Position numbers and translations under genes: made by a program
Source: Trichodelitschia bisporula
Taxonomy: Eukaryota
Direction of reading: 5' to 3'
Assembly (NCBI GenBank): GCA_010356995.1
Contig: ML996693.1
Coordinates: forward strand, 930,001 to 994,000
DNA: 64,000 nucleotides
Part shown: piece by piece, positions 1-64,000 of the stretch
Numbering within the stretch: the stretch's first letter is position 1
Layout of the letters: every line of letters begins with the position of its first letter
The notes under the pieces: generated by a model
What the model saw: the letters and a program-made list of their open reading frames with translations, nothing else
What the model was told of the DNA's origin: nothing
The model's database searches: none

Positions 1-1392
1 GGGAACAAACGCTCCAGCACTTCTTCTTTCGGATAGTCGCTGCCCAGCATAATGGCAATGTACGCCTGCGTTTTAAGTTCCAGAAACAGTGCGCCTTCGG
101 ATTTCAGCAACCGCGATCCGGTTGGCATGAAGATGTCCAGAAACGCTTCATTGAGCTCCAAGAATGGCACATCCTGCCCGCGGAACACACATGCAACGAA
201 CGAAGCTAGATTGGCGCGCCGCAGCGTGCGCGTAGCCCCGGGAGGTGCCGCTGCACCGCCCAGATTCAGTGCGCTCGGCGAGAGAAACAGCATATCGCGG
301 CCAAAATGGCGCTTCGTCTGCTCGAAGAGCGCTTCGATAGCAGCATACGCCTGACCCTTGCCGCCATCGCCAACAGCACCTGACCCTCCAGCCACCGTGG
401 CCGTGAATCCCGCCACTCCGCCCGTGAGCAGCGTGTCGAGCAGCTGACGCGCCAGATTATCGAGCACAGGCAAGCTCTGTAGCTGCAACACCGGGTCGAC
501 AGTGGGGTAAGGCCATGAGTAGTTGTCAACAGGCGAGGGGTAAACAGAGGTTTGGTCGGGCGGCATGCAGTAGGCCGGCTGCAACTGGCGCGTCAGCACC
601 CCATCGCTGGCGTACGAGCTGATTCCGTTGAGGGAATTGCCGTTCATTTCCATGCCGATTGGGCTTTCAGGTGTCACCGCATCGACGCCGTAATATGGCT
701 CTGGCGGAGCGTGTTGCGCCGCCGCCGCTGCCGCCGCGTACGGGCTGATGTACCCGCCGTTTGCGGACAGCGGCGTACCCGAGTGCACCTCGCCTTGGAT
801 CATGGACCAGTATTGGTGGTGGTAAGGCCCATAGGAGTCTCGATTGTCTTCGAAGGGGCCCTCGGGAGATGCCGTGCGGGGTGTGTGCTGCTGTTGTGCG
901 GTGGAATGGCGGAGCTCCTTGTCAAACGCAAAAAGCTGGTGGTGCGTGAGAGGATTCTCCTTGTCATTCAGCGGCGAGTGGTATGGAGACTTGTAGTCAT
1001 CAAGCGCGGGTGCATGGTGTAGGTGATCGTCGGCGAGGCTGGGGTCTAGATCACTCGTACGGCGTCGCTTTCGAGCGCGTGGATTGAGGTCTAGATCCTG
1101 TTGCTGTTGGTGCTGTTGGTGCTGCTGGTGTTGCTGGTGCTGCTGGTGCTGCTGGTGCTGCTGGTGCTGTTGGTGCTGTTGGTGCTGTTGGGTGGGCGGC
1201 GAGGGCGGCGGGGAATTACGCGCATTCTTCCTGGGGAGCAGGGCTGCGAGGTTAGCGGAGTGGTGGCTGAGACTGTGTTGATGGTTGTGGTTATGATGAG
1301 AATACGGTGATTGGGAGCGAGCTAACGGCATCGACGAATGGACGGAGGGCAGGAGCAATTGAGCCATGATTGAGCATACCGTGAATGTCCAT
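1..1392 (-). CDS. TBF1: Telomere repeat-binding factor Tbf1/TRF-domain protein (runs off window start)
   Basis: Minus-strand translation LQSLPVLDNLARQLL...GQAYAAIEALFEQTKR...LRRANLASFVACVF...FLELNEAFLDIFMPTGSRLLKSEGALFLELKTQAYI matches the fungal TRF domain. ATG at 1392; intron 1379-1244 (GTATGC...GCTAAC...CAG). Confidence 0.82.
1098..1190 (-). repeat. 9-nt coding tandem repeat encoding (QQH)n
   Basis: CARCAGCAC units in frame in exon 2 of the TBF1-like gene. Confidence 0.9.
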
Positions 1393-3829
1393 CCGGTGGG
1401 GGGGGGAGAGAAGAAAGTAAGAGAAGATGTAAGAGGGGAAAGAAGAGAGAAAAGAAGAGAGAAGGAGGGATGAGGGAATAGAAAAGAGAAGAGAAGGAAG
1501 CAACGGCCCTCTAGGCGCGCGCCAGGTTCCCACGAGAATGCAGAGATGGTAAAGAGTAGAGTGGGTTCGGGATTCTGGTAGATGGGAGAGGTCCAGACGG
1601 CCGGTTAAGAAAAGTGATGCAACAAGTTCTCTCAAGCTCTCCCTCCTCTCGGATAGATCTGGCCGATGCCCTAACTAAATCTCTTCGGTGCGGCTTGGCC
1701 TTTAGCGGTAGTGGAGAGGAGCATGGGTAGGTGGTGAGTGCATGTGGATGGGGGAGGGGGAGGGGGAGAGGGAGGGGTAGGAGTAAATAGAGAGAGAGCT
1801 AGGACATGGTGGGGAGACGGAGATACATTGGAGGGAGGGGTGTGAGCAGAGAGAATAGATGGCCTCACGGATCACAACACACGCGATAGATAGACAGAGT
1901 ACGAAGAGAGATGGAATAGATGGATTACTTTAGCACTTGCAGCCAACAGGTCTCACAATCAAGCCACAGGTCAAATTGTCGTCCATCCTAACAAGGCAAT
2001 CAAGTAAGGCAGTGGAGAGTGTCGCAATCAATTCCCTTCTCTTTTCCCCTCCCTGGCTCCCCCATTCTCCTCTTATGCCTTTACTCTCTTATTGCTTCGC
2101 CAGATAAATCATGCACTCTATCCCCCGCGTCCTCCGCTTCAAGCTTTTTTCGCCAATCCACCAGCCCGCCCATCCCCAGCAAGCCAATGGAGCCAAATTC
2201 AGCCAATTCAGCCAATCCCGCTCGCCCCAGCCAGATGTGCAGCCCCGCCGTTTGCTAGTGCGTGCTCTGACTTGTCCTGCTCCGATAGACGTGGAGTAAC
2301 CAGTCCTTGAACTAGTGTACTTCGTGGCGTGCATCTTCCATCTCACGTACATCTAGATGGGAGCATGGGAATACATAGCATGGCATAGCATAGCATGACA
2401 TAGCATTGCCAACCAGTCTATGTGCAGAGACTGTGTGTATAGTGGCCAGTGCAGGCCGTTGTGAGCAAGTGGGCCAACAGTCCTCGACATATACCCGCTG
2501 TACCTCGACCATGCGACAACAAGCAATGACAACAATGCAATTGATCCATCAATACGGACGGAGAAATGCCATGATCTTTCTTCTCGTTGTCAGCGCCTCT
2601 TTCTCTTACGGACAGGAACGTCGTAATCCCACTTCCAACCCGACACATCCCCGCCCGCACCATCTCGCCTCCTCACACACCCACCTCATGGCCCTCATCA
2701 CCACCTTACCCCACCCCACCCACTCACACCGCCGTCTTTATATTGCCCATATCCCCATCCATCCCGCCTTTCCCCAATACCCACTCCTATTATCCCCTCC
2801 GTCCATGCGGCTAGCTCCCGCACGTATATCCTCACCCACATACCTCCATTCCCCGCCCTCCATATCCGGCCCAACACGCCGTGACAACTTCACCCCGCTC
2901 CTACCCGTCCGCGGCCGAGGAATCCAGCAGCAATATACCGCATACAACCTCCAGAACCGTGCGCCCCCCTCCTCGCCGACAATCCTCGCCCATCCATCCC
3001 GTTGCGTCCTCTGCCGCTTCTCCCATCCTTCTCCTCCCATCTGCCCATCTCACCCCTCCCCCGCAGAAACCCACCCACCACGCACACCCCCTCCAAACCC
3101 GGGGAACTTCCCCGTCCCCCACGTCCCTTCCCCCCATCACCAGCGCAGAGACATCGTTCGCAGCTGGAATCCGGCGCAAATGCCCTATCTCCGCCCATCT
3201 GCCCTCACCCATTTTGCTGCCCTCAGATCTCCAGGTACCAGCCGTATCTCGACCTCTAGCCCGCAATGAACGACAGCAGGGCAGCGTGTTCGCGCGCACG
3301 GCAAAGCCGTTCACAGGGCAAAATAGGTCTCAAGACACGAGACATAGGCACGAGACACGCCCTCAACCACCCGCATAAAGAGCCACCGCCTCCACCCGTC
3401 GCACCGCGGCATCCCTCAATCCCTCCCGCAGCTGACGCCCGGAGGCAGTACTACCGCCAATCCCCCGTCCTCCACACACGCAAAATCCCGCTACGCACTG
3501 AAAAAAAAACTTGTTTAGACACCTACGGCTTGCTCCACCCCCTCCCCCATTTACCAGTACACCTCGCTTCCAGCCCGCCCGAGGCTTGCCGGCATCGCGC
3601 CTCGCCCCGTGTCTCTCCGCAAAAAAAGCACGCTGCCCACGTGCCAATCTCACCCATCCCAGTGCAGTTCCCGACTGGCGCACGAGCCGCCTACCCCAGC
3701 CGGCATCGCACCACGTTTAATATCGCCTCCATATCTCCGTAACAAGCTGGGCACTCCCCCTTCATCTATCCCCACAGTCATTCCCACACTGATCCCTGCG
3801 CCCGATGCCCCTGGCCCCCTGTCGGCTAA

Positions 3830-5393
3830 TCACGTGCTCCCGGGTCCGCCGAGCAGCGCAAACCGCCGCACGATGCTCGGGCCGATTTCGTCGTACTCGG
3901 CTTTAGTGTGGCAGTAGCTGCGGAACTCGGGCGTCTGGCCAAGCAAGCTGCCGCCAAACCACGGACCATGCCGCTGCCGCCGGTGAGTAATCACCTGCAC
4001 TTCTAGGCCACCACTCTTGGCACCGCCGCTCTTGACCTCGCTAGCGCGGATACGCGCGTCCACCAGGTGCCGAATGTCGCGCTGCAACCGCCGGCCAAAG
4101 TCCTTGTACAGCGTTGAACCACCGGAGAGCACAATGTTCTTGTAGAGGCCGCGGCGCACGTCAATGGGGGACGTCTGGATAACAGTGTCGACGATGGTAG
4201 GCAGCGGGGTCAAGAAGTCGGACGAATAGATTTCGGGGTTGAAGAAAATCTCCGGCGCCAGGAAGCGCTCGTAGCCCACATCCACCTGCACCGAGCGCCC
4301 GTTGGGGTACGTCACCGTGTGCTTGGCGAAGCGGTCAGGCTCGCGGTCGAAACGCGAGAACTCCTTCACAATATCCGGTGATACGTAGCAGAACTCCTCC
4401 TTGATGCGCTCGGCGGTCTTCAGGCTGCTGTCGGGCTCGCCACGGTCGCGCAGCAGTGACTGCACGAAATACGTGATGTCGCGACCGGCAATGGGCACTG
4501 ACTTGATCGACGAACCGATCACATAGCCTTCGGCCACCGGAATGACGTGCGTGACACCCTCGCCGGAGTCGATGACTGTCCCTGTGAGCGAGCGATCCTG
4601 GACCTTGGACGAAGTCCATGACGCTGCAAGAGCGAGGACGGCTTGTACAGCAATGTACAACCCGGCGCAGTTGAAGGACTCGAAGAAGATTTCGGCAGTG
4701 TTCTCGCGGTTCTCAGGTGGGTTAAGGGGCTGGCGGAGCGGTTAGAATGGGGGCATGGCTGAGGGGCGGCTGACGGGAACAGCGAGGGCGGCTCACCGGC
4801 TCAGTGAGAAGGAAGTAGTGGTCTTCAGGTTCAACGCGGAGGTACTTGAAGATAGAGTTGGACCAGAAACGTTCCATCAAGTCCTGACGCTGTTAGCAAA
4901 GTCAGACCAGTATAAGATCACGTACCCAGTTCTCTATTTGGCCGTGCCGGATGGGATAGTGTAATCCGTAGCCTGCTTGTTAGCCCAGCCTCGTGCATTG
5001 CATCGCTGACAAGATTACCTGGGCCTGCTGACGCCGCCAGAGCCTCGTCACCAATGAAGAAGTCGAGGTCCTCCGTTCCCCTCTTCATCGACAGATGACT
5101 ACCCGGTCCCGCGCCACCCGTCAAAAACGATGGCTTGTTCGCGACGGCCGGCCTTCCAGAGCCTGAACCTCCAGTCCCACCTCCCTGGCTTTTGGTCGCA
5201 ATTGCGGTGGGAAAGACGAACGACGGAGAATCATTCCCGGCGAAGCCTAGAGACGTGAGCGCAGCGCAATCAACTGGCAGTCGAATTACCTAGTTTGGAG
5301 TAGCCGGTACCGCTGCGAGCAATTAGTTTGATCCTCTGGCTTTAACTGTGCAGCTTACTTGTCCATGACAACGGCGGGAGTTTGGGGAGCCAT
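3830..5393 (-). CDS. ARP3: Actin-related protein 3 (Arp2/3 complex)
   Basis: Spliced [36 protein letters not shown]...[10 protein letters not shown]...[17 protein letters not shown]...[17 protein letters not shown]...[18 protein letters not shown]. Confidence 0.97.
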
Positions 5394-6311
5394 ATTGGCT
5401 AGTACCCGCAGCGCTTTCTACCAGAGGAAGCAAGAAGGAGCTGCAGAGTTGCAATAAGGGTTAGCCAGGCGAAATGGCCAGATAGAAGTGAGGCAGAGCT
5501 CGAGAAGTTGTGCAGTCAGCTATCACGAACCCCTCGAACCGGTGACGCCTGTGGTGGAGGTGCTTGCTCGCTGGCAGGTTATTCCGGTCCGCACCCCGCA
5601 GATCCCCGGAGCCAGCCGAACTCTGGTGGGACCAAACTCAAAGAGGAGAAAGTGTGAATGCCCTCATCGTGAGTTCTTGTCACTCCCCAGTAGAAAGACT
5701 GTATCACGGTAGATGGGGGCGGAAGACGGACAGCAATCCAATTGCTTGCTCTGGGTGGTGTTTGGTCTCCGCTTTTTGCTCGCTTTCACCCTGTCCACGA
5801 TGACCGTCCAGTCGTTCCTCCCTATTTCTGGCGACTCTTGCCTCCAGTCTGAACTGTAGACCCGTCTCTCCTACAAAAACCATGACATCTCCAGTCTCAA
5901 CGCCTCCTCCCCTCGCATACCTACATTTTTGCCTTCAGCGCGTGGCCTCTACAGTATCTCTTCGCCTGTTTAGGACGTCGCCTTCCCTTGCTTCAACATT
6001 TTTGCAACGGCCGTGGTCAATCTTCACTCCTTTCCCACTGAGCCGCAGCCTCAGCTTGTCCCTATTCACTCCGTATGCAAACTTTCCATGAGTGCCAAGG
6101 CGATATCACTGTAAAGCAACATCTTACCTAGACAATACCGCAGGATCCGGCCCAGTCACGATTTCGCCTTTGCATCCTCAACACGGCGACGACGCAGAAC
6201 CACAACCCCGCAACCCTACCACCCGCGTTACTCAACATCCCCGTGCAAGACCGCTATCCATTGCGCCCACGTCCCGGTAGAAGCAGCACATTCCGTACCG
6301 TAGCTTCCGCC

Positions 6312-8047
6312 ATGGCTGACACTGCGGCCGGTCTGGGCCTCAAACACCGTCACGGGAAAAGTGAACTATGCGCAATCTTCGTCCACGCGGGCGCTGGCTT
6401 TCACAGCACGGCAAATGAACACGTTCATCTCGAGGCTTGCCACAGGTAATTTCATTCAGTCTGCTATCCCGTAATCAGTTCTAACGGAATCAGTGCTTCT
6501 CAGCTCGCGATGGCGGTGTTGAAGAGCGGCGGAAGTGCGGTAGATGCCGTTGAGATTGCTGTCAAGGTCCTCGAAGATCGCGAGATCACCAACGCCGGCT
6601 ATGGCAGCAACCTTTCTATGGACGGAGTAGTCGAATGCGATGCTCTAGTTGTCGACCACATGGGGCGCAGCGGCGGAGTTGGTGCCATTGTTCGTAGGTG
6701 TTTTCCCCGACTTATCACGGCATTGCTGACCCGTGTAGAAGTCAAGAATCCCGTCATGGCAGCTCGACAAGTCTTAGAGCGCAGCACACATCCTCTCTCT
6801 CTTCGCCGTGTGCCGCCAAACCTTTTGGTCGGCCAGGGTGCAACCGACTTTGCGTTCGAGGTTGGGATCCCTCTAGCTCCGCATGATGCCTTGGTCTCTC
6901 CAGCAGCCCGCGACCGCTGGATTCGCTGGCGCGCCGACCTTCAGGAGGCCGAGCAGAGGCTTCGTCAAAAGGGCCTTGACTCTCCTTCCATCGCCAGTGC
7001 CTGCACGAATCCGCTTCAGCGCGATATCGAAATCAATCGCGCCCGCGAGTCGCACACGAGGAGTCTGAAGCGCTCGGCATCAACAAGCAGACAGAGCTCC
7101 ATGAGTAGCCAGGCTGCGGCAGATTCTCGCGCTCTGGCGCAAGCCAGGGCCATTCACGAAGCCTCAATGAACCCGCTGATCAACAGTTCCCAAGTCCTTC
7201 CGACGCAGCAGAGCCTTGCAGAAGCTAGTGAGAGTTCGCTCACCGACTCATCATTTCCACCATTGCCTTCATTGACGCCTTCTCCGGTCAACAAGGCTGA
7301 TCGGACGCCGTCGTCGCCGGTTAGTCGGCTCAATCTCGACGCTGCACCCATTGGCCCTGCGCCCCAACAAGACAATATCACTGACACTGTGGGTGCCATT
7401 GCGGTTGATTCGTACGGCAACATCGCGTGTGCAGCATCCTCGGGTGGCATCGGCATGAAGCATCGCGGCCGTGTCGGCCCAGCTGCTCTCGTTGGCGTCG
7501 GCGCTGCTGTCATTCCTATTAACCCGAACGATAGCGGTAAGAACTGCATCGCTGCTGTCACCAGTGGGACTGGGGAGCACATGGCTACCACTCTGGCGTC
7601 AGCTCTCTGCGCGGATCGCCTGTACACACAACAGAAGCGGACGGATCGTGGCACCTTTGAGCATGCTGGCGATGATGACATCATGCGCGCATTCATTGAG
7701 CGAGACTTTATGGGTGCGTCAAGTTCATGTACGGTTGGATACTGCTAACTGCTTCAGCGCATCCGAGTGTCAAAAACAGCACTTCCACTGGGGCTATTGG
7801 CATATTGACCGTTCGGAAGAACAAGAGTGGTATCTGGCTCTACTATGCCCATAATACCGACTCCTTCGTACGTCTTATTCTGCTGAAAAGAGTTTCGCTA
7901 ACTTCTTAGGCGATGGCTTCCATGGGCAGTGAAGACCTCGAACCCCATCTTACCATGTCCCGCCGTGGGGCGCCTTCGGTAATTGCCAACGGCGGGCGTT
8001 TTATCCGTCGTCGCCGCGAGAAGAAGGTAAAAACGTCGCAAAGCTAG
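6312..8047 (+). CDS. Threonine aspartase (taspase-1)/type 2 asparaginase family Ntn-hydrolase
   Basis: AIFVHAGAG, AVKVLEDREITNAGYGSNL, autocleavage motif D|TVGAIAVD, SSGGIGMKHRGRVGPAA, TSGTGE. Several short introns; stop at 8047; start codon uncertain. Confidence 0.9.
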
Positions 8048-8311
8048 GCCAGACACTCGACACTTTTCTCTTTGCTTGGACATACCCTAATGGTCCCGCG
8101 CCCCCTACGTTTTTGACACTTTTGGTTCTCTTAACGCCGCTCTCTGGGTCTTGGGTACCGGTATGGCACAGCTTGCTGAATTTGGGTCGTACGTTGGTGT
8201 TCATCAGCTGAATTTGTGTAGGACGAGGAGTGTGAGGAAGACTGTGATGAGTGTGCTAAGAGCAATGATGAAGGTGGGCGCTCCAGCAGCCATCTCTCGT
8301 GTAACGTGTCC

Positions 8312-8836
8312 ATGGATCATTCCTCGAATGACGGGACCATGGATGGTGCTGACTCCTCCGATGAGAGCAGCGAGAAACTCTCCTTCACCCTCTACTTTGA
8401 CGAGGATGGCCGATTCCTCGGCTCTTCCGACAAATCTAACGACAGCGAGAAACCCCCCTTCACCCTCTACTTTGACGAAGATGGCAAATTACTCGGCACT
8501 TCCGACAAATCTGACGACTTTTACCTAGAGCCGCCCGACGACCTTAACGCCAGCACGCCCGACGAACCTCCCAACACAATCCCTGACAGCGACGTCAAGC
8601 TCCTCAAGTATCTTACCGCCAAGGGTCACATACGTATTATCTCCAGCAAGCCCGACGAACCTGACGACGACAGCCCTGAACGCGGTGTGGCAGAGGACTC
8701 TAAAGTCGATGATCTCCGGCACCTCGTCGACTACCTTAACAGCAAAGGCTTTGTACCCCCTGACTGCGACTGGGAGACGGAAAAGCAACTTCTGGCAAAC
8801 TACCTTGAGCGCCATAAGTTCTCGCTTACCAAATAA
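8312..8836 (+). CDS. Hypothetical acidic protein with internal 25-aa duplication
   Basis: Open frame with protein-like composition; 75-nt duplicated unit (SEKxxFTLYFDEDGxxLGxSDKS). True 5' end uncertain. Confidence 0.45.
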   Translation: MDHSSNDGTMDGADSSDESSEKLSFTLYFDEDGRFLGSSDKSNDSEKPPFTLYFDEDGKLLGTSDKSDDFYLEPPDDLNASTPDEPPNTIPDSDVKLLKYLTAKGHIRIISSKPDEPDDDSPERGVAEDSKVDDLRHLVDYLNSKGFVPPDCDWETEKQLLANYLERHKFSLTK

Positions 8837-9777
8837 GATCTCGAGAAGGCTCACTCAGGATTTGGATGGGCTCAGTAACTATCCACGTCTCTGCAGATGG
8901 TCAAGTTGAACATTCCGGCAGGCAAATCTTTGGCGTGCTGGATACTGGGGTCGCGCAGGTTGGCTCTTGCGATGGATGCATGGCGCTTTATGGCGAGAAA
9001 CTAGTGGTCAAATGCTTTCTACCCTAGATCATACTCCCTCCTTTGCTGTATCGCTACAGCACTGAATTTGAAGAACCAACTTCGGTTGATGATGATGCGT
9101 AAATAGTGCATGTGCTGGGATGCAACCCCTGGGCTGCAAGGCTGTACTTGCTGCGCGTTGACTGGCTCTTGCTCGGCCGCCAAGATAATTTGTTAACATC
9201 GCTTCCTTGATGCTCAACTGCAGGGAAACTTAACATTAACTCAGAGTACTTGAAACCTGAAGTCCGATAAATTCTGTGTGAAGTATGTGCAGCAATGGAA
9301 ACGGTCATAGGCTTCGTCCAAGTGGTCAGTCAAGGCAACGACCGTCTTAGCACCCTAAGGTTGAGAACCCCCAGTCTCCGCGATGTCACCGGCGGGGGCG
9401 GCGCCTGCTGCTTGATTCCATTTGAGAATCTGAGCTATTAGCCTTCTGTCGTTTTGAGCCTGCCGTTGAAGGAGTGTACGTAGTAACCTAAGCGTCTGCT
9501 GAAGAAAGAGGTGAGAATGAAGTGCTTGTGTGCAAGGGGAGGCATGTCCATACCCGTAGCTTTATAGGAGAAGAAGGCAATCATGGTTGCTCTTTAGCCC
9601 CATCATGGACATCGAGTCCTGTTTTTGTCTGTTGACTTCCTATTGAAAGTGTTTATGCGTATTCCAACACGGAAGGGACCATATGAATGCGCAGTCATGT
9701 GTAGTCATTCATCCAAGAACCGTTACCACCACTCGGGTCCTTAGGCCCCCTCTCATCCCATCTTCTTTCCCCCAGTC

Positions 9778-9841
9778 CCCCGACCTCAGAGCACTCCTCA
9801 GACAATGCCCCGACCTCTGGGCACTCCTCAGGCAGCACCCC
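9778..9841. repeat. 30-bp tandem repeat running into an assembly gap
   Basis: ccccgacctcagagcactcctcagacaatg / ccccgacctctgggcactcctcaggcagca, immediately followed by Ns. Confidence 0.75.
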
Positions 9842-9913
9842 NNNNNNNNNNNNNNNNNNNNNNNNNNNNNNNNNNNNNNNNNNNNNNNNNNNNNNNAGAA
9901 CTCAATTGCAGAG

Positions 9914-10005
9914 GCAGTAGTGGTTAAGTGGTACCCACTTTGCTGTTGCACCGCTGGGGCTCGCTCACAAGCAACGCATCCTGCGTTCGAAACCCAGGGG
10001 TAACA
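9914..10005 (+). other. tRNA-like Pol III element (tRNA pseudogene or SINE head)
   Basis: A-box-like TGGTTAAGTGG at 9921-9931; B-box GTTCGAAACC at 9985-9994 inside a T-arm CTGCG-TTCGAAA-CCCAG; acceptor stem does not pair. Confidence 0.55.
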
Positions 10006-10345
10006 AATTCATTTTCAGGTCACAGAAATGGTGCCCCCCACCCTCGTAACCCCCTGACCATGATACCACACATAGCAGGTAGTCAGTCTCTGCTGTTAAA
10101 ACCCCATTGATGTTCTGAATGGGCAAGAGCCCCTAAGCACTGACGCTGATGCGGAGTTTTCGTAGTTCTACCTTGCCTGTCCCAGCAGGTCGGAACGAGC
10201 TTTTTGGTGTTTTGAGGGTTGGAGGGTTAGTACTTCTTCTTCACGCGCTACGATCGAATGCCTTTTTGTGCAGCACCAATCACCCTTTGCTCACACTGGC
10301 GCCGCATATGTGAACTGCCTCCGACTCTTCTTGCCTCTGACATCT

Positions 10346-10612
10346 CCGACAACACAGACAGCTATCTCGGTGTTCAGCCATACCCACAAACATCTTCCTC
10401 CGCCTTATCTCTCCCAACCCCACCACCACGACATGAAACCGCCTTCTGCTATCTCTCCGCTCCATACGCAGACACATTTCCTACCTCCATCACCGTCGAC
10501 AGCTAACACAGCTATATTGACCCTCAGCCAACCCCACAAATCATTCCCTCCACCTCATCCCCTCAAACACCATCTCTAAAGTAAAAGTCCCCTCTGCTAT
10601 CTCTCAGCGCCA
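10346..10612. repeat. Diverged ~150-bp direct repeat (2 copies)
   Basis: Colinear shared words acagctat, tcagcca-cccacaaa, tctgctatctctc in both copies. Confidence 0.6.
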
Positions 10613-10676
10613 AACGAATCCACATCACATCTAGGACACGAAGAACCAACAACCACAACCATCACCAGTCCCCTAA

Positions 10677-12530
10677 AAAGCGCCCTCTTCTTCAGCAGCC
10701 CACACTAGGCGAGCCCATCGATGAAAAGAGAAGCCGAAGGCTGACCATCAAATATTGTGCCAGTGAACCCCTATATGAGGTGCATACCGAACGGACTTCT
10801 CCCATATTGTGCAATGCGGGGAGACCGGCGGCAAGCTTTCCGCCTTCGTGGGCGCGGAGAGCTCTGACAAAAAAGTGTATGAGGAGGAGAGAAAGAGGAG
10901 AAGAGGGGAGGAGGGCGGTACTTATACCCTCCTCGCGGGGACGGCCGGCTGATGAGAGAAGCAACGAGGGATTCGCCGGCGATACTGGGAGGGAAGGGGG
11001 GGCCTTTGGGGGGGAGGTGCTTAAGAGTCTTGAAGAGAGCAACTTCCGGCTCACGAAGGCAATCTGCTATTAACAGATCTGAATGGCCTCGTGTTGATGT
11101 AGACTTGAGGGAGCATTACTGGACAGGAAAGAGCAGAGTATGCATGATGTGATGTGCACTAATGGGAGGAAGGAGCATCGGACATCGTGCATCCATTTTT
11201 GAGCGTTTCTCAACTCTCTTCTCTTCTTTATCTCTCATCAAACTCTTCACTTGAAATGGTAGCCATGGCACTCGTCAAGTCTATGCTTCCATTATAAGCA
11301 GCCACGCATGATTTCAGAAACAAAACACCAACACTCCCACCCAGCCGCCCTCCCTATCAAGCGCCCTCTTCGTCAACAGCCCGCACAAGGCGAACTCATT
11401 GATGAAAAGAGAAGCCGAAGCAGTAGACCATCAAAAATTGCGCCAGTAGAACCCCGGGATGGGGGCCTATACTCGGACCTCTCCCACGCTGTGCAATGCA
11501 GGGAGACCCGAGGCAAGCTTTCCGCCTTCATGAGCGCGGATAGGCTCTGACAGTCAGAATGGAGAGAAGAGGAAGAGGAGAAGGGTCGCAGAGGGTGGTA
11601 CTTATAGCTCCTCGCAGAGACGGTCGGATGGTTTGGGGGATTAACGGAGTGTTTCTCCGGCTCGAAGGGGAGGGTAGGCGTTGGACGCTGGTACAGAAGG
11701 TGTTGAGGCCGGGGGAGAAGTCGTTGACGCTACGGGGGAAGGTATTGGCCCTTGGGGAGAAGGTGTCGACGCCGGGGGAGAAGGTGTGGATGTTAGAAGG
11801 GGAATTAATGGAAGCAAATATTCACACATGCGAAGGGTACGGTGTGAAGTGAAGATTGAGAAAAAGACAGCAAAAGGAAGAGAGTCGTGAGGTTCTCAAG
11901 AACAGATCAAGATGCTTCCCGATGCTCCTTTCTTCAACCACGAGCACGTCGTCGTTGTCTGTCTCAGGCGTACGCATATCAAGACATGTGCGCCTTCCCC
12001 AAGAGAGGTATGTCCCTCCCAAAGCAAATGACGTTATGCTGCCTTAAAATCATACCTATACAAATGCCTCGATCCCTCGTCCACCAACATCAACTCTTCC
12101 TCAGCGTCCCGCACAAGGCGAACCCATTGATGAAAAGAGAAGCCGAAGCAGCAGACCATCAAAAATTGCGCCAGTAGAGCCCCGGGATGGAGGCCTATAC
12201 CCGGACCTCTCCCACGCTGTGCAATGCGGGGAGACCGGCGGCAAGCTTTCCGCCTTCTTGAGCACGGATAAGCTCTGACAAATAGAATGAGGAGGAGAAG
12301 AAGAGGAGATGTGGGGAGAGGGGCGATACTTATAGCTCCTCGTAGAGAGGGTCAGCTGATGAGGTAAGGTCGGCGAGGGTTGAGGCGGCGATACTGGAGG
12401 GAAGGGGGGGGCTGGGGCGTTTGGGCGTTTGGGCGTGGATGTTGAGGGGAAGATGTTGACGGTTGGAGGAGGGTGAGTGAGAGTCCTGAAGAGAGCTGCT
12501 TCCCACTCGCTCAAAGCATTGTGCTCATAG
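10677..12530 (+). repeat. Three tandem paralogous ~300-400 bp units, ~700 bp period (decayed genes or ncRNA genes)
   Basis: Units start near 10677, 11358 and 12095 and share gatgaaaagagaagccgaag, gaccatcaaa, tgtgcaatgcrgggagacc, ggcaagctttccgccttc, gctctgaca and tacttata. Confidence 0.9.
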
Positions 12531-12765
12531 AGGCATGAACAGCGTGATGCCGACAAGGCAGGAAAGACAAGACAGCCCCTGTCACCCCACGCATGGACAA
12601 CGATCACCAGAATCACAGCAACGAAACCAGATCGATTTCGACCAGCACATGAACGCCTCATTGATGCAGATCTACCGCTGCCCAAACCGCAGATGCCTAT
12701 CCGACATATGCCCCTAACTCCATCCACAAACGCCGGCCATGCTCCAGCCCACATGCACACCTGCC

Positions 12766-14560
12766 TCACCAACCCCCACCAATGCTACTCGCCACCGCCG
12801 CTGCGCGATCAATGTCGCTCACCTTCCCAACATCACTCTCCACACGGCGATACCCCGTCCTCACCAAATCGCCCACCGGAACGCCCACGACCGCAGCCCA
12901 GTGCTCGAGTACATCCATCACATACTTGCGCGAGATCCCATCGACAACGTCTAAGTCCCCAGGCTCCTTCTGCGCGAGTTCTTCATCCTCCTCAGCAGAC
13001 CAATACGCCTCATCCACCCTTCCCAACCACGCCTTCTGTTCCGCCACCCCAGCCTTGCCTACATCCCCACCTCCTTCCCCGCTTCTCAACCCTTCCACTT
13101 CCCCAGCCCGTACCTGCCCCCCGCCGTTTGTACACCCCCCCGGACAAGCCATGACTTCCACATACTGATACTCAACACCAGCAGTCTCAGCCTTGCCCGC
13201 TGGCCTCCGAACACCGCCCCTTCCCGCCGCAGCCAGCAGCCGCGACGTACGTGCAGGCTTCAACCTCCGCACCAAGTTCTGGATATTCCGGAAGCCGTAG
13301 TACCGTGCTGCACGGAACAGCGTTTCTTCCCCACACATAACCGCGTACTCGACGACGTCGGCGTTGCGTCCCCTGCTTGTGCGGACCTCGCTCCCCGCGT
13401 GCAGGGCAGCCTGTCGCTGGACCACGTGCCACAAGAACCCGCCCGACGTGCCTGCGGAGCGGAGATCAGGGTTCCGGGGATGCGGACGCTTCTGCGGGAA
13501 GAGGAATGAACTGAGGGTGGGGTCGGGGAAGGGGGTTTGCTTAGGGAGCGTGCGGGGCAAGGAGGCGAAGTCTATACCGCGGGCGGCGGCGAGGGAGATG
13601 AGTTCGCGGGGCGTGATAACGCAGTCCACGTCACGGGTTTTGTCTTCAGGCGCGTCCGGGGCCCAAGCCGTGGAGGTGAGTTCGTCGCGCGCCGCTTCGA
13701 GTTTCTTGTCGAAGCATGGCATTAGCGCGAGGTGCCATATCCGGCTCGGAGGGATGTTGAGCTTCCGGCTTAGGACGGATTTGAGCAGCGTGCCGGTCAG
13801 GGCTTGGGGGGATTTGAGCCGCGACAGGTAGGGGAGGATGTGCGGGTGTGTTTTCTCGGCGTAGCAGATCCAGCCCGGGCAGGCGGAGGAGAGGATCGGC
13901 CTTTTAGGTGCAGTTGCCGGGCTGGTGTCTTCGGAGGAGGTGACGGAGAACGGAGCGAGGTCGGCCGAGACTTCGTCCGCGGCGAGGACGAGCCCGGCGG
14001 AGCGCAGGATGTTCGTGTCCACGACCCATGTGAAGGCGCTCCCGTGCACGCCGCCCGCGGCGAGTCCCTGTGGTCCGCTGAGGAATTGCGATATTAGCGC
14101 GTCGGCTTCGGCGGCGGTGCAGTTGTATGTCGCGGCGAGGCTGGCGCGTGCCTGCGGGCTGATGCTCGCGACGAAGATCTTGCCCCCCGGGCGGGAAACC
14201 CGTGTCGAACTACCCGTCACGAGCTGCGCTGGGTCAAGCGAGGGGTGTGCGTCGAGCGTGCTCAGGACTTCGTTGTGCGATTGCAGGGAGACGAGCACGG
14301 CTTCGGCGGAGGTCACGCAGCCGGAGCAGGCGAGGCAGTCGGTTAGGGAAATTTGGGCGGGTGTGGGGTTGGAGGCGGCGAGGTTGTCTTCGGTTGTTAC
14401 TTCGTAGGGGTTCTGATGGGGGTTAGGTGAGGTTGGATTGGGGGAGTGGGTGGCGTACTTCGGGATCTTTGCGCTGAGGGAGGGTTTCGATGGGTTTTAT
14501 GCAGGCTACGCCGGGGGAGATGAAGTCGTTCAAGTCATCGGCTGAGAGGATGGCGCTCAT
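12766..14560 (-). CDS. NAR1: Cytosolic Fe-S cluster assembly factor Nar1 (Fe-hydrogenase-like)
   Basis: [86 protein letters not shown], terminal W. Confidence 0.97.
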
Positions 14561-14965
14561 GTTTGCGCTGCGGAGAGGAGAAATGAGGGGAGGGCGGTAC
14601 GGGGAAGTATGAGGGAGAGTAGTAGAGGGGTATCTCGGGTTTTGAGGTCTTATGAATGTGTGATGACAAAAGCGCGGGTAGTCATTGCCCGACCTCACTT
14701 TTGCATGTCCCCGCTAAGGACCTCCGCCTCGCCTCGCCTCTCCGATGCCGCCGCCATACCGCCAAGCCGCTAAAAGGCGGAGAGTTCTGCCAAGTCTGAC
14801 CGCCTGTTGTCAAAGAAGTCCTTCTAGAAGTATCGCAACACCGCAAACATCCCCGACTCCAACATCCACCCACCGCCTATCACCACTCACACCCCGCACA
14901 ACGTCACGCACAAAAACAACACACATACCGATACACGCTCAAAGCTACGCTACCTCGCAGCAAAC

Positions 14966-15213
14966 ATGTCCGGCCAAGGCTACGCCCCCCCCACGCGCGA
15001 CCTCAGCACCCTCAACTACGAGAAGCCTGTCACGTACAGCTGCGGCGACTGCGCGTCGAAGGTGCAGCTTAAGCGTGGGGATCCGATCCGCTGTCTGCAG
15101 TGTGGACATCGTGTGCTGTATAAGGAGCGCACGACCAGGTACGTGTAGATGTCTGGCTCTGAGGTGGACTTTGCTAATACTGTGGTAGAATGGTCCAGTT
15201 TGAGGCGCGCTAG
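14966..15213 (+). CDS. RPB12: RNA polymerase I/II/III shared subunit RPABC4
   Basis: YSCGDC...DPIRCLQCGHRVLYKERTT, intron from 15139 (GTACGT), then RMVQFEAR-stop. Confidence 0.96.
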
Positions 15214-15697
15214 GGAAACCAGAAGATCTGATGGCGATGACGGCCTGATGACGATGACGGCGTTGGGTTCTGGGCACATGGGCATTCGGTTGGCGTACGG
15301 TGGCTGAGATATAGGGGAGGCATTGGGGAGGCATTTGTGAGACTGGCTGCAGACTGCTGTTCTCTATGGCTAGTTGAACACATGCACTAGAACTAGAGGG
15401 CTCATTGTTCTTCCAACTTGTTGGGACATCAATCACAGCACGCTAGCGTCAATGAACAGTATCAAAAGCTTTCCGCTAAGCTATCCCCGACCCTCTATCT
15501 ATCTGAGCACATGATCGATGTTTTGACATGCCATCCGTATGCAACCCCAAAAGAAGGCCCTAGTATAGCATGCTCATGTCCAAGAGTCATTCGGACAGCG
15601 CCCACCAAGGACAGACAAATCCCACCGCCTAGCCCAACCGTCACGGCTCGCGTCTCCAGCACAAGCCCGACCCAACCGGACCCACCTCTCAAGGCGT

Positions 15698-17553
15698 TCA
15701 TGTGCCCCGGAAAGCATCGAACCGCTTATACGTATACCCAATAAACGGCAAGCTCATCTCCGTGCTCAAATCATCGCCTTGAGCAGCCGTCTGCGCACGC
15801 AGCACAGAACTCATATCCGTCTGCGGAATCTCGTCGATGGGGAAGTACTGCGTATCCACATTCGATTGCAGCTTCGGCTCGAAGGGCGCGCCGATGCGGC
15901 GCAGACCGTCCCACTGCACACCGCGGAAGAAGGGGTGCTGCTTGATCTCGTGCGCGCCGCCGATGCGGCCCAGGCGGTTCTCGGAGTCGCAGATGAGACT
16001 AAACGATTAGCTTTAGAATGTCCCAGGAAACCATAGCTACATACCTCCGGATAAAGTCTTCGGCCTCGGGCTTGAGCGGCTGGTCCGGCGGGAAGTGCAG
16101 GTGGCGCGGCCAGTCGACGATCTTGCGGTACGTGTCGTGGGCCTCCTCGGCGCAGAAGGGGGGCCATCCGATCAGGCACTCAAACATGATGGTTCCCAAG
16201 CTCCACCAGTCGCAGCTATAGTCGTATCCCTTGCCGGAGAAGATCTCGGGTGCGATATAATCGGGCGTGCCGACGGTTGAGTAAGCGAGTTGACGCCGCG
16301 ACTTGCGCCAGGTGTTGATTTGCTGGCGGTTGCTTACGGTCAACTGGATCTGGTCGAAGTTGATGGATTGGCGGTTGTCTCGATTGGAGCGGTGCTTGCC
16401 CCCTGCGAGTAGCTGCTGGTAGTAAGATGCCTCGTGTTCTTTGTGGAAACCGGTTGACAGGCCGAAGTCGGTGAGCTTTATGTGCCCGCGGCGATCGAGG
16501 AGGATGTTGTCGGGTTTGATGTCACTAGTCCGTCAGTCGTGCTCAGCACTAGATCAGCTGACTTACCGGTGTATAAAACCAAGTTTGTGGACGGCCTCGA
16601 TCGCGAGTGTGATCTCGGCCATATAGAACCGGGTGATATCTACGGAGAAGATTTCATATTTGATGAGCATGGTCATGAGATCGCCGCCGGGTAGGAACTC
16701 CATGAGCATATACAAAAATGTGCTGTCTTGGAAGGTCGTATGAAGCTTGACAACCCAAGGGCTGTCAGACTCTGCCAAGATGTCACGCTCTGACCGGACG
16801 TGCGCAAGCTGGTCCTTTTTAAACTGAAGAGGATGAGCCGGGCCCTTCGCCATGGAACATTGGACTCACCATTTCGGATTTCAGCAGCGACTTCAGCGCA
16901 TAAACCTTGCCGTCGTTCTTCCGCTGCACAAGCTTCACCTCTCCAAAGGCGCCCTTGCCGATGATCTTGATGGTCGTGAAGTTTTCGGCTTGCTCCTTTG
17001 TACGGAGGAAGCGGAGATACTGCGCCTCCGCCCGGCGCATCTGGTTGCGCTTCTGCTCCTTGCGGGCGTCGCTGAGTGTGGGATCCTTCATGATCTGGTT
17101 CAGTTCCAGCGCACTACATGCCATGAGTATCTCCCATTTGCTTGTCTGCGCCGCGTTACTTACCGGCCATTCCGGTCCCTGGCGCGCTGCACATTGTCCT
17201 TGAAGAAAGTCGACACCAGTCCGGTGCTGACCTTCGACTTACGATGCACATTGTCGCCGTACTTATCCGGGTTTTTCGCAGGAGGCTCCTCGTCGGTCAA
17301 GCTAGGGGCGCTCGGGGGCGCCGGGATCTGCGGGCTCAAGAAGTTCCCGTACTGCTGCTGGCCCTGACCGTGACCACCGCCGGCAGCACCGGCCGTGCGG
17401 GGGCGCTGTCCCGACGGGGACGGCTGGCGGCCGTAGGGGCTCGCCGACCGCTGGTTACCGCCCAGGTTCTGGTGGGAGAACTGGTGGACCAAGCCGTTCG
17501 TAGCATCATTGTAGGCAGCGGTTCCAGGTTGAGGGGCACGATAGCCACCGCCC

Positions 17554-17607
<54 letters not shown>

Positions 17608-17843
17608 CCGTACTGCGGCTGGTAGGGATTATTCATAAAATATCCAGCATTGCCGTAGCCGCTGTTTGTCGGTTGGTTGCCCCAGACCTCCTGTTGACCA
17701 TTCTGGGCGGGAAAGGGCTGCGGGAAGGTTGACGGCGTGGTGGGGTACTGGCGGCCATACTCGGCGCCTCCATTTCCCCCGTTGGCATTGCGGTCGAAGC
17801 CGAAGTTCAGTTGCAACCGGTTCGGCTGCTGATTGTTGCTCAT
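15698..17843 (-). CDS. COT1: NDR-family Ser/Thr kinase COT1/Cbk1
   Basis: [60 protein letters not shown]-terminal [12 protein letters not shown]-rich N-terminus. Confidence 0.97.
17556..17606 (-). repeat. Perfect (CAG)17 polyglutamine tract in COT1
   Basis: Uninterrupted ctg x17 on the + strand. Confidence 0.95.
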
Positions 17844-20800
17844 GGCGGTGGGTTGGAGCTACCAGACGCGGGAATCCGAGTTGCAGTGAAGATAGGGTTG
17901 TTGTGAGGCAGAGTTGCTTCGGCAAGGAGTGAGGAATGCCCCTGCAATTGCGTACACTGCCTCGCTGGAATGAAGAGGGGTCGTCGCAGAAGATCCGTGA
18001 TCGCTATTGCGGAGAGGGGTGGGATCTGGAGGCGAAACTCGAGGTGTAGAGTCCCCTGGGACGGCGGGTGGTGGGTCGGGGGGTGTCGTGGGGCGACGAA
18101 CAAAAGAAACGGTGAAGCACGGTTCGTCAGGATGGAAGCGCAAACGCTCGACAAGGTTACTGGGTGTTTTGAGAAAGCGATATGAGAATTGGGAGGCACG
18201 AGGAAGAGACGATTGTATTGAAGAGGAAAGAAAGTTGGGAGAGCCAAATGCAGGCAGCACGCAGTTGATTCGAGTGCCTCCAAGGTTCGAGTGCCCAGAC
18301 TTGCCGACGACTCCCTTGCACACCCCGAGTTTGTGGTGGAGTCTTCGCGGAGAACAGGGGAGACTGGGGGAAGTCGAGGAGAGCGGGCACAAGCCCATAC
18401 GCCAACGGGCAACCAACGGCTTCAACGGGGGAGGGGGTGGGCGGCCCGCCAAGTCCCTGGCTGCTTCTTCTTCTTCTTCACTTCTTCCGAGAAGCGGGGC
18501 GCGATGGTGATGTTTCGTTATGCTATGCTTCCCACCTAGTTCCGATCGTAGTGTTGTAGTGACTATCCTGGAGCATGCTCTACTATCCCATGCCACGGTA
18601 CTTGCAACAGAAGTCGATACCTCCATATCCGTAGGCCCCAGAGATACTCGTATGGCCACGCTTCCGCCCGATGGTGCTCCCCCGGACAAAACAACTTTTT
18701 TTGCACTTGGGCTTGCAGCATCCCACTCCACCCGCCACTGCATCTCAATGCCCGCCACGCAGATGATCACGCGTGGCCGGCTGCAGCATCTGGTCCGTGA
18801 CTAGCACTCTGACTGGCTGCGCCAAATGCGAGTCTGCAGATCCATGATATCTCACTACTCTGGTACACCGCACAGTACCTCCGTACTCACCCTTCGGGTC
18901 AAGGAAGAGCACCTTCGTCTGTTTCTCGGCAAGCGCATCTAGAAATGGCTGAAGCGATGACAGTAACGCATTTTGAGTTGAAATTGCGGTCTTGCCATTC
19001 TACGCCGAGATACTCGAGTACTCGAATATCATTATCGTCCGCGTGCCATCTGCAACCTGAAACCCTCGACTTTCAGAACTCTCCGAGGAACGCTCTTCAA
19101 GCAATTTCTCCGGGCGGACGGGGAGTCCTCCCGACCTGTCGTCGGCATGGCCCATGAGAACGGCATTGCAGCCATTGGCAAAGACGACGCCCGTGTGGAA
19201 CGAGGAAAGACGTCGTAACCTGTTGGCGTGTTGGACAGCATGTGTTACAACCATCTGGAACCGCAACCGTTTCCTGATCAGCAAAGGACGATGAACCACC
19301 GCGGCGAAAGACTCGGCAGAGGTTCCCATATAATCCTGGCTGGGCCTGTACAATGAAAAGTGCTTCGGGCTGCGGTCAGCGTACATCTACTTCCACTATT
19401 CCTTCCTCTGGTTGCACAGATGCATGCCACCTTCGGTTCAACTGATCAGTAATGAGTAATCGACTTGGACTCATAACAGTGTCCGTTTGGCTCAATGGTA
19501 TGCGGGAGAAACGGCAGGCCATCGAGGCTCGGATGCAATGATACGGATATCATGGAGTATGCTGTCGATGTCGCCTTGCTTCCGGAATGAATGGACTCGT
19601 CGTTGCAATCGGTTCTGGTGGACGATATGGTTAACATGTGCCATGAATAAGAAAGAGGAGTCCATGCCGGAATGGAGGAGGGGCGTTTTGCAAAGACGGT
19701 AGTTCATCTCCTCAGGAAAGAGTTGAAAGGGCAGTTCCGACATCATGAGGGAAAAGAAAGGCTACTGAAAGGTTCATCATCGTCGTGAGTAAAGATAGAA
19801 GGGAGGTCGGAATGAAAGAACATGAAGAGAGTAGAGGTTGAGAGTCCGGTGGAGGTGGCCCTGGTCCTGAGTCGCAGCTTCCTCAAGCCAGGCAAAGGCG
19901 GAAACAAGCTAAAGGGACTGACATCTGGAAAGTAGGAACCCACGGCAGAATCAAAGCGAGGTCGGAAATTCTGGATCTTTATGGAACACATATCTGGTGA
20001 TGCTCCGCGGATTCAGGGCCATCCGAAACGGAATACCGCTCATCCATTCGCTATCAACAAGACAGTCACCCAAGGCAAGTGCTGGATAAAGCTGATCGAT
20101 TGCCAGTTCTCGCTTTTATGGGCTCGGTTCTGGATCAACCTGGCACTCCGCTTCAATATATCCGTATTGTCGTCAACTCGAGCTTTTAAGACACGGCAGA
20201 CGTGAAGCTCGAAACCCTATCGATTGAGCATTTACAACGTGCGCATTGATTCATCCTCCGCCTCTGTAGCTTTGCACCATTCTCAGCTTCAATTTTAAGA
20301 GTCATCTCTGTGTCCCATCATTTAACCTGGGGGCTAACGCTGGCGCAGTGATGGTTTGGGCGATCGAACAGAATCCCAGATGTCTCCGGCTACGAGCAAG
20401 TGACCTCTCATAGGGCTCCTCCCGCTTTCGTGTTTCTAGAATTGCCAGCGAATAGTCCACAGAGGCTCGTGGTTAACACCTTCACAGAAAGTATCCACGT
20501 CACGAGAGCATCGCCTTCCATTCAGCCGGATTACGGTCCGTTGCGTAGTAGGGCCCTCCAATAAATACCGCCCGCAATATAGGGTACAGAAGAACGGGAT
20601 AGAGCGTCTCTATATGTTTGAGGCCACCGCGGGGGACCTTCTCAGCCAGGTTTAGCGCATCGGAGAATGATTCTTGGGATTCGACAACTTGAAACTCCAA
20701 TCGCCTACAGAATTTCTCTCGTCATTTGCAGTGGCCGTCGCTTGCTGGCTGAAATCAATTGGTGAGCTTTGGCCCAACGATAATCACATGGAAACCGTCG

Positions 20801-21500
20801 TCCTTAATTTGGTCGCTCAACATCGGCATGTGAACGGGTTCGTCCCGCCAGCCCTAAGCCAGACGTCCGGGGATCGGGCTTCCGACTGACCTTGGATATC
20901 TGCATGGACTCAGGTTCAACAACTGTGATCGAGCTCCATATTGCTGTATCGCACCAATCACTCATGTGTGTACCTGTTAGCAGTCACAGCTCCGACCCCG
21001 GACTCGAACAAATCTATTCCACTGGACATTTTCCGGCCGTAACGCCCGATCCAGCATACGTCCCGGCATCTGCGAACGGATCTCCAGGCATCACAGACCC
21101 CAGCTCCGGTTAGCACTAGATGCCATCGGCTTCGAACTTATCATTAGGCTTACCCCAGATCTCTCCTAACCGAGCGGGATCGTGATCCACTGGAGCATCC
21201 TCCGAGACGGTGGGCATGCGCTGGTGCACTAATGTCATATGAGCAGTTCCGCATCTCGCCAAAGGAGATATACGAGTAACCCCAGGTCTTGGGTTTTTAG
21301 GTCTTGAGCGCTTCAGCCTCGCGAAGCCCCGTTCGTCCGGCACATGTGAGGGACAGGTGCACGACGGTGCCCAGGGATAGGACCGATACGAAAAGAGAGG
21401 TAGTATAAAGTGAGATCTTTTATGGTCTAAAGATATCAAGATTCCCTCGCTTCCCCGACAGTCACTCCTTATTGTTCAGTCTGTCGCTATCTCCGCATCA

Positions 21501-22578
21501 ATGCTTCTCCTTTTTCTCATTCTGGCTGCGGGCTCAGCCCTTGCTGCTCCAGTCGACGTACCCGTCGCTTCAGTCGATGTACCCGCCACTTCAGCCGAGA
21601 TTCCAGTCCATATATCAGCCGATATCACCCCCTCCACGACCGGATCGTTTGCATACATTCAACTGGGCGATGCAGTCAGCGGTCCAACACGAACCATCCC
21701 CTCCATCCGCATCCCTGGCGGTGTAGTGTACGTCAACGGCGACATAGCCAAATGCAGCGGTCAATCCTGCGACCTCGCCAACCTCTCCGGGAGCACAGGG
21801 ATCGAACCAACCCTCAACCCTCGCGGCGGCGACGCTAACGCCTACAAGTGCGCCGCGAAGTACAACCCGGACGGCGTCAAACTAGCCCAATCCAAGCCGC
21901 AAACACCTCCCCAGCCGACCGGCATTTCAGGCGGATTAACGACGGGAATGGCCAGTCTGTCGGGCTACCTAACGTTTTCGATTCCGGACAAGGGGACGTT
22001 CAAGGGCAAGTGTGCGCCCAATATGCTCTTCTTTGCGAAGGGCACGACGGAGCCGGGTGAGCTGGGTATCACGGTGGGGCCGGTGCTGAATTCGGCGTTG
22101 ACGGGGAAGGACTGGAGGGTCATCGGCGTGCCGTATCAGGCGGATTTGTTTAGCGACTTGTGTCTGGGTCTGCCTGGGGGCATGATGGCGCGCGATATGC
22201 TCGATCAGGCGGCGGAGAAGTGTCCGAATTCAAAGCTCTATATGAGTGGGTACTCGCAGGGCGCTCTGGTCTCGCATAATGCGGTCGGGTACGCGAAGCA
22301 GGAGACGAAAAAGCGTGTTGCAGTGAGTGTTCTGAGTTCGACTTACGACGCCTCTGCTGACCTTTCAGGCTGTTATTGTGTTTGGAGATCCGATGCAGGG
22401 CGCTCCGATTAAGGGATACAATGGTCCGATAATCACTTACTGTCTTGAGGGAGATTATGTTTGCACTGGCAACTTCGTCATTGGCGCTGCCCACTTGTCG
22501 TACACAGGGGCGCCCTCGACTAAGGCCATTGCGGAGATTAAGAAGATTGCTGTTGGAAAGAAATATACACTCAAGTAG
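21501..22578 (+). CDS. Secreted cutinase (CE5) with N-terminal extension
   Basis: Signal peptide; FAKGTTEPG, GYSQG nucleophile motif, FGDP, CLEGDYVC, AHLSY; intron from 22324 (GTGAGT); upstream TATAAA near 21404. Confidence 0.92.
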
Positions 22579-23464
22579 AGAGACCACCTAATGTAAGACG
22601 GTTTTGAACAGCCCGCCTCAGTGTGACATTTGAACGTTCCCATTCTGAGCAAGGTCACGACTGCCACCGCACCAATTGTCCTGACTCCTGCTTGTTCATC
22701 AGCGCTTTCCACCTATTCACCAGAATCCCACACCCGTTAGGAAAGGTGTGAAGGCCCTTTCCCTTCGCCCTTCCATATGCTCACCATCCAGACGGACATT
22801 CTGTCGAGAGACAGGCTGCATGTCCATGTTGATACAGCGCTTGCACTGTCCAAGACGCTCGTAGCCTTCAAAGCCATAGCAGCAAAAGTTTCCGCCACCG
22901 TCTAGGAAGTCGGTTCAAAAGCACCTTGTACGGAGTGGGAGAAGCCCGGCGGGCAGAGCTCGCTGAAGTGGACAGATGCGCGCACAAATGGAGTTATTTT
23001 TATTGTTATGCGGTTCTATACCATCAAGCAGCTGAATGGCGCAGCGGAAGCGCGCCGGGCTCATAACCCGGAGGACGGTGGATCGAAACCACTTTCAGCT
23101 AATATTTTTTGTCTTTTCAGTGGAGCATTTCTTTTGGCGGTGGATTAAGGTTAGGGAAGGGCGTCATCGTTCGGGCAGGCGGAACAGGCAACTTTGGCCC
23201 TCTCATCATCCATGCGGATTGCAGCTGCAGCCTGGGTCTGTTTCAAAAGCCGAATACAAGTTGCCTTCTCCTCTGAACCGTCAAATTCTTTTACGAATCC
23301 CATGTCATGATCCATCCCATCAGACATCGTGCAATCCCACAACCCGCGCCGCAAGCCAGCCTTGCACCGCCACCCGCCAAGAATATTCCGGCGCCCGCTG
23401 CTCCGCAAATTCGTGGAAAGTGCATCTCACATGACTGCGCACAGACCACCCCACCGCCTGAGGG

Positions 23465-23471
23465 TATAAAA
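23465..23471 (+). promoter_or_regulatory. TATA box of the U4 snRNA gene
   Basis: TATAAAA followed by a pyrimidine tract, ~45 nt upstream of the predicted U4 5' end. Confidence 0.7.
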
Positions 23472-23511
23472 ACGCGGCCTCTCCCCCGCCAACCCTCTTC
23501 TCTTCTTCTTC

Positions 23512-23640
23512 ATCCAAGTGCTCGGGCTTTACGCGTGGCAGTGAAGATTCGTCTGAGCCCGTGTTATTGCTAGTTGAAAACTACATTCCTGACCACTCCA
23601 GTTGGTCTTCGGATCGGCTGGGAATTTTTGAACCTCAATC
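23512..23640 (+). ncRNA. U4: U4 spliceosomal snRNA
   Basis: ATCCAAGTGCTCGGG 5' end; k-turn stem-loop CAGTGAAGATTCGTCTGAG; conserved TTATTGCTAGTTGAAAACT; UUCG hairpin CCAGTTGGTC-TTCG-GATCGGCTGG; Sm site AATTTTTG at 23623-23630. 3' end approximate. Confidence 0.93.
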
Positions 23641-24346
23641 TGTTTATCTTTGTTTTCCTCGTCGGTGCTTTCGCCTGGTTGCGGGAGGTTGAAGAGGATT
23701 TTGCTTCGTGTGTGTGGAGAGGGGTGATGGCTCTTGCGGGCCATGACAGGAACAAATTTGTCACGCCCGGACGATGATGCCATCTCGTTTCCGTGGCCCT
23801 CTTCACGTTCCGAGAGTAATGCTGCGTTTAATTGACTTGTCCGACTGTGCTCGGTGTCGAGGCGGGTCTCATGACGCAGTTACATCTCCATGTACCTTAT
23901 TTACTATGAGGGTCGCTTGAAGGAAGGCACGTCGTTGATGAGGTGCAAGAGTGCTGCTAGCGAGCAAGTCGTGAATGCTTGATTGATAACGGACTGATGG
24001 GGCATTGCGTTCGGACTGTTGGAGGAAGCAGTGCCTTGCAGCCCTTTGCATGTGTTCACAGTTCTCCAGCAAGTATCATGTATCACTCCATGCGTCAAGT
24101 GAACCTGAATCACAATCTGAATGCTTTTGCTGTTGCGCCTAAACCCCCGTGAAAGCCGCCCAGCTCTGGTATCCCGTACAAACGCCTGCCTAGCCAGACG
24201 ATCGATGCCTCCCAGTATACACGCTGTGCCATCAGCTTCGCTCGCGCTTCTGCACATACCGACGCGACATACAAAAGTAGCCACTCTCGCAGTAGCCCAT
24301 GCATTCATTCCATTCTGCCTAGTTCTTTCGTATCGCGGCCGGTGTC

Positions 24347-24807
24347 TCACCCTGTCATCTCTGTATCCTTCTTGTCCGCGCCGCTTATCCAAAGTACGTT
24401 GTTACACCTGTGCTGATTAGCCTCTGTCCTTCATGATGTACGTGTGGGTCTGGCGTACCGGATCAGAACCTCGCCGAGCGTGCCCTTGCTCTGGCCGTCG
24501 ATGAATTCCTCCGTGCCGCGCAGTTGGATGTTCATGTACGAGTCGATGCTCACGAGGCGGCCGTGGTACTCGGTTTGCGCCCACTTTAACCGCACGATGA
24601 CGTTCTCGTTAACGCTGCCACTTGTTAGCCAATGCAAAGACTACCATCTCCATCTCTGTATCGAGTATGCAGAGCGGAGGGATCGAGGGAGGGCGCGACG
24701 TACAGGGCCTGCAGCATAGGCCGCGGGTTCAGTGGGATAAACTGCAGTGCATTAGCTTGACGTGTTCGGAAACGAGGTGTAGGGAAGGCACATACAGCGG
24801 CACTCAT
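24347..24807 (-). CDS. SMX3: Small nuclear ribonucleoprotein Sm F
   Basis: Four exons: [48 protein letters not shown]...[14 protein letters not shown]. Confidence 0.95.
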
Positions 24808-25271
24808 TTTGATTGGGGAGATGTGTATGGAGGTTGATGGGGAGGCTGTGACGACGGATATCGACTTCGTTGCTCTCTGGAGGGCGGTGGTTTGGGCAAG
24901 CTCCGCATATGCTTGGCGGGTATGGTCGGGGTGGAAAATAGAGGTCCCGGGGGAGGCTGGATTTGGAGCACACACCATTTCATGAGTTCTGGCAATTGGA
25001 AGGCGATCGAAAGATATACTGTTTTGCAATGCATTATTTATCATCATCACTCTTGAGTTGCACAACTCGGGACTAATAGGCTCGTACGCTGTGGAGAACG
25101 CGATGCTTATGCCATCTCCCGGCCCAACGTGATGGGCTGTCACTCGGGATACATTCAAGGCCAGAATCAACAAATCGATCCAGCAGCACATTCATACAAG
25201 TTCCAATTTCCTGTAAAATACATATCAAGCTAAAGTAGGATCACGCCACTTCATTTTACCCCCTAACTAAC

Positions 25272-26890
25272 TTAACCGAACAGCGCATCGCCCAGCCGTA
25301 TGCTCACAGTCTTGGTCTGCGTGTAGTTATCCAGGGCCGCCTCGCCGAGCTCACGGCCAATACCCGACTCCTTGAAGCCGCCGAAGGGCAGCTGGTGGTG
25401 CAGGGTGTTGTACGTGTTGACCCAGACGGTGCCAGCCTTCAGCGCGTTGGACACCTCGATCGCCGTGTTGAGGTTTGTCGTGTGCACCGCGGCCGCCAAC
25501 CCGTACGTCGTGCTGTTGCCGAGGTGGACGGCATCCTCAATGGTCTTGAACTTGGCAATCGAGCACACAGGCCCGAAGATCTCCTCTTGCACGATCTTCA
25601 TGTCCTCCTTGACGTTGCTGAAGATGGTCGGCTCGATGAAGTAGCCCTTGTCTCCATGGCGGTTACCGCCAACCTCGACTGTGGCCCCATCTGCCTTGCC
25701 ATGCTCGATATACCTGGCTTGTTAGGCTTGCTTCAAGACGGGAGACACGACTTACTCCATGATCCGATCAAACTGCAGTTTCGACACCTGGGGCCCCTGG
25801 AAGGTCTTCTTATCGAAGGGATCGCCCACGACGTTCTTGGCCGCACGCTCCTTGAAGCGCGCCAGGAACTTGTCGTAGATGCTCTCTTGGACGTAAATGC
25901 GCGAGCCGGCGCAGCAGCACTGGCCGTGGTTGAAGAAAATACCGAAGTTAACCCATGAGATAGCGTTATCGATGTCCGCATCCTCGAAGATGATATTCGG
26001 GCTCTTTCCACCCAGCTCGAGCGTCACCTTCTTCAGGTTGGACATGGCAGCCGCCTTCATGATCTGGCGACCTACAACGGTCGACCCAGTGAAGGCAACC
26101 TTGTCGACGTCCATGTGCGAGGAGATGGCCGCGCCGGCGACCCGACCGATGCCGGAGATAATATTGATAACACCAGGGGGGAAACCAGCCTCCTTGACGA
26201 GGGTAGCAGCCACGAGGGCTGAGAGAGGGGTCTGCTCAGCGGTCTTGAGAACCACGGTGTTACCGGCCGCGACGGCAGGGCCAATCTTCCACGCCCACAT
26301 GAGCAGAGGGAAGTTCCAGGGGATGATTTGGCCGCAGACGCCAATCTAGCCTCGTTAGAAGAGTTTTGACAGCTCTCGATGAACCTACCGGCTCACGCTT
26401 GACGTAGTTGAAGGTGTCGTGCGAGGTGTCCACGACCTTGCCCTCAATCTTGTCGGCCCACCCGGCGTAGTACCTCAAGCAGCCTGCGCACGCACCAACG
26501 TCGCCCAGGGCCATGGTGATAGCCTTGCCATTGTCCAGCGATTCCACCGCCGCCAGCAGCTCGAGGTTCTTCTCGAACAGGTCGGCGAGCTTATACAGGA
26601 ACTTGCCGCGCTGCTCAGGTGTAACCTTCCGCCAGTCGCCCTCAAAGGCCTTGCGCGCCGCCGCAACGGCAAGATCAACATCCTTCTCCGTCGCCTCGTA
26701 CACAGATGTGATGACGGACTCGTCGCTGGGGTTGATGACTTCGAATGTCTTACCCTCGACACTCTTGACGAACTCGTTGTTGATGAACCTGACCTGTCAG
26801 CGTGGGTGAGGGTTGGGTAGGAGACACCTACAGGCCAATTGGCTGCTCGTACTCGCCGGTCAACGGCGTAGAGAGCTTAGTGAACACCAT
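25272..26890 (-). CDS. aldA: NAD-dependent aldehyde dehydrogenase (AldA/Alt a 10-like)
   Basis: [71 protein letters not shown]. Confidence 0.96.
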
Positions 26891-26949
26891 CTTGGACTGT
26901 ATCACGAAGTCAAGTTGTGTTCGGGGGAAGGGAGTGAAGAAAGAGAACT

Positions 26950-27210
26950 CAGGAGCGGGGAAGCACGAGGCCTGGTTATATAGCCCGCCTTTGCATGTCG
27001 CTGACCGTTTCCCGTTGCCCCGCGATCCTTGTGTCCAGGGCCATATGCCCTTGCCGCAACAGGAATCTACTGCGTTGAGCGTGTGGGGAACAACATGTGG
27101 TGGAGGCTTGGCCTATTCCTCGGTCGACCCACCCCTCACGCACCCCTCCATGGCCGTTACCCCGCCTTGGGCTTCCCGCACCACCGGCAAGGTAAGGCGA
27201 GGCGGGGTGA
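26950..27210 (-). promoter_or_regulatory. aldA promoter: TATA box and clustered SYGGRG (CreA-type) motifs
   Basis: TATATAA on the minus strand near 26976-26982; GCGGGG/GTGGGG/CCCCGC near 26955, 27019, 27083, 27160, 27202. Confidence 0.5.
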
Positions 27211-27981
27211 GCATTTGAGGCTTTGCGCCGCTTTGTCATATACGGTATGTCCAACCTGGCCGGAATTGATGTGTCCGGTTCGATGGATGTAATCGCCACA
27301 GAGCACGTCAACCCGTCCTTGAGTACAAACATGTACATCATCTATGCTGACGGGTGTACTAGTTCTAGTGTTTGCAGAGGCGAGCTTCTCAGTTCACTTG
27401 CCACCGAAAAACCAGCGTTCAGAGCGCGTTGTCTACGTAGTACCATGGATTGGTAATCGCCGCAGTGGACACCGATTCGCATTAGAGGGACTACGGATTG
27501 GACCTTCTCCGCACGCCCGGTCATTATTGATGCGAACTGGCTGGCCGAAGTTGGATAATTTTACCCTAAATCAACCCCGCTTCGGAAAGAAGCTAACCGT
27601 CCCTGCTCGTGATGCGTCACGAACCGAACACATCCAACAACCCTGGCGAATATCACTTAGCGTTTCCGCGTAGTGGTTAGACCGATCTGGACCAATGTTG
27701 TGGTCAAGTCTACAATGAGGCTATGCGAGACTGATAAGCCTCAAACCATGACTTGACGCAGTGAGATACGAGACAAAGAATGGAAGGCTTAACAGTGATT
27801 GTCTAACCCTCCCGCCAGATGCGCACTCCTAGCCCCCGGACCATAAAGAAACTGCTAAAGAGTACATTCATTCGCAAAGACACCAGAGAAGTCGAGACCC
27901 CAACGCCGTGCGAACCCATCAAAGGTGACCGGATGCCACTCGAAGAAATCACAATGTACTGCAGGATAGCATTGACCGTTT

Positions 27982-29521
27982 TCACTAAGCATGTTAGCAT
28001 TGTCGCATTCACTGCGATCAGTTAACTTACGATCTCATCCTCCATGCCAGTGTCGTTGACGATCGGCTGGGCAGCGCCGTTGGTGGTCATCGTGGCATCA
28101 CCACCGTTCGGCCCGGTGCCCGCCTCCCAGTAGTCAGCCATCTCGGCATCCAGCTCTTCGGTAGTCTTGGGCTTAGCACGGCCGGCATTGCCAGCACGAG
28201 CGCGAGGACCCTTCCCCTTGGCCTTCCCCTTCGCAGCAGCGGCGGCGCGTCCCGAAGTAGCAGGCTTCGGCTGGGACTTGTTGGTCTTGGGCTGTGCAAC
28301 GCGGTCGGCGAGAGACTTCGCCGGAGCTGGGAGAGGAGCTTCTTGAGCGTTGACGATGACCTCGATCTTCACCAATTAGCCAGCGTCAACACGACAAACG
28401 CTTGATCATACCTTCATGGGGCGGTTGTCCACTTTGATACCGTCAAGCTCCTTGGCAGCCTTTGCAGCGCTCTCGTGCTTGAAGAAGATGATGGTCGCAA
28501 CACCACGGCTCTTTCCGTCCTTGCCATACACGAGGAGAACTTTCTTGACCTTCCCAACCGACTTGGAAAAGTACTCCTATAGGCATATTAGGATCGAGTA
28601 TCTCCATGGAATGTAAAAGCAGGCGTCCAATCGCTGCTGCATGCGAGAATCACGACACTCGAATGCGACACCGTCAGTGAGGCGTCAGTTCAGCGAGCAG
28701 GCAACGACTTCGGGAATCAGTCCCGTCGTCAAACCTCGCGGTGGATGGCCAACCCGATGATTTCCTTTGACCAGCAGCATAGTCCGGTTCTCTCCGCCGC
28801 ATCGTCTGACTCCCCGACCTATGCTGTCTGTCCAGGTACGAAATCATTGTCAAGGTCAAAGGGCGTACTTGTTCCTGAGGTTGTCCAGTTCCACAGAGGG
28901 CCGCCAGAGCGGTTGCTAGCCGGCTCGCCACCATAGCCGTACTCGCTGCCCGCTCGCTGAACAAGACGCCAACAGCGGAAGCACCTGGTCAGGGTGCGTG
29001 GCCGATTCATCGGCCACCGCTCATCAGCTAGCTGCTTCCATCACGAGCCTTCGATGGGAGGGCAGCGTGTAGAAATCGCAACAGAGCAGAGGCAGAGCGA
29101 GGTCCGAAAGAGTCACCAGTTCGCGAGCCGATTCTGCCGAGGCCGTTTGCACCAGGCACGTGTTCGTTTCGCCGCAACAGCGAAGGGAAGGCATAATCGC
29201 ATTCACGGCGGGCAACATACCTTGATCTGTGCCTCAGTCACATCGATCGGCTGGTGTCGAGTTAGAAGCGCGGAATCAGGTGAGCCGGGAAACGGGAGAA
29301 CGGACCAGGTTGCTAACGATGATCTTGCCCTCTCCAGAGACGGTGGGTCCAGCCGTTGCCTTCACCTTGGGATCCTTCTTGGCGCCTTTCACGGCCTTCT
29401 TGATGCCGCCGACCGGCGCAGGAGTAGGCTTGCCGGCGTTCCGGGTGCGACGGGGGCGACGCGTCTCGCTCATGATCTGGTCAAGGCTCTTGTTGAGTTT
29501 GTCGTTCTGCATGGCTGCCAT
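27982..29521 (-). CDS. YRA1: mRNA export adaptor Yra1/ALYREF (RRM)
   Basis: N-box DKLNKSLDQIM; RRM KIIVSNL/PIDVTEAQIK/EYFSKSVGKVKKV...GKSRGVATIIF; C-box KTTEELDAEMADYW; 644-nt second intron. Confidence 0.93.
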
Positions 29522-30128
29522 TTCGAAAGGGACAGGTCGAGTGAAGGGGATATGCTAGCGACTGTGTCTGGTTGTGTAAGCGTGGCTTTGCGGGATGGTT
29601 TGATAGATGAGACGCGTGAGATGATGAAGGTTGGAAGTGTTGACTCCGCGAGGATGCGCTGGACCGGGACAAACGTCGCGCGTCGCTTGAGGCAGTTGCG
29701 GCTTCTAAATCAAGGTGGGAGACTAGGAAAGAGGGATGCGACGTACAGTATGAGTGATTCAGCGAAAACGTAAAGGGCGTTGACGCGGGTGATGGATGCG
29801 AAGAGAAAGAGATTGGGGGAGGCAAAGATGAAGGAGGGCGAAGATGAAGGAAGGCGCTGTCAAGCGGTTGGCGCAGGGGGGGTCGTGTTTTTCTTGGCGA
29901 TGTCGCGCAGGTTTTCAGTTAGGGTAGCGATTGATCACCTGACGTGAATGGACGTGCTGTCACATGACACTCCCTGGACCTCAAGCTCAGCGCGGCCTCC
30001 ATCGCGACATACGTTGGTACCGTACATATGCAGAACCCTGCTGATTACTGGGATGATTATTCTGGCACAGGAAGACCGTGACTGAGATGTTAATCTAGAG
30101 CGAAAGGGCGGAGTTTGTGGCATCAACC

Positions 30129-33100
30129 ATGGCTTTAACATCCGTATGCCCTGCCTTGCACTGCTTGAATGAGCTAATAGGAGCAGTGGAAAGCATTCAA
30201 GTTCTTTGATGTCAGCCAGGTCAAGCTTGCAGACGAGGAAAATGCGACTATTTTCGATGTATGATGGTCCGATTTTGCTGGCACGGCTAACGCCAGTAGA
30301 AAAATAACATCACCTGCGTTGCGAGCGGGTCCGAGAATGTCTTCTTCGGCAGCGCAGATGGAGTTGTCCATATCGTATCTCAGGCATTTAAGATTGTACG
30401 GTCCTTCAAAGCCTACGATGCCAGCTCCATCACCCACATGAAGCAAGTGCAGGGCACATCGTTGCTTGTCACCATAGGAGAGGACATGTCAAACGAGCCG
30501 GTGCTGAAAGTGTGGGCGCTTGACAAACTCGAGAAGAAGACCGGCATTCCCCGGTGCCAGAGCACTCTTTCGATTCAGAACGGACGGAAACAGTTTCCGG
30601 TATTATGATCGATTTCCTTCCTGATGCTTGCTGAATGTAGCAGATATCCGCGTTTGCTGCACTTGAGGACCTTTCGCAGCTTGCTATTGGGTTCGGAAAC
30701 GGCGCTGTCACCGTGGTTCGAGGCGATCTCATCCACGATCGGGGTGCCAGGCAGCGGACGGTGTTCGAGACGGAAGAACCCATCACCGGGATCGAGTTCC
30801 GTGAGGGCAACATCACGACGCTGTATATCGCAACTACAGGGAGAATATCGACTCTGGTGATATCCGGCCGCGGTCAAGGCCAGCCCGCAAGGTCACTGGA
30901 TGAGACTGGATGCGGAGTTGGATGTATGACCGTCGATGAATCAACCCGTGACGTTGTCGTCGCTCGTGAAGATGGAATCTACTACTACGGCCTCCACGGT
31001 CGAGGACCGGTCTACGCCTACGAGGGTCCCAAGAAGTCTATCAACGTGTTTGAGGACTACATTGCGCTCATATCGCCACCACAAAACAACACCTCCATCG
31101 CACGAACAGCCCCATTGCGCGCATTCGGAACAACGCAGGCCGATGATCTGTTCAGCACATCGAATTTCACCATACTCAACACCGACTTGAAATTCATTGC
31201 TCATCAAGAAGCGCTGGCATCTCCAGTGAAGTTCATCTTCATGGAGTGGGGGGATCTATTTTTGCTGACATTGGACGGCAAGGTAAATGCACCGTACGGC
31301 CTCTAAATGAGTGATGGACGCTAATAAGCATAGATCTACCGTTACCATGAGAAGTCAATTCAGCAGAAACTAGAGCTTCTCTACCAGCGAAATCTCTATG
31401 TCCTTGCGATCAATCTTGCACAGAAGCTCGGCGTGGATGCGGCTCAGCAGAATGTCATCTACCGAAAGTATGGCGACTACCTGTATCAGAAGCAGGATTA
31501 CGATACTGCTATGCAGCAGTATCTGAAAGCTATCGACAACACAGAGCCTTCGCAAGTGATCCGAAAATTCCTCGACACCCAGCGCATCCACAATCTCATT
31601 GACTACCTGGAAGAACTGCATGAGCACCAAAAAGCCACCCCTGACCACACCACCCTCCTACTGAACTGCTATGCCAAACTGAAAGATGTGAAGAAGTTGG
31701 AAGAGTTCATCAAGTCGCCAGGAGATCTCAAATTTGACTTGGATACGGCGATCATGATGTGCAGGCAAGGTGGCTACCATGACCAGGCGGCGTTTCTCGC
31801 ACGCAAGCACGACGAGCATGAACTTGTTGTGGATATCTTGGTGGAAGACAGCAAAAAATATGCCGAAGCGCTGGCGTATATCTGGCGGCTGGAGCCGAAG
31901 CTTGTAAGCATTGTGGAATACCCCTTGGGTCAGGCTAACCGTCCTAGGCATATCAAAGCTTGATGAAGTATGCGACGGTGCTGCTGGAGCATTGCTCCGA
32001 AGATGCTACTCAACTCTTCATCGACTACTACACTGGTAAGTTCCGTCCAAAGAAAGACGCCCTGGTGGTAGTCCAGGTTCAGCCCTCGCAAGGCGGCGTC
32101 GCGAGTGTTGCATCAGCTGTGCAAAACCTGGCCGCTATGCTGCCCCTCCCATACATGCCAACCGGCCTGTTGTCTTCACCCAGCTCCGGACAAGAAAATG
32201 CGACCAGTGTCACACAAGTTGTAGAAACTAATGTCGACGAGCCGCCGCCGGTGTACGATGTGCCCAAGCCAAGGACAGCCTTCTCGGCATTTGTCGACCA
32301 CCCACAGGAGTTCATCGTCTTCTTGCAAGCGTGTATTGAAGCCGATGATTTGAAAGAGGGTGATAAGGTCGATTTGTACACGACGTTGTTTGAGATGTAT
32401 CTGCATACCGCAAGCGGCAAGAAGGACGACAGCAAGGCGGAGTGGGAGAACAAGGCTAAAGCTTTGATAGAAAGCAAAAAGGTGGGGAAACCGTCCTGGT
32501 CCGGTCTGGAATTGCGCTTACTGTCATAGGTGCCCATCGACACGCATAATGTCTTGTTGCTCTCGCATCTTGAGAATTTCCGCGACGGATCGATCCTGGT
32601 CCGCGAGAAGCAGGGCTTACGCTTCGACATCTTCCGCTCCTACACTAACGCAAAGGACACCGCAGGTGCCATCAAGGCGCTGCACAAATACGGTCCCGAA
32701 GAACCACAGCTGTATCCCGCAGCCCTGGCCTACTTCACCTCCAGCCCCCAGATCCTCGAGGAAGCGGGTGATGAACTCGATGCCGTGCTGCGCAAGATCG
32801 ACGAAGATGGTCTCATGGCGCCGCTGCAAGTCATCCAGACGCTGAGCACGAACGGGGTTGCCACGATGGGGATGATCAAAAAATATCTTAGCACGACCAT
32901 CGACAAAGAGCGGCAGGAAATCTCCTCGGTAAGTCTTAGCCCACCTCAAATCATGTTTCTTTCTAACTGCCGCAGAACCGACGCCTCATCCAGACCTACC
33001 GCAGCGACACAGAGAAGAAGCGTGACGAGATTGCCCGTCTATCTACAAAGCCCGAGACCTTCAATGCCACGCGCTGTGCCGCCTGCTCTGCGCCGCTCGA

Positions 33101-33380
33101 CCTGCCCGCCGTGCACTTCCTATGCAAGCACAGCTTCCACCAGCGCTGCCTGAACATCCCAACGGATGTGTACGGCGAGGCGGAGGACGAGGGCAACGTC
33201 GAGTGTCCGCTGTGCGCACCGAACAACGCAACGGTCAAGGCGATCAAGAAGGCGCAAGAGGAGAGCGCGGAGCGACACGACATGTTCCTAGATGCGTTGG
33301 CGCGGAGTCGGGATAAGTTTGGTACGATCAGCGAGTGGTTTGGGCGCGGCGTCATGTCGGCTGGGACGGAGCATTCGTAG
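30129..33380 (+). CDS. VPS11: Vacuolar protein sorting Vps11 (HOPS/CORVET)
   Basis: MALTS/WKAFKFFDV, VRGDLIHDRGARQ, YRKYGDYLYQKQDYDTAMQQY, C-terminal RING-H2 C..CSAPLDLPAVHFLCKHSFHQRCL...CPLC, EWFGRGVM. Confidence 0.96.
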
Positions 33381-33440
33381 CAAGCCAGGCGTTAACTTCG
33401 AGATCTAAATTGTACAATGCACGAGTCTTGCGTAAGACAT

Positions 33441-34364
33441 CTACTCCTTAGCCTCTTCCTTGGCCTCCTCTTTCCCCTCCGGCTTGCTCTCGTCCTCAAG
33501 CACCTGCCTCCGCCCCTCCAAAGTGAAGTACAAGCTCTTACTCGCCGTCTCCAGCGTCCCTGCCAACCCCCCCGCAAAGCTCTGCAGTATCCCCACAACC
33601 TGCGCCCGCAGCCCATCGATCCCGCCCTCAATGCCCCCGATCCACCTCGCGCCCTCGGTGTCGAATACCCGGCCCTCCGCCCGCGCTCCCAGGAGCATCA
33701 ATTTTTGCACCGCCGACAGCACCGCCGGCTCGTGATACCCGGGGTTGACCCTACGCCGGGGCGCCGGAAACGCAGGTGAGGGCGCCAGGATGCTCAGCGC
33801 GACAGCAAGATGTTCGGGGCTCATAGCGGGGAGGGTGAGGACGACGAGCGGCCCGGCGAGGAGCGGCTCAAGCTCCGTCTTGATCTGCGCGTTCTTCGCC
33901 GCTTTGTAAGCCGCCTCGGAGAGGCCGTGGGTGAGTCGGCTAGGCCCCGTAGTCTCGGGGTGCCAAAACTCGACGACGCGCAGCGCCATGGCGAACATAC
34001 TGCCGCGGATGACTTGGAGCTTTATCGAGTCCGCGAGGTGGGTTGCATTGCTGGCGTCGGCGGCGCGCATGGCGTTGGCGAGTTCACGCCGGAGGCTGGT
34101 CCATTCGTTAGATTTGAGGTTGTTGTGTTGGAAGAGGAGGAGGAGGGGGGTGGAGCGCAGGAGGGAGGTGTAGGTTCTGTGGAGTTGGGATTTGCGGAAT
34201 TGGGGCGGTTTGTAGGAGGGGGGTTGGGTTGTTGGGTAGCGCTGGGGAGGAGGGGGTGTCGAGGTGGGTGTGGTTGCTGCTGCTGTTGAGGCATAGCGGC
34301 ATTGGAGAGGGAATGTGGGCCGAGCGAGGAGCTGGCTGGCGCGGAGTCGTATGCGGGGAGGCAT
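33441..34364 (-). CDS. Mitochondrial ribosomal protein uL10m
   Basis: Presequence-like N-terminus; RKSQLHRTYTSLLRSTPLLLLFQHNNL, LLAGPL, LMLLGARAEGRVFD, GLRAQVVGIL. Confidence 0.85.
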   Translation of the reverse strand: MPPRIRLRASQLLARPTFPLQCRYASTAAATTPTSTPPPPQRYPTTQPPSYKPPQFRKSQLHRTYTSLLRSTPLLLLFQHNNLKSNEWTSLRRELANAMRAADASNATHLADSIKLQVIRGSMFAMALRVVEFWHPETTGPSRLTHGLSEAAYKAAKNAQIKTELEPLLAGPLVVLTLPAMSPEHLAVALSILAPSPAFPAPRRRVNPGYHEPAVLSAVQKLMLLGARAEGRVFDTEGARWIGGIEGGIDGLRAQVVGILQSFAGGLAGTLETASKSLYFTLEGRRQVLEDESKPEGKEEAKEEAKE

Positions 34365-34681
34365 TGTGATGGGGAGGCTGGTAGAGAGTCAGTAGATGTA
34401 TCGGAGCAGAATGTACATAAGTGTGTGGGCGTCAGAGATGCGTACCTGGGCAGCGATATGTGCGGCCGTCACCAGAAATTCTGGAGGTGAAGCCGCAAGC
34501 TTCTTTCTTGCCCATCCACATTTTCCCAAAGTAGCTTAGCGCCGGGTAGGCCCGTTTAACCTCCAGACTCATTATTCTGAGCGACTTCGCCCTTGCGGAG
34601 GGGCACGACGTCTAGGTAAAGTACATCCTTCAATTGACTCTCACTCAACTCATTCATTCCCTGGATAGTTTTGCTAACACC

Positions 34682-36019
34682 ATGCCCCTCCCCCAGCAAG
34701 CCGAACCCACCGTCCTCATCACCCCCCTCCTCAAACGCCTCTGGCCCTCCCCCACCGCCGAAAATGTCACCGCTGCCGAAATCGCAGCCGCCATCTCGCA
34801 CATCTTCACCAACAGCCTGACGCCCGTCCAGACGGGCGCGTTGCTTACCGCATTGCACTTCACCGGCCTCGACCGCCAGCCGGAGGTTTTGTCGAAATGT
34901 GCGGAGGCAATGCGCAACGCCGCTGCGCCTATCGACCGCGCGGCTCTGCGGTCTGCAGTCCAGGCGCGTGGCCGCAAGGAGGGGGCTTACAATGGCGGAC
35001 TGGTAGGTCTGCCGCTCTAGCACAAGCCCCGCTTATGAAGACAGTGTGACATTGTCGGCACGGGCGGCGACTCGCACAACACCTTCAACATCAGCACCAC
35101 GGCCTCCATCCTCGCCTCCTCCCTCCTCATGATCGCCAAACACGGCAACCGCGCCTCGACCTCAAAATCCGGCTCCGCAGACCTGCTCCTCTCCACCCCT
35201 CGCCCCCCCTCCCTTAACGCCATCTCCCCCTCCAACCTGCCCTCCCTCTACAGACACACAAACTACGCCTTCCTCTTCGCCCCCACCTTCCACCCCGGCA
35301 TGCGCTTCGTAGCCCCGATAAGGAAGGAACTCGGCTGGCGCACGATATTCAACCTCCTCGGCCCGTTGTCCAATCCCGTGGACGACAAGCGCCCCGTCCT
35401 CGAGGCACGCGTTATTGGCGTTGCGAGGAGGGATTTGGGCCCCGCGTTTGCGCGGGCGTTTGTCCTGTCGGGCGTGCGGAAGGCGATGGTTGTGTGCGGT
35501 GATGAGGAGCTGGATGAATTGAGTTGCGCGGGGCCCACGCACTGCTGGCGCATCGTCGAGCGCGCCAACCCGGCATACACAAGCACAGGGGACGCCGACC
35601 ACGACTCCGACACCTCGGACGACGACGCCGAGCCCCCCACACTCGCGCACGTAGAGTACTTCACCCTCTCGCCCTCCGACTTCGGCTTCCCCCCGCACCC
35701 CCTCGCGTCCGTAGGCCCCGGCAAAGAACCCAAAGAGAACGCAGCCATATTCACGCGGATCCTTGCCGGCGAAATGGATTTCAACGACCCGATTATGCAT
35801 TTCGTGCTTATTAATACGGCGGCGCTGTTTGTGGTGAGTGGGATTTGTGAGGGGGATAGCAGTTGTATGGGGGAGGGGGACGATGGGCAGGTCATCACGG
35901 AACGCGGGCCGGGGGGTGGGCGGTGGAAGGAGGGTGTGCGCCGGGCCAAATGGGCGATTAGCAGTGGGGCGGCGGGGCGGGAGTGGGAGAGATTTGTGGA
36001 GGGGACGAAGGGGTTGTAG
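34682..36019 (+). CDS. TRP4: Anthranilate phosphoribosyltransferase
   Basis: CDIVGTGGDSHNTFNISTTAS, KHGNRASTSKSGSADLL, FLFAPTFHPGM, RTIFNLLGPL, LDELS. Start codon slightly uncertain. Confidence 0.95.
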
Positions 36020-36816
36020 ATGACTGCGGGAGTGGTAGAGGCTCTGTGGTAGACGCACGATGAGCCCGCCTGCGGTACTTACCCGGCATCTACATCCTAA
36101 ATAGGAAATCAAAAGTCATCTTCCTACCCACGAAACTCGTCTCCAATCAGGGAAGAGGTGCACCTGCATCCCGCCCAAAGCGCTAGAAACATGGAAACGT
36201 TTCTTTCGGCAAGCTTGGGCCTCAGCCTCGGCCCCGGGCCCGTCGCCGATTGACCACATCCCCGCTCCCGGGGGCTCCAATTGCTGGAAAAATAGCCCTT
36301 CCCTTTCCATCTTCCGTTCCCTTGTCTGGATGGAGTGCAAAACCCGGCATGCGGCGGTTTGCCGGCACATCGTTCCCACTTTCCACCCCGTTCGCCCGCG
36401 TGCTTCGCGCCGAGAACCGGTCATGCATACTGCTCACCCTGGGCCGGACGGATTGTGCGGCAAGGCCGTTGGCCATGTAGGTCATGCTCGGGGGTGCAGT
36501 GGAAGGGTCATGGGGAGAGAGTGCTGGAGGAGGGTGCTGGGTGGTCGTCCAGCTCCCCGGGGTAATATCGCAGCTGTATGACCTCGTCTATCCCGAACCC
36601 TTGGGCAGTTGGCGGGTGCGGGGGCATGGGTCGGGGAGCGAACTGCGGGGTGGGATTGGGGTTTTGGGCCATTGGGTCTGCTGATTAAGATGGTGAGTAT
36701 GTATTCTTGGTGTGAGGTTTTTCGAGTCTGCGTTCTTTGGTGATCGTGTCTTGAGCTTCCCTTCGTTGGTCTTTAGGACGGTGTGCGGACGTTGATCCAC
36801 ACGACCTACCGTAGCC

Positions 36817-38641
36817 ATGGCTCGCATTGGGAGGAAGAGGGCGTACAATTGGTGAGTGTGTGGTAGCCGTCTCTCGCGATGTCTGTCTGGTGTAAGCTGG
36901 CGAAGCATACTAACACCAACAGGTACTGCTCCCTCATCGCCGCCTCCTGCATGGTCCTCTACGGCTACGACAACAGCACCTTCAACGCCATCAGTGGGTC
37001 CGCAAACTGGGACCGGTGGTTCGACAACATCGTGGGCCCCCCCCTTCCCCTTCCCCATCCACCCTCCCCCAACACCCTAACACGCCCAGAAAACCAAAAA
37101 ATCCAACGAAAACCTCTACGCCGCCATCAACACCGCCTACTACGTCGGCGCCATCACCGCCGGCTGGTTCATGGGCGGCCCCATAGCCGACATCCTGGGC
37201 CGGCGGGCGGGCATGGCGAGCGGCGCGGCGTGCGTGATTGCGGCGACGTTTATGCAGGCGTTTGCGCCGAGGGGGATGATTGGGGTTTTTATTGGGGGGC
37301 GGGTGTTGATTGGGATAGGGCAGGGGCTTGCGCTGAGTAGGTTGAGCTTTACGTTGGGGTGGTGAGAGGGAGTACGAGGCGAGGCTGACGAAACAGCGGC
37401 CGGACCGGCGTACATCAATGAGCTTGCGCCGCCGGAGATACGCGGTGAGATCATGAGTTACTGGCAGATGTTTTACAGCGTCGGGAGCTTCATTGCCTAC
37501 TGGGTGGGTTCCGGCATCGGGGATCATAGTTTCGAGAGCCCCGGCTAATGATCCAGGTCGGATACGGGTGCTCGACGCACAAGGCCAAGCTGGGCGAGTG
37601 GGACTGGCGCATGATCGTCATCTTCCAGCTCCTCGTCCCCATCCTCATCCTCAGCCTCGTGTTCACGCTCCCGGAGACGCCGCGGTGGTACATCCAGCAC
37701 GGGGACCGGATCGACGACGCGCGGGCCTCGCTGCTGCGCGTACGGGACGACCCAGAGGCCGTGGAGACGGAGCTCACGAGCATCCGCGAGGCGATTGAGT
37801 TTGAAAAGTCGGCGATTAGCGGGAGTTACAGCGCGCTGTGGAAGGACCCGTCCGTACGGAAACGCTTACTCATTGCCTTTGCGCTGAACGCCGGGCAGCA
37901 GATTACGGGCCAGGGCACGCTGAACACGTACAGCACGATAGTGTACCAGCGCGTGTTCAAGGACGCGAACACCATTTTCCTAATCAATGCGCTGAACGCG
38001 ACGTGCGCGATCCTGTTCACACTCAATGCGACGTGGACGGTGGATCGGTACGGGCGGAAGTTTTTGTTCCTCGTGGGTGCGGTGGGGATGGGGTTTTGCA
38101 TGATTATCGTCGCGACGATTTATACCCAGACGCCGATTGTGCCGGGGAGCAGGTCGGCGAAGGTCCCGGATGGGATCAAGACGCGGCCCGTGGGGATAGC
38201 GATTGTGTTCGTGTTTTTCCTGTTCAGCTTCTTCTGNNNNNNNNNNNNNNNNNNNNNNNNNNNNNNNTAACAGGACCAGACAAACCCTCCTGGGGCGCAA
38301 CAACCTGGATCTGGACCTCCGAAATCTTCAGCATGAACGTGCGGGCGCAAGCCGTGGGCATGGCATCGCAGACGCAAAACATCGCCAACGTGGTAGTCCA
38401 GCAATTCTTCCCCACGTTCCTGAACCGCAAGGGCTTTTACGCCTTCTACATGTTCGCGGGGATTAACTTCCTCCTTGCGGTTTTTGTGTGGTTCGTTGTG
38501 CCGGAGACGCGGAATGTCCCGCTGGAGGAGATTGATGTCCTGTTTGGGGGGGTTAACCATGTTGAGCGCGGAGAGCATATTATTGCGAAGGGGGAGGAGA
38601 GTATTGCGCCAAAGGGGGAGAGTGTGCAGAGGAGCGGGTAG
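36817..38641 (+). CDS. MFS sugar porter family transporter
   Basis: LYGYD, DILGRR, YINELAPPEIRG, PETPRW, QQITG, DRYGRK, SEIFSMNVRA, VPETRNVPLEEID; several introns and an N gap. Confidence 0.93.
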
Positions 38642-39541
38642 GTGGTGATAGGACCCCAACCAGGGGCAGACGGGAATGCTGCGTTCGCTATATTACTGTC
38701 AGGAGGGCGTTGGAGGGTAATGGAAGCATGGGCTTCATCGTGAAAATGGCCACGGTGTAAAGTGAAGAGTATTGATGAAAGACGAAGAGAAGAAGAGAAG
38801 AAGAGGAGAGGAGAGAGAGGGTCGAGACTAGGTGCACTGATGATAAGTATCTTACATTGAGCGACCCAATTCTTTTCCATCTGCCTGCCATCAATACCTC
38901 CACCCGTCTCTTCCCGAAGGAAGATGCTCACTCACAAGCCAGATCCATTCCTCCCTTCCCATGCCTAACATCAAAAGTACAGACAAGGCTGACATCTCCA
39001 GGCACCGACGAGGCATCCCCTCAACACCACCTCCACATCACAGCACTGAGATCAGCACTCACATTCCACGCCCTGCATTGCTATGTACCCTTTGGGCGCA
39101 TTACCACAACCCAGCTTCCAACCTACACACAGCGCCTCGCGGCGCACCCGGCTCACAAGCCCCCCTAACCTCCCCACACCATTTTCCCCCACCAAGAAAG
39201 GAAAAGCGTCCAACAAAAAAAGAACACCACGCACCCCGCGCGCTGAGCCAGCCCATGAACAAAAATACAGCGTAAAGTAAAGGAAACGCCTCGCGCTCAT
39301 TCCCGCGCGCGCAATGCTGCGATGATAATGGGGTCAAAGAAGAGGTGGGGGAGATCCGGCGGCAGAAGCAAGGCACGGGTAATCCCCCGCAAGCCCGTCC
39401 AACAGCCCATCTCTAATGAAAAGGAAAAAATACGGGAGAGAGAGAGAGAGAGAGAAGAGGGAGCGTCGCGTCTCAACCTCCACAAACGCCATCATCAGCC
39501 CAGGAGCAAACATTACCCATCAGCAAGATCCGACCCTCCCA

Positions 39542-41962
39542 TCACCCCCTCTGCCCCGCATTAATATTCAACCAACTCATGTCCTCATTCCCGGTCGTCT
39601 TGCGAATCACCGGCCCGCTCCTTACACTGCTGCTCCGCCGCTTCGTCTCCACCACCTTCGGCTTACCCCCAAATCCGGGCGACGTCGGCGAGGGCACTCC
39701 GCGGGGGAACAGCGTAACATCACTCCTCCCACTGTCACGCACCTGCTGCTGGCCGCCCCACGGCGGCCGCGGCGGCTGGAACTCCATCGCAGGTGGTGCC
39801 CGCCGTGCCGCCAACTTGGGCGACTGCTCGATACCGGACGGAAACACGGTGACGTTGCTAGCCCCGCTATCGCGGACGGGAGCACCTGCGAACGGCGCCC
39901 TAGGCGGCGGCGGTGGGTACAGCGCCTCATGGCTACGCAAGCGATCCGTCGGCGCGCCGAAATACGGATTCCCGCCGCCCGAGCGTCGGTCCGCAATAAC
40001 GCCGCCGTCGAGCGGAGTCCAAGATCGGGTCTCAGTGCGGCCCATTTCTCCATTGCTGCCGCGCGAGGACACGCTCTCGGCCCGCCGGATCTCGGCTCGC
40101 AGACCCTCGCGTACGTCGTCAGTGCTGTTGCCCATAGTCGGGCTGCCGGTGGCGACGCGGTTGATGCGCTGTCCCTCGAACTTAGGGCCCAGATTGAGCT
40201 CTAGCGGCGGTGGACCGACGAGCCCGGTCACACTGACGCCTGGTCCCTCGCCGTAGTCCGAGCGTGACATATCCGAGGCGAATGTTTCGCGGGTGGCGCC
40301 GGGCGCGGGAATGCTGGCTAGGTTTGTCACCTCGTTGTTGGCGAAGTAGCGACTCCAACCGTTCGAGCGGGTGCGTGTGGCTGCTTCCAGGGACTTGGAA
40401 GGGCTGGACTCCGGGCTGGAGTCGGCGCTGCGTGGGCCGGTTTCCTTGTTCCGCGGTGGTGACGTCGTGGTTATGACGGGAGCCGCAAACCGCGGCTTCT
40501 CGTCACGCAGATGGCCCATTTCGACCGGTTCATTGTAACCCAACGGGCTCTTGTGCTTGACCAGACCGGCCATGGAGGCATCGCTCGGCATGCCGCGCCG
40601 GTGGGATTTGGCGCCAGGCTGGAACATGGCGAGCGATGTCATGCTTGAGTTTTTGCTTGGAGCAGCACCAAACCCGCGACCCATCGATCCGCCGGCTTCG
40701 TGCATGAACTCAGCACCCTGGTCGGCGAAAGAGAGACGATCTTCCTTTTCGCTGACGGCGCGCTGTTGCTTCTTCTTCTTCTCGCGCATGCAGCGCAGAA
40801 GCAGCAAGATAATGATTAGTATCGCAGCTATTCCAAAGATGGCACCTAAGGTGGCGCCAAGGACAGTAAGCGTCCGTGCTTTGGAAGGACCGGGTCCGTC
40901 ATTTGGCGTAGCGACAGCCGTGCTGGAGGGTGATGCGGTTGCGGATGATAGTGATGATGACGAAGACTTTGTGAGAGGCACCTGTGCCTTTCCGACGAAC
41001 AGACTGGTGGCGTTGATCCATCTGTTCTCCGTCTGGTCGAAGATGACAATCGGATCGTCGTCATTCCCACCACCCGTCATAACAACCAGACCATCCGGCG
41101 ACTGGGCGAGAGAATATCTTGACCGCGCTGCCGTAGGGGCCAACGATGCGTTATATGCCGGCCAATCGCTGACCGTAAGGTCGCGCTTCGACTTGTCTGC
41201 AGCACCGACAACCTTGCCCACCGGTGCAGGCTGGCCATTTTCCCACAACGCGTAGCGGGTAACGACGTTTGGGGACACGCCGAGGTCGAAGAGCTCCAGC
41301 ACTTTACTGCCGTCGTCGCCTGTCACCATGGCACATTTTACCGAGTCGGGTGATACGACAGGTGCCGGCAATGTTGTCCCGAGATTCGTCCACGCACCGT
41401 TGCCGTAGACCCACAGCTCGCGGTTACCCTGCGCACCGCCAACCATGAGAGCATGTGTCGAATTCCAAGGCATAAGCATCGGTTCAAAAAGCGGTGGCGC
41501 GGCGGACGGCGACGCATTGACGACGTATGGTGAGACTGTCGAAATCAAAAAGGTCTGCGACGACGGCAGCACGTCCCCTGCCTGCGACCCAGCGTACACC
41601 AGAATCTGGGACGTGCCTTCCAAAAACACGGCGCCGTGATGTTGGCGGTTACTCGTCACCTGCGAGGCGGGCTGAAGGGTTTCCCAGGCTTGGGTGGCGA
41701 AGACAAAACGTTGAAGACCGCTGTACAGCGCGTTATCCGCGTTAGGTGTGCCGCCGACGACATACAACGCTGCAGTGGCCGGGTTAGTATCTTCGACGCA
41801 AACAGCGCCCTTGACGGAGACGCCGCCGTCGAGCTCCGACCAGTCCGCATCCTCTTTGAGCGGCAGTGCCTGCAGGCCTTCGGGAGTGTAGACGTAGAGG
41901 GTGTTGTCGTGGACGGCAGAGCAGTGGTCGGATAGAGGAAGAGGGGGCGAAGGAATGGACAT
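39542..41962 (-). CDS. Kelch/galactose-oxidase-like beta-propeller protein with one TM helix and a disordered tail
   Basis: Intronless 806-aa ORF; blade-like motifs (LYVVGG, ILVYAGS, ALMVGG, VVMTGG), S/T stalk, TM LTVLGATLGAIFGIAAILIIILLLL followed by a basic stop-transfer stretch. Confidence 0.85.
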   Translation of the reverse strand: MSIPSPPLPLSDHCSAVHDNTLYVYTPEGLQALPLKEDADWSELDGGVSVKGAVCVEDTNPATAALYVVGGTPNADNALYSGLQRFVFATQAWETLQPASQVTSNRQHHGAVFLEGTSQILVYAGSQAGDVLPSSQTFLISTVSPYVVNASPSAAPPLFEPMLMPWNSTHALMVGGAQGNRELWVYGNGAWTNLGTTLPAPVVSPDSVKCAMVTGDDGSKVLELFDLGVSPNVVTRYALWENGQPAPVGKVVGAADKSKRDLTVSDWPAYNASLAPTAARSRYSLAQSPDGLVVMTGGGNDDDPIVIFDQTENRWINATSLFVGKAQVPLTKSSSSSLSSATASPSSTAVATPNDGPGPSKARTLTVLGATLGAIFGIAAILIIILLLLRCMREKKKKQQRAVSEKEDRLSFADQGAEFMHEAGGSMGRGFGAAPSKNSSMTSLAMFQPGAKSHRRGMPSDASMAGLVKHKSPLGYNEPVEMGHLRDEKPRFAAPVITTTSPPRNKETGPRSADSSPESSPSKSLEAATRTRSNGWSRYFANNEVTNLASIPAPGATRETFASDMSRSDYGEGPGVSVTGLVGPPPLELNLGPKFEGQRINRVATGSPTMGNSTDDVREGLRAEIRRAESVSSRGSNGEMGRTETRSWTPLDGGVIADRRSGGGNPYFGAPTDRLRSHEALYPPPPPRAPFAGAPVRDSGASNVTVFPSGIEQSPKLAARRAPPAMEFQPPRPPWGGQQQVRDSGRSDVTLFPRGVPSPTSPGFGGKPKVVETKRRSSSVRSGPVIRKTTGNEDMSWLNINAGQRG

Positions 41963-43379
41963 TTTGGGGTGGGGCCCCGGTGTAGTTCTCTTCGCTGCAA
42001 GAGGTTTATGATCGCGTATACATGGTTTGTGTGGTGGTGATACGGCGGCGACGGAAAGAAGAGGCGTGGTGACGGAGGTGCACTGAGGACCAGCCGTTAT
42101 TTTTCGTGGGGGAAGCCCAACAAAGAAAGTGTGTCTTCTCCTCCTCTTGCTTCAAAGCCCTTGTTGTCTGGGCGGCGAATGGAACGTCTTGAGTCGACGA
42201 GACGGAAGCGGCGCTCTGTCAAAGAGCCGATCTTGATATGGGGGTCGAAGCAGCGACCAGCAGGCTTGATGGTGCAAAGAGGGAATGAACGAGAAGTGTA
42301 TATTCGTACAAGGGAAGCGGAGCGCGCAGCGATTGTCAGGAGCTAGCCAGAGTTGCGAGAAGAACGAAGGGTTTCGCGATTGGGAGGCGTATTCGTCTCT
42401 CGCGGAAGAAAAGGGATGGTGGTATCCGGATTCGAAGTCGAATTCGAGATTTCAAGGAGGCCTAGCTCGGGTGGGTTTGGTATGGACGATATATCGTGAG
42501 TAGCGATATGGCAAGGACGAAAGGGCTGTCGAGAAATGGAAGTGAACAGCTTTCCGCGAACACAAGCAGGATCGGGATGTGAGGCTTGAAGGAGGTGAGG
42601 TGGAGAGATGAGAGAGCGGAGAGAGCGGAGAGCGCGGAGAGAGAGAGAGGGAAGGAGCAACACACTGGACTGGAGGATCACAGCCAACTACCGCTCTAGG
42701 ACTAGCCAGGAGACCCTTTGTATCGAATAGGGGTGTCCCTTAACGGGTGGCTAAGGCTTATTATGGCTTAGTTCCGGGCGTACCTGCCGTGAACTAGCCG
42801 CAATAGTGGGGGGCTCCGACTCGCGATAGGCTGAGTCTCTCCTCCTCACCACCGGCACGGATTTTCCACTGCGGCTTCGCTCGAGAAGTTTATATCGCTG
42901 CATCAACTCATGAATAGCCAGGATGGAGTACGGATTATAAGTACCAATTGTATACGGACTCGTCATCAGCTCAACCCTCTTGCTCCTTCTGAATGTCATC
43001 CATTCCCCTTGTTCCCTTCTAGCACCGAACAGCAGTCCGCGATGGGACCCAGGACTCACGCCATCGACCAGTGAGGTGCCGTACGCTGGTAATGACGGGG
43101 GGAGGGAAGGCTGGTGGCGCGGCCTTCTCGGCCACGGATTGGACGAGGCTGGGGGCGGAGAGAGGGGGTCGAGTTGACCGGGGCCTTGACTTGCACCACA
43201 GGAGCACCGATATCGAGCAGCGAAGGGAATTCAGGTCGCGATGCTGCAAAGCTAATTCATGATTCGCCTTTGCCTTCTAATTCTTCCCTACTGCAAGTCC
43301 TGACTATCAACCATCATGTGTGTGCGCGAAAGAAAAGCGCACTCATCTCCCTCATCTCACAGCCACCCCCTCTCCAGCG

Positions 43380-44035
43380 TACCCCCTAAAACACCGGCGC
43401 CGCCCGCTGTCCCGCCCAAAAAATCCCCGAGCCACAAACACAAAACAGCCTCTGGCCAGCTTCCACCGCGGGCTCCAAAAGGGGGGCAGGGGGGAATGGG
43501 CCCACGGGCTGGTCGAAAAAGTTATGTCGGCCTCCCTCAGCAAAATACCGTGGATTGGGGGGGCATGACTTTTTCGACTAGCCCAAGGCCTAAGGCCCGA
43601 TTCTCCCTTACTGCGTACCGTACGCGCGACTCCGCCGCCGCCGCTCCGCTGCGCAAGGGAAGTAGCCAGGTTCTCGAAACGCACCGCCGCCGCCATGGCA
43701 CACCCGCAGCCCGGCCGCTGCGAGCGCCGTAGTGGGGGGCCGACGGTGGGTGCGGCAAAAGGCTGTGTGGTACCTGCGGGCTGGCCGTGTGGTCGGCGGG
43801 ACGGGGGGTGGTTAGGGGGGCAACCGGGAAAAAGGCATGGGCGGTTGCGACGGGAACCTGAGGCGATCGTGAGTCGCTGGCCGATATCAAGAAACGCGGC
43901 CGCCGCGCGATATTGACCGTGTCTTCTGTTTGACTTCTTTCTCGGTTTCTCTCTCTTGCGCAATTGCAGCCTTTGTTTGTGGCCTTGAGATATCGAATCG
44001 TTGCGTGATGGGAAGGCTGCTCATTTCCGCAAGCG
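43380..44035 (+). ncRNA. Candidate structured ncRNA, block A
   Basis: 23-bp uninterrupted helix 43506-43528/43562-43584 (3 G-U) with flanking helices; second arm 43667-43689/43840-43860; no credible ORF. Confidence 0.45.
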
Positions 44036-44399
44036 CCTGTTGCGTACTCGCACTCGACGTATCACACAGCGACTGCATCACTGCCCACAAGCACAACGGG
44101 CATCCAATCGTCGGGCACATATAAGAATCGCGCTGCAATATCACACCCAACTCGTCATAGATCCCGTGCACCCACCAATTCCCATCCCCAGAAAGCAAGC
44201 CTTACACACACACTCATTGCGATCATCGTCCATCGCCGTCGCGCATCAAACCCACCGCCACGCAAAAAGCCAAGCCGTCGCACCTTCCCTGCCATCAGCA
44301 CCTCAAGTCAGGCACCCACCACCGCCATCCCCAGTCCTCCACTTCAAAAGTCTAAAAACACCATGGCCCTGCTGCAGTAGACACTCCATTTTAATCCTT

Positions 44400-45245
44400 C
44401 AATCCCGTCCATATCCCTCCCGCCCCGACTCACATCCCAGCTTCAGCCCTGCCACTCCCTCACGGTTCCGGTCCCCAGTTCTCAAGCGGCCAGGGAACCA
44501 CGGATCGAGCCCGCCCGCCTGCGGACCCACCGCGTCCGTTGCGGTTCCCAGCGGTTGAGACGTTGGTGCACCCGCGTAGGGAGGCCGTGGAACGAGCGGG
44601 ACCAAACACCGACGTCGTGCTGCCGTCGTGGGATCCGCAATGGGAAGCTTCCGCTGCAAAGTTGATACTTAATATCCCCACTTCCCTCCCATCCAGCCCA
44701 CTCCCGCAGTGAGTACGATTCCGCGCCCGTCCGCAAAGCAACGGATTGGCGATGCTCGCGGGCGGGCTGATTGCTTGACGTCGCGCGAACCTCATTCTTT
44801 CTCCATATTCCTTCCCGCACTGTTACGAGCAGCCAAGAAGCCCGAGCCCCACCTTCCCCACTGCACTTTCCGCCGTCGCATGTGGTCTGAAGTGGCTGCC
44901 GTTGCGTGCGCTGGTTTCACGGTACGGTACGGCGGTCTCACGGGCCACACCGGCGCGAGAGCGGAGAACCGTTGCGTAAGGCTCCCGGACGCAGCTCCGC
45001 TTTACATCAGTGCGTGGCAATATCGTGATGAGGGGGGGATGATCGGCATGCTCGTTGTCGTTCTAGTAACTCCACGACCAAGAATATGCGTAAGTTCACG
45101 GCCAAGAGTGCTCGTTGTTTTCCCCTCAAAGCTTGTTGTTGCGTTTGCGTGATGGGAACCGCCTGGGCGGTTGGCGTGGGACTGTAATCTCCGCTGTTTT
45201 GGGCCCTGGGCTTCGGGATGAGGTAAGGAAGGAGGATGGAACGGT
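44400..45245 (+). ncRNA. Candidate structured ncRNA, block B
   Basis: Nested helices in 44480-44560; 11-bp 44508-44518/44758-44768; end-to-end pairing (CATCCC 44433 / GGGATG 45215); upstream ATATAAG near 44119. Confidence 0.3.
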
Positions 45246-45861
45246 GAGTGCGTTTGTGGAGGATGAAGAGAGAAGCGTTTCTGTCTGGCGGCTGCTTGAC
45301 GTTTGATGATTGAGAGTTTGATTGTTTGACAGAGGGCATGTCTGTGTCGTCGCGGTGACGGCTCCGGAATAGGCTCGGCTGTCTCGCTCCTGTTGCTCCC
45401 GCATAGGTTGGCGGATGGCCAGTTCTTTCACATGTTCAAACATGCTGTTTTGCTTGCATGAACGTCGATGATATCATGTCCCAGACACCGTTTTAGCCTT
45501 CAAGGTCTGACGTCGTTCTGACGTCTCTCTGCCATAACTATATCCACGGCCTGAAGAATGGCCTGCGCCAATTCTAGACGGCATAAAGGCCGGGGATAGA
45601 CAGCACGGTGTAGGTCGAGATCCATCTCTGTTCGACATGTAGGAAGCAAGTCCGAGTGGTAATCTGTTAAGCCTTTAAGGTCAGCCTCTACCCCTCCCTT
45701 CACGACGATAGGGCTCTAGCTTGTGGGAATTCAGTATCGTGAGTTTGTCGAAGCCTAGGGTGACTTGTCTCAGTACTGAATATCAATATCTCGGCCCGCT
45801 TCATCACCACGCTCCATCGTGATACTCCTCTCAGTCACCGATCTCCCGATACCACGTGCAT

Positions 45862-45876
45862 TAACCCTAACCCTAA
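45862..45876. repeat. Interstitial telomeric repeat TAACCCTAACCCTAA
   Basis: 2.5 copies of CCCTAA. Confidence 0.8.
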
Positions 45877-46344
45877 TCCCCCTTTCGAGCTCCCCCACGG
45901 TTCCTTCCAGTCTTGCCATCGGTCATTTCCCTAGGTAAGTACGTTCCTTCCAGAAACACCAATGATCCTTCCTCAGTTCACATCAACTGTTCAACTCCAG
46001 GCTTTATAACGTGCATCGTCCCTACAAAATCACAACTCAAGTAAGCTACACCATATGTCGGCACGAGTTCTATACAACTAAAAGAGGTACATAGCATCAT
46101 AAACCAGAGCGCGTGCAAGAACACCACAAGGCTCGAAGCAAGCCTTGCCGGGGCCGATCATCGCTTAGGCAGAAGCTCAGACCGAGAGCCACCCTCACAT
46201 GTCACAGCCGTCCCACCCACAAATCCGCCTCAGCGAGACGGCCACGACTTTCCCACGCAGCCGTTAGCCCCCCGGCCCGACCCCGCGCGCATTTCGCCAC
46301 TCGAATATTTAATCCCCCCCCCCCTCCCCCACACTTCGCATCAC

Positions 46345-47036
46345 CAGTTCTCCGCGCCCGCGCTTGCTTTTGTCTTCCGTACGTCTTCCTTCGCACATCC
46401 GGCACCGCTGCGCTCTCTCTCTAACCGCTGTAGTTTTCGGGCCCGTACGGAGTGCGGCTTTGAGGAGATGGCGGTGGTGAAGTGCGCGAGGATGGGTTGA
46501 GGTGTGTTGCCTGGCCCGGCTGCGGTGTGGACGGGAACTCACAGTTCGGTGAAGCAGGCCGCTCGCTGCGCTTCGCTGTGTTTCGGGCGATGGCCTCGAC
46601 GGATGTGGATGCCGATGCAGCCAGCGGTACACGACTGATGGCCGACCCCGCATCTGCGGCCAGGGTTCGCGGCGGCAAAAGCAAGCAGCCGACGGGCTGG
46701 ACCGCTTGACTGCGCGTTCCAGAACGTCGACATTGAACACCGCCCGCTTGATGTCCGGTCGGCGTCGCGAATACGTCCATGTTCAGTGCGCAGGGCAAGT
46801 CGGCGGGATGGGTTGAGGTCCCTCTGCGAAAGCGGCCGGGAGGGCCAAGGGCCATCCAAAAAAAGTGTAACCGTCCTTTCCGGGCCTATGCTGTGTGGTA
46901 CGCACATGCTATGGGCAGGGGACGGCCATGGATTTTTGGGTGGCTCTTGGGGGGCTTGTGGATGGAGCGGGGACATAAAGCGGGCTTCTTGTGGGCCGCG
47001 AAGGAAGATAAAAGTATGCGCGTGTGCGGAGAGCTG
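46345..47036 (+). ncRNA. Candidate spliced rod-like structured ncRNA, block C
   Basis: Terminal helix 46345-46378/47003-47036 (32 of 34 paired, no gaps); intron 46379-46433 (GTACGT...CTAAC...TAG); 18-bp helix 46845-46862/46933-46950. Confidence 0.6.
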
Positions 47037-47411
47037 ATTACCGGAACGGAGTGGAGGAGATAGCAAGAAATGGACGTGAAATACATGGTGATGAGGCTGA
47101 CCTTCGAGGTTCGCTAGACGAGTGACTGCTTGACATGTCTTCGTCTGAGACAGCGAGTGGATCGTTGGAGTGGTGAGGCTGGGCCTGGGGGGTCCAATAG
47201 TGGTTTTTGATAGAGGGAGTTTGTTGGGACTCTTCGATGATCGGTGAAGCGATGGGAGGGCGTGCTCTCATATCTTATTCAACACATCCTCACTGCTCAA
47301 GTTGCTACTATTGGTGACAGTCATGGCCATCCTACATTAAGATTACTGCCTTGCATGATGTACATGTGCCCACATCGTCGATGTGACCCGTTACCCGCGC
47401 CAGCCCCCCTA

Positions 47412-50400
47412 TCACCGCGGCTCCCCAAACACAATCTGCACCACCTCATCCAACAACGAGAATACCAGATGCGAACTATCCTCATTAGCATCTTACCCAC
47501 ATGAAACCCAAAGGAGGGAAAACTCACTTCAACCGCCGGTTATTAACCAACGCAACCACCCTCCTCGCCGCAGCTTGCCCATTCCCCCTCCCCACCACAC
47601 TCCCCACAAGCTCCGGCACCAGCGCGACAAGTACCACCGCAGCCTCCTGCTTCGTACGTGCCTTCTCCGCCGCTGTCCGCGGCGTCTTCTCCACCTTCAC
47701 TCCGTCTTTCTTCTCGCCCGCCACCAAGCCGGCAATCATGTCCAAGAGCTTTGCAATCCCCTCCTCACACAGCACACTCCGTGCCCCTTCACGCACTTTG
47801 CGCTCCACCGTCCCGCCTAACAGTTTCTGCAACACCATGACGACGGCCCGCCCCCGCAGCCAATTGTTTGAGCGATTCAGCTCAAACGCTTCAAGGAAAA
47901 GATCACATATCGGCTTCACAAACGGCTCCAGCTCGCGTGCCGCATCCAGAGCCCTAAGCTCAGCTTCCGCCTCCGCCTCCGCCGTCAGAACCTTAGTATC
48001 CAACGGCGCCCCCGCCGCCCCGCTCCCTTGGGGGCCAGCAGCAAGCTGCGTCGTCGCAACAGAGATCAGATTCTGCCCCGCCAGACTCAACTGATCCAGC
48101 ACAGGAATATTCCCCAAAAAGTCTTCCATCCCATCCGTCACACTATTATATATCCTGGTGACAAAATCGCGCTCCTCGACGCGGGCACCCACGCCCGCCC
48201 CCGCGGCGCTGGGCACGGCTTGTTGGCTGAGGAAGGCCCGGACGTCGCGGCTCCGGCATAATGCGGGTTCTTTGAGTAATTCGCGGAGGTAGCCTTCGAG
48301 GGCTGTGCGGCGCTTGGCCATGACGTCTTTTTGGAGACCGAGCCCGATTTGCCTTCGCGGGAAATCGAGATTCCGGACGAGGGGGAAGAGGGTTCGCAGG
48401 CGCTTGTGCAGGGCGTGGAATTCGGAGTAGCGCCGCGCGACGGCCCAGGTTGCGGCGGGGATGTGGGAGCTGGCGGTGCGGTGGACTTCGATTACGTCTG
48501 CGGGGTGTTAGGGGGAAGNNNNNNNNNNNNNNNNNNNNNNNNNNNNNNGGACGTACATAGTGCGAATTCCTTGCCGTCTTCCTCTTTACCGACTGTGATG
48601 GCGGGGATGGAGATGGTGGCCCGGCCGTATAGGCTGTTATCGCTCTCCTGCACAATGTACTGCTGGCGCTGCAACTCCTTGCGATTAATCTCGCGCTGCA
48701 AGCTCGCCTTGCTCTTCCTCAATATGCGTAGCTCAGCCGCATTATTCGTCAACTCCGCTTTTCGCGTCAAGGAATCCACAATCCTTTCCTGCGTCACCAG
48801 TTTCTCGATATCGAGGGTGAGCGCATCGATCGCCTCCGCGAGACCCAGGTCCCCAGGCGCCGCCTCGTGGATGTCATCCTCGGAGGCGCCGCCCGGCTCG
48901 GCGTCTGAATCCTCCCTCTCGTCTTCGAGAAATTTTTCTTCTTCGCCGAATAGGTCGTCTTTGAACACCACGCTTCGCCCTGGTGCGCCGACTAGGCCTA
49001 GGGATGCGATGCTGGGTTTCTCACGTGAGCGCGAGGACCCCGTCGCCCCTTGGGCTGGGGATCCGATTCGGGGGGGCAGCTCGAGGGAAGACCGCATGGA
49101 ATCGGGCTCGATGGGACTGAACAAAGCGTCGCGGTCTGGGGCTTGGTGCATTATGTCTGTGAGTGCGGCTTGCATTGCGTCGACGACGTGCGGGTCGTTA
49201 CCCTGCGGAGCAGGCACAGGAACACCACCATCACCATCCGAGTCCAGACTCGCGGTACTCCGCGCAAGCGGCTCATCCACATCATCGTCAAACAGCGGCG
49301 CGCGGCCATTATCCAGACTGCGCCGCGGGGGCTCGTCGCTCTTCACGAAGGCTTTGAGGTCCGACGAGGAGAGCGCGGAGCGCCTCAGGTCCGTCGGTTT
49401 CTTGAGCAGGTCCGTGGCGGCGCGGGGGGGTAGGGCGGGCTTATGCATGCGCGGCGGCGGTTCTGGGTCTGAGGCGGGAAGATCAGGGGAGGGGGCTGAT
49501 TCCTCGGATGCCAGGAGCTTGAACCATTGGGTTGTGTGCTTGAAGGTTTCGAAGTGCGGGTCGCGCATTTCTTCGTATGCGGCGGTTTGGGCGCGGAGGA
49601 CGGATTTGCGCGCCGCTTGGTACTGCGCGTTCGTGGCGCGGCTGCCGGCGCGCAGGAAGGTGCGCACTGCTTCACGGGCTAGGGGGGAGATTTTGATTTC
49701 CGGTTGCGAGAGGTAGGCTTCGTTGATCTGGGCTATGTCGGCGCGGTCTTGTTCCGTCCACATCGGGGTGGTGGGGAAGTCGGCGGATTCGGATTCGTCG
49801 GCGTCGTCTTCGAGGGGGTTGCGGAAGCCGTCGACTACGATCCAGAATTGCACGAGCCGCATTAGGTGCTGTCGGTCCATATAGTCCATGAAGCAGGAGA
49901 GCCCGGAGGCTGTGTAGAGGACTTCTCTGAGGGTTGCGTTTTCGAGCTTCGAGGCGCGGCGGGGGCCGGAGGGGGGGGCTCGCTTTGCTGGAGCTCCGCC
50001 TGCGCCGAGTTGGGATATGCGCTGGTCGAGGATGCGTTTTGCGGCCTCTAGCCTTCGTAGGAAGAGCGGGTCTTGTCCCTCGACGGCGGACTCCTTGCGC
50101 AGCTGGGCGGCGACTTCGGAGCGGAAGCGCCGCGCGTCGGAGAGGTTGTTGCAGGCGCGGATCGAGCGGATGAAGCGTTCGAACTTGCGCTCATTGTCCT
50201 GCGGCGTGAGCTTCGGAAAGGGGGCCGGGCGGATAGACCGCGGCGACGAGGGCGCATGCTCATCGAGCGCAGCGCGCAGCTTCCGGACCGTCTTGCGTTC
50301 CTGCAAGAGACTCTTGCCATAGGTAACAATGAGCTGATTCCAAGTATCCGGATCCGACAGCGTCTGTATAAGCGGGAACAGCACCGCACAACTCACAATC

Positions 50401-51170
50401 TCCTTAACCAGCACCGAAACCGCCGGACTCGTGCTCATCTCCCCCGGCATCAACCGCTGCAGCAATCTCACCACAATCCCCCGAATATACTGCTGCTCCA
50501 CGCTCCTCGTATCCGCAAACGCCAGTGGCACAGCAGCATGCAGTTTCCCCGCCCGAAACCTCCCCGCAACAACCAAATCCAGCTCCTCCCCCTCTGTGAA
50601 ATTCCTGCTCAAACTCCTCCCCTTAACCGCCCTCTCCGCCTCGTAGAAATTTCCCAAGTGCGCCGTGAGCATCGGCACCACCCGCGCAACCGCCACGCCC
50701 ACGATGTCCAGCCCCGACACCCGGCCGATGACGTCCGCGGCCACGACGCGGATCGCGCGGTCCACCTCGTTCACAAACACCGGCCGCGAGCTAATCGCCC
50801 CAAACCAGCTCCCCACAAACTCCCCCTCTATCCCCTTCAACAGCCTATCCAGCGCGGCCCCCACGGCCGGCGCATCCGCACACAGCGGCGCAGGCACGTA
50901 CGCAGCGCGGGCGGCGAGCGCCTCCGTCTCCGCCTTCCAGAGCGCAGGGCGCACGAACGCCGCACCGCGGGGCCCATAATCCTTGACCGGCTCGGGGGGT
51001 GCGCGGGCGGTCGTGAGAAGCGTGTAGAGGAAGCCGAGGACGACGGCGAGACAGCCGGCGATGAAGGCGTAAGGGAGGAAGCGCAGGGAGGGGAGATAGT
51101 GCGTGGCGTAGCCCCAGGCGATGAAGGCGGTTAGGGCGGCGAGGAGGACATCGCGGCGGGTTAGTTCCAT
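47412..51170 (-). CDS. MDM1: Mdm1/SNX13-14-25-type sorting nexin (TM-PXA-RGS-PX-Nexin_C)
   Basis: Two N-terminal TM helices; PXA (EFVGSWFGAISSRPVFVNEVDR); RGS (GLSCFMDYMDR...VQFWIVVDGFR); PX (WAVARRYSEFHALH); C-terminal FLEAFELNRSNNWLRGRAVV; last exon ...LLDEVVQIVFGEPR-stop. Confidence 0.93.
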
Positions 51171-51485
51171 AGTACGCGGACCGGAGGATGCAGGGCGCGG
51201 GGGAGGGGCATGGTGGTGTTCGGGGCGGGATGGGGGTGAGGTGTGGGCGTCGGGGGTTGTGGTTGTGATGGGGTGTGGCGGTTGCGTCGGCGGGCATTTG
51301 GCTAGCCTTGGTACCCGTAGCGCGGGCTGGGGTGCGAGGGCGGCATGTGCTGCTGAAAGTTGCTTTGATATTGGAGATTTGGGCCAGAAAGAAGGCATAC
51401 AAGCCTGTCTAACCGAGTCCGAGCAGATGCAAATATTTTTGACAGTTGTATGTACACGGTGGCACACCCCAATGGCATGCAACTT

Positions 51486-52610
51486 CTACCACCTTTTCTC
51501 CCCTTCATCAAAATCCTTTCCCTGCCGCTCCCTCTCAATCCGCTTGTTAAACTCCCTCTGCGCCTCCGCCTTTGCCAATTGCCTCTCCTCCTCCGTCTTC
51601 TCAAAGCTAAAACTATCCCACGGCTGCTTCTCCCCTGTCGCCTCCGGCTTCTGCCACCTTGCCTGGCTCCCGCTCTGTCCACCCCCTCCAGCCTGCCTCC
51701 GGATTCTCTCCCACGCCGACCCCGACGGGCCATCATCCCGCTGCGGACTCGTCTCTCCCTCGCTGCTATACGTCTCCGAAAACCCCTTCGGCTGCTGCGC
51801 CACCTTGTCAATACTAAACGTGCTCCGCGCTGTCGCATCGTCGTCCTGCCTTGCCCGCTGCCGCCCCTCATACCCCCTCGCCTGCGCATCATCCATCAGC
51901 CCCGAATCCGCCTCCACTCGCGCCTGCGGGGACATATCATCATCACTATCATCCGCCCGGCGGGGCGCATTCCATGCCTTCGCCTCTCTAGGCTGTTCCC
52001 GGGCCGGCTGTTGCGCCTCGGGCACCGTCTGCCCGCGCTGCGCCCCACGCTCCTTCGCATATTGCTCTATCGATTTTCTGAAATCCGCAAGCCGCTCATC
52101 GGTAGCCACGTTAACGGCCAGTCGGGCGCTGGCGCTAATATCCGTGAGGAAGAAGCCGAGGAACAGGCCCGCGGCGCCGTAGGACGTGTACCGCAGGGCG
52201 TGGACGAGGTTATGCGATGCCTGGCCGCGCAGACCGAACACGTTGTCCGGATTGAATTGTTCGGGCTTGGGCTGCCAGTACGGAAAGCGGTACGTCGCGC
52301 GCGTGGTGTAGGCTCTGTAAACGCCGCCCGCGAGCCCGATGAAGCTCCCTACGGAAGTAGTCCGGTTCGCAGACGCGACGTGGGTTGCGAAGGCTTGCGC
52401 TTCGGTGGGGGTCATGGAGCGGCGCATGAGGCGCTCGGCGTTGGCCTTGTTGTGCTCGATGACTTGCTTGAGACGGGCATTTGTGCGGCCGGTGAGGAGG
52501 CCGATGAGGGGGAGGGGTTTGGGGAGGGCGGAGAAGTCGATGGCTGAGGAGGGGGATGTTGTTGAGAAGTCGTCTGTTGACGGGGGGGGTGAGATGTCTT
52601 CGAGGACCAT
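51486..52610 (-). CDS. Hypothetical fungal protein with two hydrophobic segments and a charged C-terminal tail
   Basis: Intronless ORF; GSAWERIRRQA and DSFSF...EERQLAKAEAQREFNKRIERERQGKDF resemble motifs of a fungal uncharacterised family. Confidence 0.75.
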   Translation of the reverse strand: MVLEDISPPPSTDDFSTTSPSSAIDFSALPKPLPLIGLLTGRTNARLKQVIEHNKANAERLMRRSMTPTEAQAFATHVASANRTTSVGSFIGLAGGVYRAYTTRATYRFPYWQPKPEQFNPDNVFGLRGQASHNLVHALRYTSYGAAGLFLGFFLTDISASARLAVNVATDERLADFRKSIEQYAKERGAQRGQTVPEAQQPAREQPREAKAWNAPRRADDSDDDMSPQARVEADSGLMDDAQARGYEGRQRARQDDDATARSTFSIDKVAQQPKGFSETYSSEGETSPQRDDGPSGSAWERIRRQAGGGGQSGSQARWQKPEATGEKQPWDSFSFEKTEEERQLAKAEAQREFNKRIERERQGKDFDEGEKRW

Positions 52611-54280
52611 GGCTGCGGGGTGGTTGTGATGGTGGAGGATTTGAACGGGCAGAGCTTTGAAGCTGTGGACGTCATACGAAGACAGTGGCGTGCCGCCTCG
52701 ACTTGGCGCCCGGCCCGGCCGAGTTTTCTTGGGCAACGCCCGTTCCGAACTTCGAGTGACAACATCTCAACCTCAAAGTTTTCCAGCCTCAAAAGCGCTG
52801 ATTTTGGTCCTGCAACTTGATTCACCTCATTCCAGCTTATGCTATCTGCTAACAGACTCGCTTTGGATGGTGTCATGTCAGGTATTGGAGTCAGCTCCGC
52901 GGACGAGCACATCGCAGGTAAGAGCAGTGTTTTCAGGAGTCTATCAGACTGATTGAGGTACTTCAGTCAGGCGTGGAGTCTAACGGCGACTTCTCCAACC
53001 TCTCCGATACTAAGTGTGCAAACCTTCCATGGAACCTAGCTCTTGGACGTCTAGACAATCCGAGCAGACCACCGTATCGCTTGCCGACTGATCCTCTTAC
53101 ACTTATAGAAAGCTTATCAAGTGACCATATGCTGAGATTTAAGTGTTGCAGCTATCGGTGAAGCACTGGAGAGTAATATTGGTGCCAACTCCGAAGCCTT
53201 TGATGAGCCGTGTGACTCCAGCGCCTCATATAAGGCTTCGGATATGGCACCAGTACTACTCTCCAATGCTTCAGTGGCAGCTCCAACACTTGTGATTCTA
53301 CACCATATCCGAAGACAACATGATGGCCTAGACGCTCAACCACTCCGAGGCTTAAGTTTTAAACAGTGCAACGCCTTTCTGAGAGTTCAACAGCCCTATG
53401 GACCCGGACAGCACGTTCGAATTTTGCGGGAGTTGACTAGCAGGCATTAAGGTGCTCTCCGATGCCAACGTCGGAGGGCGTGTGTGGTGGATGTCGACAC
53501 ACTCATCGTTCAACTGTTGGCCGCCTTGACGAGCAAAGCCACACCATGCTGGTGGACGCAAATACGGGGTCAGGTTCCAGAGATGGAGTTACCGAGCGCT
53601 AAGTACACTTGACTGGAGGCACTCAAAAGGGGCTGCAGTTTGAAAGGGCCCGAAATGCCTTCACGACACAGGGTGACCTCTGGGCCCCATCGGCTCATGT
53701 TGTAGATTTGGAGGAGGTCAACATGCCCAGCAATGGGCCTATCGTCGGAGGCTCGAAGACATCTTCGAAACCGCCCGTTGCGCCCGTGTGCCGTGTGTTT
53801 CTTGACACAGCCTTCTAGGGGAGTTGGCCGAACGGGCTGTTTGAGACTGGAAGCGACAGGATGTGTATTGGTAGTTGGAAGTCTCAAGCAGCAAGTCGAT
53901 ACCGGCTTGTTGATCGCTATAAAGCTACGCCTAGAACTAGAAAGAGCCGTGCTTATATTGGCCTAAATGCACCATTGCTTCCCGCCGCTCCACTAGTCAT
54001 CCAAGACTCCCAAGAGTCTCTCTATCAAAGCCACCCCGCTCGTCCAGCCTTGCCCCTCCCACCCCCCCCCCTCCCTCCCTGCCTCGGGCCAAGCCCCGCA
54101 AGCCTCGCGCCGAAGCACGTCATGCCCCCAGCAGCGCGCCTCAGGGTCCAGCAAAAAGCGCAACACCTAAAATCGAGAAAGAAAGATCGGCTAGCTCGCC
54201 TCAACCCTCTTTTTTCCCCTATATCACCTCAAAACTCCCCCTCACTCCTTCACCTACATCCACCGCAGTACATCGCAACA

Positions 54281-54991
54281 ATGGCCACCAAAGCAACGTA
54301 CGCCCTCATCCCCTCATCCCCCCGCACTCGCGCTCGCTACGCTCGCTAACCCCACCACAGCAACATAACCTGGCACCCAACCCTCTCCCGCGCCGAGCGC
54401 GCCGCCCTGCGCAAACAACGCGGGTACACAATCTGGTTCACCGGGCTCTCGGCAAGCGGGAAATCCACCATCGCCACCGCGCTCGAACAAACCCTCCTGC
54501 AGCGCGGGTTGGCCGCCTACCTCCTCGACGGAGACAACGTGCGCTTCGGCCTGAACAAGAACCTAGGTTTCAGCCCCGAAGATCGCAGTGAAAACATCCG
54601 GCGCGTGGCCGAGGTGGCCAAATTGTTTGCTGATTCTGCGACGATAACTCTGGCGAGTTTTATCAGCCCGTATAAGGCGGACAGGGCGCTGGCGCGGGAG
54701 TTGCATGCGGCGAAGGGACCGCATGCGGATGATAAGGAGGGGTTGCCGTTTGTGGAGGTTTTTGTGGATGTACCCGTTGAGGTCGCCGAGAAGAGAGATC
54801 CGAAGGGGTTGTATAAGAAGGCGAGGGAGGGGGTGATAAAGGAGTTTACGGGGGTTAGTGCGCCGTATGAGGCGCCTGAGAGTCCAGAGGTGCATATTAA
54901 GGGCGCGGAGGTTAGTGTTGAGGAGGCGGTGGCGAGTATTGTGAATTACCTTGAGGGGAGGGGGTTGTTGCAGGCGCCAACGGAGAGTTGA
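54281..54991 (+). CDS. MET14: Adenylyl-sulfate kinase
   Basis: MATKAT/NITWH, P-loop [39 protein letters not shown]; intron 54298-54360. Confidence 0.97.
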
Positions 54992-55160
54992 GTCGGTTGA
55001 GCTTGGTTGGGGATCTGGGCATGGCATTGGGAGGAATTGCATCACTGAGAAGTGCACACCTCAGAGCCATGGAGGCAGTCCTTCATGGCAATAGAGATTA
55101 CGGCTAGCCCTGACGGAGCACGCATTAGGTATGACATTACATCTGAAAATGCCGCTACCG

Positions 55161-56513
55161 CTACGCAATCTCAAACTCGTAGTACACGTATGCCGTATAC
55201 TCATCACCGCCATGCGTCGCGGCCTGGATCTCAGCCGTGAGCGCTTGGTCGTCGGCCACGACTTTGCCCCGCTTGTCCCGTGTGAAGGCGTTGCCGCCGA
55301 GGCTGGAGTAGTTGTTGTCGAGATTGGACTTGACCTTCTTTGCTGCTTTGGGTGTTGTCTGCATGTGTCAGTTTTGGGCGTGGATGGAAGGGCCTGCGAA
55401 CATACCTCCACCAGCCCACAGATGAAATCCAGCGGCAGCCCGTATCGTAACACAGTCTCGACGAATACCCGCAGCGCCAGCACATGTACCAACACCTGAG
55501 CGCTCTCACTATACCCCGTACGTCCGAGCCGCAGCGCCTCACCCCAGACCTTCTGCGCCTCGCGCTCCAGACTCGCTACCTCGCGCGCCTCCTCCTCGCC
55601 CCCTCCCTCCACATACGTATAGTCGCGTGGCGTCCAGCGCTTCTCGCGGCACTTGTGCACGAACTCGGCGGCCGTTTTCTTGAACGTAGTAACAGCGTAG
55701 AGCTTGAATTCGTCGTCGGCGGTGATTTCGGTGGCGGAGCGGGGGACGACCATGGGTGCGAGGGATTCATATGTCTTAAGGAATTCTTTGGTGAGTGCGT
55801 TGGGGACGGCGATCAGGTGCGTTTCTAGGTACTCCGAGTCGCGGATTACGGCGTCGGGCGGCACGATGGAGGCCAGGGAGCGGGTGGCTAGGTTGCCGCT
55901 GAGGGGTTAGCTGGGGAACGGAGGGGGGCGTTGGGGACGCACGTCTGGCGCCGCTGGGAGGCGGCGAGGTTGGTCTTGATGGAGTTGTACTGGTTGAACT
56001 TGGCTTTTACATCATTGTCAAGGCCGTTGATTTCCTATCCCGTCAGCTTCGCCCTTGTCTAGAGCGAGAAGCGCACTCTTTGAAGCCCGTCAATCAGCTC
56101 AGCAATCGTCTTGTCGGCGCGGTATTTAGCCTTGTTCCACTGGAACGAGCGCAGGTATGCGTCAACAGGTTCTGCGGCTGTCAGCTTCTGCCATCAGAGA
56201 AGCGGAGCTCCGTACTGTCGTTTATCGTCTTGTGTTCAGACGCCTTTTGCTCGTCGCCATCGAAGATGCTGCGAAGCGACTCGCCGACCTTGGCGACCAC
56301 GGCTTCGCACACATTGTTCAGCTTCGCGAGCTCGTCGGCCTGCTGCACGAGGGCATCAAGGGTGCCGATCTTGAAGCCGGGAACCGCAAAGGGTGCCGTA
56401 GCGCCTTCTCTGCCGACGGTAGCCTGGAGTGCTTCGAGAGCTTCATCGCGGTGGCCGGAAGGGGTGATGGACGCGGGCAGCGATACTAGCAGATACTTGG
56501 CGGGTTTGGACAT
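55161..56513 (-). CDS. VMA5: V-type ATPase V1 subunit C
   Basis: YLLVSLP, FKIGTLDALVQQADELAKL, FQWNKAKYRADK, MVVPRSA, RVFVETVLRYGLP, YVYYEFEI. Confidence 0.96.
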
Positions 56514-56812
56514 GATGTCGATGAGGGCCCGCAGAGCTCAGGCGGGACTGCGTTGTTGCTTGACAAAGGAATCGCAGAGGATCGCGGATGTTGAAGCTAT
56601 CAATCCACCCTTGGCCCTTTTGCATGCGCCATGCTTCAGTCCAATACCCCTCCCCACCACACCCCGGTGGCCCAAGCTTCTGCGGGCTGTCGGCCTTCGG
56701 GATGTGCCCCGGTCGACCAACCTTGCAGCAAGCCGATTTGCGATTCGCATATATATCGCGCCGCATCACCCCACCAACTCTTACCTCTCTCCTCTTCACA
56801 TCTCTGCCCGTC

Positions 56813-58299
56813 ATGTCCGCACAACGAGGAATTGGCTTTGCGAGGTCCTCGCCGCGGGTTGCACGGCTGCTGGGCTCGTCCTCGGGCTGCTCGGGCGGTG
56901 CGCGGGGTGCGTCGTTCTCGATAGCGCATTCGCGGGTTCCCGAAGCTCGGCTGCGCTGTTCGGCTGTTACCACCTGTGTACAGCGACCGCAGCGGCTCTT
57001 CTCGACCACCAGGACGACGCGGTCAGAGGAAGAGCTGCTCAAGACACCGCTGTACGACCTCCATATCGTAAAGGGCGGCAAGATCGTGCCGTTCGGCGGG
57101 TTCTCTATGCCCGTATACTACGAAGACTTGAACATCACCGAGTCACACAACTGGACGCGGGAGAAGGCCAGTCTCTTCGACGTGAGCCACATGTATGCAT
57201 TCCGTCCCGTTCCATGCCTCCCATTCACGTAGTCAGGCTGCAGCACAACTTCGCCGGTCCCGGCGCCGCCAACTTCCTAGCCAGCATCACGCCATCGTCC
57301 CCCAAGGCCCTCGCGCCCTTCACCTCGACGCTTTCCGCTTTTCTGCACCCTGACGGCGGCATTGTTGATGACACTATTATCACGAACATTTCCTCCGGTT
57401 GGCGGGACCAGTTCTATGTCGTCACTAACGGCGCATGTCGGGCGAAAGATAAGGCCTTCATCTCCGACGCTCTGGCCGCGTGGCGCCGCGACTCGCAGCA
57501 CGGCGAGGTCTCGTGGCACACGCTCGAGAACAACGGCTTGATTGCGCTGCAAGGCCCGCTGGCCGCGGAAATTCTGCAGTCGTTGGAACCGAAGAAGGAT
57601 GGCCACGAGCTCGACCTGAGCACTCTCCACTTCGGCCAGAGCGCATGGTTGACCTTCGGTGACGTCCTGTCCGGCGAGGATAAGTCTGCGTGCCTGGTAA
57701 GCCGCGGAGGGTACACAGGCGAAGACGGATTCGAGATTTCGATTACCGGCAGCGACCACTCGAATCCGACGCAAACGCTCACGGAAGCACTGCTGCGCTA
57801 CGCTGGGCCGGAGAAGCTCCGTCTTGCCGGCCTTGGTCCGCGCGATAGCCTGCGCCTCGAGGCGGGGATGTGTCTGTACGGGCACGACATCGACGACACG
57901 ACGACGCCAGTCGAGGCAGGGCTATCGTGGATCGTAGCCAAGGACCGGCGCGCCCAGGGCGGGTTCAACGGCTCCGACACCATTCTGCAGCAGCTGAAGG
58001 CGAAGAAAGATGGAGGCGGTGTGACGCGCCGTCGGGTCGGGATTGTAGTTGAGGACCGGGCGCCGGCGCGGGAGGGCGCAAAGATTGTGAATGAGGAGGG
58101 TGAGGAGGTAGGCGTCGTTACGTCTGGTGGGCCGAGTCCGACGCTTGGGAAGAATATCGCCATGGGGTATATCCGTGATGGACTGCACAAGACGGGGACG
58201 AAGGTGGGTGTTGTGGTGAGGAATAAGACGAGGCCGGCTGTGGTTACGAAGATGCCGTTTGTGCCGACGAAGTACTGGAAGGGGAAGGGGGCGGCTTAG
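56813..58299 (+). CDS. GCV1: Glycine cleavage system T protein (aminomethyltransferase), mitochondrial
   Basis: Presequence; KTPLYDLH, PFGGFSMPV, SLFDVSHM, SRGGYTGEDGFEI, RDSLRLEAGMCLYG, NIAMGY. Confidence 0.97.
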
Positions 58300-58963
58300 A
58301 TGGGGATTTGATTGTGGAGCGGGTTTCAACACGGATTTGGGGTGGGCGAATAGACTGTGTAAAGGGTCTTGTGCTAGATATACATGGCTCGGCGGTTGGT
58401 TTGGGTACCTAATAGCATGTATCATGAATATAAAGATGATGGCCACACAGCTGTCGCTGTTCCATGGAAAGCTTTATAACTGCGGTTGTTGACTCGGGTC
58501 ATGGCAATTATGAGAAGTCTCTATTGACAACTACGGATCCCTTAATCATGCTAAATTCCGAGCAGCGGATGCGCTTGTGTCTCCCGAATGTGGCACCCGA
58601 TGCCGAGTACTTGGTCCCGAAGCCTTGCCGGATCATTAATCATCCGCATCGACGTCGAGTCTTCGTCTTGTCGCTTAAAAGGACCGATTAGTCCTTGCAA
58701 CTGCAGCTCCCAGATCCCAATTGGCTTCGGTTACGTACAAAGCAGCAGCCCGAAGCAGATCGCCAGCCAGCTGAGGTTCAGCTCCTCCAAAATGTGACGT
58801 GAGATGGCTGGGCCTAATGCCAAGCTAATGCACAGCCACGGTTAGCCACGAAACAACCCCTCCACCCCTCCATTCACTCCCAGCTGAGCTGACAAACAGC
58901 TGCTGTTTCATCCTCTTCCTACGCTTCCTGACATCACAACTGCTGACCATCGTTTTTTACAAG

Positions 58964-61370
58964 ATGGCGTCCTGGAGATTCTCGTTTCTCTTGCTGCTCG
59001 TCGTCCTCGTCGTGCTGCCCTCGCATGTCTCAGCCTTTGGCGCGGGGAACATTGCCTCCATCTCCAAGATCGAGGGCAAAAACTGGCGTCATGGCGATAT
59101 TGAGGACCTACTGGCGACGGTCGCTTTTCTGCGCGGTCACAAATGGACCTCTAAGCTGATCAAGCGTGTGTATTTTGGCAACTGGCTCCGCGACTACTCG
59201 CAGGCTGTTGACGTCGGCACGCTCAAGGGTGTGCAAGCCGACACTATCCGCGTGCTGGTCTGGGTGCTGTCGTTCATGGCATTTGGGTATGCCACGGAGG
59301 AGTACGAGGTCACGTCGGAGCGCTTGGGTGTTTATCGTCCCGAGGAGCACATCGATAACCCGAGGGACTATGCCGACAACGAGGATGCGCGCCAATATGA
59401 CCCGCGTCTGCGGCCGCCGGTTGCGCAGGAGGAGCTCAATATTGATCCGAATACAGGTAGACATCCTTAAGCTCAAAGCGGCAAGGCGCAGTACTGACGA
59501 GAAAGGCATGAAAAACTACATCGCCAACGAGAACGGCTTCTGGGCCACCAGCTCCGGCTACATCAAGCACAGCCTGAACCGCTCCATCCACTTCGGCCGC
59601 GAGTACACCAGCGGTCAAAACCGCGGCCAGGAGTCAGATCTGAATGAAGCATTGCGCTGCCTTGGCCAGGCGCTCCATACGCTTGAGGACTTTGGCGCGC
59701 ATACGAACTATGTTGAATTAACGCTGCGCGAGATGGGCTTCCACAACGTCTTCGCCCACTGCGGCACGGCGAGCGAGGTCAACATTCACGGCAAGCGCAT
59801 CTACCCGCTGGTCACCGGTACTTTCGGCGGTGTGGACTTTCTGCACTCTGTTCTCGGCGAAGTGACGGACCATGTTACTCAGTCGGAGCTGGACGAGATG
59901 AATGATGCCCTTGGTGCGGCGGCGACTTCGAACAAGAAGTCCGTTGGCGGCGGGCCGAATTCTGGGCCCGCGAGCCTAGATGGCTTGACTGATCTTCTCT
60001 CCAAGATCCCCGGGACTGGTGGGCTTATCCAGGAGGCAGCCAGCTTGCAAGCCGCCTCGGATGCCCAAGCTGCGTCCAATTCCCGCGGTTTCGACGATTA
60101 CAGCGGTACCCGCGCGTCCGGTCAACCGCCCTCGTTCCAGGCTCCTCCCGGCTCCGTCGGCGGTCCCCCAGGCCCCGGCATCCCCGGCACAAACCCGAAC
60201 CTCGACCCACAGGCCGTGATCGCAAGGATCTACCCCATCCTCATCTTCAGAGACAACGTCGCACGCGCCATCAGCGCCGTAGTCTCCAAAATCCCCGGTC
60301 TGGAGAAATTGATCGAGACCATCAGCGAGCGCGTCACCCTCTTCGTCTTCTCCCTGCTCGCGCCCTACATTCAACCGCTCCTGAAAGCAGCCTCACAGTC
60401 CCTGAAAACAGGCTCGTCGGCTGTGGTCGACGCCTCGGGCAAGCACCAGTTCGAGCCCTGGACGGACCCGCACTGCACGGATCCCACGCACTCGCTGCTC
60501 AGCAAGGATCACTTCTCCAATATACTTAACGAGCCAGCGGGCCAAGTCGCGGCCTCCATCCTGCAGTACGTCGCACCCCGCGTCATCTACGCCTGGGAAC
60601 ACCCCGACGTGCCCGTCCAACAGGTCCTCGACGACGTAACACGCGTGTTCCACCACCCCGCGCTCCGCGACCCGCATCTCGAGATCCATCAGAAGATGTT
60701 CGCGGCGGTGGAGAAATGGGTCCAGGGCCGCGCGGACCGGGGTAATGCGCTTAATAACCAGCTGAGCTCGGAGAGTGTCAAGGAGGGACATAATCACACG
60801 GGCGAGGGGCACGGGCCGGGCGGGCCGGGACATAGCCATGGCACGCCCGCGCACGCCCCCGCGCAGCACGGCGGCGGTTTCTCGATGCCGAACATCCCGG
60901 GCGTGGGACAATTGCCTCAATTGCCGAACTTCGGGGCTATCACTGGGCTCGGCAGCCATAGCAAGGTCTCCGGCTCGCCCTTCGATATGTTCACTAAGAA
61001 GCGCGAGTTGGGCGAGTTTGACGACGGGCCCGGGGGAGGAGCGCCGTCGCAGGCCTGGACGCCTGGCCCGACGCCGGATGCGGGGTATGGGTATCAGCAG
61101 GGCGGGGTGGGGTATGAGCAGCAGAACTTCGACCCTATGGCGGGGCAGGCGCCGCCGCCAGATGTGTATGGGTATCAGGTGGGGACGAGTTATCAGCAGG
61201 GGTACAGTGATGGGGGGCCGCCGCCGCAGGGGCCCGGGGGGTATGGGGGGTATGAGCACCAGCAGCCGCAGCATCAGCCGCAGCATCAGCCGCAGCAGCA
61301 GCATCAGCAGCCGTATGATCCGAATCGGCCGCCGCCTGGGGCGTATGGGCAGTATGGGGGTGGGTACTAG
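58964..61370 (+). CDS. het-c: Het-C domain protein
   Basis: Signal peptide; FGAGNIASIS..EGKNWRHGDIED, VYFGNWLRDYSQAVDVG, LGVYRPEEHIDNP, LHTLEDFGAHTNYVEL, DPTHSLLSKDHF; G/Y/Q-rich C-terminus. Confidence 0.95.
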
Positions 61371-61686
61371 GTGGGATAGGTGGGTTGTTGTGATTGCTGA
61401 AAGGACGGGATAATGAAGCGTGGTGGCGGGAAGAATAATGAACGCACGTTACACGAAACTCTCAATGACGGACCGAGGCTCGAAACGGGCAACTAGCGGG
61501 TGAAAGAAGAGCAGAGATGTGATTCCTTTATCTACAGCAGGCCCCCCGACTCAGACTCCGTGATTCGCCTTTTACATGCAAGTGGTTGGTCATTAGGATT
61601 GGCCGTTTCTATGCAACGCCCATATTCCCGTCGTGATATCGGTGTTGGAAGGTGTTACATGATTGTCGTGCACTAGTTCTAGAAGT

Positions 61687-62132
61687 TTACTCGTTGATCT
61701 TGGCCAGAAGCTCGTGGTCGCGGAACAACGAGTACTCCTCGTCGTTGACTTTGATCGGCGAGCCGCCGTACTGCGGGGCTTCGTTAGCCCAGTTCCCAAC
61801 CAGCACAAAGGAGGCAATGCGAGTAGGTTCGCTTGCGCTCGCTCAACTCACCTGCGGAATCAAAACCTTATCCCCCGGCTGCACACTCACGGCAATGCGC
61901 TTCCCGTCCTTGTCATACCCGCCGGGTCCGACGGCCAACACTCGCGCTTCGTTCAGTTCTTTGACGGACGCTTCAGGGAGGAAGATCCCGCCGGCGGTTT
62001 TGGCTTCGGCTTTTACGCGCTGGACGAGGACGCGGTCGAGGAGGGGGGCGAGGGATTTGATGCTTTTGACGGCGAGGGACTGGGTTGTTAGTTTGGGTTG
62101 GATTGGGGAGAAGGGGGGGGGGGGCTTGCCAT
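61687..62132 (-). CDS. HSP10: 10 kDa mitochondrial chaperonin
   Basis: M/SLAVKSIKSLAPLLDRVLVQRVKAEAKTAGGIFLPE...LAVGPG...GDKVLIPQ/YGGSPIKVNDEEYSLFRDHELLAKINE-stop. Confidence 0.97.
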
Positions 62133-62275
62133 TGTGACGGTTGGGGTGGAAGGAGAGGTTGGTGAGGTGGTTTGGGTGGTATGCGATTGAGGTCGGGCGG
62201 TGTAAGGACGTTTTGTGGTGGGAGAGGAGCGTTCGTGAGGGCGGTAAAAATATTGAGCGATGAAGCTGCGCAACC

Positions 62276-62318
62276 AGAACGTTCCATTCGCGGAGCATGG
62301 GCCTTCGGCGAAACTTCC
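62276..62318. promoter_or_regulatory. Heat-shock-element-like motifs upstream of HSP10
   Basis: AGAACGTTCC at 62276-62285 and CGAAACTTCC at 62309-62318 (nGAAnnTTCn). Confidence 0.5.
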
Positions 62319-62460
62319 GCGCCGAAGCGAGCTCCGTGCAGCGGCGCGGGCCGAGAGTCGCGTCTTTATCTGAGCGAGACCGACAAAGAAATATATCGAG
62401 AGAGAGAAGTTCGTGTCAAGATCATCACCACTGCCAATTGAAGTCTAATTGTATAGCCGC

Positions 62461-64000
62461 ATGATCCGCACACCCCGCCTCGCCCGCGCAGCGGACGTCA
62501 TACTCCGCCATGAATTCCTGGCCGCCTGGCCGACGGCGGGGTACGAGATCTCGGGGCCGCAGGCACTAGGTTCGTCGCGCAGCCCATTACCATCCCCAGT
62601 AGCAAGATCCCCAGTAGCAAGATCCCCGGTAGCAGAACTACAGCTAACCCCCCCTTCCCAGCCATAAGCGGCGGCGTCGACTCCATAGCCCTCGCCGCCA
62701 TGTGCGCACACTACCACCCCCCCTCCTACCGTTCCCACATCCACGCCTTCATCGTCGATCACAACCTGCGTCCCACCAGCACGCGTGAAGCGACCGAAGT
62801 GCACTCCTTCCTCGTCGAAGAGCTGGGTGCGTGAGCCCCGCGCCGCTTCTGCGTTCGCTCACACCGCTAGACATGCCCACGCGCATAATCCCGGTCAGCG
62901 TCCCGCTGGGCGAAGGGGGGAAGAATCTCGAAGCCCTGGCCCGGACAGCGCGGTTTCGTGCTCTGGGCATAGCGTGTCGAGATGTCGGTGCCGGGGCGCT
63001 GTTCCTCGCGCACCACGCGGACGACCAAGTCGAGACGATCGTCGACCGGCTGAGCAAATCGCACGTCCTCGGTCTCAGCGGTATCGATCCCATCGGTGGC
63101 ATCCCGGAGTGTTTCGGCCTGCACGGCGTAGCCGGGAGCGGGGATTTACTTCCCCTGCACCGCGGGGCGTGCAATGTGCGATATGGGAATGCGGTCAGGG
63201 GGATGGAGACGGGGGGTGTGCGGGTTGTGCGCCCGTTGCTGGGGTTTGAGAAGGCACGGCTGCGGGCTACGTGTGAATTTTTTGGGGTGCGGTGGTGGGA
63301 GGATGCAACCAACAAAGACCAGACCCTCACAGTGCGGAACGCGGTGCGGCATATCTACGCCACCTCCGCGATGCCGAAGGCATTAAGCAAGACCTCTATC
63401 CTCGGTCTCGGCGCGGTGAAGGCGTTTCAGAATGCGCAAAGGGAGCGGGAGGTTGAGAGGCTCTTCTCGATGTGCGATATTAGGCTCGATGTGCGCAGCG
63501 GGGTGGCTACGGTTAGGATACCGCATTTGCAGAAAGTGGTGGAGGGGGGGGGGGAAGGGGTGAAGGCCGTGGGCATGGGCTTGCTGAGACGGCTGGCCGA
63601 GCTGGTGTCCCCGCTGGAACAGGCCCCGCTTAAGGGCTTTGACGTGCCGTTCGAGTACGTGTTCGGGTCGCGGGATGCGGAGAAGAAGGCGTTCACGAAT
63701 GCCGGCGTGGCGTTTTACCGAGAGGATAAGTGGCACGCCGCAAACTCACGACCTCCGAGCACGCCTGTTTCTGATCCTGAGACTGATGCCTGGCACTCGG
63801 CCTGGATCCTCACCCGCGAACCCGCCCCCATAACCGATGTAATCGAAATCTCACCCTCCACCACCCCCTCTCCATTCACCCTCTGGGACCGCCGCTTCTG
63901 GATCTCAGTTCTCAACCCAACCTCCTCTCCTCTCCGCATCCGCGTCCTGGACGAGGCCACCCTGCGCGCAATCCGCGCTGCCATCGATGCCGACGCTCTA
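62461..64000 (+). CDS. PP-loop ATPase, tRNA(Ile)-lysidine synthetase (TilS)-like (runs off window end)
   Basis: After intron 62570-62661: AISGGVDS, FIVDHNLR, EALARTARFRAL, LAHHADDQVET, VVRPLLGFEK, WWEDATN, RNAVR. Confidence 0.88.

Follow-up and report, generated by a model that had tools for sequence, protein, structure and literature searches.

A predicted long-range helix inside a spliced, apparently non-coding transcript convergent with a sorting-nexin gene of Trichodelitschia bisporula

The locus and its transcript

The window, that is the whole 64-kb stretch of DNA that we analysed, contains a plus-strand transcript of at least six exons, convergent with a minus-strand PXA-RGS-PX-Nexin_C (sorting-nexin) gene whose 3′ end it probably overlaps. 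The features that define the transcript are the following:

45680..45773, plus strand: intron 1, 94 nt (joint printed at 45677/45772, cut shifted by +2)
45935..46000, plus strand: intron 2, 66 nt (joint printed at 45932/45999, cut shifted by +2)
46041..46094, plus strand: intron 3, 54 nt (contig joint)
46095..46378, plus strand: exon 4 (joints on both sides in one contig)
46306..46312, plus strand: TATTTAA, within exon 4
46379..46433, plus strand: intron 4, 55 nt, GTACGT..CTAAC..TAG (skipped exactly in runs X3 and X4, not in X1 or X2)
46502..46554, plus strand: intron 5, 53 nt, GT..AG (joint printed at 46499/46553, shift of +2 applied), inside the helix-closed domain
46555..47380, plus strand: last exon (contig cover 46553-47475; the end at 47380 is guessed from a UGUA at 47359)
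47412..47414, minus strand: stop codon of the nexin gene (spliced translation, Pfam), its 3′ UTR pointing into the locus

Contigs of four sequencing runs were considered. Two of these (X1 and X2) are DNA runs, and the other two (X3 and X4, labelled "RNA?") come from one sample of one study; the contigs are uninformative as to strand, start and end. We treated X3 and X4 as cDNA-like because intron-shaped joints were present there and absent from the DNA runs. Precisely, a single contig in each of X3 and X4 showed the six joints, and the DNA runs had none of them; five are GT..AG on the plus strand and one is CT..AC, matching the strand of the nexin gene, in which a minus-strand intron with these ends lies at 47476-47527 (contig joint). 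Stretches without contig cover lay around 42550-43200.

A canonical 55-nt intron with the junction 46378/46434 had been proposed from the letters of the sequence, and we considered this intron as real since the cDNA-like contigs skip exactly that interval; the junction was used in one contig each of X3 and X4. The original prediction also described a stand-alone RNA of 692 nt, closed by a terminal helix and starting about 35 nt past a TATTTAA. The motif is present, at 46306-46312, and this part of the description did not hold otherwise: the 5′ arm of the helix is the end of an internal exon (46095-46378), joined to three further upstream introns, and the same contig links this exon to the upstream exons. 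As the TATTTAA lies inside exon 4, no promoter role need be assumed for it, and an alternative transcript start near it may exist.

The 34-bp long-range helix

The helix that drew attention to the locus is formed by two arms:

46345..46378, plus strand: 5′ arm, the final 34 nt of exon 4 (pair counts, shuffles; exon end from a contig joint)
47003..47036, plus strand: 3′ arm, within the last exon (probably part of the plus-strand transcript)

A recount gave the same composition as originally reported: the arms pair without gaps through 28 Watson-Crick and 4 G-U pairs, with 2 mismatches (C-U at 46358/47023 and U-U at 46364/47017) and no A-C. We compared this pairing with several null sets, both at the DNA and at the RNA level. 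In the interval 45600-47500 the best local inverted alignment was exactly this arm pair, with a score of 38 against a mean of 22.4 (sd 2.4, maximum 32) in 200 shuffles, and the homology of the inverted repeat did not extend past the 34 bp. The best RNA duplex of the 5′ arm with 46434-47400 had an energy of -56.4 kcal/mol, a value reached by none of 500 composition-matched shuffled arms (mean -37.5, sd 2.75, best -47.9) and by none of 117 natural C-rich 34-mers taken from the upstream exons, the best of which gave -49.3. The 34-bp helix is, hence, far beyond chance.

The minimum-energy fold retained 32 of the 34 helix pairs in contexts of 1.3-2.1 kb, and the mean pair probability of the helix was 0.88-0.94 in three of the four contexts; in the 2.1-kb unspliced context it was 0.019, yet the minimum-energy fold still held the 32 pairs. 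An outward growth of the rod, tested as 46095-46344 against 47037-47300, was at chance level, with z -0.78 and no gain in interaction over shuffles. Three other long-range pairs were considered and rejected (45794-45818/46961-46985, 45672-45688/47093-47109 and 45793-45809/47086-47102), their energies being within the range of the natural C-rich 34-mers; all three were absent from the minimum-energy fold, and one of them spans a 5′ splice site.

That both arms lie in one plus-strand molecule is our inference. The 3′ arm would be either in the plus-strand transcript or only in the 3′ UTR of the nexin gene, and the contig that runs unbroken across 46553-47475 is strandless, so that the strand of 46555-47475 is not assignable from the contigs. 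An improbable reading of the locus starts from this point: the 5′ arm would belong to the plus-strand lncRNA while the "3′ arm" would be read on the minus strand, as part of the nexin 3′ UTR or of another minus-strand RNA, and the two RNAs would share a 34-nt pyrimidine-rich motif, perhaps protein-binding or initiator-like, with intermolecular dsRNA at their overlap. The composition of the locus agrees with it, as the plus strand is rich in C over 45800-46400 and in G over 46400-47300 (the minus strand being C-rich there), and so does the nexin stop codon at 47412, with its UTR directed into the locus. However, the plus-strand intron 46502-46554 falls within the G-rich half, so plus-strand transcription continues into that half; moreover, no CT..AC (minus-strand) joint was present between 46555 and 47475, the nexin 3′ UTR would need about 400 nt or more to reach 47003, and an intramolecular fold would suit the colinear extension and the hairpin inside the domain, both described below.

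Splicing and extension of the rod

The next exon had been proposed to continue the pairing colinearly, so that splicing would lengthen the rod. The two strands of this extension are:

46434..46462, plus strand: 5′ strand of the extension, at the start of exon 5 (colinear pairing with 46976-47002 in the spliced minimum-energy fold)
46976..47002, plus strand: 3′ strand of the extension (spliced minimum-energy fold)

In the spliced minimum-energy fold the rod grows to 56 pairs, with bulges, and in this respect the proposal stands. The part added by splicing is a weaker signal: the comparison gave -87.8, against -80.1 ± 4.5 in null windows, 5.7% of which were as good, and 1.3% of shuffles were as good. 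The pairing across the splice junction is thus only marginally better than chance (p ~0.01-0.06). The further claim that the fold depends on splicing turned out to be weak, as the 34-bp helix forms in both the spliced and the unspliced RNA.

A competing pairing in the precursor had also been described, and we found it as stated: the intron 4 segment GTCTTCCTTCGC (46383-46394) can pair along its length with 46998-47009, a single G-U included. [quoted passage not shown] On the strength of these modelled pairings the locus might be a natural intron-spliced hairpin RNA, in which splicing would license the transcript as a substrate of Dicer or of a dsRNA-binding protein; we consider this unlikely. 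If true, a splicing gate of this kind would act as quality control or timing of a dsRNA substrate. We know of no description of such a gate for fungal small-RNA precursors.

Inner hairpin and fold statistics

46845..46950, plus strand: 106-nt hairpin, an 18-bp helix with nested stems; 44 pairs, 7 of them G-U

The 18-bp helix 46845-46862/46933-46950 and its nested stems, expected from the first reading of the sequence, were present in the minimum-energy fold. The hairpin had an energy of -60.9 kcal/mol and a z-score of -5.66, with none of 200 shuffles as good. For the whole region on the plus strand the suggested comparison with dinucleotide shuffles (100 each) gave z-scores of -5.7 unspliced and -5.9 spliced, while three other inner pieces (z -0.2, -0.3 and -0.8) were at chance level and the region 47040-47170 had z -0.76. 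The structural signal is carried by two elements only, the 34-bp helix and the 106-nt hairpin.

The preference for a plus-strand RNA that had been read from the pair classes is only partly borne out. In the helix, each of the four deviations of transition type reads as G-U on the plus strand, and in the hairpin the classes are 7 G-U versus 2 A-C. Nevertheless the strand signal is weak, because the minus strand also folds well (z -4.3 for the hairpin and z -4.9, with 20 shuffles, for the whole region), and the excess of G-U may be a simple consequence of the G+T-rich composition of the stretch.

Coding potential and RNA families

Open reading frames were scanned on the spliced transcript built from 43207. 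The longest ATG ORF in the part holding the helix was of 94 aa, with two further ORFs upstream of 138 and 90 aa, and no ORF longer than 94 aa was found in the principal part of the spliced RNA, nor any spanning the junctions. None of 11 ORFs matched Pfam. The 94-aa ORF had no homologue at E ≤ 1e-10 among 1.84 billion representatives and gave four weak, multi-stretch matches to long proteins. The statement that no credible ORF is present was upheld. The arrangement of the exons, which are short, and of the five introns, of 53-94 nt, does look like the layout of a protein-coding gene, as would be the case if a reading frame split over short exons had been overlooked; given the absence of longer or junction-spanning ORFs, of Pfam matches and of homologues, and translations of low complexity, we regard this as extremely improbable. 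The plus-strand GT..AG joints, together with the lack of a credible ORF, bear out the prediction of a spliced, plus-strand, apparently non-coding transcript of Pol II type.

The RNA family had been reported as unrecognised, with a search of Rfam as the check. Two sensitive scans gave matches at chance level only (E 2.4-9.8), in agreement with that report, and the scan of the whole window at the gathering score gave no match at the locus. A snoRNA host was also considered and rejected: the introns are of 53-94 nt, C/D boxes were not seen by eye and the Rfam matches to snoRNAs were not above chance.

The telomere-like motif

45862..45878, plus strand: TAACCCTAACCCTAATC, 2.5 telomere-type repeats, in exon 2 (45774-45934)

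Because a telomere-like 15-mer lies in an upstream exon, we also asked if the transcript could be a telomerase RNA, with TAACCCTAACCCTAA (45862-45876, exon 2) as template and the helix-closed domain as a long arm. The resemblance is of a general kind. Like the telomerase RNAs of filamentous ascomycetes, the transcript is ORF-free, about 2 kb, of Pol II type and highly structured, with a CCCUAA-type motif towards its 5′ end; the published lengths are 2049 nt for N. crassa and about 1.9-2.1 kb for Aspergillus (PMC3592445, PMC3603654). The motif is perfect over its 2.5 repeats and rare, since CCCTAACCCTAA and likewise the 8-mer AACCCTAA occur only once in the 64-kb window. In addition, a three-way junction can be folded at 47099-47195, containing a hairpin with a 5-nt NUNGN loop (47153-47165) with A47150 before it and U5 (47205-47209) after it, and a second NUNGN hairpin, with a UUGGG loop, lies at 46943-46955. 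The junction expected of these telomerase RNAs is a compact three-way one of P6 and a 4-bp P6.1, with a 5-nt NUNGN loop on P6.1 and an A separating the two.

Against these points stand most of the expected hallmarks. [quoted passage not shown] At our locus ATAAGT is absent from 43000-48000, the sole ATACGT, at 46771 (by eye), has no preceding U-rich site, and the motif, with 2.5 repeats, exceeds the stated template span. The transcript has five internal introns, whereas the same published accounts, in the portions consulted, mention no internal spliced introns. The hairpins with NUNGN loops number six in 1.8 kb, which is about the chance rate, and the segment 47040-47170 folds, as reported above, no better than chance. 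No convincing P6/P6.1 junction was found, and inspection by eye showed no convincing template-adjacent pseudoknot with U-A.U triples and no template boundary helix in the few nt upstream of the telomere-like stretch.

Rfam includes an ascomycete telomerase RNA model. No telomerase family was returned at E ≤ 10 in the two sensitive scans, the sensitivity of which could be lowered by introns. Finally, the motif does not stand beside the nexin gene in the loci of relatives: its 9-mer was found in one of 80 such loci (about 900 kb in total), at a distance of 7.1 kb and in the orientation contrary to that expected from synteny. We rate a telomerase RNA as improbable; the telomere-like motif still makes the transcript a candidate worth a direct test, with most hallmarks missing.

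Copies, relatives and a possible DNA-level origin

Each DNA run contained exactly one unbroken contig over 41000-48500 at ≥ 90% likeness, and no near copies of the arms or of the hairpin were found elsewhere in the 64-kb window. The consensus of the arms, at ≤ 3 mismatches, matched four positions of the window, the two arms included; of the remaining pair, a third partial copy of the arm at 44953-44971 was rejected, its energy being at chance level (-31.6 against -33.7 ± 2.9 in the null). As a comparison set we used 80 metagenome loci with nexin homologues of 53-62% amino-acid identity. None of them had DNA similarity to 42500-47412 (all five blastn matches were to a nexin coding exon), copies of the arms or of the hairpin, or a shared neighbour gene, the kelch neighbour being present in 0 of 80.

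Part of these data suits a different origin, in which an old insertion of foldback or MITE-like type, or a small inverted duplication, would by chance occupy a transcribed non-coding region. The arms would be its terminal inverted repeats, now decayed, and the RNA helix a by-product with no selected function. Many cut-and-paste transposon ends begin with CAGT/CAGC-like sequences, and the arms start with CAGT/CAGC. The inverted repeats, of about 34 bp (28/34 complementary at the DNA level) and about 620 bp apart, are discrete, with sharp ends and homology stopping at 34 bp; their spacing gives a unit of 692 bp, which is a MITE-like size. The good folding of the minus strand and the lack of conservation in the 80 distant relatives' loci go in the same direction.

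On the other hand, no target-site duplication of 2-9 bp was found, the flanks reading CGCATCAC / ATTACCGG (GCATCAC / ATTACCG), and no second copy at ≥ 90% was present in the DNA contig sets or any in the 64-kb window; dispersed copies with such duplications had been named beforehand as the mark of a MITE. Unlike a MITE or foldback element, the locus has a G+C-rich interior with two working introns. The weak pairing across the splice junction is not predicted by a DNA-level repeat, and all four transitions keep the pairing of the plus strand. We regard such a relic as a real possibility, the strongest of the alternatives weighed here, and still a minority view.

Interpretation and comparison with known systems

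The best explanation, to which we assign a probability of about 0.5, is that the helix closes an internal structured domain within a non-coding, multi-exon Pol II transcript made by a filamentous ascomycete. Taken more broadly, a real structured lncRNA domain at the RNA level is slightly favoured over its absence. The helices would form in vivo; the domain would be lineage-specific and possibly a target of RNase III or of a dsRNA-binding protein.

In the mature RNA a near-perfect duplex of 34 bp would close a domain of about 580 nt, the end of exon 4 being paired with a stretch of the last exon. Before splicing, the 12-nt segment of intron 4 could compete for pairing with the beginning of the 3′ arm, and the removal of intron 4 would set exon 5 beside the duplex, which could then grow to about 56 pairs. 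Within the domain, the 106-nt hairpin of 44 pairs would be the second exceptional element. The helices may serve as dsRNA elements recognised by a dsRNA-binding protein, be it an RNase III (Dicer-like) enzyme or some other, and the transcript would then be a precursor of the hairpin-RNA or milRNA type, or a protein scaffold. A role of the helices as Dicer substrates is putative, and we hold it tentatively, with the balance against it.

Precursors of fungal milRNAs and hairpin RNAs are Dicer-processed hairpins of non-coding Pol II transcripts in filamentous fungi, including Neurospora. The locus resembles them as a non-coding transcript with long, near-perfect stems (the 106-nt hairpin and the duplex of 34 to 56 bp), of a length sufficient for enzymes of the RNase III type. 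It differs in the loop closed by the outer duplex, which is not short but of about 470 nt, and in that one strand of this duplex ends at an exon junction. No target was found in the 64-kb window.

To our knowledge, structured lncRNAs of filamentous fungi are almost uncharacterised, and few of them combine a statistically solid long-range helix with confirmed splice junctions. If the RNAi machinery reads the helices, the locus would offer a tractable spliced hairpin precursor whose dsRNA part is completed by splicing; if it does not, this would be a lineage-specific lncRNA with a decayed inverted repeat.

Intron-spliced or hairpin dsRNA is also the product of engineered ihpRNA silencing constructs and of the hairpin-RNA (endo-siRNA) loci of plants and flies. 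Compared with ihpRNA, the arms here reach no more than 34 bp (56 pairs, bulges included), and what separates them is about 470 nt of exon sequence rather than an intron alone; the locus is natural and single-copy, and a silencing role is hypothetical. The likeness lies in an intron that borders one arm of the inverted repeat on its inner side and in a spliced RNA with the longer, tidier duplex.

Transcription and splicing of the locus

We compared, over 41000-48500, two DNA contig sets (X1 and X2), possibly the source of the window, with two contig sets labelled 'RNA?' (X3 and X4), the latter from the same organism but a different sample (one sample, one study). Six short segments were skipped by one long contig each in X3 and X4, and none was skipped in X1 and X2 over this range. 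We treated X3 and X4 as RNA-derived because this skip pattern is what cDNA gives.

Segments skipped in X3 and X4
45680-45773, + strand, intron 1, GT..AG
45935-46000, + strand, intron 2, GT..AG
46041-46094, + strand, intron 3, GT..AG
46379-46433, + strand, intron 4, GT..AG
46502-46554, + strand, intron 5, GT..AG
47476-47527, - strand, nexin-gene intron, CT..AC, consistent with the nexin reading frame

The junction 46378/46434 that the original prediction had placed at the end of the 5′ arm is thus in use, and the intron signals are as it described them. It had also proposed a 692-nt RNA (46345-47036) starting behind TATTTAA and closed by a terminal helix. TATTTAA does lie at 46306, but the exon bearing the 5′ arm reaches back to 46095, with three further introns spliced upstream of it. 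The transcript hence extends upstream of exon 46095-46378, and the helix lies inside a transcript with at least six exons. Neither the strand nor the start or end of the transcript can be read from the contigs; the transcript contig extends to 43207 in X3 and to 44950 in X4, and in the other direction it runs into the nexin gene. We infer that the 3′ arm is part of the + strand molecule, because intron 5 demonstrates that + transcription enters the G-rich half and because there is no - strand joint below 47475.

The 33 nt at 45887-45919 were the sole part matched by one other contig in X3 and X4, which continues into unrelated sequence at both sides, and seem to be common to another transcript. 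An exact 14-nt direct repeat, GGATGGGTTGAGGT, is present at 46490-46503, where it spans the donor site of intron 5, and at 46806-46819; a longer version of it has a third copy (81%) at 43792-43812.

Genomic setting and coding potential

The window, from a filamentous ascomycete, carries a gene for a Het-C protein (Pfam, E 3e-174), has a G+C content of 51-63% (2-kb bins) and contains introns of 50-95 nt with the signals GTACGT/GTAAGT and CTAAC. The locus lies inside about 5.2 kb without a credible ORF (42152-47411), between the kelch and nexin genes. In a genome of roughly 30 Mb, so long an interval is unusual; its coverage by cDNA-like contigs begins at 43207.

Features of the window
39542-42151, - strand, kelch-repeat gene, one flank of the locus
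47412-47414, - strand, stop codon of the PXA-RGS-PX-Nexin_C gene, other flank of the locus
23030-23101, + strand, tRNA-Met (CAT) gene
23512-23646, + strand, U4 spliceosomal snRNA gene (102.8 bits), 410 bp from the tRNA-Met gene
9842-9896, 38237-38267 and 48519-48548, three short N runs, the third within the nexin coding region

ORFs were read from a spliced transcript beginning at 43207. Within the part bearing the helices, the longest ORF with an ATG start had 94 aa; two more (138 and 90 aa) lay upstream, and none crossed an exon junction. None of 11 ORFs, on both strands, matched Pfam at E<=0.1. A search of 1.84 billion representatives with the 94-aa ORF gave no match at E<=1e-10; its only four matches were weak, broken into several stretches, and to long proteins. 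We read the transcript as non-coding, in agreement with the earlier statement that no credible ORF is present.

Pairing of the arms

The arms, 46345-46378 and 47003-47036, pair without gaps as originally described, with 28 Watson-Crick pairs, 4 G-U pairs, 2 mismatches and no A-C. At the DNA level, the top local inverted alignment of 45600-47500 was exactly this pair (score 38; 200 shuffles: mean 22.4, sd 2.4, maximum 32), and the inverted similarity stopped at 34 bp. The RNA duplex reached -56.4 kcal/mol, versus -37.5 ± 2.75 kcal/mol (best -47.9) for 500 shuffled arms against the same G-rich target and, at best, -49.3 kcal/mol for 117 natural C-rich 34-mers from upstream exons. The arm pairing is above chance under all three nulls. 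Minimum-energy folds of four constructs of 1.3-2.1 kb kept 32 of the 34 pairs. The mean pair probability was 0.88-0.94 in three constructs; in the longest of the unspliced constructs it was 0.019, a value without an explanation.

The arm motif recurs in part, with 3 mismatches, as a third copy at 44953-44971 that is oriented like the 3′ arm. This copy paired with the 5′ arm at chance level; X4 contigs break there (44950/44974).

Folding of the domain

Against 100 dinucleotide shuffles each, a check suggested with the original prediction, 46345-47036 folded with z -5.7 unspliced and -5.9 spliced (an earlier value with 20 shuffles was -7.3; - strand, -4.9). On dissection, the signal was traced to two elements: the 34-bp helix and, spanning 46845-46950, a hairpin of 106 nt (-60.9 kcal/mol, z -5.66, 0/200 shuffles as good), whose minimum-energy structure is 21% of the ensemble; three other inner pieces had z -0.2, -0.3 and -0.8. 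Outwards, 46095-46344 against 47037-47300 gave z -0.78 with each side shuffled separately, and the apparent rod continuation in long folds is compositional, because the 5′ half is C-rich and the 3′ half G-rich.

In the spliced minimum-energy fold a 56-pair rod with 9 G-U runs from 46345/47036 to 46462/46976. Two-strand constructs of the arms gave -87.8 with the exon 5 start and -80.3 with the intron start, the latter at the mean of 541 other 38-nt windows (-80.1 ± 4.5). The competing intron segment (46383-46394 with 46998-47009) is as described. The proposed lengthening of the rod by splicing therefore stands in its direction, with a small statistical weight, the exon 5 value being equalled by 5.7% of the 541 windows and 1.3% of shuffles.

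The helix has four transition-type deviations, each of them a G-U pair when read on the + strand, and those in the hairpin are 7 G-U versus 2 A-C. This excess favours an RNA of the + strand, which is the spliced one, as had been proposed; the stretch is G+T-rich, however, so a mutational bias could also account for it. The evidence best supports a spliced lncRNA, specific to its lineage, with a domain that a real duplex of 34 bp closes and that contains a second strong hairpin. Its main rival is an inverted repeat of DNA-level origin, now decayed, that is simply transcribed. The sequence observation and the splice prediction were correct, but the view of the helix as the terminus of a small RNA was not. 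The helices would most likely act as double-stranded targets of RNase III-type or other dsRNA-binding proteins.

Copies and relatives

A recent repeat was rejected: each DNA run had a single unbroken contig (>=90%), and we found neither further copies within the 64-kb window nor a target-site duplication at the arm flanks, the marks of the MITE considered originally. Rfam gave only chance-level matches at the locus, whose family the first reading had likewise failed to recognise. Of 80 metagenome loci that carry nexin relatives (53-62% identity), none resembled it and the neighbouring gene was different; as far as seen in these loci, it appears lineage-specific.

Comparison with telomerase RNAs

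Exon 2 contains TAACCCTAACCCTAA (45862-45876), a telomere-type motif, and the transcript was therefore compared with telomerase RNAs of filamentous ascomycetes.

Features compared with telomerase RNA
45862-45878, TAACCCTAACCCTAATC, 2.5 telomere-type repeats, in exon 2 of the non-coding transcript
47099-47215, three-way junction, outer helix 47099-47115/47177-47194

We consider it very improbable that the transcript is a telomerase RNA of this type with the motif as template. The host of the motif is, as such an RNA would be, a structured transcript of about 2 kb without an ORF, and a three-way junction can be folded at 47099-47195, with a NUNGN-loop hairpin, a single A before it and a U5 run after it (hairpin 47116-47149, A 47150, hairpin 47151-47167 with a GUGGA loop; GGTTTTTGA follows the junction). 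However, no telomerase model of Rfam matched, and there is no AUAAGU-type cleavage site, which passages of three papers give as common to all known filamentous-fungal telomerase RNAs (PMC4993307, PMC3603654, PMC4299874). The motif has 2.5 repeats versus the 1.5-2 of known templates in passages of two of them (PMC3603654, PMC4993307), and the five fully spliced introns have no counterpart mentioned in those parts of the telomerase RNA literature. Moreover, six NUNGN hairpins in 1.8 kb are about the chance rate, and the junction region (47040-47170) folds no better than chance (z -0.76). The motif at 45862-45876 might instead be an interstitial insertion of telomeric repeats or a protein-binding box of the telomere-repeat type. 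Its 12-mer form CCCTAACCCTAA and 8-mer form AACCCTAA are unique to this site within the 64 kb, and a 9-mer form is present in one of the 80 relatives' loci.
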